DNA from: a virus
Virus record (IMG/VR): IMGVR_UViG_3300045971_000356
Location: 32,001-96,000 of that record
Strand: one strand, 5' to 3'
DNA length: 64,000 nucleotides
This document shows positions 1 through 64,000 of the stretch, piece after piece (within the stretch, counting starts at the first letter, position 1; each line of letters opens with the position of its first letter). Position numbers and translations under genes: made by a program. Below the pieces are notes generated by a model that had not been told where the DNA came from, made no database searches, and saw only the letters and a program-made list of their open reading frames with translations.

Positions 1-13
1 AGGCGTTTACATT

Positions 14-910
14 ATGAGCAAATTATGGAATGATAGATTATTAACAAGTGGAGCCACATTGAGAATTATGACGTTTTCTCAAAATTCTGTAATTTTAAGC
101 AATGGTTTTACATTATCAGACAAAAATAGTGTAGCACGATTTACTTCAAGATTAAAGCAGGGATGGAATATTGATTTAGCATATCATGAAGACGAAATAG
201 TTCGCCTCGCCTATATAAAGACTCACAAATCTGAATTAGCCAGAAAAGGTGGCATATCATGTCAAGCAATGAATCCACATATTAGGGAAATTGCAACAAA
301 AAATTTAGCAACTGCAAGAGATAATGGTAGTAATCTTGCATACCTTAAAAAACGTGGGCAGTGGAATAAAGGATTGACTAAAGAAACGGATTCACGAATA
401 TTGGCTATCAGCGCCCGGGCAACTGGCAGTGGGAATCCGATGTTTGGTACTAAGCATTCTGAAGAATATAAAGCAACTCAATCCAAGACAATGAAGGAAA
501 ACATTAAGTCTGGCAAATTTACTCCAAGCATTAAAAATAGTAAAACGCATTGGCAAGTTGAATTTGATGGTAAAAAGTTTAGAAGTTCGTGGGAAGCAGC
601 CTGGTCTGCTTTACATCCATCACATTTATATGAACAGATTAGAATTAGTTATTGGGTTGCCAATGTTGAAAAGATCTACATTGTAGACTTTTATGATCCT
701 GCTGTAAACACTCTAATAGAGATTAAACCGGTAGAACATACATATAGTGAACAATTTAAAGCAAAGAAATTATGGGCAGAAAAATGGGCATTAGAGAACA
801 ACGGATATTATAAAGTAATAACCCAGGAGTATTTTAAAGATAATATGCCAGCATTGCTTTTGACTAATCTGCCAGACGATGTTAAAATGAAAATAAGGAA
901 TATTAAATGA
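14..910 (+). CDS. Free-standing homing endonuclease, NUMOD3 + TnsA-N-like PD-(D/E)XK nuclease, lying between split-intein halves of uvsW
   Basis: GSGNPMFGTKHSEE (NUMOD3-like); FRSSWE...YIVDFY...LIEIKP nuclease motifs; AT-rich; stop overlaps next start (ATGA). Confidence 0.75.
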   Translation: MSKLWNDRLLTSGATLRIMTFSQNSVILSNGFTLSDKNSVARFTSRLKQGWNIDLAYHEDEIVRLAYIKTHKSELARKGGISCQAMNPHIREIATKNLATARDNGSNLAYLKKRGQWNKGLTKETDSRILAISARATGSGNPMFGTKHSEEYKATQSKTMKENIKSGKFTPSIKNSKTHWQVEFDGKKFRSSWEAAWSALHPSHLYEQIRISYWVANVEKIYIVDFYDPAVNTLIEIKPVEHTYSEQFKAKKLWAEKWALENNGYYKVITQEYFKDNMPALLLTNLPDDVKMKIRNIK

Positions 911-1011
911 AGGTTATTAGAAAAACATTAACAGAAAAAACGCCAATAACATACAATTTGCACGTTAAAGAGAATCATAATTATGTGGCAAACGGATTAG
1001 TGGTATCCAAT
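907..1011 (+). mobile_element. Split intein IntC (35 aa), +1 residue Cys
   Basis: MKVIRKT...TYNLHVKENHNYVANGLVVSN|C matches intein blocks F/G; own start codon. Confidence 0.9.
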
Positions 1012-1746
1012 TGTCACGGCATTAAAGCAGACGCATTGCTTGGCATGCTAACTGGTGTGATGGCACATATTCCAATACGCTGGGCAGTGACGGGCACGAT
1101 CCCCAAAGAAGATTTTGAGAAGCGGTCACTACAGGTTGCCATTGGCGAGGTGGTGGGCACAATCAAGGCAAGCGACTTACAAGATAAAGGTGTGCTGTCA
1201 AACTGCCACGTTAACATTGTGCAGATGATTGACCACCCAGAATTTAAGCAGTATCAGGATGAACTAAAATATTTGCTTGAGACAGAAGGTCGCCTCCAAT
1301 ACATGGCTGCACTGATTGAGAAAGCAAGTGTGGACGGCAATACTTTGGTGCTGGTTGATCGTGTAGAAGCAGGCAAGACACTGGCGAGTTTGATCCCTGG
1401 CGCAGTATTTTTAAGTGGCGCAACTAAATCAGCAAACCGCAAAGAGCAATATGATTCCATTGCGACGACTAATAACGGCGTGACAATTTGCACGTATGGC
1501 ATTGCTGCGGTGGGCATTAACGTGCCGCGAGTGTTTAACGTGTTTTTGATTGAACCTGGTAAGAGTTTTATACGGGTGATACAGAGCATTGGCCGCGGTT
1601 TGCGCAAAGCGGAAGATAAAGACTTTGTCAACATTTATGACATTACGTCATCATGCAAGTTTGCGAAGCGCCATTTGACTAAACGAAAAGCATTTTACAC
1701 TGAGTCAAATTATCAATATAGTATTGTAAAAGTGGCGTGGCAGTAG
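907..1746 (+). CDS. uvsW: Split-intein C-fragment fused to C-terminal half of UvsW-like SF2 DNA helicase
   Basis: After the intein end (VSN) the extein starts CH (second half of the DECH motif II), then TGT (III), helicase-C motifs TYGIAAVGINVP and QSIGRGLR. Confidence 0.9.
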   Translation: MKVIRKTLTEKTPITYNLHVKENHNYVANGLVVSNCHGIKADALLGMLTGVMAHIPIRWAVTGTIPKEDFEKRSLQVAIGEVVGTIKASDLQDKGVLSNCHVNIVQMIDHPEFKQYQDELKYLLETEGRLQYMAALIEKASVDGNTLVLVDRVEAGKTLASLIPGAVFLSGATKSANRKEQYDSIATTNNGVTICTYGIAAVGINVPRVFNVFLIEPGKSFIRVIQSIGRGLRKAEDKDFVNIYDITSSCKFAKRHLTKRKAFYTESNYQYSIVKVAWQ

Positions 1747-2580
1747 CTAAATTTTTGTCTTACATTTATCGTTGTGCCACCGTGATAGATTAGCTTTAGT
1801 AACTTCTTTACCGCAGTGGATACATTTGAATATGGCGCGATTTTTGTGTGATTCTTTTTGCTTTAAAATAGTTTCTGGAGAAGTAGTTTTTCCTTTGTTT
1901 GCGGGAGCTACCCCTTTTCTCCATGGCGCTGGCCGTCCAGAATATAGATTTGAATAATATTCTTTTCGCTCATTGGAGCATGGGGTATTGTGTTTCCCTA
2001 GATTGTTTTCTGAAATTTTTATCTTTGTTGCTTCTGAGTGTTTATAATTTTTTCTTGTTTCTAATATTTTTGCTATAGTTTCTGGAGTTATGAATCGCCC
2101 ATTCTTGGCAATTGTGGCTTTCATTTTTACTTTTTGCTCTTCTGACATTGGTTTGCCTAGATTGGGCCCAGGTTTTCCTTTATGAGAATCAGATATTTTT
2201 TTGCGTGTTTCAGTAGATACTATTTTACCTTTATGAAGAGAAGAACTAAATTCAGCTATTTTAGCACGGGTAATTTCATAATGTTTGCCTTTAGATACGT
2301 GCCGTTTTTGAGATTTATTTTTAGTGCGAAGTATCATCCAAGCAGCATACCACATGCTGACAGTATGTTTAGGATTTTTGGTCATTCTTGGCAGAAGCAA
2401 ATGTATTAATCTATGTTCTTGGGCAAGCAGTTGAACTAAGTTGTCACTGGAGTTTGACCCGCCTAACGATTTTGGGATAATATGATGTGTCTCAAAATAA
2501 ATATTTGGTGGTAAAGTTCTTGCTTTTGCTTTAGCAATAATGTTACAATACCATTGTGTATATTTGTTTTGTATATACAT
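1747..2580 (-). CDS. HNH homing endonuclease with NUMOD3 repeats and C-terminal Zn ribbon
   Basis: ETHHIIPKSLGGSNSSDNLVQL..EHRLIH; SxETRxKIS repeats; CIHCGK..SRWHNDKCK. Confidence 0.85.
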   Translation of the reverse strand: MYIQNKYTQWYCNIIAKAKARTLPPNIYFETHHIIPKSLGGSNSSDNLVQLLAQEHRLIHLLLPRMTKNPKHTVSMWYAAWMILRTKNKSQKRHVSKGKHYEITRAKIAEFSSSLHKGKIVSTETRKKISDSHKGKPGPNLGKPMSEEQKVKMKATIAKNGRFITPETIAKILETRKNYKHSEATKIKISENNLGKHNTPCSNERKEYYSNLYSGRPAPWRKGVAPANKGKTTSPETILKQKESHKNRAIFKCIHCGKEVTKANLSRWHNDKCKTKI

Positions 2581-2610
2581 TTCTAGATTTCCTGGATTGT
2601 ATACTTATTT

Positions 2611-3129
2611 ATGCGGAGAAATAAAATTAGAATTTTAACTTTAGACAACATTTCGTATCCAATGGATGAGATTCCAGACGAGATTGACGATTTGCGTTTC
2701 TGCGTCTTTGATAACAGTAATCCAAAGGAACCAGATTATTTTTACATTCCACTTATCTTTTTGGAAAGCTTCAACAGCCCAGCATTGGTGCTGAAAATTG
2801 GTGATGACGTTATTCGTATGCCAGTGGACTGGCAGATTTTGATCGGTGAGCCGGACTTAGGCGATTTAGAAGTAGTGCCGCTTACAAGCATTAACGACCG
2901 CGGCTTTAACGTATTTTGTTTTAACCCTATTGCTGGCTTTAAACCAGAGTTTAAGTCAGTGGAAGTGATTGACATCTATCAAGACGTAAAGTGGTATTTC
3001 CCTAAGTTAAAGCCTGGGCAGATGTTAGCAGTGCCGTTGAAGGACAAGACAGACAAGCCGCTTTGTGCATTTTTTGTGAAAGAAATTTCGAGACAATCGG
3101 AAATAGTTGACTACTCTAAAAGTTGGTGA
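2611..3129 (+). CDS. Phage protein, possibly a degenerate Hint-fold domain; possible ATT start at 2626
   Basis: Long beta-rich ORF with phage-core codon usage; GGAG 7 nt upstream of in-frame ATT. Confidence 0.5.
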   Translation: MRRNKIRILTLDNISYPMDEIPDEIDDLRFCVFDNSNPKEPDYFYIPLIFLESFNSPALVLKIGDDVIRMPVDWQILIGEPDLGDLEVVPLTSINDRGFNVFCFNPIAGFKPEFKSVEVIDIYQDVKWYFPKLKPGQMLAVPLKDKTDKPLCAFFVKEISRQSEIVDYSKSW

Positions 3130-3132
3130 AAC

Positions 3133-3384
3133 GTGCCCGTCCCTGCTATAATGGTAACTCCAACAAGGCCCTGGCCCAACCCACCTCCGTTTCGTGTCCC
3201 GCAGCCTGATCCTTGGACAAGGAAAGGAAACTGGCAAAAATGGTTCGCTTGGTATCCAGTGAAGGTCAATGGGGATACACAGTGGTTAAAATTTGTGTAT
3301 CGTAGGAAATGGATTAATGTATTTCACAGTGGCGATGAATTTAAAACAGAATACGGCACAGTGTTTGACATATTGAAAGACTAA
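3133..3384 (+). CDS. Hypothetical protein (W-rich)
   Basis: ORF in operon context; WFAWYPV motif. Confidence 0.5.
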   Translation: MPVPAIMVTPTRPWPNPPPFRVPQPDPWTRKGNWQKWFAWYPVKVNGDTQWLKFVYRRKWINVFHSGDEFKTEYGTVFDILKD

Positions 3385-3385
3385 G

Positions 3386-3868
3386 ATGGCAACAGAATTT
3401 AAAAGCGCAAAACTTACCGTTAACTACGAAATGTCAGCACTTGACAGAAAAGATCGTGGCTTTTACGATAGCTTGACTGTTGAGGAAAAGAAGAGGTTTA
3501 GCAACTTTTTGATGATCCGTTATGGCAGTAGTGTTGGTGGTAGTTCCGACATGCAAGCGTATTACTTGATGTCGACAAACGCAAAGTTGAACAAGAACTT
3601 TTTCGCTATACCTAAAGAGCATGAAAAGTTACAGTGGCTTACAGTCACAACTATATCGCCAGGGATGGGGAATCAGAATCATCAATGGATCTCCATGAAG
3701 AAGAAGGAAGGCAGTGACGCAAAACTAATGAAGTTTTTACGCAAGCAGTATCCAACATACAAGGAAGATGATCTAAAAACATTGATAGCGGTGAACGAGC
3801 CATCAGTGTGGAAGACAATGGCAAAGGACTTGGGCATGACGCCTGAGCAAATTAAATCTGCCTTATAG
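3386..3868 (+). CDS. Putative clamp-loader small subunit (gp62-like)
   Basis: F-x-M-I-R-Y..N..F..LQW pattern recalls T4 gp62; replication context. Confidence 0.4.
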   Translation: MATEFKSAKLTVNYEMSALDRKDRGFYDSLTVEEKKRFSNFLMIRYGSSVGGSSDMQAYYLMSTNAKLNKNFFAIPKEHEKLQWLTVTTISPGMGNQNHQWISMKKKEGSDAKLMKFLRKQYPTYKEDDLKTLIAVNEPSVWKTMAKDLGMTPEQIKSAL

Positions 3869-3983
3869 TAGCATTCTTTTTATTTTGTCTACACTACAAC
3901 TAAGAGCTCTTGCAGCATTGCTGGTGTCCTTTCCGACATTAGAGTAGTTGGGCCGGCAAGCCGCGAACTACACTATTATTTAT
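3863..3983 (-). pseudogene. Internally deleted homing-endonuclease element (promoter + hairpin leader + last 18 codons)
   Basis: Same leader as the elements at 8629-8695 and 38792-38863; ATG at 3918 is out of frame with tail NAARALSCSVDKIKRMLL* (NUMOD1/HTH-like). Confidence 0.6.
3944..3971 (-). repeat. Conserved hairpin leader, copy 1
   Basis: minus strand GTAGTT-CGC-GGC-TTGCCG-GCC-C-AACTAC. Confidence 0.8.
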
Positions 3984-3987
3984 CTAT

Positions 3988-4677
3988 ATGAACCTAACAA
4001 CTGAAATTTATAAATGCCAATATTGTGACAAGTCGTTTAGAAAATTGTCAACTCTTTCGGTTCATATTTGTGAACAGAAACGAAGAGCACAACAAGAAAA
4101 AGACACTGGTGTTCAACTTGGGTTTAGGGCATATTTGCGTTTTTACGAGATGACACAAGGCAGTGCTAAAACAAAAACATACGCTGACTTTTCAGACTCT
4201 GCTTATTACAGTGCGTTTGTAAAGTTTGGGCAATACTTGGTCCAAATACGATGTGTGAACACAGGCATGTTTACAGACTATTTGCTGAAGGAAAGCAAGA
4301 AGTTAGATCAGTGGACAAAAGACGTTTTTTACGATGAGTGGCTGTATACGCATCTACGCAAAGAGCATCCATCAGATGCGTTAGCACGAACGCTGACTGA
4401 ACTACAAACAGCAGCAGATGAGGCTGGGGTTCAACTTGCTGAATCGTTTACTAAAGTCTCAAGCAATAAACTGTGTAACATGATCGTAAACGGTCGTGTG
4501 AGTCCGTGGGTTTTATACAACTGTTCAAGTGGTGTAAATTTCTTGGCTTCACTAAATACTGAACAAGTTAAGTTAGTATTTAAATGGATTGAGCCAACAT
4601 TCTGGCAGCACAAATTTACGGATTTCGTTGCTGACGTGGAGTTTAATAAATCAGTGTTAGAAACTGCGGGATTATGA
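3988..4677 (+). CDS. Zinc-finger protein (CxxC..H.C N-terminus)
   Basis: CQYCDKSF...HIC. Confidence 0.6.
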   Translation: MNLTTEIYKCQYCDKSFRKLSTLSVHICEQKRRAQQEKDTGVQLGFRAYLRFYEMTQGSAKTKTYADFSDSAYYSAFVKFGQYLVQIRCVNTGMFTDYLLKESKKLDQWTKDVFYDEWLYTHLRKEHPSDALARTLTELQTAADEAGVQLAESFTKVSSNKLCNMIVNGRVSPWVLYNCSSGVNFLASLNTEQVKLVFKWIEPTFWQHKFTDFVADVEFNKSVLETAGL

Positions 4678-4678
4678 T

Positions 4679-5005
4679 GTGGCAACTTCCATTAAACATA
4701 GCAATATTTTTAAGGCAGTGCATACAAATCTCGCTCCTGTTCCGTCAGCCATCGGAGAAACTGTAACCACAGTCCGTGGGTTTAACGATACATGGTTTTG
4801 GGTGAAGCCAGAAGCACCATTATGGCCCGCAGAATGGGAAGAAAATAAAATACACCAGAAAGAAATGGTAAAATGGTGCCTTGACTCTTTTGGCAATTTC
4901 GGCTATAATGTATGCACAGACCAGATTCGCTGGGCACACGAGAATAACGTTTTTTATTTTACTTTCGAATCAGACAGAAGCATGTTTCTGTTACGCTGGC
5001 AATGA
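4679..5005 (+). CDS. Small paralogue family A member (C-terminal F-x-x-x-x-D-x-x-x-F-x-L-K/R-W)
   Basis: ends FTFESDRSMFLLRWQ. Confidence 0.7.
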   Translation: MATSIKHSNIFKAVHTNLAPVPSAIGETVTTVRGFNDTWFWVKPEAPLWPAEWEENKIHQKEMVKWCLDSFGNFGYNVCTDQIRWAHENNVFYFTFESDRSMFLLRWQ

Positions 5006-5331
5006 CGCTGAAACAATATATAGCATTGGACATTATTGGTGTTCAATCAATGCCTGCCTTCGCAGGCGAGATTTTCTCCATTACACGAAACAGGTTTGGT
5101 AAGCCAATGCGAGACCCAAAATATCAATTTTCACGTAAAGACTGGTTCATTGCCGACCTTTTTAATAAAGGTTATCACATGTCTGAAGTTCGAGAATGGT
5201 GCACTGAACAGTTTGGGCTAAAATCGGAAAATCCAGATGCATGGTCACGGTGGATCAACAATACTAACTCGTTATTTAGATTTCGCGACGAGAAAGATTA
5301 CGTGCTATTTGTATTACGGTGGGGATCATGA
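5002..5331 (+). CDS. Family A member
   Basis: ends FRFRDEKDYVLFVLRWGS; ATGA coupling. Confidence 0.7.
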   Translation: MTLKQYIALDIIGVQSMPAFAGEIFSITRNRFGKPMRDPKYQFSRKDWFIADLFNKGYHMSEVREWCTEQFGLKSENPDAWSRWINNTNSLFRFRDEKDYVLFVLRWGS

Positions 5332-5579
5332 CAGTTAAAAAAACTGTTAAGTGGACTGACTACCCGCACAGATCTAAAAAAGTGCTGCGTGGTCATTGGT
5401 GGTATGTAGCCCCTAACGGAAAAGATGGTCAGTGGTATGGATATTACACATGGTGTAACGAAACAATAGGTAGATGGTGCAGCATCGATGACGGCGAAAG
5501 CCCGTGGGAATTTATGAACGATCAATTTCTTTTTAGACGTGAGGCAGACTTACTGTTGTTTAAGTTGAAGTGGGAATAA
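5328..5579 (+). CDS. Family A member
   Basis: ends FLFRREADLLLFKLKWE. Confidence 0.7.
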   Translation: MTVKKTVKWTDYPHRSKKVLRGHWWYVAPNGKDGQWYGYYTWCNETIGRWCSIDDGESPWEFMNDQFLFRREADLLLFKLKWE

Positions 5580-5764
5580 TGTCACGCATAACAATTACTT
5601 GCCCAATTACTTGGTGGGAACGTTGTAATTGGGTCGCTGAAAATTGTAAGGGATATAAAGATGCGACTTGCTGGTCAGCGTGGAATATTGGGTATGATGA
5701 CATTTATTTTGAAGTAAACGATAAAGACGCAATGTGGTATCATTTAATATGGGGGTGTAAATAA
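5579..5764 (+). CDS. Family A member
   Basis: ends FEVNDKDAMWYHLIWGCK; TAATG coupling. Confidence 0.65.
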   Translation: MSRITITCPITWWERCNWVAENCKGYKDATCWSAWNIGYDDIYFEVNDKDAMWYHLIWGCK

Positions 5765-6003
5765 TGTATCTGTCAGCAGAGGGACGAACGGTAGTCTTAC
5801 CATCAAAGCAATTTTACCACCTGATTGATCATCCGATCCGTGATTGGAATACAGCACAGTTTGGCAAAGGGCTATGGTTCGACAATGCTGCTTTTAAAGA
5901 TCCCGCAGTAATGTGGATAGTTGAAACAGGATTAGCCGCTACTGTGAAGTTTACGTTTAGGAAAAAAGAGGACGCGACGATGTTTGCGTTGAAGTGGCTT
6001 TAA
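5764..6003 (+). CDS. Family A member
   Basis: ends FTFRKKEDATMFALKWL. Confidence 0.7.
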   Translation: MYLSAEGRTVVLPSKQFYHLIDHPIRDWNTAQFGKGLWFDNAAFKDPAVMWIVETGLAATVKFTFRKKEDATMFALKWL

Positions 6004-6004
6004 G

Positions 6005-6184
6005 ATGCACATAGTAAAGATTAGTAACGTTGACGCATTGGCAGAGGCTGAAGCGTGTCATTGGGCATGGAAAAACTGTTTGAGTTTTATTGGTTGGAAA
6101 TTGATTGAAGACAATAAAGTGATTGAATTTAAATTTAAGAGCGAGCATGATGCTTTGATGTTTACACTGATGTGGGCAAAATGA
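6005..6184 (+). CDS. Family A member (59 aa, below ORF-track cutoff)
   Basis: Translated by hand: MHIVKISNVD...FKFKSEHDALMFTLMWAK. Confidence 0.7.
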   Translation: MHIVKISNVDALAEAEACHWAWKNCLSFIGWKLIEDNKVIEFKFKSEHDALMFTLMWAK

Positions 6185-6579
6185 AGTTTTTTGAATACAT
6201 TAACGACAAGTGGCTTACTTTGTATACAGGCAAGGATAAAATCACACGAGATTGGGAAAAGTGGAGCGAGGAAAATATTGTCCGCAGGGCTGATACATTG
6301 CAAAACTATTTTGTGAACTTCAAGCACATCATTGAAGTTGACCCGCAAAAGTTTTGGGACTTCGCTGAACCATTTGGCTGGTGTGTGGTGGAAGATTTTC
6401 AACAATATGAATACCCGCAACGAGCGTTAGGAGACAATGCTGTGGGAAACTGGTTTAGGGGTTATTGGAATCAATGGGACAGTAGGTTTCACCTCACTGA
6501 CTTGGCTGGCAGTGATCGAGTATTTGTGGCAACTAACAACGATGAGGACGCATTGATGATTGCGTTAAAGTATTCATGA
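6181..6579 (+). CDS. Family A member
   Basis: ends FVATNNDEDALMIALKYS. Confidence 0.7.
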   Translation: MKFFEYINDKWLTLYTGKDKITRDWEKWSEENIVRRADTLQNYFVNFKHIIEVDPQKFWDFAEPFGWCVVEDFQQYEYPQRALGDNAVGNWFRGYWNQWDSRFHLTDLAGSDRVFVATNNDEDALMIALKYS

Positions 6580-6845
6580 CTGACGAGGAAATGGACCAGT
6601 TGAATTTGTTTACTGTCCCGTGGCATTGGACAGATGTAGTAATGCCAACGTATTTAACGGAAGCAGTAAACTGGTGTATTGAACTGGGTTTGGATTATGA
6701 GGTTGATTACTACGTTGAAACTATTGATGAAACGGTAAAAGTTGCGCCACGTGGGAAAATGACACAGGTAGTTCGAACACATCACTGGTTGTTTAAAGAT
6801 CCGCAATATGCTACAATGTTTAGATTAAAATGGTGTGGGCAATGA
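6576..6845 (+). CDS. Family A member
   Basis: ends WLFKDPQYATMFRLKW. Confidence 0.7.
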   Translation: MTDEEMDQLNLFTVPWHWTDVVMPTYLTEAVNWCIELGLDYEVDYYVETIDETVKVAPRGKMTQVVRTHHWLFKDPQYATMFRLKWCGQ

Positions 6846-7165
6846 TGTATTCAAGAAGTGAGTTTAAGAAAATATTGAATTCCTGGAAAAAAGGTCTGGG
6901 TAGTGAGAATGGGCCGGCGTGGGAAGGTGAAAAGCATGCGAAAGTTAAATGTGATTGGTTTGTAAAAGTCATTCCAATTACTGACGATTTCCACGTCGAT
7001 AATAACAAGAATAATTACTGGCGGTGGTGCAACGATACACTAACTGGCAAATTACTGTGTATCAGCACTACAGGCAATGTTAATGTTAATGTTAAGGATA
7101 GGCAAGAGTGGTGGGGTTTTACTAATAAAGATGATATTCCGCTGTGGCTGCTGAAGTGGGCATGA
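6842..7165 (+). CDS. Family A member
   Basis: ends WGFTNKDDIPLWLLKWA. Confidence 0.7.
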   Translation: MMYSRSEFKKILNSWKKGLGSENGPAWEGEKHAKVKCDWFVKVIPITDDFHVDNNKNNYWRWCNDTLTGKLLCISTTGNVNVNVKDRQEWWGFTNKDDIPLWLLKWA

Positions 7166-7350
7166 CAACAGTTACTATAGTGAAGAATGAAGATGCGTTG
7201 CAAGCACTTTACTGGGCTAAAGAAAACTGCCCAAGTTATATAACGAACGACATGCACATGAACGGATATAATACATACGATGTGACGAAACTTGACTTCC
7301 ATTTTAGTGAAGCAGAGGATGCTCTAATGTTTAGATTGAGGTGGCAATGA
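7162..7350 (+). CDS. Family A member
   Basis: ends [17 protein letters not shown]. Confidence 0.7.
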   Translation: MTTVTIVKNEDALQALYWAKENCPSYITNDMHMNGYNTYDVTKLDFHFSEAEDALMFRLRWQ

Positions 7351-7940
7351 TAAAACAACAAGGCGACATAGATATTGATTTCCCAAACAGGGATAACGCA
7401 CTGTCACATTTGATGCACTATAAAGCAAGCATTAAGCGTGATAAGACATTCAGCAAACACGCTACGGGGATATACTTCACGGAAATTCCGCATGACTTAG
7501 ACGGTAACGCAACTATTGATTACAAAGAGGCAGAGGGAAGAGGATACTTTAAGGTAGACTTCTTGAACGTGTCAGTATACGAGCAAGTGACGTCAGAGCA
7601 GCATTTAGTTGAGTTGATGACTACGAACCCACCGTGGCAGCGATTGCTTGAGCCAGATTTTTGCGCACAGTTGATACACGTGGGCAACTATAACTGGATG
7701 ATTAAAAACTTAGCAGAGCCTATTGACAGCATCCCGCGATTAATGATGTTTATATCTTTGATACGCCCCGGAAAGAAACATTTAGTTGGAAAAACTTGGA
7801 AAGAAATAGCAGAGACTATTTGGGACAAACCAACCGACGGGTCATATGCATTCAAAAAGTCGCATGCCTGCGCCTATTCGCATTTAATTATTGTTCACAT
7901 GAATCTATTGGTAGAGCAAGAGAAGTTATCCATTTGTTAA
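7347..7940 (+). CDS. Miniature DNA polymerase III alpha (DnaE)-like protein
   Basis: [26 protein letters not shown] and [11 protein letters not shown] are collinear DnaE palm/finger motifs within about 197 aa. Confidence 0.8.
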
Positions 7941-8631
7941 ACGTATTGATCGCCATTTCTTTTTTGTCTATAATTCTACTAACTCGTAATCGTTTTTGAC
8001 CAGTATTTTTTGCTACTCTATTTGCTACTGTGTCTATTGATTGTTTAATATGCTTGCCAAACATTCCATTTTTTGACCCAGGATGACCGCATTTTGCTTT
8101 TGCCTCAGCAGTATGTGTTTTGCCAAACATATGATTTCTATCACCAACCATAAGCCCAGTTAAACTTTTTGCTCTTTTATCTATTGTTTCTTTAGATTGC
8201 GCGCGACCTGCATTCTTTTTACCACCTTGCTTATATTTGTCATCTAATAGAGTCAATCCTTTATTCCACGGTATGTTTCCTTTCTTAACACCCATGTTTT
8301 TAGTTATTGCTTTTGGTTTTCTAAGTTTTTGCTTATGCTCATTGGTCATATTAACTATCCTACCACTGGTTCCGTCCCCACCGTCAGTTAAGTTTCTTAA
8401 AATACCTGTGTTGATATCTTTACGGCCATACCATTTGATTAATCTGCGTTCTATGGCTAACGCTCCGATCTCAGTGAGATTATTTTCAACTATAACAATT
8501 AAGTGTTTATTTTTCGGAAGGTTAACATTATGTTTTACAAAAACTCGACGCTTGCATCCCTTACCTATATAATATGGAGTTCCGTCTTGTCGCAAGTATG
8601 CGTAGACATAATAAATAAGTTGGCTGGACAT
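7888..8631 (-). CDS. GIY-YIG homing endonuclease (NUMOD3)
   Basis: [18 protein letters not shown]...E..LI..YGRKD...NLTDGG; start after hairpin leader. Confidence 0.85.
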
Positions 8632-8656
8632 ATGGCCTTTCATCGGGTTGTTTAGG

Positions 8657-8684
8657 GTAGTTGGACCTGCAAGTCGCGAACTAC
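8657..8684 (-). repeat. Conserved hairpin leader, copy 2
   Basis: minus strand GTAGTT-CGC-GAC-TTGCAG-GTC-C-AACTAC. Confidence 0.8.
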
Positions 8685-8712
8685 ACTATTATTTAGCTTA
8701 TAATAACCTTCA

Positions 8713-8937
8713 ATGGATCTAATTAAAGACGTTAACAACTTATTTCGGTTTAAACTTCTTACAAAGCTTAGAAAGTTAAGTCCGAACAATAGGTTTGATG
8801 ATGCCTTTGATAAGTGGGTCTTTAAAAACTACGGGTTACGTTTGAGATACGAGTTGCCTGACCGCCCGTTAGTGATAACCGGGATGAATATTTCTGAAGA
8901 GGATTATACGTTGTTATTGCTAAAACTGTCTGCTTAG
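8713..8937 (+). CDS. Small protein, family A-like C-terminus
   Basis: ends EEDYTLLLLKLSA. Confidence 0.5.
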   Translation: MDLIKDVNNLFRFKLLTKLRKLSPNNRFDDAFDKWVFKNYGLRLRYELPDRPLVITGMNISEEDYTLLLLKLSA

Positions 8938-9311
8938 CCAATTTTACGTATCAGGGTGATACTGCGGCGCTTGGACTTTTTAAGCGCCATTTCTTTGAGG
9001 CTCAACGCTGGGCCTACTTTGATGTCAACGTCCTTAGAGTTTAACGTTTTTAGTGTGGGTCTGAAGAAATCCCACTCCTGCTTTAGAAACACGTTTATGG
9101 GCACCATGCGGTTACTTTCCCACCACCAAATCTCAGCAAGTTGTAGGAATACAATGCGATCTTCTTCAGATTTAACTACGCCCAAATCGTAAATGGTCGT
9201 AATCGCGTCGTCAACGTTTTGTATGATCCCAACGAAGTCAGTCTTAGCATACGTCAAATATGACAGGTATGGATGAGAATTCAGTAACTGCTGGTATTTA
9301 GGCTCGATCAT
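8934..9311 (-). CDS. Hypothetical phage protein
   Basis: ORF with WWWESNRMVPINVFL motif. Confidence 0.6.
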   Translation of the reverse strand: MIEPKYQQLLNSHPYLSYLTYAKTDFVGIIQNVDDAITTIYDLGVVKSEEDRIVFLQLAEIWWWESNRMVPINVFLKQEWDFFRPTLKTLNSKDVDIKVGPALSLKEMALKKSKRRSITLIRKIG

Positions 9312-10038
9312 ATTTTTTACATTTATTAAAGTGGAATTGTGTCATTGCACCTCCACCTCCAATTTTTCCGCAGTGCGGGCATTCTACTTGCTTTATATTT
9401 CGCTTCTTTTCAATCCCTAACTCTTTACGTAGTGCATTATTGGTTATCAGTGATGCGGCGTGATTCTTAGTATGCGATGAACTGCGTGATTTACCTTTAA
9501 GGGCATTACTAATTTTTTCACGGTGTTCTAATGTCTGAGCTCCTTTACTTTTTCCGAGATGTGAGGTGGACAGATTGTTTTTGTGAGCCTCACTTTTTAA
9601 CTTCCCGCGTAAACTGTTGCTTATTGCTATTTTGTGACCTTCAGATTTGGGATTTTTGTATTTCCCTTTTAGCGCCTCACTCATTTTTATTTTGACATAT
9701 TCAGGACGTGGCTTTCCCGTAAACATTTTCGACATGTGCTTCTTTTGATCATCAGATTGTCTATATCCGCTCGACCCCTCGCCGCCATCAGTTAAATTAT
9801 GCAACACACCAGTGTTTATATCTTTTCTGCCATAATAAGAAATCAATTGTTTTTCTAATAGAAACGCTTCGTTTTCAAATAATTTTTGTGCAAAAAATTT
9901 TATTTTACTGCGGTCAGAAGGAACGGTAACTGTGTGGCGATTAAACGCTCGGCGACCTTTACCCTTGCCTATATAGTAGGGGGTAATGTTGTCTTTACGC
10001 AAATATGCGTAAACATAAAATATTGCTTTATCGTCCAC
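9298..10038 (-). CDS. GIY-YIG homing endonuclease (NUMOD3 repeats, C-terminal Zn ribbon)
   Basis: YVYAYLRKD..PYYIGKG; NLTDGGEG; KSExHK repeats; CPHCGK. Confidence 0.85.
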   Translation of the reverse strand: MDDKAIFYVYAYLRKDNITPYYIGKGKGRRAFNRHTVTVPSDRSKIKFFAQKLFENEAFLLEKQLISYYGRKDINTGVLHNLTDGGEGSSGYRQSDDQKKHMSKMFTGKPRPEYVKIKMSEALKGKYKNPKSEGHKIAISNSLRGKLKSEAHKNNLSTSHLGKSKGAQTLEHREKISNALKGKSRSSSHTKNHAASLITNNALRKELGIEKKRNIKQVECPHCGKIGGGGAMTQFHFNKCKKYDRA

Positions 10039-10078
10039 AGTTTATTTAGTTTAGAAAAATCATATTGATAAATACTTG

Positions 10079-10867
10079 ATGCAATCAAATAATATTTATT
10101 ATTACGCTAACGCCGTTGACGTTCAGCTTGACTTAGACCCCACTATAACCACGAGGAATCGCATTGTGTATCAAAGAACTGTGAAAATTTATAAGGGCGT
10201 TGATAACACCCTGCAATTTAACTTTAAAAACTCCGACCAGAAAGCTGTCAACATCACTGGCTGGGACGTTTCGTTCAATGTCATATCTGATACTGATGGT
10301 GTTGTGATTTTGAGCAAGTTAGCAACCGTAGTAGATTTGCTTAAAGGCATCGTTACTGTTGAGTTAAATGAGTTGGATTTGATTGGGTTAGATCGTGAGT
10401 TTTACAACTATACGTTGAGCGTAACGGACCCACTTACAGGCAAAACCAAACCCGTGTATGTGGACGACAACTACGATGTTCGTGGTGAGCTGTCAGTATT
10501 GCCAGGGCGTTATCCTACCTTCTTGCCAAGCATTCAAGTTGGCTTCCCAACTGACAGCAACGTTACGGTTACCACAAGTGCTATCCGCAGCGAGTCACCA
10601 TCCCGCCAACTTAGCACATCGCACACAGCACAGTTTTACTTTGACAACTTCACGGGCAATATCGCTGTGCAAGCGACACTGGACTCGCTGCCACCAAATG
10701 GTGCTACGTCAGCAAACGTAACACTAAGCTGGGCAACCATTTCAACGTTGCCATACGTGAACCAAACTACACCAGATTATTACAACTTTGATGGTGTGTT
10801 TACGGCAGTTCGTTTTAACATAGCCAAAGATTCCGGCACTGTGACATCGGCGTTATACCGTCCTTAA
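10079..10867 (+). CDS. Putative virion structural protein (BppU-like beta-sandwich)
   Basis: KIYKGVDNTLQFNFKNSDQKAVNITG pattern; late promoter ATAAATA at 10068. Confidence 0.5.
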   Translation: MQSNNIYYYANAVDVQLDLDPTITTRNRIVYQRTVKIYKGVDNTLQFNFKNSDQKAVNITGWDVSFNVISDTDGVVILSKLATVVDLLKGIVTVELNELDLIGLDREFYNYTLSVTDPLTGKTKPVYVDDNYDVRGELSVLPGRYPTFLPSIQVGFPTDSNVTVTTSAIRSESPSRQLSTSHTAQFYFDNFTGNIAVQATLDSLPPNGATSANVTLSWATISTLPYVNQTTPDYYNFDGVFTAVRFNIAKDSGTVTSALYRP

Positions 10868-10917
10868 TTGAGCCTATGGTATTTGATTTTACAGGAGCAG
10901 GCATATATAATAAGTGT

Positions 10918-11946
10918 ATGTCTACTCTGATTCAAGAAACTGCCCTAAGTCACTGGCGTGGCAAAACGAACTCCAAAGGGTGGAATTCTGGCAATGCGGT
11001 ATGCTGCACTCATAACGGCGAAACAATGGATTCCCGTGGTCGCGGCGGGTTCAAATCAGAGCCAGACGGATCAATTGTTTACTCTTGCTTTAACTGTCAA
11101 TTCACAACAGGCTACACACCAGGGCATCCATTATCCTACAAGTTTAGAAAACTACTTAGCTGGCTCAATGTAGATGATTTAGAAATCCATAGACTCTCAA
11201 TAGAAGCATTACGAGAGAAAGAAAAAATGGAGTTGCTGGGGATTATTGCCCCAGAAGTTAAAAAAGAGGAAATCAAAACAAACTACAAAGTTGAGCCTCT
11301 GCCAGAACAGGCGTTGTCGTTTATTGCGTTAGCTGAGTTTTACGAGTTGAAGGATAGTTTGGATTACCCCACAGGGTTAATGGAAGCAGTTGATTACATT
11401 AGCACTCGCAAGATAGACATGCGTAAGTATGATTTTTTGTGGACGCCAGACACAAGTTATAAGATGAACAAGCGGGTGATTATACCGTTTGTTTGGAAAG
11501 GGCAGACGATTGGATATACAGCACGAGCGATGCATGATGGAATCCTGCCTAAGTATGTAACGCATGTGGACTCAGGTTTTGTGTTCAACATGGACGCACA
11601 GAAGAAGGATTCCAAGTTCGTGATTGTATGCGAGGGTATCTTTGACGCATTGTCCGTAGATGGTGTTGCGGTGATGAAAGCTAACGCTAACCCACAGCAA
11701 GTAGCGCTCATTGAAAGTTTAGATCGCGAAATCATCGTTGTGCCTGATATGAACAAAACTGGTCGCAAGCTAATAGACCTTGCACTAAATAATAACTGGT
11801 CGGTGGCTTTCCCAGTGTGGGCGGAAACTTGCACCGACATCAATGAAGCAGTTTGCAAATACGGCAAATTGTTTGTGCTCAAAACAATACTTGACAGTGT
11901 TGAACGCAGCAAGCTAAAAATAAAACTACGAAGGAAGAAAATCTGA
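10918..11946 (+). CDS. DNA primase (T4 gp61/DnaG-like)
   Basis: Zn finger CCTH..SCFNC; TOPRIM VCEGIFDALS, VPDMN, DINEA. Confidence 0.85.
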   Translation: MSTLIQETALSHWRGKTNSKGWNSGNAVCCTHNGETMDSRGRGGFKSEPDGSIVYSCFNCQFTTGYTPGHPLSYKFRKLLSWLNVDDLEIHRLSIEALREKEKMELLGIIAPEVKKEEIKTNYKVEPLPEQALSFIALAEFYELKDSLDYPTGLMEAVDYISTRKIDMRKYDFLWTPDTSYKMNKRVIIPFVWKGQTIGYTARAMHDGILPKYVTHVDSGFVFNMDAQKKDSKFVIVCEGIFDALSVDGVAVMKANANPQQVALIESLDREIIVVPDMNKTGRKLIDLALNNNWSVAFPVWAETCTDINEAVCKYGKLFVLKTILDSVERSKLKIKLRRKKI

Positions 11947-12578
11947 TGAAGGTTGCTGTAATTGGATATCCGAGAACTGGATCTACTCTGGCTAGTATGC
12001 TATTATGTGAAGCATACAACTTAGAATATCTTGGGGAGTTAGTTCGTGGGTATTATAGCGACAGTGACAAGAGTTTAGCCTTTACAAAGTTAGATACCGT
12101 AGATAATATTTGCGTTAAATTTTTCCCAGGGCACATAAAAAATCATATTTCTGAAATTAGTTGGGGATTGTTTGATATAATCATAACAACTGGAAGAAAA
12201 TCAATAGTTGACGCATATATTAGTTTGGAATTTGCATTAAGCACTAATCATTGGATCAAGACTAAAGGTGATAGCTGGGCTACAAATATTCTTTCTGTAG
12301 ATGCATCTACAGAAAGAATACAGAAATGGGTAGAAGTTTATCTAGCATCACTTAACACAATAATTACAAAAATTGAAGCAATATATAAAAAACCAATTTT
12401 AAACTTTACATATGAAGAATTATTGAAAACTGCACCTGCAATGAAATCAGTGATCCCTGATCAAACAACTAATAAGTTGACAAGATTTGGAATAATACCA
12501 GCTGATATTAATTATAAAGAACAATGCATTAATTATGTAGAAGTAGAAAACAAATTTAAGGAGTTGGGGCTAATATGA
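11946..12578 (+). CDS. Sulfotransferase family protein
   Basis: PAPS-binding loop GYPRTGST; R-x7-S (RKSIVDAYIS); YEEL. Confidence 0.7.
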   Translation: MKVAVIGYPRTGSTLASMLLCEAYNLEYLGELVRGYYSDSDKSLAFTKLDTVDNICVKFFPGHIKNHISEISWGLFDIIITTGRKSIVDAYISLEFALSTNHWIKTKGDSWATNILSVDASTERIQKWVEVYLASLNTIITKIEAIYKKPILNFTYEELLKTAPAMKSVIPDQTTNKLTRFGIIPADINYKEQCINYVEVENKFKELGLI

Positions 12579-14017
12579 GTGAAGGCAAAGTATACAATAA
12601 AGATTTACAGCAGTTGTTTTTGGAGATGATGGTGGACTCGCCAGAGAGTTATGTGCGAGTTCAAAATATTTTTGATGTAAAAAACTTTGATCGCTCACTA
12701 CAAGAGGTAGCTGAGTTTGTGAAAGAGCATGCTGACAAGTATAAAGCAATGCCTACGGTTGAACAAATTAACGCATCGTTTGGTGTAGAGTTAAAGACAA
12801 CAAAGGGACTTAGCGAATCACATTACGATTGGTTCTTAGCTGAGTTTGAGGGGTTTAGTAAGACAAAAGCACTTGAGCGGGCGATTTTAAAAGCAGCAGA
12901 CTTGCTTGAGAAGGGCGGCGACTTTAACCCCATTGAAAAGTTGATTAAAGATGCGATACAGATAGGGTTAGTTAAGGACATTGGCACTGATTACTTTAAA
13001 GATCCACGGGAACGGCTGATGCAAATTAAGTCGTCCAATGGGCAAGTTAGCACTGGCTGGAAGAACTTAGACAAGGTGCTGTTTGGCGGCATGAACAGGG
13101 GCGAGTTAAACATTTTTGCTGGCGGCTCGGGTTCAGGTAAGTCACTGTTTATGCAAAACATTAGCGTGAACTGGATGACAGCAGGACTGAACGGGATTTA
13201 CTTAACGCTTGAGTTGAGTGAAGGGTTGTCTGCTATGCGTATTGACGCTATGGTAGCAAACTGCGGCACGAAGGACATTTTCAAGAACTTGGACGATGTT
13301 GAGTTAAAAGTTGGAATGACAGGTAAACGCTCAGGCAAGTTTCAGTTGAAGTATTTGCCCGCACAAAGCAATGTAAACGATATTCGTGCGTTTATCAAAG
13401 AATACGAAATTCAGATGAAAGCCAAAATAGACTTCTTGATGGTTGACTATTTGGACTTACTAATGCCCGTGACAGCTAAAGTTAGTCCAAATGACTTGTT
13501 TGTTAAAGACAAGTATGTATCGGAAGAACTGCGTAATTTGGCTAAGGAATTAAATGTATTGTTTATTACTGCGTCACAGTTGAATCGTGCAGCAGTTGAC
13601 GAGACAGAGTTTGATCACTCGCATATTTCGGGTGGTATTTCCAAGATCAATACAGCAGACAATGTGTTTGGTATCTTTACGAGCCGTGCGATGCGTGAGC
13701 GCGGTAAATATCAGCTACAGTTACTAAAAACACGTTCAAGTTCTGGTGTTGGCAGCAAGGTAGACTTAGATTTTGATGTAAACAGTTTACGAATTGTTGA
13801 TGCAATTGAGTCTGATGACTCAAACGGAAATACTTCTGCCCCTACAATGGCAAATAACATCTTGAATGGCATTAAGGGCAAGTCCAAAGTAACTAAGCCT
13901 GGTGAATTATTAGATGAGCATACGGGCGAAATCACTAAGGCACCACAAGCAGAGATACAAGCGACTATGTTGAAAAATATGTTGAACGGGCTTAAGACCC
14001 CAATTAAAACAAATTGA
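12575..14017 (+). CDS. Replicative DNA helicase (DnaB/T4 gp41-like)
   Basis: GGSGSGKS Walker A, LELSE, VDYLDL, TASQLNR. Confidence 0.9.
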   Translation: MSEGKVYNKDLQQLFLEMMVDSPESYVRVQNIFDVKNFDRSLQEVAEFVKEHADKYKAMPTVEQINASFGVELKTTKGLSESHYDWFLAEFEGFSKTKALERAILKAADLLEKGGDFNPIEKLIKDAIQIGLVKDIGTDYFKDPRERLMQIKSSNGQVSTGWKNLDKVLFGGMNRGELNIFAGGSGSGKSLFMQNISVNWMTAGLNGIYLTLELSEGLSAMRIDAMVANCGTKDIFKNLDDVELKVGMTGKRSGKFQLKYLPAQSNVNDIRAFIKEYEIQMKAKIDFLMVDYLDLLMPVTAKVSPNDLFVKDKYVSEELRNLAKELNVLFITASQLNRAAVDETEFDHSHISGGISKINTADNVFGIFTSRAMRERGKYQLQLLKTRSSSGVGSKVDLDFDVNSLRIVDAIESDDSNGNTSAPTMANNILNGIKGKSKVTKPGELLDEHTGEITKAPQAEIQATMLKNMLNGLKTPIKTN

Positions 14018-14055
14018 TCCATTTAACATAAATACTCTATACTTCGGAGCATTTC

Positions 14056-14319
14056 TTGCAAAAAAAGACGCGATCGCTACTTGACGAGTTAGACAGCCTG
14101 CTTATTCATAGAGATAGAGAAAATCTCATTGAAAGCAGAGCAACTCACATCATTCAAGGTGCTATAAACCTAATCAATACCATCCGTGAGTCATATGACG
14201 CCGATGTTGCAGACGAAATGGAGCGTAGGTTTATTAACAGCATTCGTGGTCAAGATCCTGCAAAGTTTACCCGGGGATTAAAGAGAATTACGAATGAAAA
14301 TAAACGAAATAGTCAGTAA
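14056..14319 (+). CDS. Hypothetical protein
   Basis: TTG start with GGAG; late promoter upstream. Confidence 0.6.
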   Translation: MQKKTRSLLDELDSLLIHRDRENLIESRATHIIQGAINLINTIRESYDADVADEMERRFINSIRGQDPAKFTRGLKRITNENKRNSQ

Positions 14320-15037
14320 TCAAGTCAACGAAGGTTTTTGGGATGCTCTAAAAGCAGCAGGCAGCGGTGTTGCGGCCGCAGCAACTGGTAAAAATCCTGC
14401 TCAAGCTGCGTCACAGACATATCAACAATCCGTGGGCGAAAAGAACTTGGCAGGTATGACAAAATCTGTAATGGCTCGATGGAATCAGCAGATTGCTCCG
14501 GCTATTCCACCTGCTAAGAAAACTGACCCAGCTACAATAAAACAATACTTAGACAAGTTCTTAAGCTCGTATTTTGCTGGTGATTATTCAAGCAACAATG
14601 CGTTAGATTCCGCAGATGCCCAAGCAGTTGGTAATTATATTCGCAAGGCAGTAAACGCTGAAGCTGCTGGTATGTCGGTTGCTTCTACAAGTCAGCAACC
14701 ACAGCAACCACCAGACACGACTGCGGCACAACCACCACAATCAACAGTGCAAGGAGTTCGCCCTGGGTATCGTATTAAAGTTACTAATCCGTCAAATGGT
14801 GGAATTTACTATAAAACTACGGCTGGGTGGTTTAACGATGTTGGTCAACAACTTAAAAAACAACAATCAATTGATTTTTTAGATCAATTAGCAAATAATA
14901 TCGGGAAAGAAGAGCCAGATCCAGGCCAGCAGCATCCTCCACCACCGCCACAAGGTCAACAGCAACAACCGCCACAGCAGCAAGCTCAACCAAGCAATAA
15001 GCGTCGTCGCAAATCAAGAAATAGGGCCGCACCGTGA
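14294..15037 (+). CDS. Gln/Pro-rich protein with MKINEI N-terminal motif (putative internal head protein)
   Basis: MKINEIV..VNEG; poly-Q/P tracts; basic tail. Confidence 0.55.
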   Translation: MKINEIVSNQVNEGFWDALKAAGSGVAAAATGKNPAQAASQTYQQSVGEKNLAGMTKSVMARWNQQIAPAIPPAKKTDPATIKQYLDKFLSSYFAGDYSSNNALDSADAQAVGNYIRKAVNAEAAGMSVASTSQQPQQPPDTTAAQPPQSTVQGVRPGYRIKVTNPSNGGIYYKTTAGWFNDVGQQLKKQQSIDFLDQLANNIGKEEPDPGQQHPPPPPQGQQQQPPQQQAQPSNKRRRKSRNRAAP

Positions 15038-15792
15038 GCATATTAATGGAAGGTGGTAACGTATTCCCTGACGTTACAGCAATTAAGAAAGAGTATGTGC
15101 CTGGCATCATTAAAAAGATACAGGCAATAATGCCTGGCGGCATACAAATAATTCCGCACATTGGCAGTGCTGGCTTCAAGGTTGAATCGGGTGACATGGA
15201 TGTGTTTGTTGATGCTGCTGAAATAGCGCAGCACTTTAACGCGGCTGATGATAAGATTGCTAAAGTAGCATTGAAAAAGTATTTTGAAGCTAAGGGCTAC
15301 CAAGCAGCACTAACAGGACGCAATGTTCACATTCGTATGCCAGTGCCAGGCGGAACATTTGTTCAAGTTGATGTGATGGTAATTCCAGACGCAGCGCGAG
15401 TAGCACCATTTCACCAACACGGACCATCTGGTCAATACAACGACCCAACGTTTAAAGGCGGCCAGTTGTTCATCATGTATTCATCACTCGCTAAGGCAGC
15501 AGGGATGAAGTTTAGCCCGTTTGAGGGTAAGCTGGTTGACCGCACTACTGGTGAGTTAGTAGCAGACAACAAAGACGATGTGGCGAAGATTTTATTGAAC
15601 CCAAATGCTACAGCAGCAAATTTGGCATCAGTGAAAGCTATCATGGCAGCATTGGCGAACGATCCACGCAAGGAAGAGAAAATTGCGCAAGCGAGAGAAG
15701 ATGCGAAAAAGGGTCTTATTGTATTGCCTGAGTCAGTGCAGCCAGGCACAGCACAATGGTTTAGAGATATACAAAATATTTTAGTGTCATGA
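15034..15792 (+). CDS. Pol-beta-superfamily nucleotidyltransferase
   Basis: IGSAG...SGDMDVFV and VQVDVM (GS/DxD/D triad); LMEGG N-terminus. Confidence 0.7.
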   Translation: MSILMEGGNVFPDVTAIKKEYVPGIIKKIQAIMPGGIQIIPHIGSAGFKVESGDMDVFVDAAEIAQHFNAADDKIAKVALKKYFEAKGYQAALTGRNVHIRMPVPGGTFVQVDVMVIPDAARVAPFHQHGPSGQYNDPTFKGGQLFIMYSSLAKAAGMKFSPFEGKLVDRTTGELVADNKDDVAKILLNPNATAANLASVKAIMAALANDPRKEEKIAQAREDAKKGLIVLPESVQPGTAQWFRDIQNILVS

Positions 15793-16247
15793 AATTTTAC
15801 GAATTTGAATTAGGAAAACCTCCAGTCTATGATTTGGTTGAGGAATTTAACCAAAATTTGTCCGAAGTTGAATTGGGCAAGGGAGATAAACAGCTAATTG
15901 ATGACTGCGCTGATTTTGCACATCAATACTGCACTGACCCAGCAACTTTAACTAAGGGAAAAAATTATTTTGCTATTACGGTTATATCACAGCCAAGAAT
16001 TAGTTTAATTCAACTTGAATATTCAAATACCCCAGTATGTTTTATTGGAGTTAATAATAACAAGTTTGAATTCAAGAGTAAGGAAAAAACGTATTTACTG
16101 CCTATTTTATTATCAAATGATGATAAATCTTTAATATTTTCAACTACTGTATTTGCACAAGCTGATGAAGCAAACCAATTTTTAACTATGTTTATGCTAA
16201 AATTTTCTAGTAGAGCACATATTAACAAAAAAGAGTTAGTGTCATGA
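15789..16247 (+). CDS. Hypothetical protein
   Basis: ORF coupled at both ends; MKFYEF start. Confidence 0.55.
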   Translation: MKFYEFELGKPPVYDLVEEFNQNLSEVELGKGDKQLIDDCADFAHQYCTDPATLTKGKNYFAITVISQPRISLIQLEYSNTPVCFIGVNNNKFEFKSKEKTYLLPILLSNDDKSLIFSTTVFAQADEANQFLTMFMLKFSSRAHINKKELVS

Positions 16248-17407
16248 AAATTAGCGAGATTATAACAGAATCCAGAAAGCCTGCCTTCAAGTTGAATGAA
16301 GTTGGGATGAACCACGCGGAAGATATTATATTTTTTGAGGGGTCGGCTGGTGCTCTCCGTGTATTACAGAGCTTTAAGGCGCTGCCTAAGAAGAAAGACG
16401 AAGTGTTGACCATTAAATGGGACGGGCAAGTGGCGCTATACGCTGGTAGAACAGCGGATGGAACATTTGTGCTAACTGATATGGCAGGCTGGGGAGCAAA
16501 GGGCTATAATGGCATGTATACCTCTGCTAAAGAGTTTATTGCGCAAAAGCAAACTAAGGGTGGTAATCCAGACTTCTTGTCTAAGATCTCTGCAATATGG
16601 CCTATCGTTGAATCAGCAATACCTCCATCGTTCCGTGGTTTTATCAAGGGCGACGTAATGTGGTGGCCAGGCACACTAAAAGACACTGGCAAACGCTGGG
16701 TGTTTGGCGAAGGAACAACTACATATGAAGTTGACAAAACATCTGAGTTGGGTAGGCGAGTTGGCCAAGGTAAGGCAGGGCTAGCGATACACGGATTTTA
16801 CGATGCGTCAGTGGCAGGCTCCCCAGAGGAGCGCACTGCGACAGAACCAGCACCGTTACGCAATACAGCAGGGTTAAATCCTAACGGGGCATTGTGCGTT
16901 CTTGGCCCTGAGATTAAAGTTGAAGGCAATGTAGCATTAGACGGCAATAAGATGAAGGAAGTGACGCAATATGTGCGCAAAAACGCTAAAGTCATTGACA
17001 CTTTCCTTGATGTAAACACGCTAAAAGAACGCAAGCTAACCAGCTTGCCTAATATGCTGTATACATTCGTTAACCAACAGACACGCATACGAGACTTAGA
17101 TATGCTTGCTCATAAATTTCCAGCTTGGGTTCAGTCTAACCCTAAGTTGAGCAAAGCAATGGCACAAAATGTGATTGCTTACATACAAGAGACTGGAGCG
17201 GCATTGCAAACCGTGTTTAATGTGTTTGACGCAGTTACCACACTGAAGCTGGACATTATCAATCAACTTGACAATTCAAGCACAACGCTATACGCACACA
17301 TCAAGGGTGTTAAGGGCGGAGAAGGATATGTCGCTTCAAGTCCAGACGGTCACGTAAAATTAGTCAATCGTTCACATTTTTCAGCAGCTAACTTCGGCAA
17401 CCACTAA
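16244..17407 (+). CDS. ATP-dependent ligase-like (RNA ligase superfamily) protein with MKISEI motif
   Basis: TIKWDG (KxDG), KGDVM, GEGYV, VKLV motifs of the nucleotidyltransferase/ligase fold. Confidence 0.6.
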   Translation: MKISEIITESRKPAFKLNEVGMNHAEDIIFFEGSAGALRVLQSFKALPKKKDEVLTIKWDGQVALYAGRTADGTFVLTDMAGWGAKGYNGMYTSAKEFIAQKQTKGGNPDFLSKISAIWPIVESAIPPSFRGFIKGDVMWWPGTLKDTGKRWVFGEGTTTYEVDKTSELGRRVGQGKAGLAIHGFYDASVAGSPEERTATEPAPLRNTAGLNPNGALCVLGPEIKVEGNVALDGNKMKEVTQYVRKNAKVIDTFLDVNTLKERKLTSLPNMLYTFVNQQTRIRDLDMLAHKFPAWVQSNPKLSKAMAQNVIAYIQETGAALQTVFNVFDAVTTLKLDIINQLDNSSTTLYAHIKGVKGGEGYVASSPDGHVKLVNRSHFSAANFGNH

Positions 17408-17982
17408 TGAAATCTCTGCCGTTCCTAGAAGAACTCGCAGAAGCGAGATTATACTTTGACGCTGATGATGTCAAGGGTAAGTCTGCTGACGACATAGCGC
17501 ACATAATATTCCTTATGTTTATGATGATTGAGGTTATTCGTCGCTCATACCCATCGTGGGCAATGAGTTACGCTGACCAGACTATGCGTTATAACACATA
17601 CGAGAACATTCACTACTCAGGCACAGACTTGGGAAACTTGTTGGCTGTGTTAAACAATCAAGATACATTTAAAGACAAGATTAAAACAAACACAAGCATT
17701 AACATTCCGTTGTTTCAGATCAATCGCTATCTATCCGCAGTGCGCTCTAATGCTAACAGCCACAGCGATGATGCTACATTTTTCTGGAGATTAGACGATT
17801 ACTTGAAGGCATACAACTCGCCCGCATTACGACAACTGCGTCGTGATGTGGTTGATTGGGAGAACGCAGAGCATGCTGATAAAGAGCGCATTGTGGCAAT
17901 GCTGCGTCGTGAAATGGACAAGCGTTCATCATCCAATGACATTTACCTGTGGTTTAGACAAAACTACAGGCTAAAGAAATAA
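17407..17982 (+). CDS. Hypothetical protein (putative head-associated)
   Basis: ORF; FLEELAEA N-terminus. Confidence 0.55.
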   Translation: MKSLPFLEELAEARLYFDADDVKGKSADDIAHIIFLMFMMIEVIRRSYPSWAMSYADQTMRYNTYENIHYSGTDLGNLLAVLNNQDTFKDKIKTNTSINIPLFQINRYLSAVRSNANSHSDDATFFWRLDDYLKAYNSPALRQLRRDVVDWENAEHADKERIVAMLRREMDKRSSSNDIYLWFRQNYRLKK

Positions 17983-18855
17983 TTACTCGTCAGCTTTCTT
18001 AGCGATATATCGCTTCCAAACAAAAACAAATATTGGTAGTAATATGGTTGACCACAGCCATTGCCCGTATTGCTTTAACCACCCAAAAAGAACCTGTTGT
18101 TTAGTAATATCAATAAACACAGACTGGTCGAATGTAGTTATATGACGGTTAGCAGACATATCATCTACGACTACTAATGCGTCAACAGTGATTTTAACCT
18201 CTTGCTTACCGGGTTTAGTTGGAGTCAAATCCCATTCCCATATAGTAGGCGCAGATTCTGCCAATGCTTGCTCTTCTGTGCTAAGTGCGACCACAGTGAA
18301 CGACGGAGCAATGAGTTTCACAGTGATGATTTTAGATACCTGTATTTTGCTTGAAACAACAATGCCTTTTTGCTCAATATTTACTTCCCCAACTTTCTTC
18401 TTTGGGTCAAGTATTACTTGAATGCGGAACTTTTCTGCGACATTGACAGACTCAGGAACATTAAACGCAATAGTAGACTCGTGTAACTGATCAAGTATGT
18501 TGTCCGTTGTCGTGTGCTTTGCGGTAGCAGTCCGTTCTGCTTTTGAAACAAGAACTGCCATTCGTCTAACACTGCGAACAGCTTTTTCCATTTCAGCGTC
18601 TTTCTCTGTTTTACTAACTTTATCTGTTGCGGCAGATTCAGTCGCAGAGGCTTTTTTAGCCTTTGATGCAAAATTAAAGTTAAATGAAGTATCACCCGCA
18701 ATGAATGCTGCTCTTGGGCTTGTGACCGGAATCGGCGGCGAAGGCATAGGTATTGATGCTGACACGGGCATAAGCACTACTACAGGCATTGGTTGTAGAG
18801 TTCCGCAAGACACTAATAAAATACATAGTAAGGGAGTAACAATATGTTTTTTCAT
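17983..18855 (-). CDS. Lipoprotein with Ig-like region and C-terminal membrane anchor
   Basis: Lipobox LLVSC; Pro-rich linker; C-terminal hydrophobic helix; late promoter 4 nt upstream. Confidence 0.6.
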   Translation of the reverse strand: MKKHIVTPLLCILLVSCGTLQPMPVVVLMPVSASIPMPSPPIPVTSPRAAFIAGDTSFNFNFASKAKKASATESAATDKVSKTEKDAEMEKAVRSVRRMAVLVSKAERTATAKHTTTDNILDQLHESTIAFNVPESVNVAEKFRIQVILDPKKKVGEVNIEQKGIVVSSKIQVSKIITVKLIAPSFTVVALSTEEQALAESAPTIWEWDLTPTKPGKQEVKITVDALVVVDDMSANRHITTFDQSVFIDITKQQVLFGWLKQYGQWLWSTILLPIFVFVWKRYIAKKADE

Positions 18856-18893
18856 ATCGTATTTATAGATAAATAAGTTAAAGAGGTATCTGT

Positions 18894-19301
18894 ATGGACC
18901 TAATATTATCGTTTATTTTGCGTAACAAAGGGCTAGTCGTAGGTCTACTTCTTATGGCAGCATTGGGTGGATGTTACATTTACATAGACATGCTTAAAAA
19001 TGATGCAAAGGTTATCATTGCAGAAAAAAATGTAGTTATAGCGGAGTTGCAAGCGTCACAAGCTGCGTTAAAAGGGCTGCAATCTGCAATCAATGAGCAA
19101 AACTCAGCAGTAACTAAGTTAAAGGATGATGCCGAAGCAAGGGCAGCGGCAGGCCAGGCAGAAATAACGCAAGCAAAAGTAACCTCAGAGCTATACAGGC
19201 GCAAAGCGTCAGACTTGATGAAGGTTAAACCAGATCCAAAACTGTCTCGCTGCGATGCTGCTAACGCTCTTATAAACTCGGAGATCGGCAATGCAAACTA
19301 A
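18894..19301 (+). CDS. i-spanin (Rz-like)
   Basis: N-terminal TM helix, coiled coil, Cys near C-end, overlapped by lipoprotein gene. Confidence 0.7.
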   Translation: MDLILSFILRNKGLVVGLLLMAALGGCYIYIDMLKNDAKVIIAEKNVVIAELQASQAALKGLQSAINEQNSAVTKLKDDAEARAAAGQAEITQAKVTSELYRRKASDLMKVKPDPKLSRCDAANALINSEIGNAN

Positions 19302-19587
19302 ACTTTTATTATCTCTATTGGCAGCATTTGCGTTAGCTGGTTGCGCGACGACTAAAGAGCCTGTGATTACTACAGTAATACAAAAAGTAGAAGTGCCTAT
19401 TTCGGTGCCATGCAAAGTGGAAATGCCACCACCACGCGATTACAACTTTAACAAGATTACAGCAGAGATGGATATTTTTGAGAAAGTGCAGGCGCTACTT
19501 GCTGACAGGCGCTTACACTTAGGCTACGAAGCTGAACTAAAAGCAACATTAGGGACCTGCACCGCAGATACAATTAAGGCAAAATAA
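19291..19587 (+). CDS. o-spanin (Rz1-like lipoprotein)
   Basis: Lipobox LAGC; VEVPISVPC..PPP. Confidence 0.75.
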   Translation: MQTKLLLSLLAAFALAGCATTKEPVITTVIQKVEVPISVPCKVEMPPPRDYNFNKITAEMDIFEKVQALLADRRLHLGYEAELKATLGTCTADTIKAK

Positions 19588-19630
19588 TTGTAGCAAACCG
19601 TTACTAATTGGCATTTTTGCTAATTAGTTC

Positions 19631-19638
19631 TATAAATA
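19631..19638 (+). promoter_or_regulatory. T4-type late promoter TATAAATA driving the cytochrome gene
   Basis: Exact TATAAATA; GGAGG RBS downstream. Confidence 0.7.
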
Positions 19639-19668
19639 AAAGTACATACTTTTAATATAGGAGGAAAT

Positions 19669-20310
19669 ATGTTTTTGAAGAAGTTATTTGCGGCCTTATT
19701 CGCTGTAAGTGTAGTTAGTGCTGGCGCCGGCACCATTGTAGGATCAGCACATGATTTTAGTGGTCAAGCATGGTCTCCGAATGCGCAAACTTGCGTGGCT
19801 TGTCACGCACCTCACGCAACAGCAGTTCTGGCAGATGCTCCACTTTGGAACCACGCATCATCAGTAGCAACATACACTGTTTACGCATCATCATCAATGA
19901 ATGCAACGGTGGGGCAACCTGGCTCAACCTCCAAACTTTGCTTGTCATGCCATGATGGTACGGTGGCAGTTAATTCTTTTGGCGGAGTGACTGGTACTAC
20001 AATGCTGACTGGCGGTTCAAATCTCAGCACGGTATTAACTAATGACCATCCGATCGGTTTTACTTATGATGCTGCGTTAGTAACAGCAGACGGTGCGTTG
20101 GCTCCAATTACAAATACAGTTACCTTAGGTTCAGGTACTAAAGTTAAATCTGGACCCACTGTAACTATAGCATCTGCTATGTTATATGCGGGTAAAGTTG
20201 AATGCGCATCATGCCATGATGTACATAATACATTTACCGCTGCAACTGGTAAATTGGTAAAAGTGTCAATGGCATCAAGTGCATTGTGTACCACTTGCCA
20301 CACTAAATAA
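19669..20310 (+). CDS. Secreted tetraheme c-type cytochrome, OmcE-like
   Basis: Sec signal peptide; four CxxCH (CVACH, CLSCH, CASCH, CTTCH); HDFS, PH, PLWN, YASSSMN, NDHP and VH motifs laid out as in Geobacter OmcE (recalled). Confidence 0.85.
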   Translation: MFLKKLFAALFAVSVVSAGAGTIVGSAHDFSGQAWSPNAQTCVACHAPHATAVLADAPLWNHASSVATYTVYASSSMNATVGQPGSTSKLCLSCHDGTVAVNSFGGVTGTTMLTGGSNLSTVLTNDHPIGFTYDAALVTADGALAPITNTVTLGSGTKVKSGPTVTIASAMLYAGKVECASCHDVHNTFTAATGKLVKVSMASSALCTTCHTK

Positions 20311-20324
20311 ACATCAAAACCGCA

Positions 20325-20354
20325 GAAAACTGGCACTTTCGAGTGCCAGTTTTC
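20325..20354 (+). terminator. Intrinsic terminator after the cytochrome gene
   Basis: gaaaactggcact-ttcg-agtgccagttttc. Confidence 0.8.
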
Positions 20355-20416
20355 ATTTGTAATGCTATAAAAGTAGCGATGATATATGATAAATAACTTT
20401 TTAAGGAAATTAACGG

Positions 20417-20710
20417 ATGAATAGAATTTTAGCGGCTTTGCTTATTGCTCTTGTAGTAATACCAGTGATGGCGAAAACAAACAAAAACGATAGTGCATAC
20501 ACTGAAAAGTATTCGTTTGAAGAAAAGATAAAAGATCAATACAATAACGGCAAAAATGATATAAATTTTGACAAAAATGAGTATGCAGATTATAGCAGCA
20601 GCAATGATCATTATACTCCGACAAGTCCAGTGCCAGAACCGACATCTTGGATGATGATGCTTGCCGGCGGAATAATAATTAACCGCCTTCGCAAAAAGAT
20701 GCATAAATAA
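20417..20710 (+). CDS. PEP-CTERM sorting-domain protein
   Basis: Signal peptide; S/T/P linker; VPEPTSWMMMLAGGIII followed by basic RLRKK. Confidence 0.8.
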   Translation: MNRILAALLIALVVIPVMAKTNKNDSAYTEKYSFEEKIKDQYNNGKNDINFDKNEYADYSSSNDHYTPTSPVPEPTSWMMMLAGGIIINRLRKKMHK

Positions 20711-20715
20711 TATAT

Positions 20716-21066
20716 TGTTGTATATCCCTTCAAAGCGAAGGAATTCTGGACGGGGATGCGAATTCCCCCTCCTCCACCAAAAGTGCTCTAAATTGAGTAG
20801 TAATACTTGATCAGGTTTGGCATCCCGGGTAAACTCTCCAGCAATGGACTCGTCCGTATACGCCGTGAGTACTTTTGATGGGGGAGACTAGTTTCGACAG
20901 GGTTAGATAGTAGAGACGGCAACTCAGTAGGCGATGACTGTATAAATCAAGCAAATCAAACTAAAGGCAAACGATAGTTTATATTCCTTAGCCGCTTAAG
21001 GCATGGGTGGGGAGGCTGTACCCTGTAACACTTTAGCAGAGACCCGCTTCACGGCGGGTTTCTTTT
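20716..21066 (+). ncRNA. ssrA: Circularly permuted (two-piece) tmRNA, tag (A)ANDSLYSLAA
   Basis: T-arm GGGGA-TGCGAAT-TCCCC and CTCCTCC-ACCA (to 20779) precede the 5' acceptor strand GGGGGAG (20880), with G3:U70; tag ORF 20967-20999; late promoter 20703; terminator 21038-21066. Confidence 0.92.
21038..21066 (+). terminator. Intrinsic terminator of tmRNA
   Basis: agagacccgc-ttcacg-gcgggtttct-ttt. Confidence 0.8.
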
Positions 21067-21094
21067 GCTGTAATATAACGGTAACACCCTCTGA

Positions 21095-21184
21095 TATAAA
21101 TACTTTATGTAAATCGAGTACAACTATTGAGTACAGCAGGAACTCGTAACCTGTATTGAGGCAACTTAGGTTGCCTTTCTTTTG
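21095..21184 (+). ncRNA. Candidate late sRNA with pseudoknot and own terminator
   Basis: TATAAATA at 21095; no ORF (ATG-TAA); CGAGT/ACTCG and AGTACAG/CTGTATT interleaved; aggcaac-ttag-gttgcct-ttctttt. Confidence 0.5.
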
Positions 21185-21269
21185 GCTAAAATATTTCACT
21201 CAAACTCGTGTAAATTTATATGAATGTAATATATGACCAGATAAGTAGTTATAACACTATCACTTTACC

Positions 21270-22382
21270 ATGCCACCAATACAAGCCCCGAGAATTCTAT
21301 TCATCCTAAAACGCCGCGAAGATTACAACCATGCAAAACACAGCAGTCACCTGGGGTTAAGCACTGGGTTGTTCAACTCAGCAAACTTTGTCAATGGTAT
21401 GCTGACTGAAATAGGATATACATCTAAGATGGTGGTAGTGCACGATAACAACGACATTGATCGTGAATGCACTGCATTTAGACCAACGCATGTCATCATT
21501 GAAGCGTTATGGGTTGTGCCAACTAAATTCTCAGTATTAGAAAAACTACATCCATCAGTGACATGGATTATTCGTCTACACTCAGAGATGCCGTTTATGG
21601 CGGGCGAAGGTATGGCTATGGATTGGCTTGGTGATTATTCAAGTTTTAAAAACACGATAATCGCAATTAACGCACCGCGGATGCTGTCTGAAATAAAATT
21701 GTATTTGAAAGTTAAAAACAAATGGGACGATGCTACTGCTAACCGAAGAGTGATTTATTTCCCAAATTATTACCCTAAGGACTTTGCTAAGTCAAGAACA
21801 ATTAACACTGATTCAGACACAATCAACATAGGTTGTTTTGGTGCGATACGGCTATTGAAAAATCATTTATTACAAGCATTTGGTGCGTTAAAATTTGCTG
21901 ACTCAATTGGTAAAAAACTTTGTTTTCATGTAAACGCTGGGCGCATTGAGATGAAGGGCGAGCCCGTTATTAACAACTTGCGTGGACTATTTGAACAACT
22001 TGATGGGACTGGGCACACATTGGTAAATCACGAGTGGGTCCCACATGATGGATTCATCGATTTATGCAAGAAAATGGACATTGGCATGCAGGCAACATTC
22101 TCCGAAACATTTAACATTGTTGGAGCAGATTTTATAGCAAATGGCATTCCTTTAGTCGGAACGAGTGAAATTCCATGGATTAGCAAAATATCAGCAGCTG
22201 ACCCAATGAGTTCAGATGATTTAGCAGCAAAGTTAGCAGTGGCATATCAATATACAGATACGGTGGTTAAAATGAATCAACAGTCGCTGGCTAAGTATTC
22301 CGACACAACTCATTGGATTTGGGATAAATACTTCACAAATTGGAGTATATATCATGAAAGACACCGGGCACAATCAACATAA
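21270..22382 (+). CDS. Glycosyltransferase (GT-B, GT4-like)
   Basis: IGCFGAIRLLKN; SETFNIVGAD..GIPLV. Confidence 0.7.
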   Translation: MPPIQAPRILFILKRREDYNHAKHSSHLGLSTGLFNSANFVNGMLTEIGYTSKMVVVHDNNDIDRECTAFRPTHVIIEALWVVPTKFSVLEKLHPSVTWIIRLHSEMPFMAGEGMAMDWLGDYSSFKNTIIAINAPRMLSEIKLYLKVKNKWDDATANRRVIYFPNYYPKDFAKSRTINTDSDTINIGCFGAIRLLKNHLLQAFGALKFADSIGKKLCFHVNAGRIEMKGEPVINNLRGLFEQLDGTGHTLVNHEWVPHDGFIDLCKKMDIGMQATFSETFNIVGADFIANGIPLVGTSEIPWISKISAADPMSSDDLAAKLAVAYQYTDTVVKMNQQSLAKYSDTTHWIWDKYFTNWSIYHERHRAQST

Positions 22383-22608
22383 AATTAAGTTATTCCGTTG
22401 GATAGACGGGGTATTAGAGACTGTTGAAAAATTCTTTGATAAGCTTGAGGATGCTATAACCAGCACTAAAGATTCTGAAGCTCAATCTTACAAGATATAT
22501 GATCGCAACGGAGAGTTATGCCACAGTGGCACTATCCATCACAAAGAAAAAGAACACAATCATGGCCACCATGGCCATGATCACGACGGCGATAACCAAT
22601 ACGCATAA
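22354..22608 (+). CDS. Small protein with His-rich tail
   Basis: HHKEKEHNHGHHGHDHD. Confidence 0.6.
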   Translation: MKDTGHNQHKIKLFRWIDGVLETVEKFFDKLEDAITSTKDSEAQSYKIYDRNGELCHSGTIHHKEKEHNHGHHGHDHDGDNQYA

Positions 22609-22616
22609 TTGAAACC

Positions 22617-23069
22617 ATGCGTGTATCTGAGATAACAGAATCCTTTGATAGTAATGTTCCCTACTCTGTAGTTAGAGCAGGGAATAATTTGTTCACGACT
22701 CGCGCAGACATAAACGGTAGAATGGTTACATTTAACGCAGTTGGTGAGCTGGACTATAATGGCGGAAGAGATGTAATTTGGGAAATTGATTTCTCAGAGA
22801 AAACTAGTCAAACTGGGATTACTTTTGCTAAAACTGGGCATGGTGGAGAGATGCAAGTATTTTCGTTTGTAATTGCTTCGATAAAAGAACTGATTTCCAG
22901 GTATGCTCCAAATGTGATTGAGTTTGCCTCACACAAAGCAGACGGTAATAGAACAAAATTGTATCAACGCATGTTATCACGCATTGCGCTACCAGGATAT
23001 CATGTTGCTCCAACTAGTAACTCAGACGCATCTGCTGACGATTTTTTTAGAATAGAAAAGGTTAGATAA
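22617..23069 (+). CDS. Hypothetical protein with MRVSEI motif
   Basis: N-terminal motif; RTKLYQRM. Confidence 0.6.
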   Translation: MRVSEITESFDSNVPYSVVRAGNNLFTTRADINGRMVTFNAVGELDYNGGRDVIWEIDFSEKTSQTGITFAKTGHGGEMQVFSFVIASIKELISRYAPNVIEFASHKADGNRTKLYQRMLSRIALPGYHVAPTSNSDASADDFFRIEKVR

Positions 23070-23260
23070 TGTTAGTTAAATTAGCAAACAACATAGGTAA
23101 ATGGCATGGCCAGTTTTTTGGTTACTTGAGCCGCAAAGCGACTACGAGTAAGTGGTTTGCTCTTGGGCTAACACTGTGGGCATGCTACGAGATATTTGAG
23201 CACATTGCTCTACCAGCCATCGCTATTATGTGGGGCACAGGACATTTGGGAACGAAATGA
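23069..23260 (+). CDS. Small membrane protein
   Basis: Hydrophobic segments; coupled to neighbours. Confidence 0.5.
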   Translation: MLVKLANNIGKWHGQFFGYLSRKATTSKWFALGLTLWACYEIFEHIALPAIAIMWGTGHLGTK

Positions 23261-23937
23261 GAGCATCTGAAATCATTGATGAATACGACATGCAGTCTCC
23301 AGCAACAAAGCAAATTACTTCCAAGTTAAAGAGCCTTGGTTACAAGATGCTTGGCAGTGGACAAGATGCTACAGTGTGGACTAAGGATGAAGCATCAGTT
23401 ATTAAGATTTTAATGCCTTCTGAAGAATTTGACGATCCAGAATTGTCTGAGAAAACATTTTTAACATTCTACGACTTTTGCCAATCATACCCATCCCCGC
23501 ACTTGCCAAAGTTCATTGATGTTGGTGGTCAGCATCACACTGTGTTTGAACTTAACGGAATGCCTTATAGGCAAATCGCAATGGAAAGGTTAGCACCCAT
23601 CAAGAACAACACATTTGAAGAAGCGATGGTGTGGATGATGAGTGATATGGCAGACGAGGATTACTACGAAAATTGGGATAACTTTACAACAAAATTGTTA
23701 AACGAAGATTGGGCAGGCGTTAATCCTCCACTTGGCGAGCAAATGCCTGAGTTAATACTTACTAAGATGCGAGACAAAGGATTTAGGGATTACTACGGCG
23801 GGTTGTTCATGGTAATGCGCAACTTGTATGAGATAGGACGGCAAAATAGATTAGGCTGGGATATGCACACTGAGAATGTAATGCAGCGCAGAGACGGCAC
23901 ATTAGTCGTTGTAGATCCATGGTGGGGGTCAGTATAA
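23257..23937 (+). CDS. Protein-kinase-like enzyme (T7 gp0.7-like), MRASEI motif
   Basis: LGSGQDATV, VIKI, MERL, DMHTENVM, VVDP. Confidence 0.75.
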   Translation: MRASEIIDEYDMQSPATKQITSKLKSLGYKMLGSGQDATVWTKDEASVIKILMPSEEFDDPELSEKTFLTFYDFCQSYPSPHLPKFIDVGGQHHTVFELNGMPYRQIAMERLAPIKNNTFEEAMVWMMSDMADEDYYENWDNFTTKLLNEDWAGVNPPLGEQMPELILTKMRDKGFRDYYGGLFMVMRNLYEIGRQNRLGWDMHTENVMQRRDGTLVVVDPWWGSV

Positions 23938-24566
23938 TGCGAGCATATGAGTTAACTGAATCATCGACCATCGACAATGAATTGAGTGCCGCACTGAAAC
24001 AGAAGGGCTACAAGTTTTTAGGTAGAGGTGTTGACCAAGCGGCGTGGCTTGAACCTGGTACTGGGTTAGTGCTTAAAATATTTGGCACTGACAAAATGAT
24101 TCATTCAAATCCATTGGATTTGTCCAATGAGCAAAAATCATTTGTTAAGTTTGCTAACTACTGTATGGCTAATCCAGATAATGAATTTTTGCCGCAGTTT
24201 TTAGGTTGGCAGAAATTTATATACAACGAATACGCTTATTTGCAAATACGATGTGAACGCTTGTTTGAGATTGACAAAGGTAAGACTCAGATATGGGCTC
24301 ATGAATTAAACAAAATGGCTAGATATACTAGATTGCAGCTTCCATTGGCCACTTATCTTAGAGACAGCAATAAAAATGAAAGCCCAGGACATTATGAACT
24401 TATGTCATATTTGGGTGAAGATAAACTTGCCACATTATGGAAAACAATAGGAGATTTATATAAGATAGCAAACCGCAACGGGTATGATCTTGACTTACAC
24501 CCTGGAAACTTTATGCTAGGCAGCGATGGTCACATTGTGATCTCTGATCCTTTTTACGCTTGGTAA
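23937..24566 (+). CDS. Protein-kinase-like enzyme, tandem paralogue, MRAYEL motif
   Basis: LGRGVDQAAW, VLKI, DLHPGNFM, ISDP. Confidence 0.75.
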   Translation: MRAYELTESSTIDNELSAALKQKGYKFLGRGVDQAAWLEPGTGLVLKIFGTDKMIHSNPLDLSNEQKSFVKFANYCMANPDNEFLPQFLGWQKFIYNEYAYLQIRCERLFEIDKGKTQIWAHELNKMARYTRLQLPLATYLRDSNKNESPGHYELMSYLGEDKLATLWKTIGDLYKIANRNGYDLDLHPGNFMLGSDGHIVISDPFYAW

Positions 24567-24571
24567 CGAAT

Positions 24572-24958
24572 ATGAGAGCAAACGAAATAGTCACAGAGTT
24601 AGTAAACGACAAAGTCTTTTACACTGACTTTAACAAGCAGAAACCTATATTAAACGGTGCGTATGTTTTACATGCGTCTGCAGGCTATGTTGGGTATGGC
24701 TCTAAGAACGGATACAAGAGCGAGCAGTTTAGAATAGTTGCTAAGACTGCGAATGGTGCAGAGTGCGGTTGGGTAAACTTTGAAAACAAAGACGGTAAAC
24801 TTGAAGCACTGGATCTAAGCATTCAGCCCGCACACCGTAGAAAAGGCATTGCTACGGAAATGTATAAGTTTGCACGCGAGCTAGGCAACGACATAGCACC
24901 CTCCAAACTACAGACAAGCATGGGTAAACAGTTTTGGAATAAAGATCACAGTAAATAA
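24572..24958 (+). CDS. GNAT acetyltransferase, MRANEI motif
   Basis: IQPAHRRKGIATEMY (motif A); GKQFW. Confidence 0.75.
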   Translation: MRANEIVTELVNDKVFYTDFNKQKPILNGAYVLHASAGYVGYGSKNGYKSEQFRIVAKTANGAECGWVNFENKDGKLEALDLSIQPAHRRKGIATEMYKFARELGNDIAPSKLQTSMGKQFWNKDHSK

Positions 24959-25035
24959 CGGTTTTTGACACACGAGCATAAATAAAAGTATGCGGTAGAT
25001 AAGTGTTTACTGCAAAAACATTAGGAGATTATAAA

Positions 25036-25470
25036 ATGGCAATTCAGAAAAGATATAATGGCGATGCAACAGGTATCGTAAACGGCGACATTAGCTTACA
25101 TGGCGTGTCTTCAGCACCAGGCGTGATTATTTCCACTGGTATCGGCAAACACCCAACGTTCGTTAAGATTTCTGGCGGTGCATCCTTGGATGCAGAGTTA
25201 GGCGTTGGTGGTGCTGTTGAAGCAATGATCCGCGTTATGACTATCAAAGCAACAGTGTTAGCTTATCAAGTTGACGGCGCTCAAATGAGCGTGTTGTTAG
25301 AGTCGTCAGGTTGGGGCTATGAAAGCACCGGCGGCGCAACAGCAGCAGCTGATTTGACGGCGGCTTTGGCAGCATTGGGTAACCGTGCAGCTGATCCAGC
25401 AGTTCCAGTATCTGCATACAACTTTGGACCAGTGGTAGCTGCTACAGCTGGTGGATTCAAGTTGGCTTAA
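25036..25470 (+). CDS. Putative virion structural (decoration-like) protein
   Basis: Ala/Gly-rich; late promoter, strong AGGAG, own terminator. Confidence 0.5.
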   Translation: MAIQKRYNGDATGIVNGDISLHGVSSAPGVIISTGIGKHPTFVKISGGASLDAELGVGGAVEAMIRVMTIKATVLAYQVDGAQMSVLLESSGWGYESTGGATAAADLTAALAALGNRAADPAVPVSAYNFGPVVAATAGGFKLA

Positions 25471-25489
25471 TAGTTCAAGACTATACAAC

Positions 25490-25517
25490 GAAATAGGGAC
25501 TTTAGGTCCCTATTTTC
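25490..25517 (+). terminator. Intrinsic terminator
   Basis: gaaatagggac-ttta-ggtccctattttc. Confidence 0.7.
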
Positions 25518-25551
25518 ATGACTGAAATTTATTCCAATAAATACTAAGATA

Positions 25552-25971
25552 ATGGTCCCACTTCACATCCACGCTGGTTACACTCTAATAGATATTTCAG
25601 ACACTGGAGTAATATCAGTTGATGACTCCCCACGACGTAATCAGCATAGGAACTGGGAAACTTTAGTCCAAGTTCTTGGGTTACGTGCGCAACTGATGCT
25701 ACTTAGCTCGCCTGAAGTAATGGAACTAGATACAACAAACTTAGAGTTTGGTGAGGATTTCACTGGCAAGCAACTGGTGTGGGTGTTTAAGTTTGGGGTA
25801 GAGCAAAGCGATGTATATGCTAACACTACATCAGCTTATGGTAATCTTGAAAGTGACTGCTCGTGTGTTCCTGTTATAATAGGGTTAAACGAGACAGCAA
25901 AGATTACTGTGCCAACTTTTTGCACTAGAGGCAACCAAAAGAACATCTATTTTAATAAGGTCAAAATTTAA
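25552..25971 (+). CDS. Hypothetical late protein
   Basis: TLIDISDTG..RNQHRNWETLVQVLGLRAQ; ATAAATA 8 nt upstream. Confidence 0.6.
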   Translation: MVPLHIHAGYTLIDISDTGVISVDDSPRRNQHRNWETLVQVLGLRAQLMLLSSPEVMELDTTNLEFGEDFTGKQLVWVFKFGVEQSDVYANTTSAYGNLESDCSCVPVIIGLNETAKITVPTFCTRGNQKNIYFNKVKI

Positions 25972-25981
25972 TAAATACGTA

Positions 25982-26194
25982 ATGAAGATAATCGAATTAC
26001 TTAATAGCCTTAGCCTTCCTCTAACCAACGAAGAAGCAGATGTGTTGGATAAGTTTAACGAAAATGCTGTAATTTTGAAGTCGTCTCTTGAACCAAGAGA
26101 ACAACTTATTGCGAACAATTTAGTGTCTAAAGACGTATTGTATAGAAAGAAAAACGGCAGTGGCAAACTTGAATATTCCAAAAAAATCCGCTAA
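25982..26194 (+). CDS. Small protein, MKIIEL motif
   Basis: ATAAATA 4 nt upstream. Confidence 0.6.
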   Translation: MKIIELLNSLSLPLTNEEADVLDKFNENAVILKSSLEPREQLIANNLVSKDVLYRKKNGSGKLEYSKKIR

Positions 26195-26669
26195 CCAACT
26201 CGACGCCATAACTAACTATGGCTTCGACAAAGTATCGACGTGGACTAAGCGCGAGCTTTACAAACTACAGCATAACAGTGAGTTGCCGATTTGTATTGAA
26301 CTACAAAATGGGAACTATCTAGTAGCAACTTACTTGATTGAAAAATGTGTTGGTATGTGGGCGGTAAATGACTTAGAGTTCAACAACAAAACAGCAGCAA
26401 TTTATTATTGCTCACTATGCCACTTAGCGCGGTTTATGGACGCAGAACAAGTATACAGATTAGATCGTGCTATTGGCAATTTAGAATTTGATAAAATGGT
26501 GTTTCGTGATAAGCTAGATGCAGCCCATTTGCTTCAAGATCAGTTCAAAATTGATCTCTACAGCAGTAGATTTGATGAAACCAAGCGAAAATTAGCTGTG
26601 ATTAAACAAGATTTTACAAAAAAAATGTCGCAAGCTAAATACATCTATAAAGAAGTTTTAGGAAACTAA
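26160..26669 (+). CDS. Hypothetical protein
   Basis: ORF in late operon. Confidence 0.55.
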   Translation: MANLNIPKKSANQLDAITNYGFDKVSTWTKRELYKLQHNSELPICIELQNGNYLVATYLIEKCVGMWAVNDLEFNNKTAAIYYCSLCHLARFMDAEQVYRLDRAIGNLEFDKMVFRDKLDAAHLLQDQFKIDLYSSRFDETKRKLAVIKQDFTKKMSQAKYIYKEVLGN

Positions 26670-26672
26670 CAA

Positions 26673-27353
26673 ATGAAATATGATGAGCATTATGCTAGGC
26701 TGATAGAAAGAGCAAAAACCCGCAATTTGCCGGGTTATGCTGAACAGCATCATATTGTTCCGAAATGTGTTGGTGGCACTGATAGCAAAGAAAATTTAGT
26801 TAAATTGACTCCAGAAGAGCATTACACTGCTCATCAATTATTAGTTAAATTGTATCCTGAATCAAAAAAACTAGCATTTGCAGCAAATATGATGACTGTC
26901 AATAGTAGAGATACTAAAAGAAATAACAAATTGTATGGCTGGTTAAAGAAAAGAATATCAGCAGCTAGAACTGGAACTAAAAATGCTAAGTGGGCTGCTT
27001 TATTAAAAGGCAATACTTACGGCAAGGCAAATAAAGGAAAGAAAAATCCTGGACTTTCTTTAAGAAATATTGGAAATCAATACGCCAGTGGTAAATCTAA
27101 TTTAGGTTCTGCGGCTGCTTGTAAAATAAATATGATAGGCAATACTTATGGTAAAGCCAATAAAGGAAAGAGTAATACTGGGGTCACCGCCGCTAATTTA
27201 AAGCGGTTAGCTGAAGGGACACATCCTTCGCAAAATAAAATTAAATGTGAACATTGTTCAAAGATTATAGGCGCAAGTATGTATGCCAGGTGGCATGGCA
27301 ACAACTGTAAATTAGCATCCGCAACTAAGGAATTATTAAATGAAATTAACTGA
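26673..27353 (+). CDS. HNH homing endonuclease
   Basis: EQHHIVPKCVGG..ENLVKLTPEEHYTAH; GNTYGKANKGK repeats; CEHC..ARWHGNNCK. Confidence 0.85.
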   Translation: MKYDEHYARLIERAKTRNLPGYAEQHHIVPKCVGGTDSKENLVKLTPEEHYTAHQLLVKLYPESKKLAFAANMMTVNSRDTKRNNKLYGWLKKRISAARTGTKNAKWAALLKGNTYGKANKGKKNPGLSLRNIGNQYASGKSNLGSAAACKINMIGNTYGKANKGKSNTGVTAANLKRLAEGTHPSQNKIKCEHCSKIIGASMYARWHGNNCKLASATKELLNEIN

Positions 27354-28053
27354 TATAGCAGCAACTAAACCATCACTTAACAAAATGAACGAAACAATGC
27401 TTTCGAGATTTGGTTTCAAAATTAATTATGACGCAATTACGCTTCCAAAAGCGCAACAAATGCGTTCCAAAATCTACGAAACAGTTTCAAACATTCGTAA
27501 GTCAAGTGCTATCCACACAGCAGAGAAAAACCCACAATATTTAGAAATGCTTATTGTATATGAAGGTTTATCCCGCTGGATTGACGCTTACAAAGGTCAA
27601 CAAGCACGCCGCAAGTTAAAAGAGGGTGAGTTGGGTCAAGCAGAAGCTATTTTAGCAGCTAAAGATATGGTGGACACATGCCAAGACTTTATTGAGAAAG
27701 TTGGCAAGATGCAAAACGAACAATTGCCAGCTTTGATTGACTCAGTTCGTGATCAAATTGGTGCTGCTCAAGCAGACGCATTTAAGAATACAGCTGGTAT
27801 GGCATTGACAACATTGTCGCAGCAACTTGGACAAGCTCGTGAAGCATTAGACGGTGCTTCTCGTGCATTGACTGGTGAGCCACAAGTTGATATGGCTATG
27901 CCAGGCGCTGACCCTACTGGTGGCCTGCCTCCAGCACCAGGTATGGACGATGGAAGCATGGATGATTTAGGTGCTGACATGGCAGCAGACGATTTTGGTG
28001 CAGCTGATGCAGCCGCTGGTGGTCCAGAAGATTTGGGACGCGAGCGTCGTTAA
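27340..28053 (+). CDS. Putative prohead scaffold/core protein
   Basis: Helical; LKEGE; acidic tail ending LGRERR. Confidence 0.5.
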   Translation: MKLTDIAATKPSLNKMNETMLSRFGFKINYDAITLPKAQQMRSKIYETVSNIRKSSAIHTAEKNPQYLEMLIVYEGLSRWIDAYKGQQARRKLKEGELGQAEAILAAKDMVDTCQDFIEKVGKMQNEQLPALIDSVRDQIGAAQADAFKNTAGMALTTLSQQLGQAREALDGASRALTGEPQVDMAMPGADPTGGLPPAPGMDDGSMDDLGADMAADDFGAADAAAGGPEDLGRERR

Positions 28054-28054
28054 T

Positions 28055-28504
28055 ATGAAAATTAAAGAAGTAATCAGCGAAGGGTATTACCCAGACGAAA
28101 GCGATTTTATGGGCGCACCTGGTCAATTTGACGACGATGGCGCAATGCCCGGCGAGCACACTCCAGAAATGGAATTATCGTCCAATGCTGACACTAAGAT
28201 GATCAACGCAGTTAAGCGTGTATGCGACGAATACAAAGGTCAAGGCCACGCTCAAGTTGAAATTTTACCGTTTATCTCCAAAGTGATTGAACTTGCTAAG
28301 AAGCCAGTTAACTTAGCTGACTTGATTGCTATCAACAAAAAGTCTCCAGAGATTCGCAGCATGATTGACAGCATTGATGACAAGAAGATTAAGTTCAAGA
28401 ACATGTCTGTCAAGAACGAAGATCCTAAGGCCCAAGCAGAGAAGAAAGATGCTACTGTAGGTGGCATGGCTGGCAGAGCAGCTAGCCGCAACCGCGGACT
28501 ATAA
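28055..28504 (+). CDS. Hypothetical protein, MKIKEVISE motif
   Basis: N-terminal motif; tail resembles that of the next gene. Confidence 0.55.
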   Translation: MKIKEVISEGYYPDESDFMGAPGQFDDDGAMPGEHTPEMELSSNADTKMINAVKRVCDEYKGQGHAQVEILPFISKVIELAKKPVNLADLIAINKKSPEIRSMIDSIDDKKIKFKNMSVKNEDPKAQAEKKDATVGGMAGRAASRNRGL

Positions 28505-28893
28505 TGCGAGTTAACGAAATCATTCGTGAAGATGTTAGCGCAGAAGAGCAACTTGGTGACTCATCAGTATCCAACTTGATCCCAGTGCTTATGTTCCTGC
28601 GCAAGCGCAGTGAGGACAAAGGTATTACGCCTAAGTTACGCACTAACAGCTTGATTCAACTTGTTCAAAATGCTGGTGACGCATCGTTTAGCTATCCTAC
28701 ACTGGCAGCAGCATACGAAGGAAACGAAGCAGTTAAAGAATTGATTGCGGATTTCAACCAAGACGAGATTACACTTACTACTGATTTGGATTCCGCAGAG
28801 GACGCACATGACGACGCAGAAGAAGGCAAGGAAAGAGACCCACAGCAAGTAGTGGCTAGTATGGCTAAAAAAGCTCGTGATAATAGAGAATAA
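28504..28893 (+). CDS. Hypothetical protein, MRVNEIIRE motif
   Basis: Acidic; ends VASMAKKA. Confidence 0.55.
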   Translation: MRVNEIIREDVSAEEQLGDSSVSNLIPVLMFLRKRSEDKGITPKLRTNSLIQLVQNAGDASFSYPTLAAAYEGNEAVKELIADFNQDEITLTTDLDSAEDAHDDAEEGKERDPQQVVASMAKKARDNRE

Positions 28894-28965
28894 TTGCTCA
28901 AAACTTAAAAAAAAGCAGCCTAAATGGCTGCTTTTTACATTGCATTTAGTATATACTACATAGAT

Positions 28966-29637
28966 ATGAAATTTGATTATAAACCACTAAGCAGAGAAAA
29001 TATAAACGGGAAGCGACATTATTGCACACCAGATGGTATGAAGTTGCCCAGCGTAACTACTATACTTGAGAAAACAAAGTCGCAAGAAAAGATAGAAGCA
29101 CTTAACAACTGGCGTAGACGAGTTGGCCCACAGGCAGCGCAAACTATTACGACAGAAGCAGCAGGCACAGGCACTGTGATGCACAAGATTCTAGAAGAGC
29201 ATTGTTTGGGCAAGTCGAAGCCTCCAGGCACTAACACGGTGCAAAAAATAGCATACCCGATGGCACAAACCATTATTCAAAATGGACTAGTGCACATGAA
29301 TGAGGTATGGGGTAATGAAATCTCCCTGTATTATCCAAGCCTATACGCTGGATCAACTGACTTAGCGGGAGTATGGAAAAACAAAGAGTCCATTCTCGAC
29401 TTCAAACAAACAAATCGGCCTAAGAAATCTGAGTGGATTGACGATTACCGAATCCAATTGTGCGCCTACGCATTGGCGCACAATGAAGTGTATGGAACTA
29501 ACATTAGACAAGGTGTAGTGCTAATGTGCAGCAGAGCATGCGAGTATCAAGAGTTCGTAATTGAAGGATCAGATTTTGATTACTGGGCTGATCAATGGTG
29601 GGACAAGGTCCAAGAATATTACAGCATAAATACTTAA
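28966..29637 (+). CDS. PD-(D/E)XK exonuclease (RecB/Cas4-like, stand-alone)
   Basis: PSVTTIL, GTVMH, E..GSTD..DFKQ, QLCAYA. Confidence 0.8.
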   Translation: MKFDYKPLSRENINGKRHYCTPDGMKLPSVTTILEKTKSQEKIEALNNWRRRVGPQAAQTITTEAAGTGTVMHKILEEHCLGKSKPPGTNTVQKIAYPMAQTIIQNGLVHMNEVWGNEISLYYPSLYAGSTDLAGVWKNKESILDFKQTNRPKKSEWIDDYRIQLCAYALAHNEVYGTNIRQGVVLMCSRACEYQEFVIEGSDFDYWADQWWDKVQEYYSINT

Positions 29638-29657
29638 TATGTCTGAGGTATAACAAA

Positions 29658-31292
29658 TTGGCAATCACACAAATATCCAAAATTAGGGCTCGTAGAGGGC
29701 ATTTAGAAGATCTACCTAGTCCACTGTCGTCAGCTGAATTTGGCTGGGCAATAGATGCACGCCGTTTGTTTATCGGCAATGGCGAACAAGAAGAAGGCGC
29801 TCCGCTTATTGGTAACACTGAGGTTCTGACAGAACACAGTGACATTACAAAACTTAGCGGAATGTATACTTTTACTGGTAGGCTCGCTGGTTACACTGTG
29901 CAAACGGGTGAAGGTGCATTGTCTCCAATGTCCCGCACACTGGGTGACAAGCTGGATGATATCGCTAACTTTAGAGATTTTGGTGGTGTGGGTGATGGCG
30001 TTACTAATGAAGTAAGAGCATTTAACCGCGCTATACAACAGTTACACAAAACAGCAGTGCTTAACATTGAATCTCGTGTTCGCCGCACCTTGCACATACC
30101 TGCTGGTGTTTATATTCTTGGCGATGTAACTAATAGCAGTAGTGGAACTGCTGAAGATTACATTAAGTTACTTCCTTTTGTTAAACTGCGTGGAGATGGC
30201 AAGAACGCGACATTTATTATTCAAGTAAACGCCAACGCTCAGTGCGTAGTGGGTAACACAGATACAGCTCTTTCAACTTATCCTGATTTTATCAGTAATT
30301 ATACATCAATCCCTCACCCAGGTTATAATGAGATCGAAGGTATTACGCTGATTAATGTGACAGCAAATCACGTAACAATGTTTGCTAATGCTACCGACAC
30401 ATTGTTGACACAAGTTAGGATGCAGCACGTTAACTGGAATACTACATTGCCAGTACCACTTGCTACGGATTCAGCAACAGTTAACGCTGAAACCGCGACA
30501 ACTGGTGGTTTAAAAACTTCGTGTATCGCATTGTTTGGTAATGACCCTGCGCTACCATCGCAACTAACATTCCAAAACTGTGAGTTCATTGGCACCACTA
30601 CCGCAATAACATCAGAAGCTGGGGCAGTAGCATCCGTATTATTTGACAACTGTTTCTTTTCTAGGCTGTATCGTGGTTGCTACTTATCGCAAGGTGCAAC
30701 AAAAATCGTTGCATCTAGATTTACCGACATTTCCCATGAAGCAGTTTACTCTCCTGGTGTGCATAGTGTAGTAAGCGCACACAACACATTTACAAATGTT
30801 GGCAACGCATTGTCTGCGACGCCTGTTTACGCAGTATTAGATTTGTGGGGTGACAACTGCTACAGCATTGGTGATGTATTTGACAGAAGTTCTGACGCAG
30901 CAGTGCAAGCAGTTAATTTACGTGGCAAGGCTAGTTTTGCAACATTGCAGAACGGTAGGCTTATGCTTGGTAAACAGCATTACGCTGGTGGCAGGGCAAT
31001 TACGCTCACTGATGGTGTTGTTACCGCGACAGTAGCGGGTGTTATTGGTTATGGCAATCGCCCAACTAAACTTGAATACACGGTGCAGCGCGGAACAGAA
31101 CAACGCACTGGTACGATGCATATAGCACCAGTTGGCACTGCGTTGACATTCTCAGATGATTATGTAGAAACGGACGACATTGGAGTCTCATTGATTCCAA
31201 CACTAACTGGCGGTGCTATTGAGTTAACCTATACAACTTCCAGCACAACAGAAAATGCAACCTTAACTGTAGCAAGCAGAACTTTAACTTAA
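29658..31292 (+). CDS. Tail fibre/spike with Mtd-N-like head and pectate-lyase-type beta-helix
   Basis: TTG start after GAGG; RRG..LP..L...EFGWAID.RRLFIGNG; DFGGVGDGVT; IPAGVY. Confidence 0.7.
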   Translation: MAITQISKIRARRGHLEDLPSPLSSAEFGWAIDARRLFIGNGEQEEGAPLIGNTEVLTEHSDITKLSGMYTFTGRLAGYTVQTGEGALSPMSRTLGDKLDDIANFRDFGGVGDGVTNEVRAFNRAIQQLHKTAVLNIESRVRRTLHIPAGVYILGDVTNSSSGTAEDYIKLLPFVKLRGDGKNATFIIQVNANAQCVVGNTDTALSTYPDFISNYTSIPHPGYNEIEGITLINVTANHVTMFANATDTLLTQVRMQHVNWNTTLPVPLATDSATVNAETATTGGLKTSCIALFGNDPALPSQLTFQNCEFIGTTTAITSEAGAVASVLFDNCFFSRLYRGCYLSQGATKIVASRFTDISHEAVYSPGVHSVVSAHNTFTNVGNALSATPVYAVLDLWGDNCYSIGDVFDRSSDAAVQAVNLRGKASFATLQNGRLMLGKQHYAGGRAITLTDGVVTATVAGVIGYGNRPTKLEYTVQRGTEQRTGTMHIAPVGTALTFSDDYVETDDIGVSLIPTLTGGAIELTYTTSSTTENATLTVASRTLT

Positions 31293-31305
31293 ACTTTAAA
31301 ATTTA

Positions 31306-31755
31306 ATGTGGTATTTAAAACCTGAAGAACGCCTTCACGAGTGGAGGGCTTTCCGCAAACAGCTAGCAGAGCTGTCTTTTGACGACGCAGTCAAACAAAC
31401 TGTAAATCTTTGGAGTTACGCTCCATTTGTTAACCACTACCTTGATCACATCGAGGACAAAGATTGGCCCTCACCTTGGGAATTAGTGGCAGAAAACAAT
31501 TATGATGATATTGCTAAAGCCGCCGGCATGCTTTATACATTATTTTTGTCTGAGCACGGAAAAAACCACTCGTTTTCACTCATCGAAGCCAGGGGAAAAT
31601 CCGGGTTAGACACCTACAATTTAGTCTCGATTGACGATGGAAAATATATACTTAATTTCGCATTCAACGAAGTAATAAGTAATCTATCGCTTGACAAAGA
31701 ATTGGATATCACAAAAGCGCACACAGCAGAAGCACTGCAACTCGACAAATATTAA
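31306..31755 (+). CDS. Hypothetical protein
   Basis: WSYAP..WPSPWELV motif. Confidence 0.55.
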   Translation: MWYLKPEERLHEWRAFRKQLAELSFDDAVKQTVNLWSYAPFVNHYLDHIEDKDWPSPWELVAENNYDDIAKAAGMLYTLFLSEHGKNHSFSLIEARGKSGLDTYNLVSIDDGKYILNFAFNEVISNLSLDKELDITKAHTAEALQLDKY

Positions 31756-31835
31756 AACGGTTAAAAATACACGGGTGGATGGTCTGCCTTTGTAAATAAT
31801 ACACAGTCATCATTAAACAAAAGGAAAATAGAAAA

Positions 31836-33506
31836 ATGGACAATTACAGGAAATACATTCATAAGAGTAGGTACGCTAGGTTTATAGATGAAAAAGCAAG
31901 ACGTGAAAATTGGGAAGAAACGGTGCAACGGTTAGTTGATTTTTATAGTAACAAATTCCCAGATTATGCTTCTGTATTAAGCAATGGTATTCGGTCAAAC
32001 ATTTTAGAAATGGAAGTTATGCCTTCCATGCGTTCGATGATGACTGCTGGTCCAGCGTTAGAGCGCGACAATATTTCTGGTTACAACTGCTCGTATATCG
32101 CAGTGGACAATATCAAATCATTCAGCGAAGCATTATACATTTTGATGAATGGCACGGGCTTAGGTTTTTCCGTTGAGCGTCAATATGTCAACATGTTGCC
32201 AGCAGTGGCAGAAGATTTTTATGATACAGATACGACAATTTTTGTTAAGGACAGTAAATTAGGTTGGGCTACTTCGTTACATGAATTGATTACGCTACTG
32301 TATCAAGGTAAAGTTCCAAAATGGGATCTAACTAAGTTACGTCCAGCCGGTGCACGATTAAAGACCTTCGGCGGCCGTAGCTCAGGTCCAGAGCCATTGA
32401 AGGATTTGTTCTTGTTTGTAGTAGCAGCATTTAAGAAAGCAGCAGGACGCAAACTTAACAGCATTGAGTGCCATGATATCATGTGCAAGATTGGTGCTAT
32501 TGTGGTTGTTGGCGGCGTTCGCCGCTCTGCGTTGATCTCATTGTCCAACTTGTCTGATGAGCGTATGCGAGCTGCTAAAAACGGTCAGTGGTGGGAAGAT
32601 TATGTTCACCGTGCACTGGCTAACAACTCAGTGGCATACACTGAGAAACCAGACATTGGCGTGTTTATGAAAGAGTGGGTATCACTATATGAAAGCAAGT
32701 CTGGTGAGCGTGGTATTTTTAATCGCGTATCAGCAGTTAAGCAAGCTAAGGTAACGGGCCGTCGTGAATACGAAGGCATTGATTTTGGAACTAACCCATG
32801 TGGCGAGATTTTGCTCCGTCCAAATGAGTTTTGTAACTTGAGTGAGATTGTTGCTCGCTCTGGTGACACATTAGACAGGCTTAAAGAGAAGGTCAAGTAT
32901 GCAACTATACTGGGCACATTCCAAGCAACACTGGTTGACTTTAAATACATCCGCAATATTTGGAAAAAGAACTGCGAAGAAGAACGTTTGCTTGGCGTGT
33001 CGCTAACTGGTATTATGGATCACCAAGTGTTAAGTGGTCGCGAAGGTCATGCTAAGTTAGCAGAGTGGTTACTACAGTTGAAACAAGTTGCTATCGACAC
33101 TAACAAAGAGTGGTCAGCAAAACTTGGCATTAACCAGTCAGTGGCTATTACTACTATCAAGCCAAGCGGTTGTCGAACTATCGAATCAAGTATAAAAACC
33201 ACCGCCGGTAATCAGACAATGGTTGAATTAATGGCATTAGCAGGGTATGATATTGATGATTATTTAGATCAAGAGCATGTATGGATTGTACCAAATGATT
33301 TAACTGCTATGCCTCAAGTGTATGACGAAAACAACGAGCTCCAAAACATTACAAAGTTATACATTAACGGATTGTCACCTGTGATAGAAATAGAATTTGA
33401 CGACGGGGCAACTCATAAGTTTACTCCGAATCATAAACTGCTTACACATACTGGCTGGAAACGAGTAGATGAATTGACAGTAGATGATGAGATTGTTTCG
33501 TTCTAA
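31836..33506 (+). CDS. nrdJ: Class II (B12) ribonucleotide reductase N-part fused to split intein IntN
   Basis: PSMRSM, YNCSY, GGVRRSA, GTNPCGEI, FCNLSE, TTIKPSG|C then intein blocks. Confidence 0.9.
   Translation: MDNYRKYIHKSRYARFIDEKARRENWEETVQRLVDFYSNKFPDYASVLSNGIRSNILEMEVMPSMRSMMTAGPALERDNISGYNCSYIAVDNIKSFSEALYILMNGTGLGFSVERQYVNMLPAVAEDFYDTDTTIFVKDSKLGWATSLHELITLLYQGKVPKWDLTKLRPAGARLKTFGGRSSGPEPLKDLFLFVVAAFKKAAGRKLNSIECHDIMCKIGAIVVVGGVRRSALISLSNLSDERMRAAKNGQWWEDYVHRALANNSVAYTEKPDIGVFMKEWVSLYESKSGERGIFNRVSAVKQAKVTGRREYEGIDFGTNPCGEILLRPNEFCNLSEIVARSGDTLDRLKEKVKYATILGTFQATLVDFKYIRNIWKKNCEEERLLGVSLTGIMDHQVLSGREGHAKLAEWLLQLKQVAIDTNKEWSAKLGINQSVAITTIKPSGCRTIESSIKTTAGNQTMVELMALAGYDIDDYLDQEHVWIVPNDLTAMPQVYDENNELQNITKLYINGLSPVIEIEFDDGATHKFTPNHKLLTHTGWKRVDELTVDDEIVSF
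33171..33503 (+). mobile_element. Split intein IntN (111 aa)
   Basis: Starts at Cys after KPSG; block B FTPNHKLLT..GWKRVDEL..DDEI then stop. Confidence 0.9.
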
Positions 33507-33556
33507 TAGATAATCACTGCTATAAGCTAACTGGCATAAATAATATAGTAGGCTTA

Positions 33557-34627
33557 ATGGAGGTGAATAAAATGGCAGGGATAGGCAGAGATGAATATAT
33601 CCGAAGACACGGAGTTCAAGCTTGGGAAGAATATAAGGAGAGCAAACGGTCTACATTAGAGAAGAGCATAGCCAAATATGGAGTTGAAGAAGGAACATTA
33701 CGTTATAATGAATCAACCGCAAAGAAAGCAGTAACCCTTAAGAATCAAATAGCAAAGTATGGTATTGAAGAAGGATCGCTGCGGTATAAACAACGCATTG
33801 AAAAAGATAAAACAAAAGGTACGCTGAAAGGATATATCGATAGATATGGAGAAGAGTTAGGCCCCCAAAAATACCTGGAGAAAAATTCAAAATTGTCAGT
33901 CGGGATAGATTCATTGAAGAGCAAAGGATTTAGCGATGAAGAGATAGTTCGAATTAAGGAAATCCACGTAAGAAAAAGCACTATGACTCTTGAAAATCAA
34001 ATTGAACGGTACGGAGTTGAAGATGGAACTATACGCTATCAAAAATGGTTATCTAATAGCAGAATACGATCGCACAGAACAGTTGACTTCTGGATTGCAC
34101 GTGGCTACACTGAACAAGAAGCTAACCAAGCAATAAGTGAATTACAAGATAATACATCGCTTAAAAAGTTTATTGCTCGGTATGGACAAGAAGTTGGATT
34201 ATTAGAATATTTGGCACTTAATGCTAAAAGGACGGAATATTTACGGATAACTAAAAATTCTGTGTCAAAATTAGAGAATCGGTTCTTTGAGGAGTTAGCA
34301 AAAATAACTACATTAGATTTGGAAAAAGGCAAAACAAGTAGAATAGTAATAAATCATAAAGTTTATTTTTGTGATTATATTGATGTTAAAAAAAATAGAG
34401 TTATTGAAGTGAATGGCGTGTTTTGGCATATGAAGCCAGGCAAGTTCAAAAGTATAGAGGTTAACCCTGTTACAAAAAGATTGGCATCAGATATTTGGGA
34501 ATATGATCAGACAAAGATAGAGAAATTAAAAATTGCTGGATTTGAAACATTAGTAGTATGGGAAGATGATATTAACCGGAATTTAGAGGAACAGCTTTTA
34601 GTAGCAAAGAAATTTTTAGAGGAATGA
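33557..34627 (+). CDS. Free-standing Vsr-like homing endonuclease with tandem YGxEEG repeats
   Basis: About six I-x-K/R-YG-x-E-x-G repeats; SKLE..CDY..IEVNGVFWH..VVWEDD. Confidence 0.75.
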   Translation: MEVNKMAGIGRDEYIRRHGVQAWEEYKESKRSTLEKSIAKYGVEEGTLRYNESTAKKAVTLKNQIAKYGIEEGSLRYKQRIEKDKTKGTLKGYIDRYGEELGPQKYLEKNSKLSVGIDSLKSKGFSDEEIVRIKEIHVRKSTMTLENQIERYGVEDGTIRYQKWLSNSRIRSHRTVDFWIARGYTEQEANQAISELQDNTSLKKFIARYGQEVGLLEYLALNAKRTEYLRITKNSVSKLENRFFEELAKITTLDLEKGKTSRIVINHKVYFCDYIDVKKNRVIEVNGVFWHMKPGKFKSIEVNPVTKRLASDIWEYDQTKIEKLKIAGFETLVVWEDDINRNLEEQLLVAKKFLEE

Positions 34628-35283
34628 AAATGAAAATTAAGAAAATAACAAAGTTAGCACCAGAAATCACAGTGGATATTGAGGTAGCAAACACTCACTC
34701 ATATCAACTAGACAATGGTGTAGTATCACATAACACAGTTTCACAGTTAGTCGATTCAGCGTCTGGCATCCACGCACGTTACTCGCAATACTACATTCGC
34801 ACAGTGCGTCAAGACAAGAAAGATCCGTTGGGACAGTTTTTGAAAGACGCAGGTATTCCATGTGAAGATGACGTTACTAAGCCCGAGGCAACATGGGTGT
34901 TTAGTTTCCCACAAAAAGCGCCTGAAACAGCAGTTTTCCGTAACGATATGACAGCAATCGAGCAATTAGAACACTATATGGTGTTTAAAAAGAACTGGTG
35001 TGAACACAACCCATCTATTACAGTGTATGTGAGAGAAAACGAATGGTTAGAAGTTGGTTCATGGGTTTACAAAAACTTTGATGACATTGGTGGTGTTTCG
35101 TTCTTGCCACACAGCGACCACTCATACCGTCAAGCACCGTATCAAGAAGTGGACAAGGCAACATACGAGGCATTGCTTGCCAAGATGCCTAATATCGATT
35201 GGGACTCATTTGCAGAAGTCACCGACAATGTCGAAGGTGCACAAACTCTTGCTTGCTCCGCTGGCGGCTGCGAAATTTTATAA
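34624..35283 (+). CDS. nrdJ: Split intein IntC (37 aa) fused to NrdJ C-part
   Basis: VDIEVANTHSYQLDNGVVSHN|TVSQL restores KPSGTVS; WCEHNPSIT; C-terminal CSAGGC. Confidence 0.9.
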   Translation: MKMKIKKITKLAPEITVDIEVANTHSYQLDNGVVSHNTVSQLVDSASGIHARYSQYYIRTVRQDKKDPLGQFLKDAGIPCEDDVTKPEATWVFSFPQKAPETAVFRNDMTAIEQLEHYMVFKKNWCEHNPSITVYVRENEWLEVGSWVYKNFDDIGGVSFLPHSDHSYRQAPYQEVDKATYEALLAKMPNIDWDSFAEVTDNVEGAQTLACSAGGCEIL

Positions 35284-35357
35284 AGGGCAAGGTATGATCA
35301 ACATTTACTTGATTTGGCAGACCCTGACTATGAATGTTAACGTAGAGCGTAGCAAAT

Positions 35358-35951
35358 ATGAAGATTAACGAAATTGAATTAGTTGGTGATCAAGATTTTC
35401 CGCTTGCAACAGCCGAACATTATTTGTCACTTGCTAGGCCAAACGGTACATTTGGTGATTTCGTTGTTTACTATGCTGAATTTGACGATGCTAGGGTAGT
35501 AATTTTTGTTGACGATAAAAAACAAGTAGCTGCATACGCTGGGTTCTACTCTAGGTTAAATGGAAAAGTTTGGATGGCTAGGCATGCGCAAACGTATGAC
35601 CCGCATAAAGGTAAAAATTTAATGGGGCAACTTTATAAATATGTCAAGGAAACGCTAAGAAAATCAATTCAAAGCGACATATTTCAGACTTATGCCGGTA
35701 AAAAAATGTGGACAGTAACGTTGCCAGCACTGGGATTAAAACCAATGATTTTTGACACTCAAACTGAACATATTATTGATCCTATAACATCCAGCATCAA
35801 CGTTTATCCGGGAGATAAAGATCCAGACGTTCATCGATATTGTTGGATATTAGAAAAATATGATCATTACCCGGATCAGAACATATTACGAGAGAATTCA
35901 ATATTGACACCATATACTGGAATATGGTATACTAACAACAAAGGAAAATAA
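35358..35951 (+). CDS. GNAT-like protein, MKINEI motif
   Basis: HKGKNLMGQLY..SDIFQTYAGKKMW. Confidence 0.55.
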   Translation: MKINEIELVGDQDFPLATAEHYLSLARPNGTFGDFVVYYAEFDDARVVIFVDDKKQVAAYAGFYSRLNGKVWMARHAQTYDPHKGKNLMGQLYKYVKETLRKSIQSDIFQTYAGKKMWTVTLPALGLKPMIFDTQTEHIIDPITSSINVYPGDKDPDVHRYCWILEKYDHYPDQNILRENSILTPYTGIWYTNNKGK

Positions 35952-35952
35952 A

Positions 35953-36234
35953 ATGTTAACAATCTACTCTAAAAACAACTGCTCTTACTGTGTTCAAGCA
36001 AAAGACTTTCTTACAAGTCGTGGTGTTGCGTTCACTGAGGTAAAAATTGATGAAGATGCGGAAGCAAAAAACTTTATTATTAGCGAGGGGCATCGCACGG
36101 TGCCACAGATTTACAATGGTAAGACATTGTTTGCACCAGGTGGGTTTATGGGATTGTTAAGCGTAACGCCAGAAGCATTTGCTGCGTTACAAGCAGAAAA
36201 ATATTCTGTGTTGAGCGAAGAGTTTAGTCATTAA
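35953..36234 (+). CDS. Glutaredoxin
   Basis: CSYC, RTVPQI, GG. Confidence 0.85.
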   Translation: MLTIYSKNNCSYCVQAKDFLTSRGVAFTEVKIDEDAEAKNFIISEGHRTVPQIYNGKTLFAPGGFMGLLSVTPEAFAALQAEKYSVLSEEFSH

Positions 36235-36235
36235 T

Positions 36236-36859
36236 ATGGAATGGACTACTGACCCAAGGTTAAATTTTGCAAATACATTTCTGGCAGAAATGCCAGAAGG
36301 TATAGGGAAGACTGAGTTAGTAGATAAAATTGAATATTTTATTAAAGATTATAAAAAAGAATATCCTGTAATTACATTACCAAATGGATTAAAAAAAATC
36401 GACGGGCAGCAAGTAATGTTTTATTGGTTTGAAGATAACTATGGCAAGATGTCTATAGGTGTGGAACTAGAAAAATCACCATTTGCTGCTATTGTTCGAT
36501 CGATTGGTAAATTTAATAAAGGCAGGCCACCGTTTGCTTCAGATTTGTATGCTGCTATAATATCTGATCTGCATGGATCATTGAGACTAACAAGCGATGT
36601 TCAATTGTCTGATGAGGGACTAGGAATATGGAAGCGATTACTTGGAAATGGGTTTAAGGTTGGCGTGTATGATTCTCAAGAACCGGGCAAAACATTTACC
36701 CAAGTTTCAACACCTGAGGAACTAGAAAAATTTTATAAATTTGACAATACGTCATATAGACGATATCAATATGTTATATCTGAAAGTTTCCACGGCATTG
36801 AGGTAAAACACTTATTTGAATTTAGACGATTCAGAGAATTAACTCCAAAATTATTATAA
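36236..36859 (+). CDS. Degenerate GNAT-like protein
   Basis: ASDLY..SDVQLSDEGLGIWKRL resembles the GNAT C-terminal motif of 35358 and 24572. Confidence 0.45.
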   Translation: MEWTTDPRLNFANTFLAEMPEGIGKTELVDKIEYFIKDYKKEYPVITLPNGLKKIDGQQVMFYWFEDNYGKMSIGVELEKSPFAAIVRSIGKFNKGRPPFASDLYAAIISDLHGSLRLTSDVQLSDEGLGIWKRLLGNGFKVGVYDSQEPGKTFTQVSTPEELEKFYKFDNTSYRRYQYVISESFHGIEVKHLFEFRRFRELTPKLL

Positions 36860-36868
36860 AGGAACAAA

Positions 36869-37195
36869 ATGTTAGTAAGTAAAAAATTCGAGTCAGGCAC
36901 TGAACCAGGCACTGTACTGTCGTTGAAATTAGTAAACGGCGATGAATTAGTCGTTAAGTTGAGTAATGAGACAACAAGTAGTTATGAAGTTACTGGGCCA
37001 ATGACAGTGTTGCCAACACAAACTGGTGTTAAGTTAATTAACGCTATGTTTACAGTAGAGCCTGGCAAAGATTTTTCAATATCAAAAGATCATGTCATGA
37101 TGGCTCACCCGGCAGCAGAGCCTGTTGCGGATCACTATCGTGAAATTACCACAGGAATTAAAACTGTGCGTAATGAGAGTCGGATTATCGTATAA
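36869..37195 (+). CDS. Small beta-barrel (Sm-like) phage protein
   Basis: LKLVNGDELV..P..Y...TTGI. Confidence 0.55.
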   Translation: MLVSKKFESGTEPGTVLSLKLVNGDELVVKLSNETTSSYEVTGPMTVLPTQTGVKLINAMFTVEPGKDFSISKDHVMMAHPAAEPVADHYREITTGIKTVRNESRIIV

Positions 37196-37458
37196 TGCCA
37201 GCAGTAGTTCGCGTCGGTGACACCGACAGCGATTCACCACCCAACACGAAAACATCTGGGTCTCCAGATGTTTTCGTCAACGGGCAACCTGTAGTTCGTG
37301 TTGGCGATACTGACAGTGATTCCCCGCCAGATTCGATGACAACGGGCTCAGCTACTGTATTCGTCAACGGCAAAGGTATTGTTAGGGTGGGTGACACAGA
37401 CAGCGATTCCCCTCCAGATTCGTGTGTTTCAGGCTCTCCTGATGTGTTCGCAGGCTAA
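37195..37458 (+). CDS. PAAR-repeat spike tip protein
   Basis: Three VRVGD repeats; GSPDVFVNG. Confidence 0.85.
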   Translation: MPAVVRVGDTDSDSPPNTKTSGSPDVFVNGQPVVRVGDTDSDSPPDSMTTGSATVFVNGKGIVRVGDTDSDSPPDSCVSGSPDVFAG

Positions 37459-37573
37459 AGAACCATAATTCTAGGCACTTCTCCTACTTTGTGTTATTAT
37501 TACTACATTAACGATAGTGATAAATAACATACAGGGTGAAAACTCTGTAAATTGCAAACAAGGAGACCCAGAT

Positions 37574-38203
37574 ATGGAAAGAAATTTCTTCCTAAATAAG
37601 TTATCATTTGCAGTTTTTTTAGTCTTGGCAGCAATACTGTATACGACAGTCTTCACTACCACGAGCAAGGCATTTAAAAACTTTGATACAAATAGTACGC
37701 CGCTAACGACGTTTAAGCTGATGGGCTTACTCGATGTTTACCGTGACGTAAAACAACAAGCTATAGGCATAATTGCACCTGATAAAAAAGTTGCTGTGCC
37801 CGCCAACGACCTTCAGTGTATGGCTGAAAACATTTACCACGAAGCAAATAACCAAAGCTATGCTGGTAAGATCGCCGTTGGACAAGTAGTGTTAAACAGG
37901 GTTGCAAAGCCCGATTATCCACGCACAATTTGCGGTGTTATCTACGAAGGTAGTCAGAACACGCAAACCTCACAATGTCAGTTTAGTTGGAGTTGCGGCC
38001 CACATAATCCTGTTGACAAAAATAGTGATGGCTGGCGCGAGAGCGTGAAAGCAGCCACTGAACTTTTGTCAAACAAAGGGCACATGATTGATATCACCGA
38101 GGGGGCCACTAACTACCACGCTGAATATGTTTCGCCGCCATGGGCGAAGAAATTAAAGTTTGTCGTTAAAATTGACCAACATTTATTTTATTCACGTAGT
38201 TAG
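37574..38203 (+). CDS. SleB-like cell wall hydrolase (Hydrolase_2)
   Basis: CMAENIYHEA, VVLNRV, CQFSW, GATNYHA, IDQHLFY. Confidence 0.85.
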   Translation: MERNFFLNKLSFAVFLVLAAILYTTVFTTTSKAFKNFDTNSTPLTTFKLMGLLDVYRDVKQQAIGIIAPDKKVAVPANDLQCMAENIYHEANNQSYAGKIAVGQVVLNRVAKPDYPRTICGVIYEGSQNTQTSQCQFSWSCGPHNPVDKNSDGWRESVKAATELLSNKGHMIDITEGATNYHAEYVSPPWAKKLKFVVKIDQHLFYSRS

Positions 38204-38794
38204 TATCTTGCATGTAAAATGTTTATGGTGAGATCTTATTCCGTTAGAAACTGAACACATTGATCCAGTGTCTAAATTGAAATCTCTGCATATTTGCGCT
38301 AAATTTTTAGTTACAATAACTTCCCCGCTTGGGGTTGTTACCTCATAATATCGTGCTTTACGCAATAAAAATTCAGGATCATTCCATTTATGTTTATTAC
38401 ATTGAACCATTTTATTTCGATATTCAGGATTTTGCCATTGCCTCTTACTTGCTTCGGATATCAACAATTTAGTTTGGGCAGCATGTGATGTATCTTTATG
38501 CGACCCACCTCGCGTGAGATTATATCCAGCAGTATGATGAGAATCAACAAACGTATTATACTCAGATATAAAATGTGGTTCCATTATGTTTAATGTGTGC
38601 CATTTATCGAGTGATTGATATAGGATGTCAAATTGAAAATTATTTATTCCATATTTTTGGATGGCTTGATATATTGCTTGCTTTCTCTTAGATCTTTTGT
38701 GATACAACATCCTCTTGGTATAGTTGCTGGTAAAACCAATGTAACTCTTATTGTTTAATAAGTTAGTTATCTTATAGATAGTATAAATATTCAT
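38192..38794 (-). CDS. GIY-YIG homing endonuclease
   Basis: IYKITNLLNNKSYIGFT; AIQKYG; GYNLTRGG. Confidence 0.85.
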   Translation of the reverse strand: MNIYTIYKITNLLNNKSYIGFTSNYTKRMLYHKRSKRKQAIYQAIQKYGINNFQFDILYQSLDKWHTLNIMEPHFISEYNTFVDSHHTAGYNLTRGGSHKDTSHAAQTKLLISEASKRQWQNPEYRNKMVQCNKHKWNDPEFLLRKARYYEVTTPSGEVIVTKNLAQICRDFNLDTGSMCSVSNGIRSHHKHFTCKILTT

Positions 38795-38819
38795 GCTGAT
38801 TGTCCTTCACGACGTTAGA

Positions 38820-38849
38820 GTAGTTGGAACCGCCAAGTTCGCGAACTAC
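38820..38849 (-). repeat. Conserved hairpin leader, copy 3
   Basis: minus strand GTAGTT-CGC-GAAC-TTGGCG-GTTC-C-AACTAC. Confidence 0.8.
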
Positions 38850-38890
38850 ATAAATATATTTATGTGTATCAATTATTTGGGAAAATTATA

Positions 38891-39538
38891 GTGGAAGTTT
38901 CCATTGGTGCCTTATACAAGGAAATGCTACGGCTGGCGGTAATAACGCCAGTTGGAGTTGAGTTTACTGTGGCAGAATTTACTAAGATTTTGCGGAATTA
39001 TTCCGCAACGTCTGAAGTAAGAGTAGTATCTGCCCGGCACTCCGAGGTTGATTTTAACCAAATCGTAATCACAGGCGAGTATGATCCGTTTGACGACGAG
39101 TCAGGCTTACCTGCAATTACAATTACAGTACATTACTCGCCAAAACAAAAAACTATCAAGTTTGCTGACATAGACTGGCCGCAAGTTTGTATAGATTTAA
39201 TTGAGTGTACTGGTCACGAGGTCATCCATCGTCAGCAGTACAGGAATCGTAATTTTGAAATTCCTGAGTTGATTTTTGCAAGTAGGAGCAAAGAGGGCAA
39301 AGCAAAAGAGATTCAAGAGTATCTCGGTAACGTTGACGAAATTGAAGCACACGGCTACAGCATAGCAGCAGAGGTATTTTTAAAGTACCAGCCTAAACGA
39401 CTCAATGTCACCAACGTAAAAGACAATCTTATCTTTAAAGCATACGTGGCTGCGTTTGGTAGAAATCACCACATAGTTAAAAAACTTATAAAATATTCAC
39501 TGACTTATTTTGAATTTCTACACGAGGGGAAAGTATAA
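38891..39538 (+). CDS. Putative zincin metallopeptidase
   Basis: HEVIH..Q; YL...DEIEAH. Confidence 0.55.
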   Translation: MEVSIGALYKEMLRLAVITPVGVEFTVAEFTKILRNYSATSEVRVVSARHSEVDFNQIVITGEYDPFDDESGLPAITITVHYSPKQKTIKFADIDWPQVCIDLIECTGHEVIHRQQYRNRNFEIPELIFASRSKEGKAKEIQEYLGNVDEIEAHGYSIAAEVFLKYQPKRLNVTNVKDNLIFKAYVAAFGRNHHIVKKLIKYSLTYFEFLHEGKV

Positions 39539-39801
39539 TGGGCAAGAACAAAAAAAGCAAAAAAGTGTTAGACAAAGTCGAAGAAGAGATTGAACAAATC
39601 ACTGACGCGATGGAAGAAGCAGACGGTGAGGGTTTTGATATTGGCGACGATGATTATGGCTTTATTTTGTCTAATGACGGAACCATTAAGGCGCTTATAC
39701 TGCCTCGTGAGTATTGCATAACACCTGAGTCGGTGTTAAAAATTTGCAAAGTGTTGGGAATTAAAGGGTTGGATGAACTGCAACCACAGTACATGCACTA
39801 A
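39538..39801 (+). CDS. Small acidic protein
   Basis: DDDYGFILSNDG. Confidence 0.55.
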   Translation: MGKNKKSKKVLDKVEEEIEQITDAMEEADGEGFDIGDDDYGFILSNDGTIKALILPREYCITPESVLKICKVLGIKGLDELQPQYMH

Positions 39802-40253
39802 ACGATTTGCGCCTGGTCAACTAACGGCGCAAGTAAGTTGAAATTAGTTCTTGCTTGCTCGTTGGACGACACAATTTTGTCCAGCCCAACATCGTGCCCA
39901 CCACCAGCGACACGATTCCTTACGTTACCAGCAGCAATGTGGGCATCTGTGCTTTTAAGGTACAGCAGCACATTGTAACCGTTTGCTTTGGCGGCAGCGA
40001 TTTTATTCTTCTGTGCTTGCAAGTTGGACGCAGTGGTTGGATGAGCCACGTTTTCTTTGTTTTTAAACGCAGTAAGCAGCATTGGCTTTATTGCGGAAAT
40101 CGCAGCAGACACACCAAGTTGACCTTTGATAGCGTCAACATCAACTAACTGATACGTTGAAAATTCTGGGTGGTGCTCGATAAAATAGTTCTTGCCTGAG
40201 CCAGCGCCACCGATTACGATTACAAATGTGGGATTTAAGTCTGTTGCTTGCAT
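39798..40253 (-). CDS. P-loop kinase (zeta-toxin/AAA_33-like)
   Basis: GGAGSGKN; VDVD; RVAGGGH. Confidence 0.7.
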   Translation of the reverse strand: MQATDLNPTFVIVIGGAGSGKNYFIEHHPEFSTYQLVDVDAIKGQLGVSAAISAIKPMLLTAFKNKENVAHPTTASNLQAQKNKIAAAKANGYNVLLYLKSTDAHIAAGNVRNRVAGGGHDVGLDKIVSSNEQARTNFNLLAPLVDQAQIV

Positions 40254-40260
40254 GCTGTAT

Positions 40261-40467
40261 TTATGCCCACTTTAGCATAAACATCATCATGTCTTGCTCA
40301 CGGTCCCACGACAAAATAAAGAAGTCGCCCTTTTTGCGTATTTTTGGCAAATTGTATGGCCACGGCTCTGCTTTATCAATGGTATCTATTATTCGTTGCT
40401 GAATGGTAATCCACTCGTCTTTAGTTTTGAGACAACCATAGTTAAGTGTTTGCGGACTTCTACTCAT
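40261..40467 (-). CDS. Family A member
   Basis: ends WDREQDMMMFMLKWA. Confidence 0.65.
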   Translation of the reverse strand: MSRSPQTLNYGCLKTKDEWITIQQRIIDTIDKAEPWPYNLPKIRKKGDFFILSWDREQDMMMFMLKWA

Positions 40468-40628
40468 GAATATTTCAACGTAAAAAATACTGCGTCACGC
40501 GCATCTTCAAACAAAACGTCGCACGTATCATCAAACCCGCTCCAATCCAGTCTGAATGAGCCACGAGCATACATACGCAACTGTGGACGAATTACTTCGT
40601 AGCGGTAAGGAAAAGTGACTTTAATCAT
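40464..40628 (-). CDS. Family A member (54 aa)
   Basis: Hand translation ends FEDARDAVFFTLKYS. Confidence 0.6.
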   Translation of the reverse strand: MIKVTFPYRYEVIRPQLRMYARGSFRLDWSGFDDTCDVLFEDARDAVFFTLKYS

Positions 40629-40788
40629 TTGCGTACAGAATAAAAATCACAATAGCCAACTTTAGTCTCAGTTTGCTTTCTGTGCATTGCGGTGATACAC
40701 TGTGCTTCAGTCGCGAAGGAGTAAGTCTCAATCTTGGACGGAGACTCCCCACCGTTTACTAAAATGACAAGTGTAAGCAGCCACATAT

Positions 40789-41127
40789 TTAGATGTAAAG
40801 TGCAGTGTTCAACGCTGGGACATAAGCGCGGATAATGTCGTTTTCACGAGCGTGGGCAGCAAGTTTACCGCGCACAATTTCCAGCAAGCCGTATGTAAAG
40901 TTTTCAGCGCCGTGTGTACGCAAAGCATCGCACAGGCCCCAAGCCTTGTTTTCGTTGCGAGCACGTTCAGCATGTTTTTGCATACGCACTTTAAGACGTT
41001 GTTTAACACTGCCAGAAGCAACAGTAAGGCCAACGTATTGCTCGCCAGTCACAACGCATGTAATCACGTAGATTGCATGACGACGGTCTGAGCGGGCTTT
41101 GCGTTTTGCTGTAATGTTTTGTTCCAT
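40789..41127 (-). CDS. Small stand-alone GIY-YIG nuclease (early)
   Basis: AIYVITC..GEQYVGLT..R...H..E..LN; sigma70 promoter directly upstream. Confidence 0.7.
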   Translation of the reverse strand: MEQNITAKRKARSDRRHAIYVITCVVTGEQYVGLTVASGSVKQRLKVRMQKHAERARNENKAWGLCDALRTHGAENFTYGLLEIVRGKLAAHARENDIIRAYVPALNTALYI

Positions 41128-41133
41128 GTGTAT

Positions 41134-41162
41134 ATTATAGCGCAGTTTCACACCGAAGTCAA
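41134..41162 (-). promoter_or_regulatory. Sigma70-type early promoter
   Basis: TTGACT-17-TATAAT. Confidence 0.75.
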
Positions 41163-41267
41163 CAGATTTCACCACATAAATGCGTGGTAACCCGTTGATT
41201 TCATTGATTATTTTAACGATTTTGCCTTATTTTAAGGCAGATTTGCTGTATTCTTGTGAAATAATGG

Positions 41268-41296
41268 TTGACAGTCAAGCATTTTGGTGTTATAAT
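41268..41296 (+). promoter_or_regulatory. Sigma70-type early promoter (duplicated at 57117)
   Basis: TTGACA-17-TATAAT with extended TG. Confidence 0.85.
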
Positions 41297-41321
41297 AACA
41301 GCATACGCAAAAGGAACTGAC

Positions 41322-41594
41322 ATGTTTTTAATCAAAGCCGGAACTGTTATTCAAGTTGAAATCCCCAAATCAGAACGTGGCCACTTTAACTGGGTGGGCT
41401 GGAGGCCGTACACCACCAAAGAGGACAAGATTTACGACAAAGAAGAAGTTTGGGACGCAGTTTCAGTCCACAACGACGGCTGGGAAATCCCTGCTTGGAT
41501 TGTCCGCAATGTCACAGAACACGGCAACGTGGTGATCAAACGTGCTGGCAAGTATGCGATGTGTAAGCCCGCACAAATCGAGTTTTTGGACTAA
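41322..41594 (+). CDS. Early hypothetical protein
   Basis: AAGGA RBS after promoter. Confidence 0.6.
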   Translation: MFLIKAGTVIQVEIPKSERGHFNWVGWRPYTTKEDKIYDKEEVWDAVSVHNDGWEIPAWIVRNVTEHGNVVIKRAGKYAMCKPAQIEFLD

Positions 41595-41607
41595 CAAAGG
41601 AAGAATA

Positions 41608-41778
41608 ATGGCACAAGTATTGCCGCAAGTATATGGAAAATGGGACTTGCCAGAGACCGTTGAAAACGCCTTCGCCAAAGTAGTGGCAGGCGAATGGTCA
41701 CTTGCCCGCTTTGCTGCTTGGGTCTCTCAAGTTGAATTGGAAGAGTATCGCCGCGCCACCGCTGACGAGAGCATGTAA
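41608..41778 (+). CDS. Early hypothetical protein
   Basis: AAGGA RBS. Confidence 0.55.
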   Translation: MAQVLPQVYGKWDLPETVENAFAKVVAGEWSLARFAAWVSQVELEEYRRATADESM

Positions 41779-41781
41779 GGC

Positions 41782-41810
41782 TTGACAATAACCAAAGGTG
41801 AGTGTACAAT
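41782..41810 (+). promoter_or_regulatory. Sigma70-type promoter for rIIA
   Basis: TTGACA-17-TACAAT. Confidence 0.65.
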
Positions 41811-41891
41811 ATGCTTCACTTAACATTAATCGTGACCATTGAGTTGGCACTTATCGCGTTAACACTTTTAACAGCAGCAATAGAGTAAACT

Positions 41892-44126
41892 ATGATTTTA
41901 AACAACAAACCGCAAAACGAAGCAATCTTGTCCAACGTAAACGAGATTGGCGAGTTCCGCATTCGCAACTCTGCTAAAGCATTTAGCATCCTGAGTTCCA
42001 GTTTGTACGCAAACAAAATCCGCGCCATCGTGCGTGAGTTGAGCTGCAACGCAGTTGACTCGCATAAAGCAGCAGGCAAGGAAGCAACGCCTTTTGATGT
42101 TCATCTGCCAAACCAACTTGAACCTTGGTTTAGCATTCGCGACTACGGCGTGGGCTTGTCACATAAGCAAGTGACGGAAATCTACACCACCTACTTTGAG
42201 TCCACTAAGACTGGCAGCAACGATTTCATCGGCGCACTTGGCCTTGGCAGCAAGACTCCATTCGCTTACACGGATAACTTTACTGTGACTGCGGTTAAAG
42301 ACGGCATCCGCGGCGTGTACTCTGCGTTTATCAATGAGCAAGGCGTTCCAAGCATTGCGTTGATGATGAGCGAAGAAAGCACTGATCCAAACGGCGTTGA
42401 AGTCAAGTTTTCCGTCAACGGGTACAGCGACTTTGACCGCTTCATTACTGAAGCCCGCAACGTTTACTCACACTTTAGTCTGCGCCCTGTAGTTAGCGGC
42501 GGCCTGCGCACATTTTCTTTCCTTGACGTCAAGTACAAGGAAAAAGACATTGTGCCTGGCGTACATTACATTTCAAGCGAAAATCGGTACGATAATAATT
42601 CGTATGCTGTAATGGGCAATATCGCTTACCCAATCGCTATCCCTGACGCTGACAAAGAACTTGGCACATTGTCTGAGTTGCTGAAATGCGGTCTTGAAAT
42701 CCACTTTGGCATTGGCGAACTGGACTTCCAAGCGTCACGTGAAGGCTTGTCCTACATTCCAATCACGGTGAAGAACATCAAGACAAAACTTCAACAACTG
42801 AATGCTCAACTTGCTGTACACATTGCTGAAGCAGCAGACAAGATTCCAAACTTGTGGGAACGGCTGTACTATTTGCAAAAGATGGACAACGAGCGTTTGT
42901 TTAAGGCTGCGGTTGGAAAGTATGTCGCTGACACAAAGTTTCCGCTGATCCCAAAAGTAAACGCCCACATGAACACGTTAAAGTTCACGTTGATGGTAAG
43001 CGAACTTGAGAAAAAGTACAACATCAAGATGAGCGGGTTCAATAAAAACCGCCACACCGTTAGCCTTAAACAGATCAAAGAAACGTCTGTCTCCACCGGC
43101 AAAAAGCAAACAAACGGGACGCCTGAATATAAGCCAGCGTTTGAGATTCATCCTCAATCACACATTCGCTTTGTGTTGGGTGATACCAATGGTTGTATTT
43201 CGCGGACTAAGCACCACTTTTCAACAAGCATGAAAAACAGTGGCACAGACGACCAAGTGTCTGTGTTTGTTATTAGTGCAGTTGACAAGAAGAAACCTGT
43301 CAAGTTTGCTGCACTGATGAAAGACTTGCTGAGCCCGCCTAAAAAGCAGATTCTCAAGACGTCAGACATGGCAGAAAAGCCTCGTGCTGGTTCTAAAGTT
43401 AGCGGCAAAAATGTGACAATCATGAAGGCAGCACGCCGCAATGAAAACGGTGGTTACTACAACCGCCGTAATGCGTACGACATGGTTTGGCGCGATGCTG
43501 GCACTGCTGACAAGTTGGACGCAAAGCAACAATATTACTACATTGAGATGAGCGGCTTCAAAATGTTGTCCGCCAAAATGAACTCAATGGGCCTTGACAA
43601 CTTTGTGGAAGCAGTAGGTAACAGCGGCATTAAATCGCTGCAAAATCTGAAACTGTACGGCGTTCGCAAAACTGACATCGAATACATCAAAGCGCAGAAA
43701 AACTGGGTGAACGCTGAAACGTTTGTTACACAGGTTTTGGAGAATCTGAGCGATGAGATTTTGATGGGATTGGCTGCAAAAACACTTGACAATTACGCAT
43801 CGTTCAAGTACACTGAAAAAGTAGCAAGTAACATCATTGATCCCGCAAGCCCATATTTGGTGTTTGCTAACAAGATCAAGGATGTGACCGCAGTTCAGTA
43901 TCACGACAATTACTTTGAACGGTTGGTTGCTCACTGGGCACCAAACATGAAGAACACGCCAAAGTCAATGGCGGCGAAATTGGAAAGCGAATGCAAAGCG
44001 TTGAACAGAGTGTATCCGTTGATGTCGCAGATGAACAATTGGCGCGGTAGGATGGATAAAGAAATAGCGCAGTACATCAATTTGATTGATGCTGCCAAGA
44101 GTGTAGATGAAGAAACGAGAATTTAA
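41892..44126 (+). CDS. rIIA: rIIA protein (GHKL ATPase N-domain)
   Basis: LYANKIRAIVRELSCNAVDSH, RDYGVGL, GLGSK, SREGL. Confidence 0.9.
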   Translation: MILNNKPQNEAILSNVNEIGEFRIRNSAKAFSILSSSLYANKIRAIVRELSCNAVDSHKAAGKEATPFDVHLPNQLEPWFSIRDYGVGLSHKQVTEIYTTYFESTKTGSNDFIGALGLGSKTPFAYTDNFTVTAVKDGIRGVYSAFINEQGVPSIALMMSEESTDPNGVEVKFSVNGYSDFDRFITEARNVYSHFSLRPVVSGGLRTFSFLDVKYKEKDIVPGVHYISSENRYDNNSYAVMGNIAYPIAIPDADKELGTLSELLKCGLEIHFGIGELDFQASREGLSYIPITVKNIKTKLQQLNAQLAVHIAEAADKIPNLWERLYYLQKMDNERLFKAAVGKYVADTKFPLIPKVNAHMNTLKFTLMVSELEKKYNIKMSGFNKNRHTVSLKQIKETSVSTGKKQTNGTPEYKPAFEIHPQSHIRFVLGDTNGCISRTKHHFSTSMKNSGTDDQVSVFVISAVDKKKPVKFAALMKDLLSPPKKQILKTSDMAEKPRAGSKVSGKNVTIMKAARRNENGGYYNRRNAYDMVWRDAGTADKLDAKQQYYYIEMSGFKMLSAKMNSMGLDNFVEAVGNSGIKSLQNLKLYGVRKTDIEYIKAQKNWVNAETFVTQVLENLSDEILMGLAAKTLDNYASFKYTEKVASNIIDPASPYLVFANKIKDVTAVQYHDNYFERLVAHWAPNMKNTPKSMAAKLESECKALNRVYPLMSQMNNWRGRMDKEIAQYINLIDAAKSVDEETRI

Positions 44127-44305
44127 TGAAAAAAGTAAATGAATTGGACACAAAGTCAACTGATCCAGTTGATGATGGCATAATTGAGTCTGATCTGCCA
44201 ATTGAAGAACAGATTGCACTGATGCAAGATGCACTTGCTGCTCTTGAGCGGATGCGAATCCGGCACGAAAAAAGGGACGCAGAAAGGGCACGAAAAAATG
44301 GTTAA
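44126..44305 (+). CDS. Small hypothetical protein
   Basis: TAATG-coupled to rIIA; 59 aa. Confidence 0.5.
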   Translation: MKKVNELDTKSTDPVDDGIIESDLPIEEQIALMQDALAALERMRIRHEKRDAERARKNG

Positions 44306-44576
44306 ATTGGCAGAGATCAACATAGATCCAGTGCAACGAACATTGGATTATTTGATTAGCAATTTAGCAGTATTTGTTGAGCAAGAATATGATCGCTTTT
44401 ATCAAGAGTCCAAAGGATTTAGCCTCACTGTTGAGGATATTCTCAGTACAGATGAAATTGCAGATGAAATCAATGACTTAAATAACACATTTGCTGCTGT
44501 AAAAGTGAGATTTTCGCCGCATCACCAAACATACAGATTAGTAGTTTACATGCTCAACTACTTGAAAAATTCTTAG
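44298..44576 (+). CDS. Small hypothetical protein
   Basis: ORF between rIIA and rIIB. Confidence 0.5.
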   Translation: MVKLAEINIDPVQRTLDYLISNLAVFVEQEYDRFYQESKGFSLTVEDILSTDEIADEINDLNNTFAAVKVRFSPHHQTYRLVVYMLNYLKNS

Positions 44577-44603
44577 AGCAGTTTATTTTTAAAGGAAAAA
44601 ATC

Positions 44604-45509
44604 ATGTCATATCCGTACATTATCCAAGGTGGCAATCTTGTTGTCGTTATCGGCAACGTGCCACACACTGTGAGCAAAACGCACATCACATACGACAAAT
44701 TGGTTGCGGCTATCAAAGCAAGCGACTGGGACGCGGTTAAAGATTTGATCGAGCCCAAGAAAGTTGTGCTGAAGTTTGCTGAAGGCAACGTTAGCATCGA
44801 AGGCGATGAGTTCTTGTGGCGCGGTCAGCCAATGGACAATTCCTTGTCACGGCGTATGATTGAAATGCTAAAAGAAGGTTTCCCGATCACTCCGATGGTT
44901 AACTTTATGCATAACTTGATGGCCAACCCAAGCAAGCGGGCAGTAACTGAACTGTATGGTTTCTTGGAAAAGAGCAATTTGCCAATCACGCCAGATGGAC
45001 ACTTCCTTGCTTACAAGAAAGTCCGTGCTGATTACCTTGACTGCCACAGCCGCACGATGGACAATAGTGTTGGACAAGTTGTGTCAATGGAGCGTAATGC
45101 GGTAGATGACGACAAAGATCGCACTTGCTCAGCAGGCCTGCACTTTTGCAGCATTAGCTACTTGTCAAGTTTTGGCGGCGAGCGCACAATGATCTTGAAG
45201 ATCAATCCGCGTGACGTTGTTAGCATCCCGAGTGATTACAACGACGCGAAGGGTCGTGCATGCTCTTACACTGTTATTGGTGAACTTGATGCTGCACCTG
45301 ACACTGCGTTTGACAAGCCAGTGCAAAGTAACGCAAAGGTTGTGAAGCCTGGTGCTTGGCCGTTCCCTAAGGGCGGTGATGAGCCTCAAGTTTCAACGGC
45401 AAGTGGTCACCCGCTGTCAATGACGCCAAATGCGATCCGTAAACGTGCTGCCCGTGCTGCTAAAAAGGCGGCGGCATCACAGTATAACGCACAGTTCCGC
45501 AGTTTTTAA
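44604..45509 (+). CDS. rIIB: rIIB protein
   Basis: NPSKRAVTELYGFL, ITPDGHFLAYK, CSAGLHFCS, VVSIPSDY. Confidence 0.9.
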   Translation: MSYPYIIQGGNLVVVIGNVPHTVSKTHITYDKLVAAIKASDWDAVKDLIEPKKVVLKFAEGNVSIEGDEFLWRGQPMDNSLSRRMIEMLKEGFPITPMVNFMHNLMANPSKRAVTELYGFLEKSNLPITPDGHFLAYKKVRADYLDCHSRTMDNSVGQVVSMERNAVDDDKDRTCSAGLHFCSISYLSSFGGERTMILKINPRDVVSIPSDYNDAKGRACSYTVIGELDAAPDTAFDKPVQSNAKVVKPGAWPFPKGGDEPQVSTASGHPLSMTPNAIRKRAARAAKKAAASQYNAQFRSF

Positions 45510-45573
45510 CGCGAAATCGTAAGAAAACAACACAGAAACCTCAGAAAACCTGGGGTTTCTTCACGATTTCTTG

Positions 45574-45602
45574 TTGACAATCGTGCGTTTCTACGCTATA
45601 AT
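45574..45602 (+). promoter_or_regulatory. Sigma70-type early promoter
   Basis: TTGACA-17-TATAAT after a terminator-like hairpin (45513-45570). Confidence 0.8.
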
Positions 45603-45632
45603 ACAGCATACACAGAAACACTGGAGTTTTAC

Positions 45633-46001
45633 ATGTTTACAGTTAAAGTTGGCGACGAAGTTGGTACAGTTTGGTCCAGCTCGCATAGCTATTTCACTGC
45701 CAGCATTTACACGGTTACCAAGATTAACGGCCACGGCCACATTTACTTGTCCAACGGCGACGTTTACGACAAGCATGGTGACAAGCGTAGCCTGAAGTCA
45801 ACACACGGTAGCTGCATGCGTTTGGTTGAAGCCAAACTTGTTCGCGAAGAAAAAGTGCGCCACGAAGAAAATCAACGCCTGCGTGGCATTGTGTCGTCCA
45901 TTACTGCCAAACTGTCTGGCATGGGTAATAGCTACTCAGGTTATATTCGTGTTACTGCTGAAGACAAAGCAGAACTGATTGCGCTGGTGAATACACTGTA
46001 A
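45633..46001 (+). CDS. Early hypothetical protein
   Basis: GGAG RBS. Confidence 0.6.
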   Translation: MFTVKVGDEVGTVWSSSHSYFTASIYTVTKINGHGHIYLSNGDVYDKHGDKRSLKSTHGSCMRLVEAKLVREEKVRHEENQRLRGIVSSITAKLSGMGNSYSGYIRVTAEDKAELIALVNTL

Positions 46002-46017
46002 TTTAAAGGAAAGCAAA

Positions 46018-46230
46018 ATGAACGAACGAATTTGGGATCTTTTTAAACAATCTGGCATCGACATCGGTGAAGATCAGGAAAGTAATATTGAAAAGTTCGC
46101 CGAACTGATTGTGCGCGAATGTAAAGCATCTATTGAGAAAACAATCGACCTCTCTTGCACAACAGATGATGAGAAAATGGGTTGCGAATTTGCCATTACT
46201 AATCTATTGGAACATTTCGGAGTTGAATGA
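46018..46230 (+). CDS. Small paralogue family B (MNERI...EKFAELIV.EC...EHFGVE)
   Basis: Motif visible. Confidence 0.7.
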   Translation: MNERIWDLFKQSGIDIGEDQESNIEKFAELIVRECKASIEKTIDLSCTTDDEKMGCEFAITNLLEHFGVE

Positions 46231-46581
46231 TGAACACAGTTTTAGTTTGGATTTTGGTTTCTATCGGTGGGTATAACACCAACACTATCACATATTCGCC
46301 GCCGATGGCAGATTTGGAATCTTGCCAACGCATGCAAAAATCTATCAATGATTTGTATCCAGGTGGCCAACCACGGGCGCGGGTGCAGTGCATCCAAGTT
46401 AAGGTTTTGAAATGAAAAAAGTTGTGTACAAAAATCTCACACTTGCCAAAGGCTCCAAAGCACTTGAGCTCTGGGAAGACTGGCAGCGTGACACCAAAGA
46501 TCGCAATGCTGCACAAAAGAAATTGGACCAGCATATGAAAGATGTTGAGAACCGTTACCGCGAATTGCTGGAGAAAGCAAA

Positions 46582-46827
46582 ATGAACGAACGAATTAAAG
46601 AACTTATTGAGCAAGCAACTACTAAAGAAGATTTTTATCCTGCTGGGTGCAATGGCTATCCTGAATATCGCATCTATTTTGACAAGGAAAAGTTCGCCGA
46701 GCTTATTATCAAGGAATGTCTTGATATGGCCATCAACATTGTTATGGAAAACAACTGCAAGGAAATTTTTACAAGTAGGACCCAGATTCAGTGGCCTATA
46801 GAAGAACATTTTGGAGTTGAAGAATGA
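46582..46827 (+). CDS. Family B member
   Basis: MNERIKEL..EKFAELIIKEC..EHFGVE. Confidence 0.7.
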   Translation: MNERIKELIEQATTKEDFYPAGCNGYPEYRIYFDKEKFAELIIKECLDMAINIVMENNCKEIFTSRTQIQWPIEEHFGVEE

Positions 46828-47087
46828 ACGAACGAATTCTAAAACTTTGCCTACAAGCCGCAGATGGCACTGTTGACCCAAATAGCCCGTTTACACCGGA
46901 AGAGGTTATCAACCTCCAAGTAAAGCTGGCCGAACTGATTGTGCGGGAATGTTTGCGTATTGTGGAAAGCAACATTCATGGTCCTGCTGGACCACATGAT
47001 TACAGTTACACAGATGAAAATTATGCCGCAGATGAACGAGCTGAAACCATTTACAATGAAGTTGGCGACTATTTCGGAGTGAAATGA
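46824..47087 (+). CDS. Family B member
   Basis: MNERILKL..KLAELIVREC..YFGVK. Confidence 0.7.
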   Translation: MNERILKLCLQAADGTVDPNSPFTPEEVINLQVKLAELIVRECLRIVESNIHGPAGPHDYSYTDENYAADERAETIYNEVGDYFGVK

Positions 47088-47195
47088 TGTTACTAAAATT
47101 GTTACTATATGTAATTGCAGCGGTTGCATACTTGACTATTCCGCCAGCTCTTGCTATACTTGCGGAGAAGATTTTTTACCCTAAAAAGGATTATC

Positions 47196-47426
47196 ATGGT
47201 TGAATGTAAACACTGCAAATTTTGTGACACCAAATGGGCCAACGACGGCTATGGCTTCTGTAAAATCCGATTTCCAAATTGGATGATTCAAAGCTCTAAC
47301 TCAATGTTTGGCACAGACAAAATGGTCTGTATCAAACCAGATTGTGACGATGGTTGCGACATTGGGCAACTGTTAGCACCAGGTGAAACAGCAGATTTTC
47401 CTCCAACAGTAGCAGGATATTTGTAA
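47196..47426 (+). CDS. Small Cys-rich protein
   Basis: CKHCKFC..GFC; promoter TTGACT-17-TATACT at 47132. Confidence 0.55.
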   Translation: MVECKHCKFCDTKWANDGYGFCKIRFPNWMIQSSNSMFGTDKMVCIKPDCDDGCDIGQLLAPGETADFPPTVAGYL

Positions 47427-48039
47427 CATGGCACACGAAGCAGGTAAAGGCAGTAAGCCACGCAAAGGCGCAGATCTCGAAGCGTATGCGCAAGGCTGGG
47501 AACGGGTTTTTGGCTCACATAGCAAAGACGCAAACGCACACAAAAAGCACACTTGCCCTTACCGCGAAGCAGTCAACGGAGATTTCAAAACTCTTTGTGA
47601 CTGTGACCACGACGCCACCCACCAATGCAAAATGGACATTTAACAAGTAACCTAAGGTAGTTCATGTTTTATTTTACGCCAAAAAATCCAGCCCCCAGCA
47701 TTGCTGAACTTGCCGCTGCTACTCAACGTGCGGCACAAAATCATGCTGAACTCATGCGAAAAATTGGTAATTATCAGCCGCGGTTTTCTCAACCTGGGCG
47801 GGCAAAATAATGCGTAAATGTAAAATTCCACAAGGTCGTGGTATGCTGTCGTCATATGAACGCACGGCAGACAAATTGCTGAAGGGTATCCCGAAGCCAG
47901 AGACTATTGGCTTCTTTTACGAAGGTCACTTTTTAACAGGTGTGGCATCGTCACACAAAACAAAGCAAGCATGTGTTTGGCGTCTATTTTGGCGCTTGAA
48001 ATATAACCACGATGTTAAATCGTTTACAAGGAACTTAAA

Positions 48040-48426
48040 ATGAAAAAGTCAAAATTGATTGAAATGCTGAATGCAATCCCGGGTAATCCAGACATCAAAC
48101 TCTGGAACGGCATGGTTGGCGATTGGATGGAAATTGATCCAAAGTTGATTGAACAAGTTCTTGTGAAACAAACACTCGAGCACTGGTTGGAAATGTGCCG
48201 TTATCAAGACCGGCGCGATAAGAAAGATCCAGATTATCAGATGCCACCCGAGGAAATTGCTGAATTGACAAAACGTTACTCCAAGTTGCATCAGTGGGAA
48301 ATGAATCCATTTGTAACATTGGAAGATGTGGAAAATAAACGTTACCGGGCCAAGAATGTTTTGATCATGCAGGCTAAATCTCGTGGGGTAAAAACATTTG
48401 ATCGCATGGGTGATATCTCTTACTAA
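48040..48426 (+). CDS. Hypothetical protein
   Basis: ORF with AGGA RBS. Confidence 0.6.
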   Translation: MKKSKLIEMLNAIPGNPDIKLWNGMVGDWMEIDPKLIEQVLVKQTLEHWLEMCRYQDRRDKKDPDYQMPPEEIAELTKRYSKLHQWEMNPFVTLEDVENKRYRAKNVLIMQAKSRGVKTFDRMGDISY

Positions 48427-48436
48427 GGAACTTGAA

Positions 48437-48850
48437 ATGAAAACACTTAAACAACGCATTGTGACTCTTCTCAAGGTTGAGTTTATTTTAGCTGCAACCG
48501 TAGTAGCAGCAATTGCCGGATGCTCGGATGCTGATGTTGCGTCACGTAACCTGTCCAAAGCGGCTGACCAGTTTGAAGTCAATCGGAGGATTGTATTCTA
48601 CAATGGCATCACAAACGATTACATTTTGACAATTGAAGGTCTTTGTTCACTGGGTAACAATGACAAATCCAAACAAATTACTGTTACGTGCAAGACTGGT
48701 GCAAGCTCATTCAAGAAACACTTTCTCGGATTGTCTGACAATGTGACATTCTTCGCGGAACAACTTGAACCAATGCCTGTGTCCGTTTATCGGTATCGCG
48801 TGATTTTCAAACCGGCAACCATTGTTCCTGACATTGAGGCGAAACTGTGA
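48437..48850 (+). CDS. Phage lipoprotein
   Basis: Lipobox IAGC; RRIVFYNGIT. Confidence 0.65.
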   Translation: MKTLKQRIVTLLKVEFILAATVVAAIAGCSDADVASRNLSKAADQFEVNRRIVFYNGITNDYILTIEGLCSLGNNDKSKQITVTCKTGASSFKKHFLGLSDNVTFFAEQLEPMPVSVYRYRVIFKPATIVPDIEAKL

Positions 48851-49260
48851 ATGATGTAACAGGAAAAGAATTAGCAGTCGGCGATAAGATTGTGCTTATC
48901 CCACAGAACGGATATACAATGTCACTATCAATGGGCATCATTACTGGATTCACACCAAAGAAGGTGCAAATCAAATTAACAAATAAATGTTGGGATTATT
49001 CGGCAGATGAATGTCTCAAATTTCCTGAACAAGTAGCAAAGGTTTAAAATGTTTGAAATCACAATGCATCTGCCAGATGGTACAGCTAAGGTTGTCGCTG
49101 TAAATGCAGTTCCACAGCGAGGTGATTATTGCTATGTCCCAGATGATAAAACATTCTTTCCGCATGATGCTATGTACCGGGTAATGGGAGTTGAGCATCA
49201 AATTGGAACTTGGGATGGTTCTAGGCGATCATCATTGATTGTAGTTTATTTGGAGTTAAA

Positions 49261-49839
49261 ATGACTTGGTTTACTTGGTCACCGCTCGAACTTTGGGCAA
49301 ACATCTTCACTATCGCTTGCATCGTGCTCGCAGGACGAAATTCCATTCACACTTGGTGGACTGGACTAGTCGGCTGTGTGCTTTTTATATTCCTGTTTTG
49401 CAATGTGCAACTGTATGCTGATGCGACACTACAAATATTCTTCTTTGCCACTGGGGTTATTGGCTGGATTGCTTGGAGAAACAAGAAAGAAGTAAAAGAA
49501 CTACCTATTGGAGTAGCGAATAAAGAATATATGGTTGTCGCGGTAGGAACAGCCGTAGCAGTCGCTCTGGCATACGGTTGGTTGCTACATACCTTCACAA
49601 ATGCTTATGCGCCCTGGATCGATTCTACTGTATTGGCGTTCTCTGTAGTCGCACAATTGCTACTAATGAGCCGAAGTATTCAAACTTGGAAAGTTTGGCT
49701 GATTGTGAACACTCTATCCGTCCCACTGTTCTGGAGTCGTGAACTATACCTGACATCTGTGCTATATGGATTCTTTTGGGTCAATGCAGCAGTGTCATAT
49801 TTCAACTGGAAGAAACTAATGGAGAAGCAAAATGCTTAA
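49261..49839 (+). CDS. pnuC: Nicotinamide riboside transporter PnuC
   Basis: Multi-TM; LYADATLQ..GWIAW; DS...SVVAQLLL..W..W..N. Confidence 0.85.
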   Translation: MTWFTWSPLELWANIFTIACIVLAGRNSIHTWWTGLVGCVLFIFLFCNVQLYADATLQIFFFATGVIGWIAWRNKKEVKELPIGVANKEYMVVAVGTAVAVALAYGWLLHTFTNAYAPWIDSTVLAFSVVAQLLLMSRSIQTWKVWLIVNTLSVPLFWSRELYLTSVLYGFFWVNAAVSYFNWKKLMEKQNA

Positions 49840-50335
49840 AAATCGTGTAGAACTAATTGAGCACGACATTCGTAAACTTACGGACAGATGTGGTGCTGCA
49901 TATTTGCAAGCAATCAAATCTGGTGTACCTGATGTTGGTCCAGATTATTTTGTAGATTTAGAGCTCATTGTACACCTTAAAGGGCAACTTGAGATTATCA
50001 AGGATTTAATCAACAAGGGGCACGAATAATGTGTGAATCTCTTTTTGGAAATAGGTTTTCAAATTTTGACATCTTTGTAATTGCAATACTAGCTAGTATG
50101 GCAGGTGCTGGTGCGCTTACATTTATTCAAGTAGTTGGACTTGGTGCGGCCGGCGCATTAGTGAGTGTCCTTCTTACTAACATGTTTGCTAGGAAATCAT
50201 GAAAAACTTATCTACATATCTTATTGCAGCATTTTTGATTGCACTGATATCAATGTTGGTCTACCTTGAAGTTGATATGTGGCAAGAATGCCGCGCAACT
50301 AACTCTTGGTTTTACTGTATGCGGGTGTTGTCAAA

Positions 50336-50554
50336 ATGAACGAACGAATTAAAGAACTTGCTGAGCAAGCCGGTTTTGATGTCTATAGTTGGAATGAAAA
50401 TGAATTGGAAAAGTTTGCGAATTTGATTGTTGCCGACTGTATTGAAATTGTACAACCTTGTAAGTGTGGGTGCAATGAAGGCGGTAACCAAATCAGTGTT
50501 ACTTTAGGCACCACAGTAGAAATGATTAAAGAACATTTTGGAGTTGAAAAATGA
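50336..50554 (+). CDS. Family B member
   Basis: MNERIKELAEQAG..EKFANLIV..KEHFGVE. Confidence 0.7.
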   Translation: MNERIKELAEQAGFDVYSWNENELEKFANLIVADCIEIVQPCKCGCNEGGNQISVTLGTTVEMIKEHFGVEK

Positions 50555-50763
50555 ACGAACAAATTGCTAAATTAGCATCACAGGCAGGATTTGATGTCGG
50601 AATGCACGACGGAATGATACTTGGCAACTTTTCTGATATGCATAAATGTCAGAAACTTGCAGAGTTGATTATCAATGAATGTATTTCTACTTGTGCTACG
50701 GATAAGTTAGGAAAAACTGCGTCGGCTGAAGATTTAATCAAAGAACACTTTGGAGTAAAATAA
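50551..50763 (+). CDS. Family B member
   Basis: MNEQIAKLA..KLAELIINEC..KEHFGVK. Confidence 0.7.
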   Translation: MNEQIAKLASQAGFDVGMHDGMILGNFSDMHKCQKLAELIINECISTCATDKLGKTASAEDLIKEHFGVK

Positions 50764-51188
50764 TGTTAGGAATGTCAGCATACCAACTTGATCTAATGTT
50801 TGAGTACATTGAATGTAAAAGCGAGCGATTTCCTACGCCAGGCACCTATAAAAGAATATCGGAAATCAGAAAAACACTGCTTGACGAGGCACGAGCGTCA
50901 GAAGAAAATCGTCAGCGAATTGTTAAGAGTCTGAAGCATCTTGGCAAGCCAGAATAGTTTACACATAATCTAAATTGTGTTACACTGTGTTAAAGGAAAT
51001 TAAATGAGCGAATATACTTGTCCAGAATGTGGCAGCACTGAAGTTACACTTACACACGAACAATCGTTCATGGCAAACTCGGGTGAGCATTATTGCCACT
51101 CTGTAAAAATTCAAGACTCGGATTCACAAGCACGGTGTATTGATTGTGGTTGGACTGGCATACATGAACAGCTTGTAGGTTATAAAAA

Positions 51189-51530
51189 ATGAGTACATAT
51201 ACCCCAGACGAATGGGTGCTGGTAGAATTTGACTCTCCTGCGCACGGCAAAATTACTAAAGTATTAGCATCTTGGTACGGTGGTTACTTAGGATCTGATT
51301 CTTGGAAGTTGTCATCTGGTGTAAACAAGATTACCAAGACAAAAGCAGGATATGAATTCTTAAATGATTCTGGGTCAGTTTACTTCTGTTACATAAATGG
51401 GTATGGCATGTCAGGTTACACGAGTTCAATTTACAACAATTTTGTCAAACAAATTAAAGAATTAAATGACGGATCAACTATCCGAATCTTGGATGAAGAT
51501 AAAGTTGAAGAAGCGGTACTGATAGTATGA
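51189..51530 (+). CDS. Hypothetical phage protein
   Basis: YTPDEW..KVLASWYGGYLGSDSWKLSSG. Confidence 0.6.
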   Translation: MSTYTPDEWVLVEFDSPAHGKITKVLASWYGGYLGSDSWKLSSGVNKITKTKAGYEFLNDSGSVYFCYINGYGMSGYTSSIYNNFVKQIKELNDGSTIRILDEDKVEEAVLIV

Positions 51531-51923
51531 ACACACGGCTTAATGAATTAAAAGAGATTTCGGAGAATATAAAACTGATTAGAGCGTTAACTGATGAAGA
51601 ACAGTACCAATGGTACTTGCGAATTAAAGAATCGTTGCCTGACCTTAAATTATTATTTTCTATAGAAGATATTGAACTTGCTATTGCTGATTATGAGCAA
51701 AGGCATAACGTAATATGAAAATTACGGAAATTACTTCACGTGCAGGCAAACAGATAAAGAAACTACAAAGGTTATATTCATCGTATATATTTAATCCGTT
51801 AGCATATTCTACATTGTATAAGGCACTTATTGCTGCAATGAATACTAACGATGTAGACGTTAAAAGAGAAGCAGAAATATTAACAGAAAAATTGCATATT
51901 GAAATATTGGAAGCATTGAAGAA

Positions 51924-52148
51924 ATGAACACACGACTTAGAGAACTATCAATTTACGCGGGCTATTTACCGCATTACTCAACAAAAGCTGATCGCATGGA
52001 AAAATTTGACGAAGATACTTATGCTGAGTTGATTATTCAAGAAGTTTTGAGGGTAATAGAAGCGGCAGAACCCGGTGTCACTGGATTGCCAATGGATGCG
52101 GCGTTGCGCCAAGTCCGTAAGAACATTATCGATTATTTTGGAGAGTAA
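51924..52148 (+). CDS. Family B member (divergent)
   Basis: MNTRLREL..YAELIIQE..YFGE. Confidence 0.6.
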   Translation: MNTRLRELSIYAGYLPHYSTKADRMEKFDEDTYAELIIQEVLRVIEAAEPGVTGLPMDAALRQVRKNIIDYFGE

Positions 52149-52150
52149 TC

Positions 52151-52381
52151 TTGGACGGTAAACTTTTGCCATGTCCGATGTGCGGCTCCCCCGCTAAGTT
52201 GGATTCAACTGGAGTTGTAGAATGCTACAGTAAAGATTGGCAAACATTGTACATCGAATGCTCTAAAGAAAAAGATGAGCAATGTGGGATGGAATTATCA
52301 TTAAATGCCGATTTTTGGTACTCAAGAAATGCTCAAGCAATACTTATTGAGGCATGGAATAAATTGGAAAGAAAAGAATGA
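52151..52381 (+). CDS. Lar-like zinc-ribbon protein
   Basis: LLPCPMCGS..C..C..AWN. Confidence 0.6.
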   Translation: MDGKLLPCPMCGSPAKLDSTGVVECYSKDWQTLYIECSKEKDEQCGMELSLNADFWYSRNAQAILIEAWNKLERKE

Positions 52382-53175
52382 ACAAAATTCACAATTTAGA
52401 TTGCCTTGAATCAAATAAACATATTACCCCGAAAAGTGTTGATCTTTTCTTTGTTGACCCACCATACTTTACAACCGGAATTGACTGGGATAACCAGTGG
52501 AAGACAGATGCAGAATATTATGAGTGGTGTAGGAAGTGGATCAAGAATATGTTTGGCCAACTGTCTGATACTGGGTCAGCGTATGTGTGTTGCCAGTGGC
52601 TCCACTCTGGAAAATACCAAGAACTACTCAGTGAAGCCGGATTTAATATATTAAACAGAATTACTTGGAAGCGAGATAAAGGTCGTGGGAGTTCCGTAAA
52701 TTGGAAACAAATGCACGAAGATATTTGGTTTGTGTCTAAAAGTAAAACATACACCTTTAATGTTGATGATGTAAAAGTTATCAAGAAGGTTATTGCACCA
52801 TATAAAGATGAAAACGGTAATGCAAAAGATTGGTGGGTTGATCCAGAGACAGGTGATAAAGTAAGGTTAACTCACCCTGGTAATCTTTGGGATTCGTTTT
52901 GCATCCCATTTTGGAGCAGTAAAGAGGTTCGGAGTTATGCTAAGACTAAACGAACACCAGAAAATATTTTTCAAAAGCATAGCACACAGAAACCAAAAGA
53001 TCTCGTAAAGACTTGCATCCAAGCAAGTTCAAATGTTGGCGATTTGGTTGTTGATTACTTTGGTGGATCTGGAACAACTCTTATCGCTTGCAAAGAGTTG
53101 GGCAGAAAGTGTATAATTTTTGAAACAAATAAAGAGTACTGTGATATAACTAAGACACGAATGGAGAAAGAATGA
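52378..53175 (+). CDS. DNA N6-adenine/N4-cytosine methyltransferase (beta class)
   Basis: DPPY precedes HSTQKP and DYFGGSGTT. Confidence 0.9.
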   Translation: MNKIHNLDCLESNKHITPKSVDLFFVDPPYFTTGIDWDNQWKTDAEYYEWCRKWIKNMFGQLSDTGSAYVCCQWLHSGKYQELLSEAGFNILNRITWKRDKGRGSSVNWKQMHEDIWFVSKSKTYTFNVDDVKVIKKVIAPYKDENGNAKDWWVDPETGDKVRLTHPGNLWDSFCIPFWSSKEVRSYAKTKRTPENIFQKHSTQKPKDLVKTCIQASSNVGDLVVDYFGGSGTTLIACKELGRKCIIFETNKEYCDITKTRMEKE

Positions 53176-53348
53176 ACGACGATTTAAAGAAAGATATTAG
53201 AATTGAACAATAATGTGACGGTTGGACAGTGCTAATAGATAATAAACGGTTCAGCTGGGATCACAACGATGAAGACATGGGAACCGATGGCATCAAAAAA
53301 CTGTTGAAATATCTTGGGCATAAAGTCACAGTTGAGGAGTGTTACTAA
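53172..53348 (+). pseudogene. Small gene interrupted by an in-frame TAA at 53211
   Basis: MNDDLKKDIRIEQ*CDGWTV...EECY*, coupled to both neighbours. Confidence 0.5.
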
Positions 53349-53552
53349 TGAACGATCCAATCCGCGAAGCATTTGAGAGAATCACTGCACAAAATTTTGA
53401 TATTCGTAGAGTAGATCCTCTTAAAAGAAATGACAAGGGCGAATATATTATGGCAGTGTTAGAAGATCACTGGCAGACATTCCAAGAAGGTTGGGAAGCG
53501 GCAACTGAATCAGCAGTTAAAGTTTTAGACGCACTTGATAAGGTGAACAATA

Positions 53553-54008
53553 ATGGATGAACAAGATTTAGTTTACCGGCTGCGCAAACGAGCAGAGATT
53601 CGGAGGCAGATTTCTTCACGGAAGTCTGTACAAGAAGGCAAACCCGACAGAATTTCTGATCTCCTTGAAGAAGCGGCAGCAGAGATTCTTCGGTTAAAGA
53701 CAGTTCTAAACTTGAACTATAGTCCTTATGTACTTGAGGATAAGTTTAAATCTGCTCAAGAATGGGCAAACAGTTTAACTAAAGAACAGGCCATTGCGTT
53801 TGTTGATAAAATTACTGGTGGTTGGGTAGATCTTGAACCAGAACTTTGGCAAGAAATTATTGCTACGACTAAAGATGTATGGCCACTTGAATCCGGGCAT
53901 GGTACGCATTGCCACAATCATGTTTATCAAGTTGGCAAAAACCTATATGATCTGACTTATGAGCATAGTAGTGACACGCCAATCGACATCAAATTTAAGA
54001 GGGTGTGA
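53553..54008 (+). CDS. Hypothetical protein
   Basis: LVYRLRKRAEIRRQI..DRISDLLEEAA. Confidence 0.6.
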   Translation: MDEQDLVYRLRKRAEIRRQISSRKSVQEGKPDRISDLLEEAAAEILRLKTVLNLNYSPYVLEDKFKSAQEWANSLTKEQAIAFVDKITGGWVDLEPELWQEIIATTKDVWPLESGHGTHCHNHVYQVGKNLYDLTYEHSSDTPIDIKFKRV

Positions 54009-54055
54009 GTACATATACCTAAACAATTTGAACCCAAGAAAGAATGGTGGAAGAT

Positions 54056-55084
54056 ATGAACAAGAAATTCGTTACTGGCCTTGTTGTTGGTAAGTTCTGC
54101 CCGCTACACAAAGGTCACCTTAAAGTTATCAACACTGCCCTTGACCAATGTGAAAGGGTGGTGATCCTGTCGTATACCTCGGAAAACTTTCCTAAGTGTA
54201 GTAGCGAAAAACGGCAAAAATGGTTAGAACAAGCAGTTATTAAATCTGCTGATCGTGCTACTGTGCGAGTCATTGACGGTAGGGCATTCGCAGCACAACT
54301 TAAAGATGACTCACCGGAAGATAAACACCGTGAATTTTGTGCCGATTACTTGCTGAATAATTTAGACACAACTGTACAAGCGGTATTTACTTCGGAAGAC
54401 TACGGCGACGGATTTGCTGATTTCTTGAGTCTCTACTTTACTGCTAACTTGCTGAATCCAATGTCAGTAAAGCATGTCATGGTAGACAGGGAGCGAAAAG
54501 AGTTCCCAATCTCTGGCACTCAACTTCGTGAATCAGTGATGTACATAGACAAATTTGTGCCGTGGTTTGTCTCAAAAGATTTTGTGCGTAAGGTACTTTT
54601 CCTTGGTGGTGAATCAACTGGCAAGACTACTCTTGTAAATGCGTTAGGCGATTCCCGACACAATGTACTGGAATTTGGTCGTTGGTTATTTGACAAGAGA
54701 GAAGGTAAACTTCAGTATGAAGATATGGCATACATTGCTAAATGTCAACTTGAAGCAGAACATTACAAAGCAGCAAGCCTACTTATGTCAGAGTTTCTGT
54801 ATTGCGATACATCACCGTTGACGACGAAGTTTTACTCAGAGGAATGGTTTGGACGCACCGCCCCAGAACTTGAAGATATGGTGCACGAGAGCGAAAGCGC
54901 ATACTACAAAGTATTTCTGTGTGCGCCAGACTTTCCAATGGTGCAGGACGGTACACGACAAGACGAAAAGTTTCGCAGTAAAGGTCACGAATATTACTTG
55001 AATGCTCTCAACGGCAAACCGTATACTCTGCTCACTGACAGTATCGAAGAACGAATCGCAAAAGTAAAGGCTGAACTGTTTTGA
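54056..55084 (+). CDS. nadR: NadR-like bifunctional NMN adenylyltransferase / nicotinamide riboside kinase
   Basis: GKFCPLHKGH, ISGTQLR, GGESTGKTT, CDT, QDGTR; no HTH. Confidence 0.85.
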   Translation: MNKKFVTGLVVGKFCPLHKGHLKVINTALDQCERVVILSYTSENFPKCSSEKRQKWLEQAVIKSADRATVRVIDGRAFAAQLKDDSPEDKHREFCADYLLNNLDTTVQAVFTSEDYGDGFADFLSLYFTANLLNPMSVKHVMVDRERKEFPISGTQLRESVMYIDKFVPWFVSKDFVRKVLFLGGESTGKTTLVNALGDSRHNVLEFGRWLFDKREGKLQYEDMAYIAKCQLEAEHYKAASLLMSEFLYCDTSPLTTKFYSEEWFGRTAPELEDMVHESESAYYKVFLCAPDFPMVQDGTRQDEKFRSKGHEYYLNALNGKPYTLLTDSIEERIAKVKAELF

Positions 55085-55209
55085 GTATCCGTGACTATTT
55101 TGTACTTGGTGGAACTTTAGTAGTTTCGTTGATGCTGGTCGCACCTATTGCGATTTTGCTGTATTGCGACTATAAACAGTGTTACAGAAAAAAATAATAA
55201 ATACTTATT

Positions 55210-55539
55210 ATGGCAACCAAGCGTAAAAAATCTCTCGCAGGCCGTGTTATGTCAGTGTTTCAACTGGCATCGCGTAAACCTGGGGCGAAAGACGCTGCCA
55301 TGGAAGTAGTTAAAGAAGCATTCCCTCGCATTCACAAGATGATTGAAGTATGCTGGGGCTCAGAAGAACTACAGCAAAAACTTACAAACTTGTTACAGAT
55401 GGACGATCCAAATCGTGAAGGGTTTCCCACGCATGTAACTGAGGCATTGATGATCATTCAAGAACTCCACATGGAAGAATTTGAATTTGATCCATTTGCC
55501 AATTCCTTTATGAACAGCACCCAAACAGACAAGTGGTAG
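55210..55539 (+). CDS. Hypothetical late protein
   Basis: FPRI..WG..R.GFP motif; ATAAATA 6 nt upstream. Confidence 0.55.
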   Translation: MATKRKKSLAGRVMSVFQLASRKPGAKDAAMEVVKEAFPRIHKMIEVCWGSEELQQKLTNLLQMDDPNREGFPTHVTEALMIIQELHMEEFEFDPFANSFMNSTQTDKW

Positions 55540-56053
55540 CGCATGAACTTAGTAGAAACGATAGTGAATCTTGCCAAAGAGATTGAGGCAGAAGACCCAA
55601 TTGACTTCGGAATGCTTGACATTGATGAAGATGCAGCATATAATTTAGTGGCAACCAAATTTATTGAAGTTTACTTGTCCAATGACAACGACGACAGAGA
55701 TACAATTTTGCTTGCTACAGCAGTGAAATTAGCAGTAGAAAATTTTGCTTTACAACGTGAGAAAATCTTGAAAGGTAATATATGAGCATCGTATTAGTTG
55801 AATGTGTTTCCATGTTTCGCATGCGCTATGCAGTTGAGACGCCAGATGATCATCCTGAGTGGGCATTGGACACAGTAACATTAGAGGAAGTGGAAGAATT
55901 TTCACAAGAGCATCTTGGTGAAACCATCGTGTCTCATCGTGTTATTTCACGTGAGGATTTGCTGGCACTTCACAACATTGACCACGCTTATCTCACAACG
56001 GCTTGGACTGAAGAACAAAAATTACAATCTGTTTACAAAATTACGGACGCAGA

Positions 56054-56692
56054 ATGAGTTACACACCTATTCCTGAAACGACGTTTGGCAACACGCCAGC
56101 AGCAATGTATTTGGCTCGCAAGTTGAACGAAACGCAAGACGTTGCCTTGTTGCGGTCAACGGGCCGTCGTATCACTGCCACGTTTCATCAGGCCAAACAG
56201 TTAGTGACATCGTATGAACTCGGTGTTGGCGCTGGCGGCATTGATGCAAAGACGTTGGCAAACTGTTTGCGATTGATGCGTGAGGAAATCGCGAATGAGG
56301 CAATACAGTATTGGCACGATGACTTGATTATTCACCAACTGCGCCGCAACGTGCAAATCGGTCACATCAAACGTGCCATCCGTTTGGCAACCATCGCACG
56401 TAAAGCAGAGCGGGTCATGACAAGCCCAGAATCCAAAGCGTCTGATGTGTCTGGAAAAGCGTTGAGTGGTGTAATAGAACTCAGCTATTATTTTACTGAC
56501 AGCCAGTCCAATAAAAAATACTTAGCAGGCCTTGTTATAAATGACGAGACAAATGAAAACTTTGTACTGATACACAAGTTTAAACTCAATGATGTTGAAA
56601 CCATCACACCAGAGTTGCTACACGAACGGTCTGAACGCCGTTGTATTAGGCTGAAAAAGCCTCACACTATTTTACATGGTAATACACCCTAA
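56054..56692 (+). CDS. Hypothetical protein
   Basis: ORF in coupled run 55543-57116. Confidence 0.55.
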   Translation: MSYTPIPETTFGNTPAAMYLARKLNETQDVALLRSTGRRITATFHQAKQLVTSYELGVGAGGIDAKTLANCLRLMREEIANEAIQYWHDDLIIHQLRRNVQIGHIKRAIRLATIARKAERVMTSPESKASDVSGKALSGVIELSYYFTDSQSNKKYLAGLVINDETNENFVLIHKFKLNDVETITPELLHERSERRCIRLKKPHTILHGNTP

Positions 56693-57116
56693 AAAATTCT
56701 TAGCCTACTTAAAGGTTAAATCAGAAAATTCCCACCAGATGGGGAAGATGTTAGCGTTATCGCAAAAGCGGATTTTAGAGCAAGGCCCAGCCATACTCGA
56801 AGATTATGGTCCGGTTTACGTGCATCCCAAGACACAAAATCGTGACCCAATCGCAATTTTGCTTCCACACGCTAAACCATCCAAGTGGCATTTCAGCGTA
56901 ATCTCAAGCGAGATAAATCGTCGTGTCGTGCGCTATGCTGCGCGAACATACCTGGTTAACATTGAGCTTGACAACGAGAAGGATCGCTTTACAAGTTTCT
57001 TACAAGCGTTACAAGACGCCCACGATTATGCGTTTTGCTATGATAAAAACGTGGCGGATAGGAAGAAACTATTTGCTGAAAAGTGCGAAATCATTAAAAA
57101 AGAGTTCAAATTGTAG

Positions 57117-57145
57117 TTGACAGTCAAGCATTTTGGTGCTATAAT
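57117..57145 (+). promoter_or_regulatory. Sigma70-type early promoter (near-identical to 41268)
   Basis: TTGACAGTCAAGCATTTTGGTGCTATAAT. Confidence 0.85.
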
Positions 57146-57177
57146 AGTCACATACAGCAACAAAACGGAGTTACAAA

Positions 57178-57585
57178 ATGGCATATGTTTCTGCAGAACT
57201 TAAAGCAAAATTGGCCCCAGCTGTCAAGGCAGTGCTGAAAAAGTACAAAATGAAGGGCTCGTTGGCTGTGCGTAACCACTCCACCTTAGTGTGTAACGTC
57301 AAGTCCGGTCCCATTGACATCATCGGCAACATGTTTGACAAAGCAGTCAATGAGCCCGGCACCCACTACAACCGCAACCCGGTTAAACCCACTTACATTG
57401 ACGTAAACCCGTACCACATTGCTAACAGCTACAGCGGCAAAGCGCAAAAGTTTTTGCTTGAACTGAAGGCTGCGATGGACAACGGCAACCACGATAACAG
57501 CGACATCCAAACTGACTACTTCGACGTTGGTTGGTTTCTAGATATAAATATCGGAAGTTGGGACCGCCCATATATGGTGGTTTAA
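57178..57585 (+). CDS. Early phage protein
   Basis: DNSDIQTDYFDVGWFLDINIG. Confidence 0.65.
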   Translation: MAYVSAELKAKLAPAVKAVLKKYKMKGSLAVRNHSTLVCNVKSGPIDIIGNMFDKAVNEPGTHYNRNPVKPTYIDVNPYHIANSYSGKAQKFLLELKAAMDNGNHDNSDIQTDYFDVGWFLDINIGSWDRPYMVV

Positions 57586-58232
57586 CTTTTAAATTTGCAG
57601 TTGTCGCCATGATATCGATTTATCATATTATGCGACACTTCCTTTTTACAATGGATGCAACATACACGCATTTTAGGAACTCCTGAAAATACTGTCGTAT
57701 TTTTTGCAGATAATTTTTTGCTAACTTCAACGCTATGTTTTTTGTCGTAAAATGGATTATTGCTGCCAGCACACATTCCCTTTCTATTTGCAGATATTTT
57801 TTCTTTAGTCGCTGCTGAATGGCGTTTGCCAAACATGTTGTTTTTGCTGCCTTGTGCCCGGATACTCATATTTTGCTTCCATGTGTCAGTAAATGGATTT
57901 CTTTTGCGGCCAGTGTATGTTTTTGACAATTCTGCCCGCAAATAAGCGTATACTCTGCTAGTAACTTTGCCAGAAAATTTAAATGATCTCGACTGTTGCC
58001 ATGCCGCGTATACCATTTTATGTTTAACCGTAGCATCAACAAATCGGATTAGCAGTAAATGGCAAATAAAATGTTCGCGGAGAGTCAACGCAACCAGATT
58101 GCTGCTACTGTTTTTGCCGCCAAGGCTTTTAGGAATTATGTGGTGCCTATCGTATGGTTTTTCAAGGGTTCGCTCTTTGGCACGAGCAATAATATTTTCG
58201 TACCATTTTAGATATTTGTTTTGGGTAAACAT
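57582..58232 (-). CDS. HNH homing endonuclease (NUMOD3, Zn ribbon)
   Basis: RHHIIPKSLGG.N..NLVALTLREHFICH; GSKNNMFGKRHS; CIHCKK..RYHGDNCK. Confidence 0.85.
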   Translation of the reverse strand: MFTQNKYLKWYENIIARAKERTLEKPYDRHHIIPKSLGGKNSSSNLVALTLREHFICHLLLIRFVDATVKHKMVYAAWQQSRSFKFSGKVTSRVYAYLRAELSKTYTGRKRNPFTDTWKQNMSIRAQGSKNNMFGKRHSAATKEKISANRKGMCAGSNNPFYDKKHSVEVSKKLSAKNTTVFSGVPKMRVCCIHCKKEVSHNMINRYHGDNCKFKS

Positions 58233-58273
58233 TGTATTTTATTTGGAGGTTGGCTGGTACAGTATTTATCCGC

Positions 58274-58302
58274 TTGACTTCACAGTTAAAATATGTTATA
58301 AT
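58274..58302 (+). promoter_or_regulatory. Sigma70-type promoter
   Basis: TTGACT-17-TATAAT. Confidence 0.7.
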
Positions 58303-58601
58303 GATTCTATCAACGTAAAGGGGAAGCAACATGGGTGATCACGATAAACTACCGCCGCAATTTGCAATTGGTATTCCACTGGACTTGCTGCTTGAGCTCG
58401 TCATTAAAATGAACGAGGCATACCAAGACGACGAATACGCTGACGAACTTGCGGGACGGCTTGAAGAAATCATGCCCAAGTCACTGCATCCCGGCACTGA
58501 TGCGTTGATTGCAGATGCGAACGACGACGTTATTTGGGACGCTGATATGGATGTGTCCAAGGCAGCAGATTACATTAAAACAGTTATGGCAATGAAATAA
58601 A

Positions 58602-58925
58602 ATGGATACTGAATTCATTTTCATCGGCTGGTGTAACAAAGTTGATTCAGACGGTTCCAAACACGACAAGGTTTGGACTGCGTTTGTAGCAGGCAACACC
58701 TATTACGCAGGCTGGTGTGCCCGTGGTAAAAAAGTTTCATTTAAAAATCACGGCTCAGGCTGGAGTGGTCTTAGTTCGATTGATGATGTGAAACGCAAAA
58801 AAGCAAAACCAAAAGGCGAGTACGAAGAAGTTGATGCGTTCCGTCTCTTTGTACTATTCCCAACGTTCAAAGAAGACGTTGAAAAATGGCTAACCTTTGA
58901 TACACTTGCTAACAAAGTACGGTAG
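58602..58925 (+). CDS. WGR-like small protein
   Basis: HDKVW..YYAGWCARGK..KRKK..EY. Confidence 0.45.
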   Translation: MDTEFIFIGWCNKVDSDGSKHDKVWTAFVAGNTYYAGWCARGKKVSFKNHGSGWSGLSSIDDVKRKKAKPKGEYEEVDAFRLFVLFPTFKEDVEKWLTFDTLANKVR

Positions 58926-59188
58926 AATTGCTAAATACATTAAAGGATTTTATTTTGTCCCAAAACGGCATTTCTACTCTTCCAACCAAAGCAGCACGAG
59001 CCGCAGCTAAATTAGCGTTGGCTCAAGCAAAACGTGCGACACCAGCCACGCCTGGCTATCGTCCACTCCACACATTAGACACCACGCTGAAATCGCCTGT
59101 TCCAGGCCGTCCTTGGAAGTAGTCATTCTGCTTGATAGTAGGATAGTATTACTGTTACACTGGTGGGGAACAGGATAAATACTACACT

Positions 59189-60967
59189 ATGTTTCTAGGC
59201 TTAATCACACTACTCACCGCTCTTGCCATTTCTGGCATATCCGCGTATTACTCCATTATTGGTTTAACCGCCATTTTCTCCGCCGCTGGTATCCCCATCA
59301 TTATCATGGGCACAGTGTTAGAGGTTGGCAAAGTTGTCACCACACTGTGGCTACATTACAACTGGGACCAAGCAGCATGGAAAATCAAAAGCTATCTTGT
59401 AGCTGCCGTTGTTATTCTCATGCTCATTACCAGCATGGGAACGTTCGGATATCTGTCAAAAGCACACTTGGACCAAGCAGTGCCTTCTGGGGACATTCAA
59501 GCAAAAGTGTCACTATTTGACGAGAAAATTAAATCTCAACGTGATAACATTGACGCCGCACGTAAAGCACTTACACAAATGGATGGGTCAGTAGATCAAA
59601 CATTGTCCCGTTCCACAGATGAAAATGGCGCTACTAAGGCAGCAAACTTACGTAGGTCACAAGCAAAAGAACGAACACGATTACAAGAAGATATTGGCAA
59701 AGCGCAAACTGAAATAACAAAATTACAAGAAGCACGAGCGCCAGTGGCAGCGACATTTAGAAAAGTAGAAGCCGAAGTTGGTCCAATTCGGTATATCGCA
59801 GCATTGATTTACGGCGACAATCCAGCACAGAACTTACTTGAGTCAGCAGTGCGTTGGGTGATTATTGTCATTGTGTTTGTGTTTGACCCGTTGGCAATTG
59901 TGTTATTGTTAGCAGCAACGACGTCGATTGACTGGGCACGAGGCAAAAAGGAAAAAGCTAAAGTTGACGCAGTAGGCAATGACACAACTTTCCCGCCAAC
60001 TACTGCTATTGACATGGATGCGCAAATTCAAGCAGCAATGGATGAAGTGACACGCAGACTATCAAAAGAATACGAAGAAAAAGAAGAAAAGTATATAAGC
60101 AAATTTGAAGAACAATCATCTGAATATTCCTCACTGATTGATAAACTTGCTTTAGCACATGACGAGAAAATTCAAGAGCTACAGCAAAGCTTATCCACTG
60201 CATCAAATAAAGTTGAAGATTTGTCCGTAGAACTCGCACAGCTACATGCTAACACGCAAAATTTAACAAATAAATATGCAAAATTAGACAATATTCGCGA
60301 GACTCACATTACATTATTTGATAATGATGAAAACTTAGCCACACAACTATCGTCAGTGACTGACAGAATTAAAGACCTTGACAGTTTACAAAAGCAAGTC
60401 AATGACTTAACCGCTAATGTATATGCGTCAACATCAACATTGTCCTCGATGACAGAGGAAGTAGTTGAAGCAGTCACTGGGCCGGCACCATTTGATGAAC
60501 CTGCTGTTGAAGAGCCAATATTTGTTGATACGCTACCTCACGATTATCGTGAGGTCGACAGTGAAATAGAAGTTATAGTGGCACCTACACTGGTGCCAGA
60601 TATTGACTTTACTGCGCCTTACGCGCCACTACCTGTTGATCCAAATTTAGTAGCGTTACCAGTAAAACATCCAATTGAGCCACAGTTATTAAATGCTTCA
60701 TTACCAGCATCTAATTTTGGTATGTCATTCCCACCTAAACCAAACAAAGGTGATTTGTTTTTGCGGGTTGACATGATGCCATCTAAATTATACAAATGGG
60801 TTGAACCTAAATGGATCGAAGTAAGCAAAGACGCATATGATGTTTTCTCGTACGATCAAGAATATATCAAATTTTTAATCAGCCAAATTAGTGCTGGTGA
60901 ACTCGACATTGATGCTTGCTCAACTTCAGAGCAAGATAAAATTTCTGAATATTTAAGAAATCTATGA
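59189..60967 (+). CDS. Membrane-anchored coiled-coil protein
   Basis: N-terminal TMs; EVGPIRYIA; IVFVFDPLA; long coiled coils. Confidence 0.7.
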   Translation: MFLGLITLLTALAISGISAYYSIIGLTAIFSAAGIPIIIMGTVLEVGKVVTTLWLHYNWDQAAWKIKSYLVAAVVILMLITSMGTFGYLSKAHLDQAVPSGDIQAKVSLFDEKIKSQRDNIDAARKALTQMDGSVDQTLSRSTDENGATKAANLRRSQAKERTRLQEDIGKAQTEITKLQEARAPVAATFRKVEAEVGPIRYIAALIYGDNPAQNLLESAVRWVIIVIVFVFDPLAIVLLLAATTSIDWARGKKEKAKVDAVGNDTTFPPTTAIDMDAQIQAAMDEVTRRLSKEYEEKEEKYISKFEEQSSEYSSLIDKLALAHDEKIQELQQSLSTASNKVEDLSVELAQLHANTQNLTNKYAKLDNIRETHITLFDNDENLATQLSSVTDRIKDLDSLQKQVNDLTANVYASTSTLSSMTEEVVEAVTGPAPFDEPAVEEPIFVDTLPHDYREVDSEIEVIVAPTLVPDIDFTAPYAPLPVDPNLVALPVKHPIEPQLLNASLPASNFGMSFPPKPNKGDLFLRVDMMPSKLYKWVEPKWIEVSKDAYDVFSYDQEYIKFLISQISAGELDIDACSTSEQDKISEYLRNL

Positions 60968-61356
60968 CAACTGTAAATTCTGAAGCTGTGTGCAGCAATA
61001 TCGTAACCCCACCTGATTTTTTAGAGGACGCAGATCTAAACAAAACAGTGCTTATCATTGATCCGTTGTGGTCAGACATCGAGGATTTAGCACTGTATCT
61101 CAAATCTTCCACTCTTGCATACACCGTCTACATTTACCGCAGCGACATGAATAGTGATGAATGGTTAGCGCAAGCAGCACCACGATGCGGAATTATGATT
61201 GTAAATACAGAGCAAACACCACTAAGTCCACGCAAAGATAGAATGGTCCTTCAACCAAATGCCTTCCATTATGGTCCGAAAAACTTTCTCATGAGCTCGC
61301 TCAAAGTTGGCAAACCAATAGATTGGTTCATTCAGCACGAGCAACTCACTCAATAA
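60964..61356 (+). CDS. Hypothetical protein
   Basis: IVTPPD motif; ATGA coupling. Confidence 0.55.
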   Translation: MTTVNSEAVCSNIVTPPDFLEDADLNKTVLIIDPLWSDIEDLALYLKSSTLAYTVYIYRSDMNSDEWLAQAAPRCGIMIVNTEQTPLSPRKDRMVLQPNAFHYGPKNFLMSSLKVGKPIDWFIQHEQLTQ

Positions 61357-61394
61357 TATTTTATTATAATTCCAAGTCCTGTATAATAAATAAA

Positions 61395-61455
61395 GTACAA
61401 GGTGCCGATGGTCGGGCCTTGTATACGATTCAAACTTGCTTAAAAGGAGATTATT
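61395..61455 (+). promoter_or_regulatory. ROSE-like RNA thermometer in hsp20 leader
   Basis: 5' hairpin TACAAGG/CCTTGTA, then CTTGCT-TAAA-AGGAG (U(U/C)GCU opposite the SD). Confidence 0.65.
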
Positions 61456-61929
61456 ATGAATCAATCTACACGTCTTACGACTCTTGACTTGCCAGCTTTA
61501 ATGGCACAAATTAGCCGCGCATCTATCGGGTTCGATAGCATGTTTAACAGGCTAAACGACACAGTGTCTGGGTTACCAGCAGTAACTAATTATCCACCAC
61601 ACGATATCATCAAACTTAGCGATACTAAGTACTCAATTGAAGTTGCGGCTGCGGGCTTCAAAGAGAATGAACTATCTGTTGCGTTGGACAACAATGTGTT
61701 AACCATCGAAGGGCAAAAAGTGACGGAGTCTGAGCGTGATTACATCTATCATGGCATCAGCAACCGTTCGTTCAAGAAAGTGTTAACGTTGGCAGAGCAT
61801 GTCGTTGTCAATGATGCCAAATTTGAAAACGGCATGTTGACTGTCAACGTGGAAATTGTCATTCCTGAGGAATTGAAGCCCAGGAAGATTGCTATTAACA
61901 GTAGCAATACTGTACAATTAACACAGTAA
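61456..61929 (+). CDS. Small heat-shock protein Hsp20 (IbpA-like)
   Basis: NYPPHDI, IEVAAAGF, YHGISNRSF, FENGML, PEELKPRKI. Confidence 0.9.
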   Translation: MNQSTRLTTLDLPALMAQISRASIGFDSMFNRLNDTVSGLPAVTNYPPHDIIKLSDTKYSIEVAAAGFKENELSVALDNNVLTIEGQKVTESERDYIYHGISNRSFKKVLTLAEHVVVNDAKFENGMLTVNVEIVIPEELKPRKIAINSSNTVQLTQ

Positions 61930-61988
61930 TATAGGTTCACGTAACAGTGGCGGGGTAGGTAATACCCCGCCCATAACTAAGGTAGCAA

Positions 61989-62300
61989 ATGGCAAATACA
62001 TCCGTAGATATTAAAGAAAAAGTAGCAATTAATACAAAAATTTTGCCACCTCCGTTATTCAAAGTCATTTACATGAATGACAACGTAACTACGATGGAGT
62101 TTGTGATTGAAAGCTTAATGGCAATTTTTAACCACTCGCGCGAAGTGTCATTAGAATTAACAACAAAAATACACGAAGATGGTGGCGCCGTTGTGGCAGT
62201 ATTACCATCAGAGTTAGCAGAGCAAAAGGGCATCGAAGCCACAATGATGGCTCGCCAGCAAGGGTTCCCTCTTTTGGTGAGATTGGAACCTACGGAGTAA
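61989..62300 (+). CDS. clpS: ClpS N-end-rule adaptor
   Basis: PPLFKVIYMNDNVTTMEFV..IHEDG..AEQK..FPL. Confidence 0.9.
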   Translation: MANTSVDIKEKVAINTKILPPPLFKVIYMNDNVTTMEFVIESLMAIFNHSREVSLELTTKIHEDGGAVVAVLPSELAEQKGIEATMMARQQGFPLLVRLEPTE

Positions 62301-62301
62301 T

Positions 62302-62928
62302 TTATGGGGCAAAGGTGAAAACTGTGGGCCCTTTATTGTACATTTCAACTTCTATTTTAATAGATTGTTTAGCGTTGGCAATTTTATTGGCTATCATCTG
62401 GCATTCGTCGGCATTTCCGCCTATTTGAGATATAAAATTAAGACCTGACTCGAGTAGTCCCTCAAAACTTTTGTATTCAGCATTATCGCTATGTGATAAT
62501 AGCACACCGTCAATTTTCACTCTAACATATACAGATGGGAATGACCCAGCATAGTGACTGTCTGCTATACCAGGAAGTTGAAGTTTTATGCCAAATGTCC
62601 CGTTAGTCCGATCCATAAGATATAGTTTTGCTCCGTTCCCAGACAAACTTCTGTAAGTAAATGATGTATCATCCATTTCATTTCGCTGGGTATGAGATTC
62701 CCAGTTACTTTTTTTAACGGGTGGGGGTTTAATTGCCGGACTAGCTTGTGACAATTTTTGCGTCTGCGACTGGACTGTTTGGGCAGCAGGATCTGTATTA
62801 GGAAATAATGCTTTACCACCAAGAACACCACCTATTAGGGCTGATCCCGCTAAAAGCCCAGTCCCAATAGCCTTACCTATGCCTTCGTCTAAGTTATCGG
62901 TTGATATAATAAATTCTGATGATTTCAT
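62302..62928 (-). CDS. Protein with MKSSEF..LDEG N-terminus and TM helix
   Basis: N-terminal motif; hydrophobic segment; late promoter 5 nt upstream. Confidence 0.55.
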   Translation of the reverse strand: MKSSEFIISTDNLDEGIGKAIGTGLLAGSALIGGVLGGKALFPNTDPAAQTVQSQTQKLSQASPAIKPPPVKKSNWESHTQRNEMDDTSFTYRSLSGNGAKLYLMDRTNGTFGIKLQLPGIADSHYAGSFPSVYVRVKIDGVLLSHSDNAEYKSFEGLLESGLNFISQIGGNADECQMIANKIANAKQSIKIEVEMYNKGPTVFTFAP

Positions 62929-62994
62929 GTAATTATTTATGCCATACTTATTGCTTTTTCATTTTTCGTTGCGTTATCATTGATAAATAAAAAT

Positions 62995-63207
62995 ATGAAT
63001 ATTTCTGATTTAATAATAAAAGAAGGTACTCCCGAGCATACAGCATACTTGCTATCTAGAAATGCTGATGAAGAAGCTGCGGCTTGGGCAAAAATGGAAG
63101 GCGAGTCTTTTTGGAACCCAGCTCGAATCAAATTGGTTAGACAAATGCGAAAAGCCAACAATAAAATCAATAAAATTAAGAAAAGATTATTTAAAGGTAT
63201 ACTATAA
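62995..63207 (+). CDS. Small protein, MNISDLIIKE motif
   Basis: ATAAATA 5 nt upstream. Confidence 0.5.
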   Translation: MNISDLIIKEGTPEHTAYLLSRNADEEAAAWAKMEGESFWNPARIKLVRQMRKANNKINKIKKRLFKGIL

Positions 63208-63951
63208 TTATTTCATACCTCGCAACCAGCCCAATGAAATAAGTTGGTTAGCGTCTGCTTTTGGCAGTAGTTTGTTTTCTAAATGATTGTGAACCCATAA
63301 TTTCTCTTGCTTGGCAACAGTAGGGCCAGCCCCGAATTTCCAACCACCAGCCAAATATGGCGAACACTCAGTGAAATGAATATATTTTCTATCGCCAGTG
63401 GCAGGATTATGAACCCAACGTTTTGTAATATTCGCGAGACTGTGTTTTTTAGATTTTTCTGGGCTGCACGGTGAGCGAACATTGTATAAAGGATTGTTTT
63501 CAGATGCCCGCAATTTTCTAGTAGCGGACATTTTAGCTTTTTCAACAGCAGTTCGCGGGATTCCTTTATTCCAAACAATTTGATTTTTTCGTATTTCACG
63601 CATTGCGATATAGTCGCGCGACGATATTTTATACCGCTGTTGATTTTTGTTTACTATAGATAACGCAGTGAATGCTATTTTCATTTTTGCTTTCGCAGTT
63701 CCCTCGACCATTTTGGGTAATAATTTATGGCAAACATAATGCTCGTGGGCAGTCAACTTAACTATATTGTTTTTGTCATTTGCGTTTCCCTCGACCCATC
63801 CCGCTGGCCCTTTTCTTTTACGATGTTTGAAGAAAGATTCAGGAATAATATGATGCCTTTCGTAATACGTAGTCTTGTCAATTACCCTTGACTTTGCGGT
63901 AAGCATAATGTTATTATACCAGTTAGAATATTTGTTGTTATTGAAGATCAT
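63208..63951 (-). CDS. HNH homing endonuclease
   Basis: ERHHIIPE..NIVKLTAHEHYVCH; WVHN..GW repeats. Confidence 0.85.
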   Translation of the reverse strand: MIFNNNKYSNWYNNIMLTAKSRVIDKTTYYERHHIIPESFFKHRKRKGPAGWVEGNANDKNNIVKLTAHEHYVCHKLLPKMVEGTAKAKMKIAFTALSIVNKNQQRYKISSRDYIAMREIRKNQIVWNKGIPRTAVEKAKMSATRKLRASENNPLYNVRSPCSPEKSKKHSLANITKRWVHNPATGDRKYIHFTECSPYLAGGWKFGAGPTVAKQEKLWVHNHLENKLLPKADANQLISLGWLRGMK

Positions 63952-63976
63952 ATATTATATTTATAAAAGGAATAAA

Positions 63977-64000
63977 ATGGCTGTATGTTTAGATATCGAA
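63977..64000 (+). CDS. Start of possible DEDD 3'-5' exonuclease (truncated by window)
   Basis: AAGGA RBS; MAVCLDIE resembles Exo I motif; only 8 codons visible. Confidence 0.35.

Follow-up and report, generated by a model that had tools for sequence, protein, structure and literature searches.

Filaments of multiheme cytochromes are, to our knowledge, the only protein wires that carry electrons over micrometers, and both their assembly and their role in the cell are still debated. Within the OmcE family, we know of demonstrated polymerization only for the Geobacter and Desulfuromonas proteins, and for the betaproteobacterial branch polymerization is a prediction. The two solved OmcE filaments are PDB entry 7TFS, titled 'Cryo-EM of the OmcE nanowires from Geobacter sulfurreducens', and 9YUQ, a bundled OmcE nanowire from Desulfuromonas soudanensis (PMC13712944). 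OmcE polymerizes head to tail, with a histidine from each subunit coordinating a heme in its neighbor (PMC9473688). Among phages, the systems most like the one described here are psbA of cyanophages and the NapC/NirT multiheme cytochrome reported from amoC-phages (bioRxiv 10.64898/2026.06.18.733297). As in our case, each is a host-derived gene kept by a large phage and grouping with the homologues of the likely host lineage. Those genes encode membrane or periplasmic enzyme subunits, whereas the gene examined here would encode the building block of an extracellular filament. A literature search found no published phage-encoded cytochrome nanowire subunit.

We analyzed a window of 64,000 nucleotides, part of a 166,302-bp IMG/VR virus record (G000) that CheckV rates as 47% complete. 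An earlier note, made from the letters of the window, had described a gene for a protein with a signal peptide, four CxxCH motifs and four additional histidines, forming a self-contained unit directly after the spanins. All of these elements were recovered, and the locus reads as follows, in window positions:

18894 to 19301, + strand: i-spanin-like gene with an N-terminal membrane helix, overlapping the next gene; matches phrog_3774 and is syntenic in phage fragment L084.
19291 to 19587, + strand: o-spanin-like lipoprotein gene with lipobox LAGC; matches phrog_3580 (E 2.8e-17) and, weakly, phrog_456 'Rz-like spanin' (E 8.8e-5); syntenic in phage fragments L084, L085 and L091.
19631 to 19638, + strand: T4-late-promoter-like box, an exact match to TATAAATA, 31 nt upstream of the start codon.
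19659 to 19664, + strand: Shine-Dalgarno sequence AGGAGG, by direct reading; contains the GGAGG noted earlier.
19669 to 20310, + strand: gene for an OmcE-family tetraheme c-type cytochrome (P0001) of 213 aa, identified by phmmer against PDB sequences and by a fold match.
19669 to 19731, + strand: Sec signal peptide (residues 1-21), recognized by eye from a basic N-terminus, a hydrophobic core and an AGAG cleavage region.
19792 to 19806, + strand: heme motif 1, CVACH (C42-H46), followed by the distal ligand candidate H49; motif invariant in a 50-sequence family alignment.
19939 to 19953, + strand: heme motif 2, CLSCH (C91-H95); invariant in the same alignment.
20203 to 20217, + strand: heme motif 3, CASCH (C179-H183), followed by H186; motif invariant in the same alignment.
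20287 to 20301, + strand: heme motif 4, CTTCH (C207-H211); invariant in the same alignment.
20325 to 20354, + strand: intrinsic terminator with a 13-bp stem and a T-rich tail.
20417 to 20710, + strand: gene for a PEP-CTERM protein of 97 aa with a signal peptide; matches TIGR02595 at 23.6 bits (cut-off 16) and falls just below the Pfam cut-off.
20666 to 21065, + strand: two-piece (permuted) betaproteobacterial-type tmRNA gene; matches Rfam RF01850 at 119.6 bits (gathering score 84) and RF04321 at 119.4 bits.

The two genes upstream of the cytochrome look like a spanin pair. On the opposite strand just before them (17983-18855) lies a gene for a 290-aa lipoprotein with lipobox LVSC and a C-terminal membrane helix, which had no match in Pfam, NCBIfam or PHROGs and whose start codon is preceded by a TATAAATA box at a distance of 5 nt. 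The box occurs seven times in the window against 4.2 expected, and a lone copy is not significant. Across the whole record, 8 of 17 copies fall within the roughly 9% of the sequence that is intergenic by crude gene calls. Upstream of the cytochrome, the box is kept together with about 15 following bases (TATAAATAAA.GT.CATACTT) in three diverged phage copies of the gene (L084, L085, L091). This distribution and conservation fit a putative T4-type late promoter and are not proof of one.

The four non-motif histidines are H28 (HDFS), H49 (APH), H127 (NDHP) and H186 (DVH), of which H49 is at least 90% conserved and the others are invariant in the 50-sequence alignment. Generic multiheme families were the only matches in Pfam and NCBIfam, while phmmer searches of PDB sequences aligned the protein over its full length with both solved OmcE filaments, 7tfs_A (E 4.4e-26, query 11-213 to chain 14-232) and 9yuq_N (E 1.7e-22, query 8-213 to chain 6-218). 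All four heme motifs and the four distal histidines align, leaving all eight ligand histidines of OmcE in place, and the signal peptide, ending in AGAG and followed by TIVGS, aligns with the OmcE signal region. An AF2 model built on 50 homologues (pLDDT 70.8) had 7TFS as its sole PDB fold match (Foldseek E 9.7e-5, probability 1.0, TM 0.44-0.46); VIA-align superposed 162 residues at an rmsd of 3.9 Å (Z 8.2), a moderate fit because the model contains no heme. A predicted complex of two mature copies with four hemes, run without controls, scored 0.01, a value that weighs neither for nor against polymerization. The kinship to OmcE proposed in the earlier note is thus borne out by both searches, and the outcome that it had named as contrary, a non-polymerizing periplasmic cytochrome as the best structural match, was looked for and did not occur.

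The phage protein resembles Geobacter sulfurreducens OmcE (GSU0618, 7TFS) in its length, Sec signal, four CxxCH motifs, identical order of the four distal histidines and mostly coil fold, at 31-34% identity. It differs in having histidine (H62) in place of arginine in the WN[HR] motif, and its gene comes without omcE accessory or glycosylation genes, its filament being only predicted. With the Desulfuromonas soudanensis WTL protein (9YUQ) it shares the full-length match, and its nearest cellular relatives lie in the same minimal type of gene cluster (PMC13712944). We considered H62, a fifth extra histidine (WNH), as a phage-specific ninth histidine of the 'anchor' kind (PMC13712944) and rejected the idea, since the residue is at least 90% conserved in the 50-sequence alignment in cells and phages alike. 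By descent, the phage cytochrome is a member of the OmcE family, and an orphan one.

The cytochrome gene lies inside a phage genome. Besides the spanin-like genes directly upstream, the window carries rIIA (E 1e-130), rIIB, a DnaB-type helicase, a primase, a ribonucleotide reductase and an NMN adenylyltransferase, and the remainder of the record carries a DNA ligase, NAMPT, a tRNA island and homing endonucleases. A Terminase_6C family search found none in the phage record, and when the ten largest ORFs beyond the window were scanned against PHROGs, none matched a capsid or terminase family. The complete genome is estimated at about 350 kb, and the structural module probably lies in the half that the record lacks. 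The identification as a phage rests on rIIA/rIIB, the replication genes, the spanins, the tRNAs and CheckV. The record also holds an NAD salvage set, consisting of NMN adenylyltransferase, nicotinamide phosphoribosyltransferase and a cytidylyltransferase/NUDIX protein (window 54044-55084; G000 105603-107045 and 107622-108638).

Six other low-GC phage fragments from separate metagenomes, representing five distinct sequences, carry the cytochrome, and three of the six keep the order of spanin and cytochrome:

L084 and L085, from two JGI samples: i-spanin, o-spanin, cytochrome and tmRNA; about 80% nucleotide and 87% protein identity.
L091, from a third JGI sample: o-spanin and cytochrome.
L092, from a Logan run: cytochrome on a 980-bp low-GC contig.
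L089 and L090, from two ENA assemblies (14.7 and 29.4 kb, GC 0.39): cytochrome among HNH and GIY-YIG endonucleases, endonuclease I and dCMP deaminase.

L084 and L085 also preserve the junction of cytochrome and tmRNA. L089 and L090 have other segments in common with the present phage and place the cytochrome in a different neighborhood.

A host-like protein sequence in a metagenomic assembly raises the question of whether host DNA was joined to the phage by assembly error, or is a recent passenger without function. Third-position GC content (GC3) of the cytochrome gene is 0.30, within the range of the phage ORFs (mean 0.37 ± 0.08) and unlike that of any cellular copy: despite 75-85% protein identity, the cellular homologues have GC3 values of 0.81-0.90 (L004-L009) or 0.52-0.57 (L003, L086, L087). 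These values rule out a chimeric join to host DNA. The same junctions recur in separately assembled contigs that share only some 80% nucleotide identity, and pairwise comparison of the phage copies gives dN/dS of 0.05-0.13, synonymous sites being saturated. This reading is refuted, and we leave it hardly any probability. The earlier note had cited the promoter against host contamination; codon amelioration and the independent phage contigs with shared junctions now confirm that the gene is the phage's own.

All phage copies have low GC3 (0.22-0.35). Maximum-likelihood analysis groups the six phage-type sequences in a single clade (SH-aLRT 93), which is nested within a betaproteobacterial clade (97, 99). 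The gene is host-derived, phage-adapted, long resident in the phage lineage and under strong purifying selection. Across the mature protein, phage and cellular copies are separated by two fixed differences only, and the N- and C-terminal segments are best conserved. The phage version thus resembles a normal subunit rather than an altered or inhibitory form.

The cytochrome found no match in nucleotide and protein searches of GenBank phages, nor in a scan of IMG/VR with a single protein query. An alignment-based scan of IMG/VR, following the earlier note's proposal to survey viral databases, recovered four more viral contigs (L094, L095, L096 and L097; 536, 181, 304 and 11.7 kb; GC 0.31-0.53), each with one solitary OmcE-like tetraheme gene at 38-45% identity among phage-type neighbors. 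The 181-kb contig has terminal repeats, and the Terminase_6C search found none in any of the four. Gene GC3 matches the contig in three of them and is higher in the 536-kb L094 (0.71 against about 0.5-0.6 in neighboring ORFs). The tree puts these genes well away from the present clade, at about three different points, which suggests that viruses have acquired OmcE-like genes repeatedly.

The nearest cellular homologues belong to uncultured Betaproteobacteria (for example, MAG MFD00032.bin.2.34, contig L004). Where the neighborhood was read (L002, on the same contig as L004; L003; L087), the homologue is the first gene of a six-gene cluster, in the order OmcE-like cytochrome, NHL propeller, a protein of about 680 aa ending in RDF, a second NHL propeller, an 11-heme cytochrome and a 9-heme cytochrome. 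This type of cluster fits the minimal omcE cluster described in PMC13712944. The cellular copies share their ligands with the phage clade nested among them and differ in GC3 (0.52-0.90) and in their clustered setting, the phage copies being solitary. Among 251 genomes of the order of the nearest MAG, the gene was found in that MAG only.

The clusters showed further OmcE-like sequence. Their 11-heme cytochrome contains an OmcE-like domain (L002 15231-16919, L003 7376-9127, L087 6081-7784) that aligns with residues 37-213 of the phage protein at 39-46% identity and thus lacks the N-terminal His28 segment; the 11-heme protein is a candidate for the base or an end piece of the filament. Outside these clusters, metagenomic proteins (P0121, P0122, P0123, P0236) carry two to four tandem OmcE-like units per chain, as in one of 1400 aa with four matched stretches, and are in effect covalently linked nanowire segments.

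The tmRNA gene bears on the host. Between positions 20712 and 20974 it shares 94-96% identity with L084 and L085, compared with only about 80% for the coding DNA of these fragments. Inspection of the Rfam alignment by eye gives ANDSLYSLAA as the predicted tag. ARAGORN did not detect a tmRNA at 20666-21065. A two-piece beta-type tmRNA is present in a Rhodocyclaceae MAG, and the three MAGs with the nearest OmcE homologues gave no above-cut-off match to one. The phage and its relatives form a lineage of large, T4-like phages whose hosts are probably Betaproteobacteria.

No omcE accessory gene for export or assembly was found in the 166 kb of the phage record (47% complete), nor was a heme-attachment gene of the CcmF/CcsA family. 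The omcE cluster by which PMC13712944 recognizes likely nanowire homologues thus surrounds the nearest cellular homologues and is missing around the phage gene. Since the phage has the subunit without the accessory genes, any filament must be built by host machinery.

We favor, at a probability of about 0.5, the reading that the cytochrome is a host-derived auxiliary metabolic gene supplying the high-copy subunit of a nanowire that the host finishes. The gene would be a working copy of the OmcE subunit, and its precursor would be exported by the host Sec system and receive four hemes from the host cytochrome c maturation system. The machinery of the host omcE cluster, which we assume to be present (an outer-membrane beta-barrel, two beta-propeller lipoproteins and two larger multiheme cytochromes), would then carry it out of the cell. 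There it would polymerize alone or mixed with host subunits, its hemes stacking and a histidine ligating the heme of its neighbor. The phage would carry the subunit only, because no other component is needed in nearly as many copies. Supply of the subunit would lapse if host gene expression drops during infection, and a phage copy may keep extracellular electron exchange, and hence the energy supply, running while the phage replicates. The logic would equal that of psbA in cyanophages. Heme attachment, export, polymerization, the timing of expression and the benefit to the phage are all steps that we infer. Should the TATAAATA box act as a late promoter, with the cytochrome expressed together with the spanins, production would begin shortly before lysis, which is late for an energy-boosting gene.

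A second cytochrome module lies outside the window (G000 10179-13562; L093 1180-4562), where four adjacent genes inside the phage tRNA island encode a 545-aa TPR/BamD-like plus beta-barrel protein, a 170-aa 4-heme cytochrome, a 242-aa 7-heme cytochrome and a 145-aa four-helix, His-rich membrane protein. Other large phage contigs retain it, among them L102 (273.5 kb) and L104-L109. We considered these genes as omcE accessory genes and rejected them in that role, as the similarity is at the level of motifs only. The 7-heme cytochrome of the module is absent from the three other OmcE-carrying IMG/VR phage records searched. The other phage contigs considered for co-occurrence of the module and the OmcE gene are 15-37% complete.

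This conserved module, 40 kb from the cytochrome, together with the absence of every omcE export gene from the 166 kb of phage sequence, would accord with a soluble periplasmic tetraheme carrier that does not polymerize and may feed the phage's own porin-cytochrome-like module. We think this unlikely. The conserved positions of the phage protein are nearly identical to those of cellular subunits sitting in full omcE clusters, the module is unrelated to the omcE accessory genes and has no physical link to the cytochrome, and the three other phage records have OmcE-like genes without the 7-heme cytochrome of the module. A more ambitious arrangement, which we consider decidedly improbable, is that the phage brings a near-complete electron conduit, comprising the His-rich inner-membrane protein, two periplasmic multiheme cytochromes, the outer-membrane barrel and the OmcE-type wire subunit, and so rewires respiration to external minerals or partner cells. 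If that were true, viruses would directly control extracellular electron transfer, and hence iron and carbon cycling.

The late-type promoter-like box and the adjoining lysis genes could also point to a phage subunit that alters or caps host nanowires, either blocking superinfection through a filament receptor or changing cell contacts in flocs and biofilms, and the PEP-CTERM surface-protein gene next to the cytochrome in this phage would suit such a role. The related phages L084 and L085 lack that gene, which is an insertion relative to them; in both, a TTGACA-17-TATAGT promoter and the tmRNA come immediately after the terminator of the cytochrome. With two fixed residue differences and all ligands kept, the protein gives no sign of a dominant-negative or capping form, and H62 is shared by the whole clade and is not particular to phages. 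We put a role in altering or capping filaments at very low probability, and return to the supply of subunits to host-built wires as the preferred reading.

New in this analysis are a well-sampled phage lineage carrying the gene, its close link to cellular omcE clusters, the quantified amelioration and purifying selection, and the co-resident second cytochrome module. A subunit gene under strong selection in phages, and present in four further viral contigs from about three distant groups, would be independent evolutionary evidence that the filament matters to the energy supply of the cell. The locus would place OmcE-type wires in Betaproteobacteria, a group outside the classical electroactive organisms, and the phage copy, being compact, AT-rich and self-contained, lends itself to experiments on which accessory genes export and polymerization require. 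Under the preferred reading, phage auxiliary metabolism would extend to extracellular electron transfer, and viral infection may affect redox cycling linked to iron, humic substances and nitrate in sediments and groundwater.
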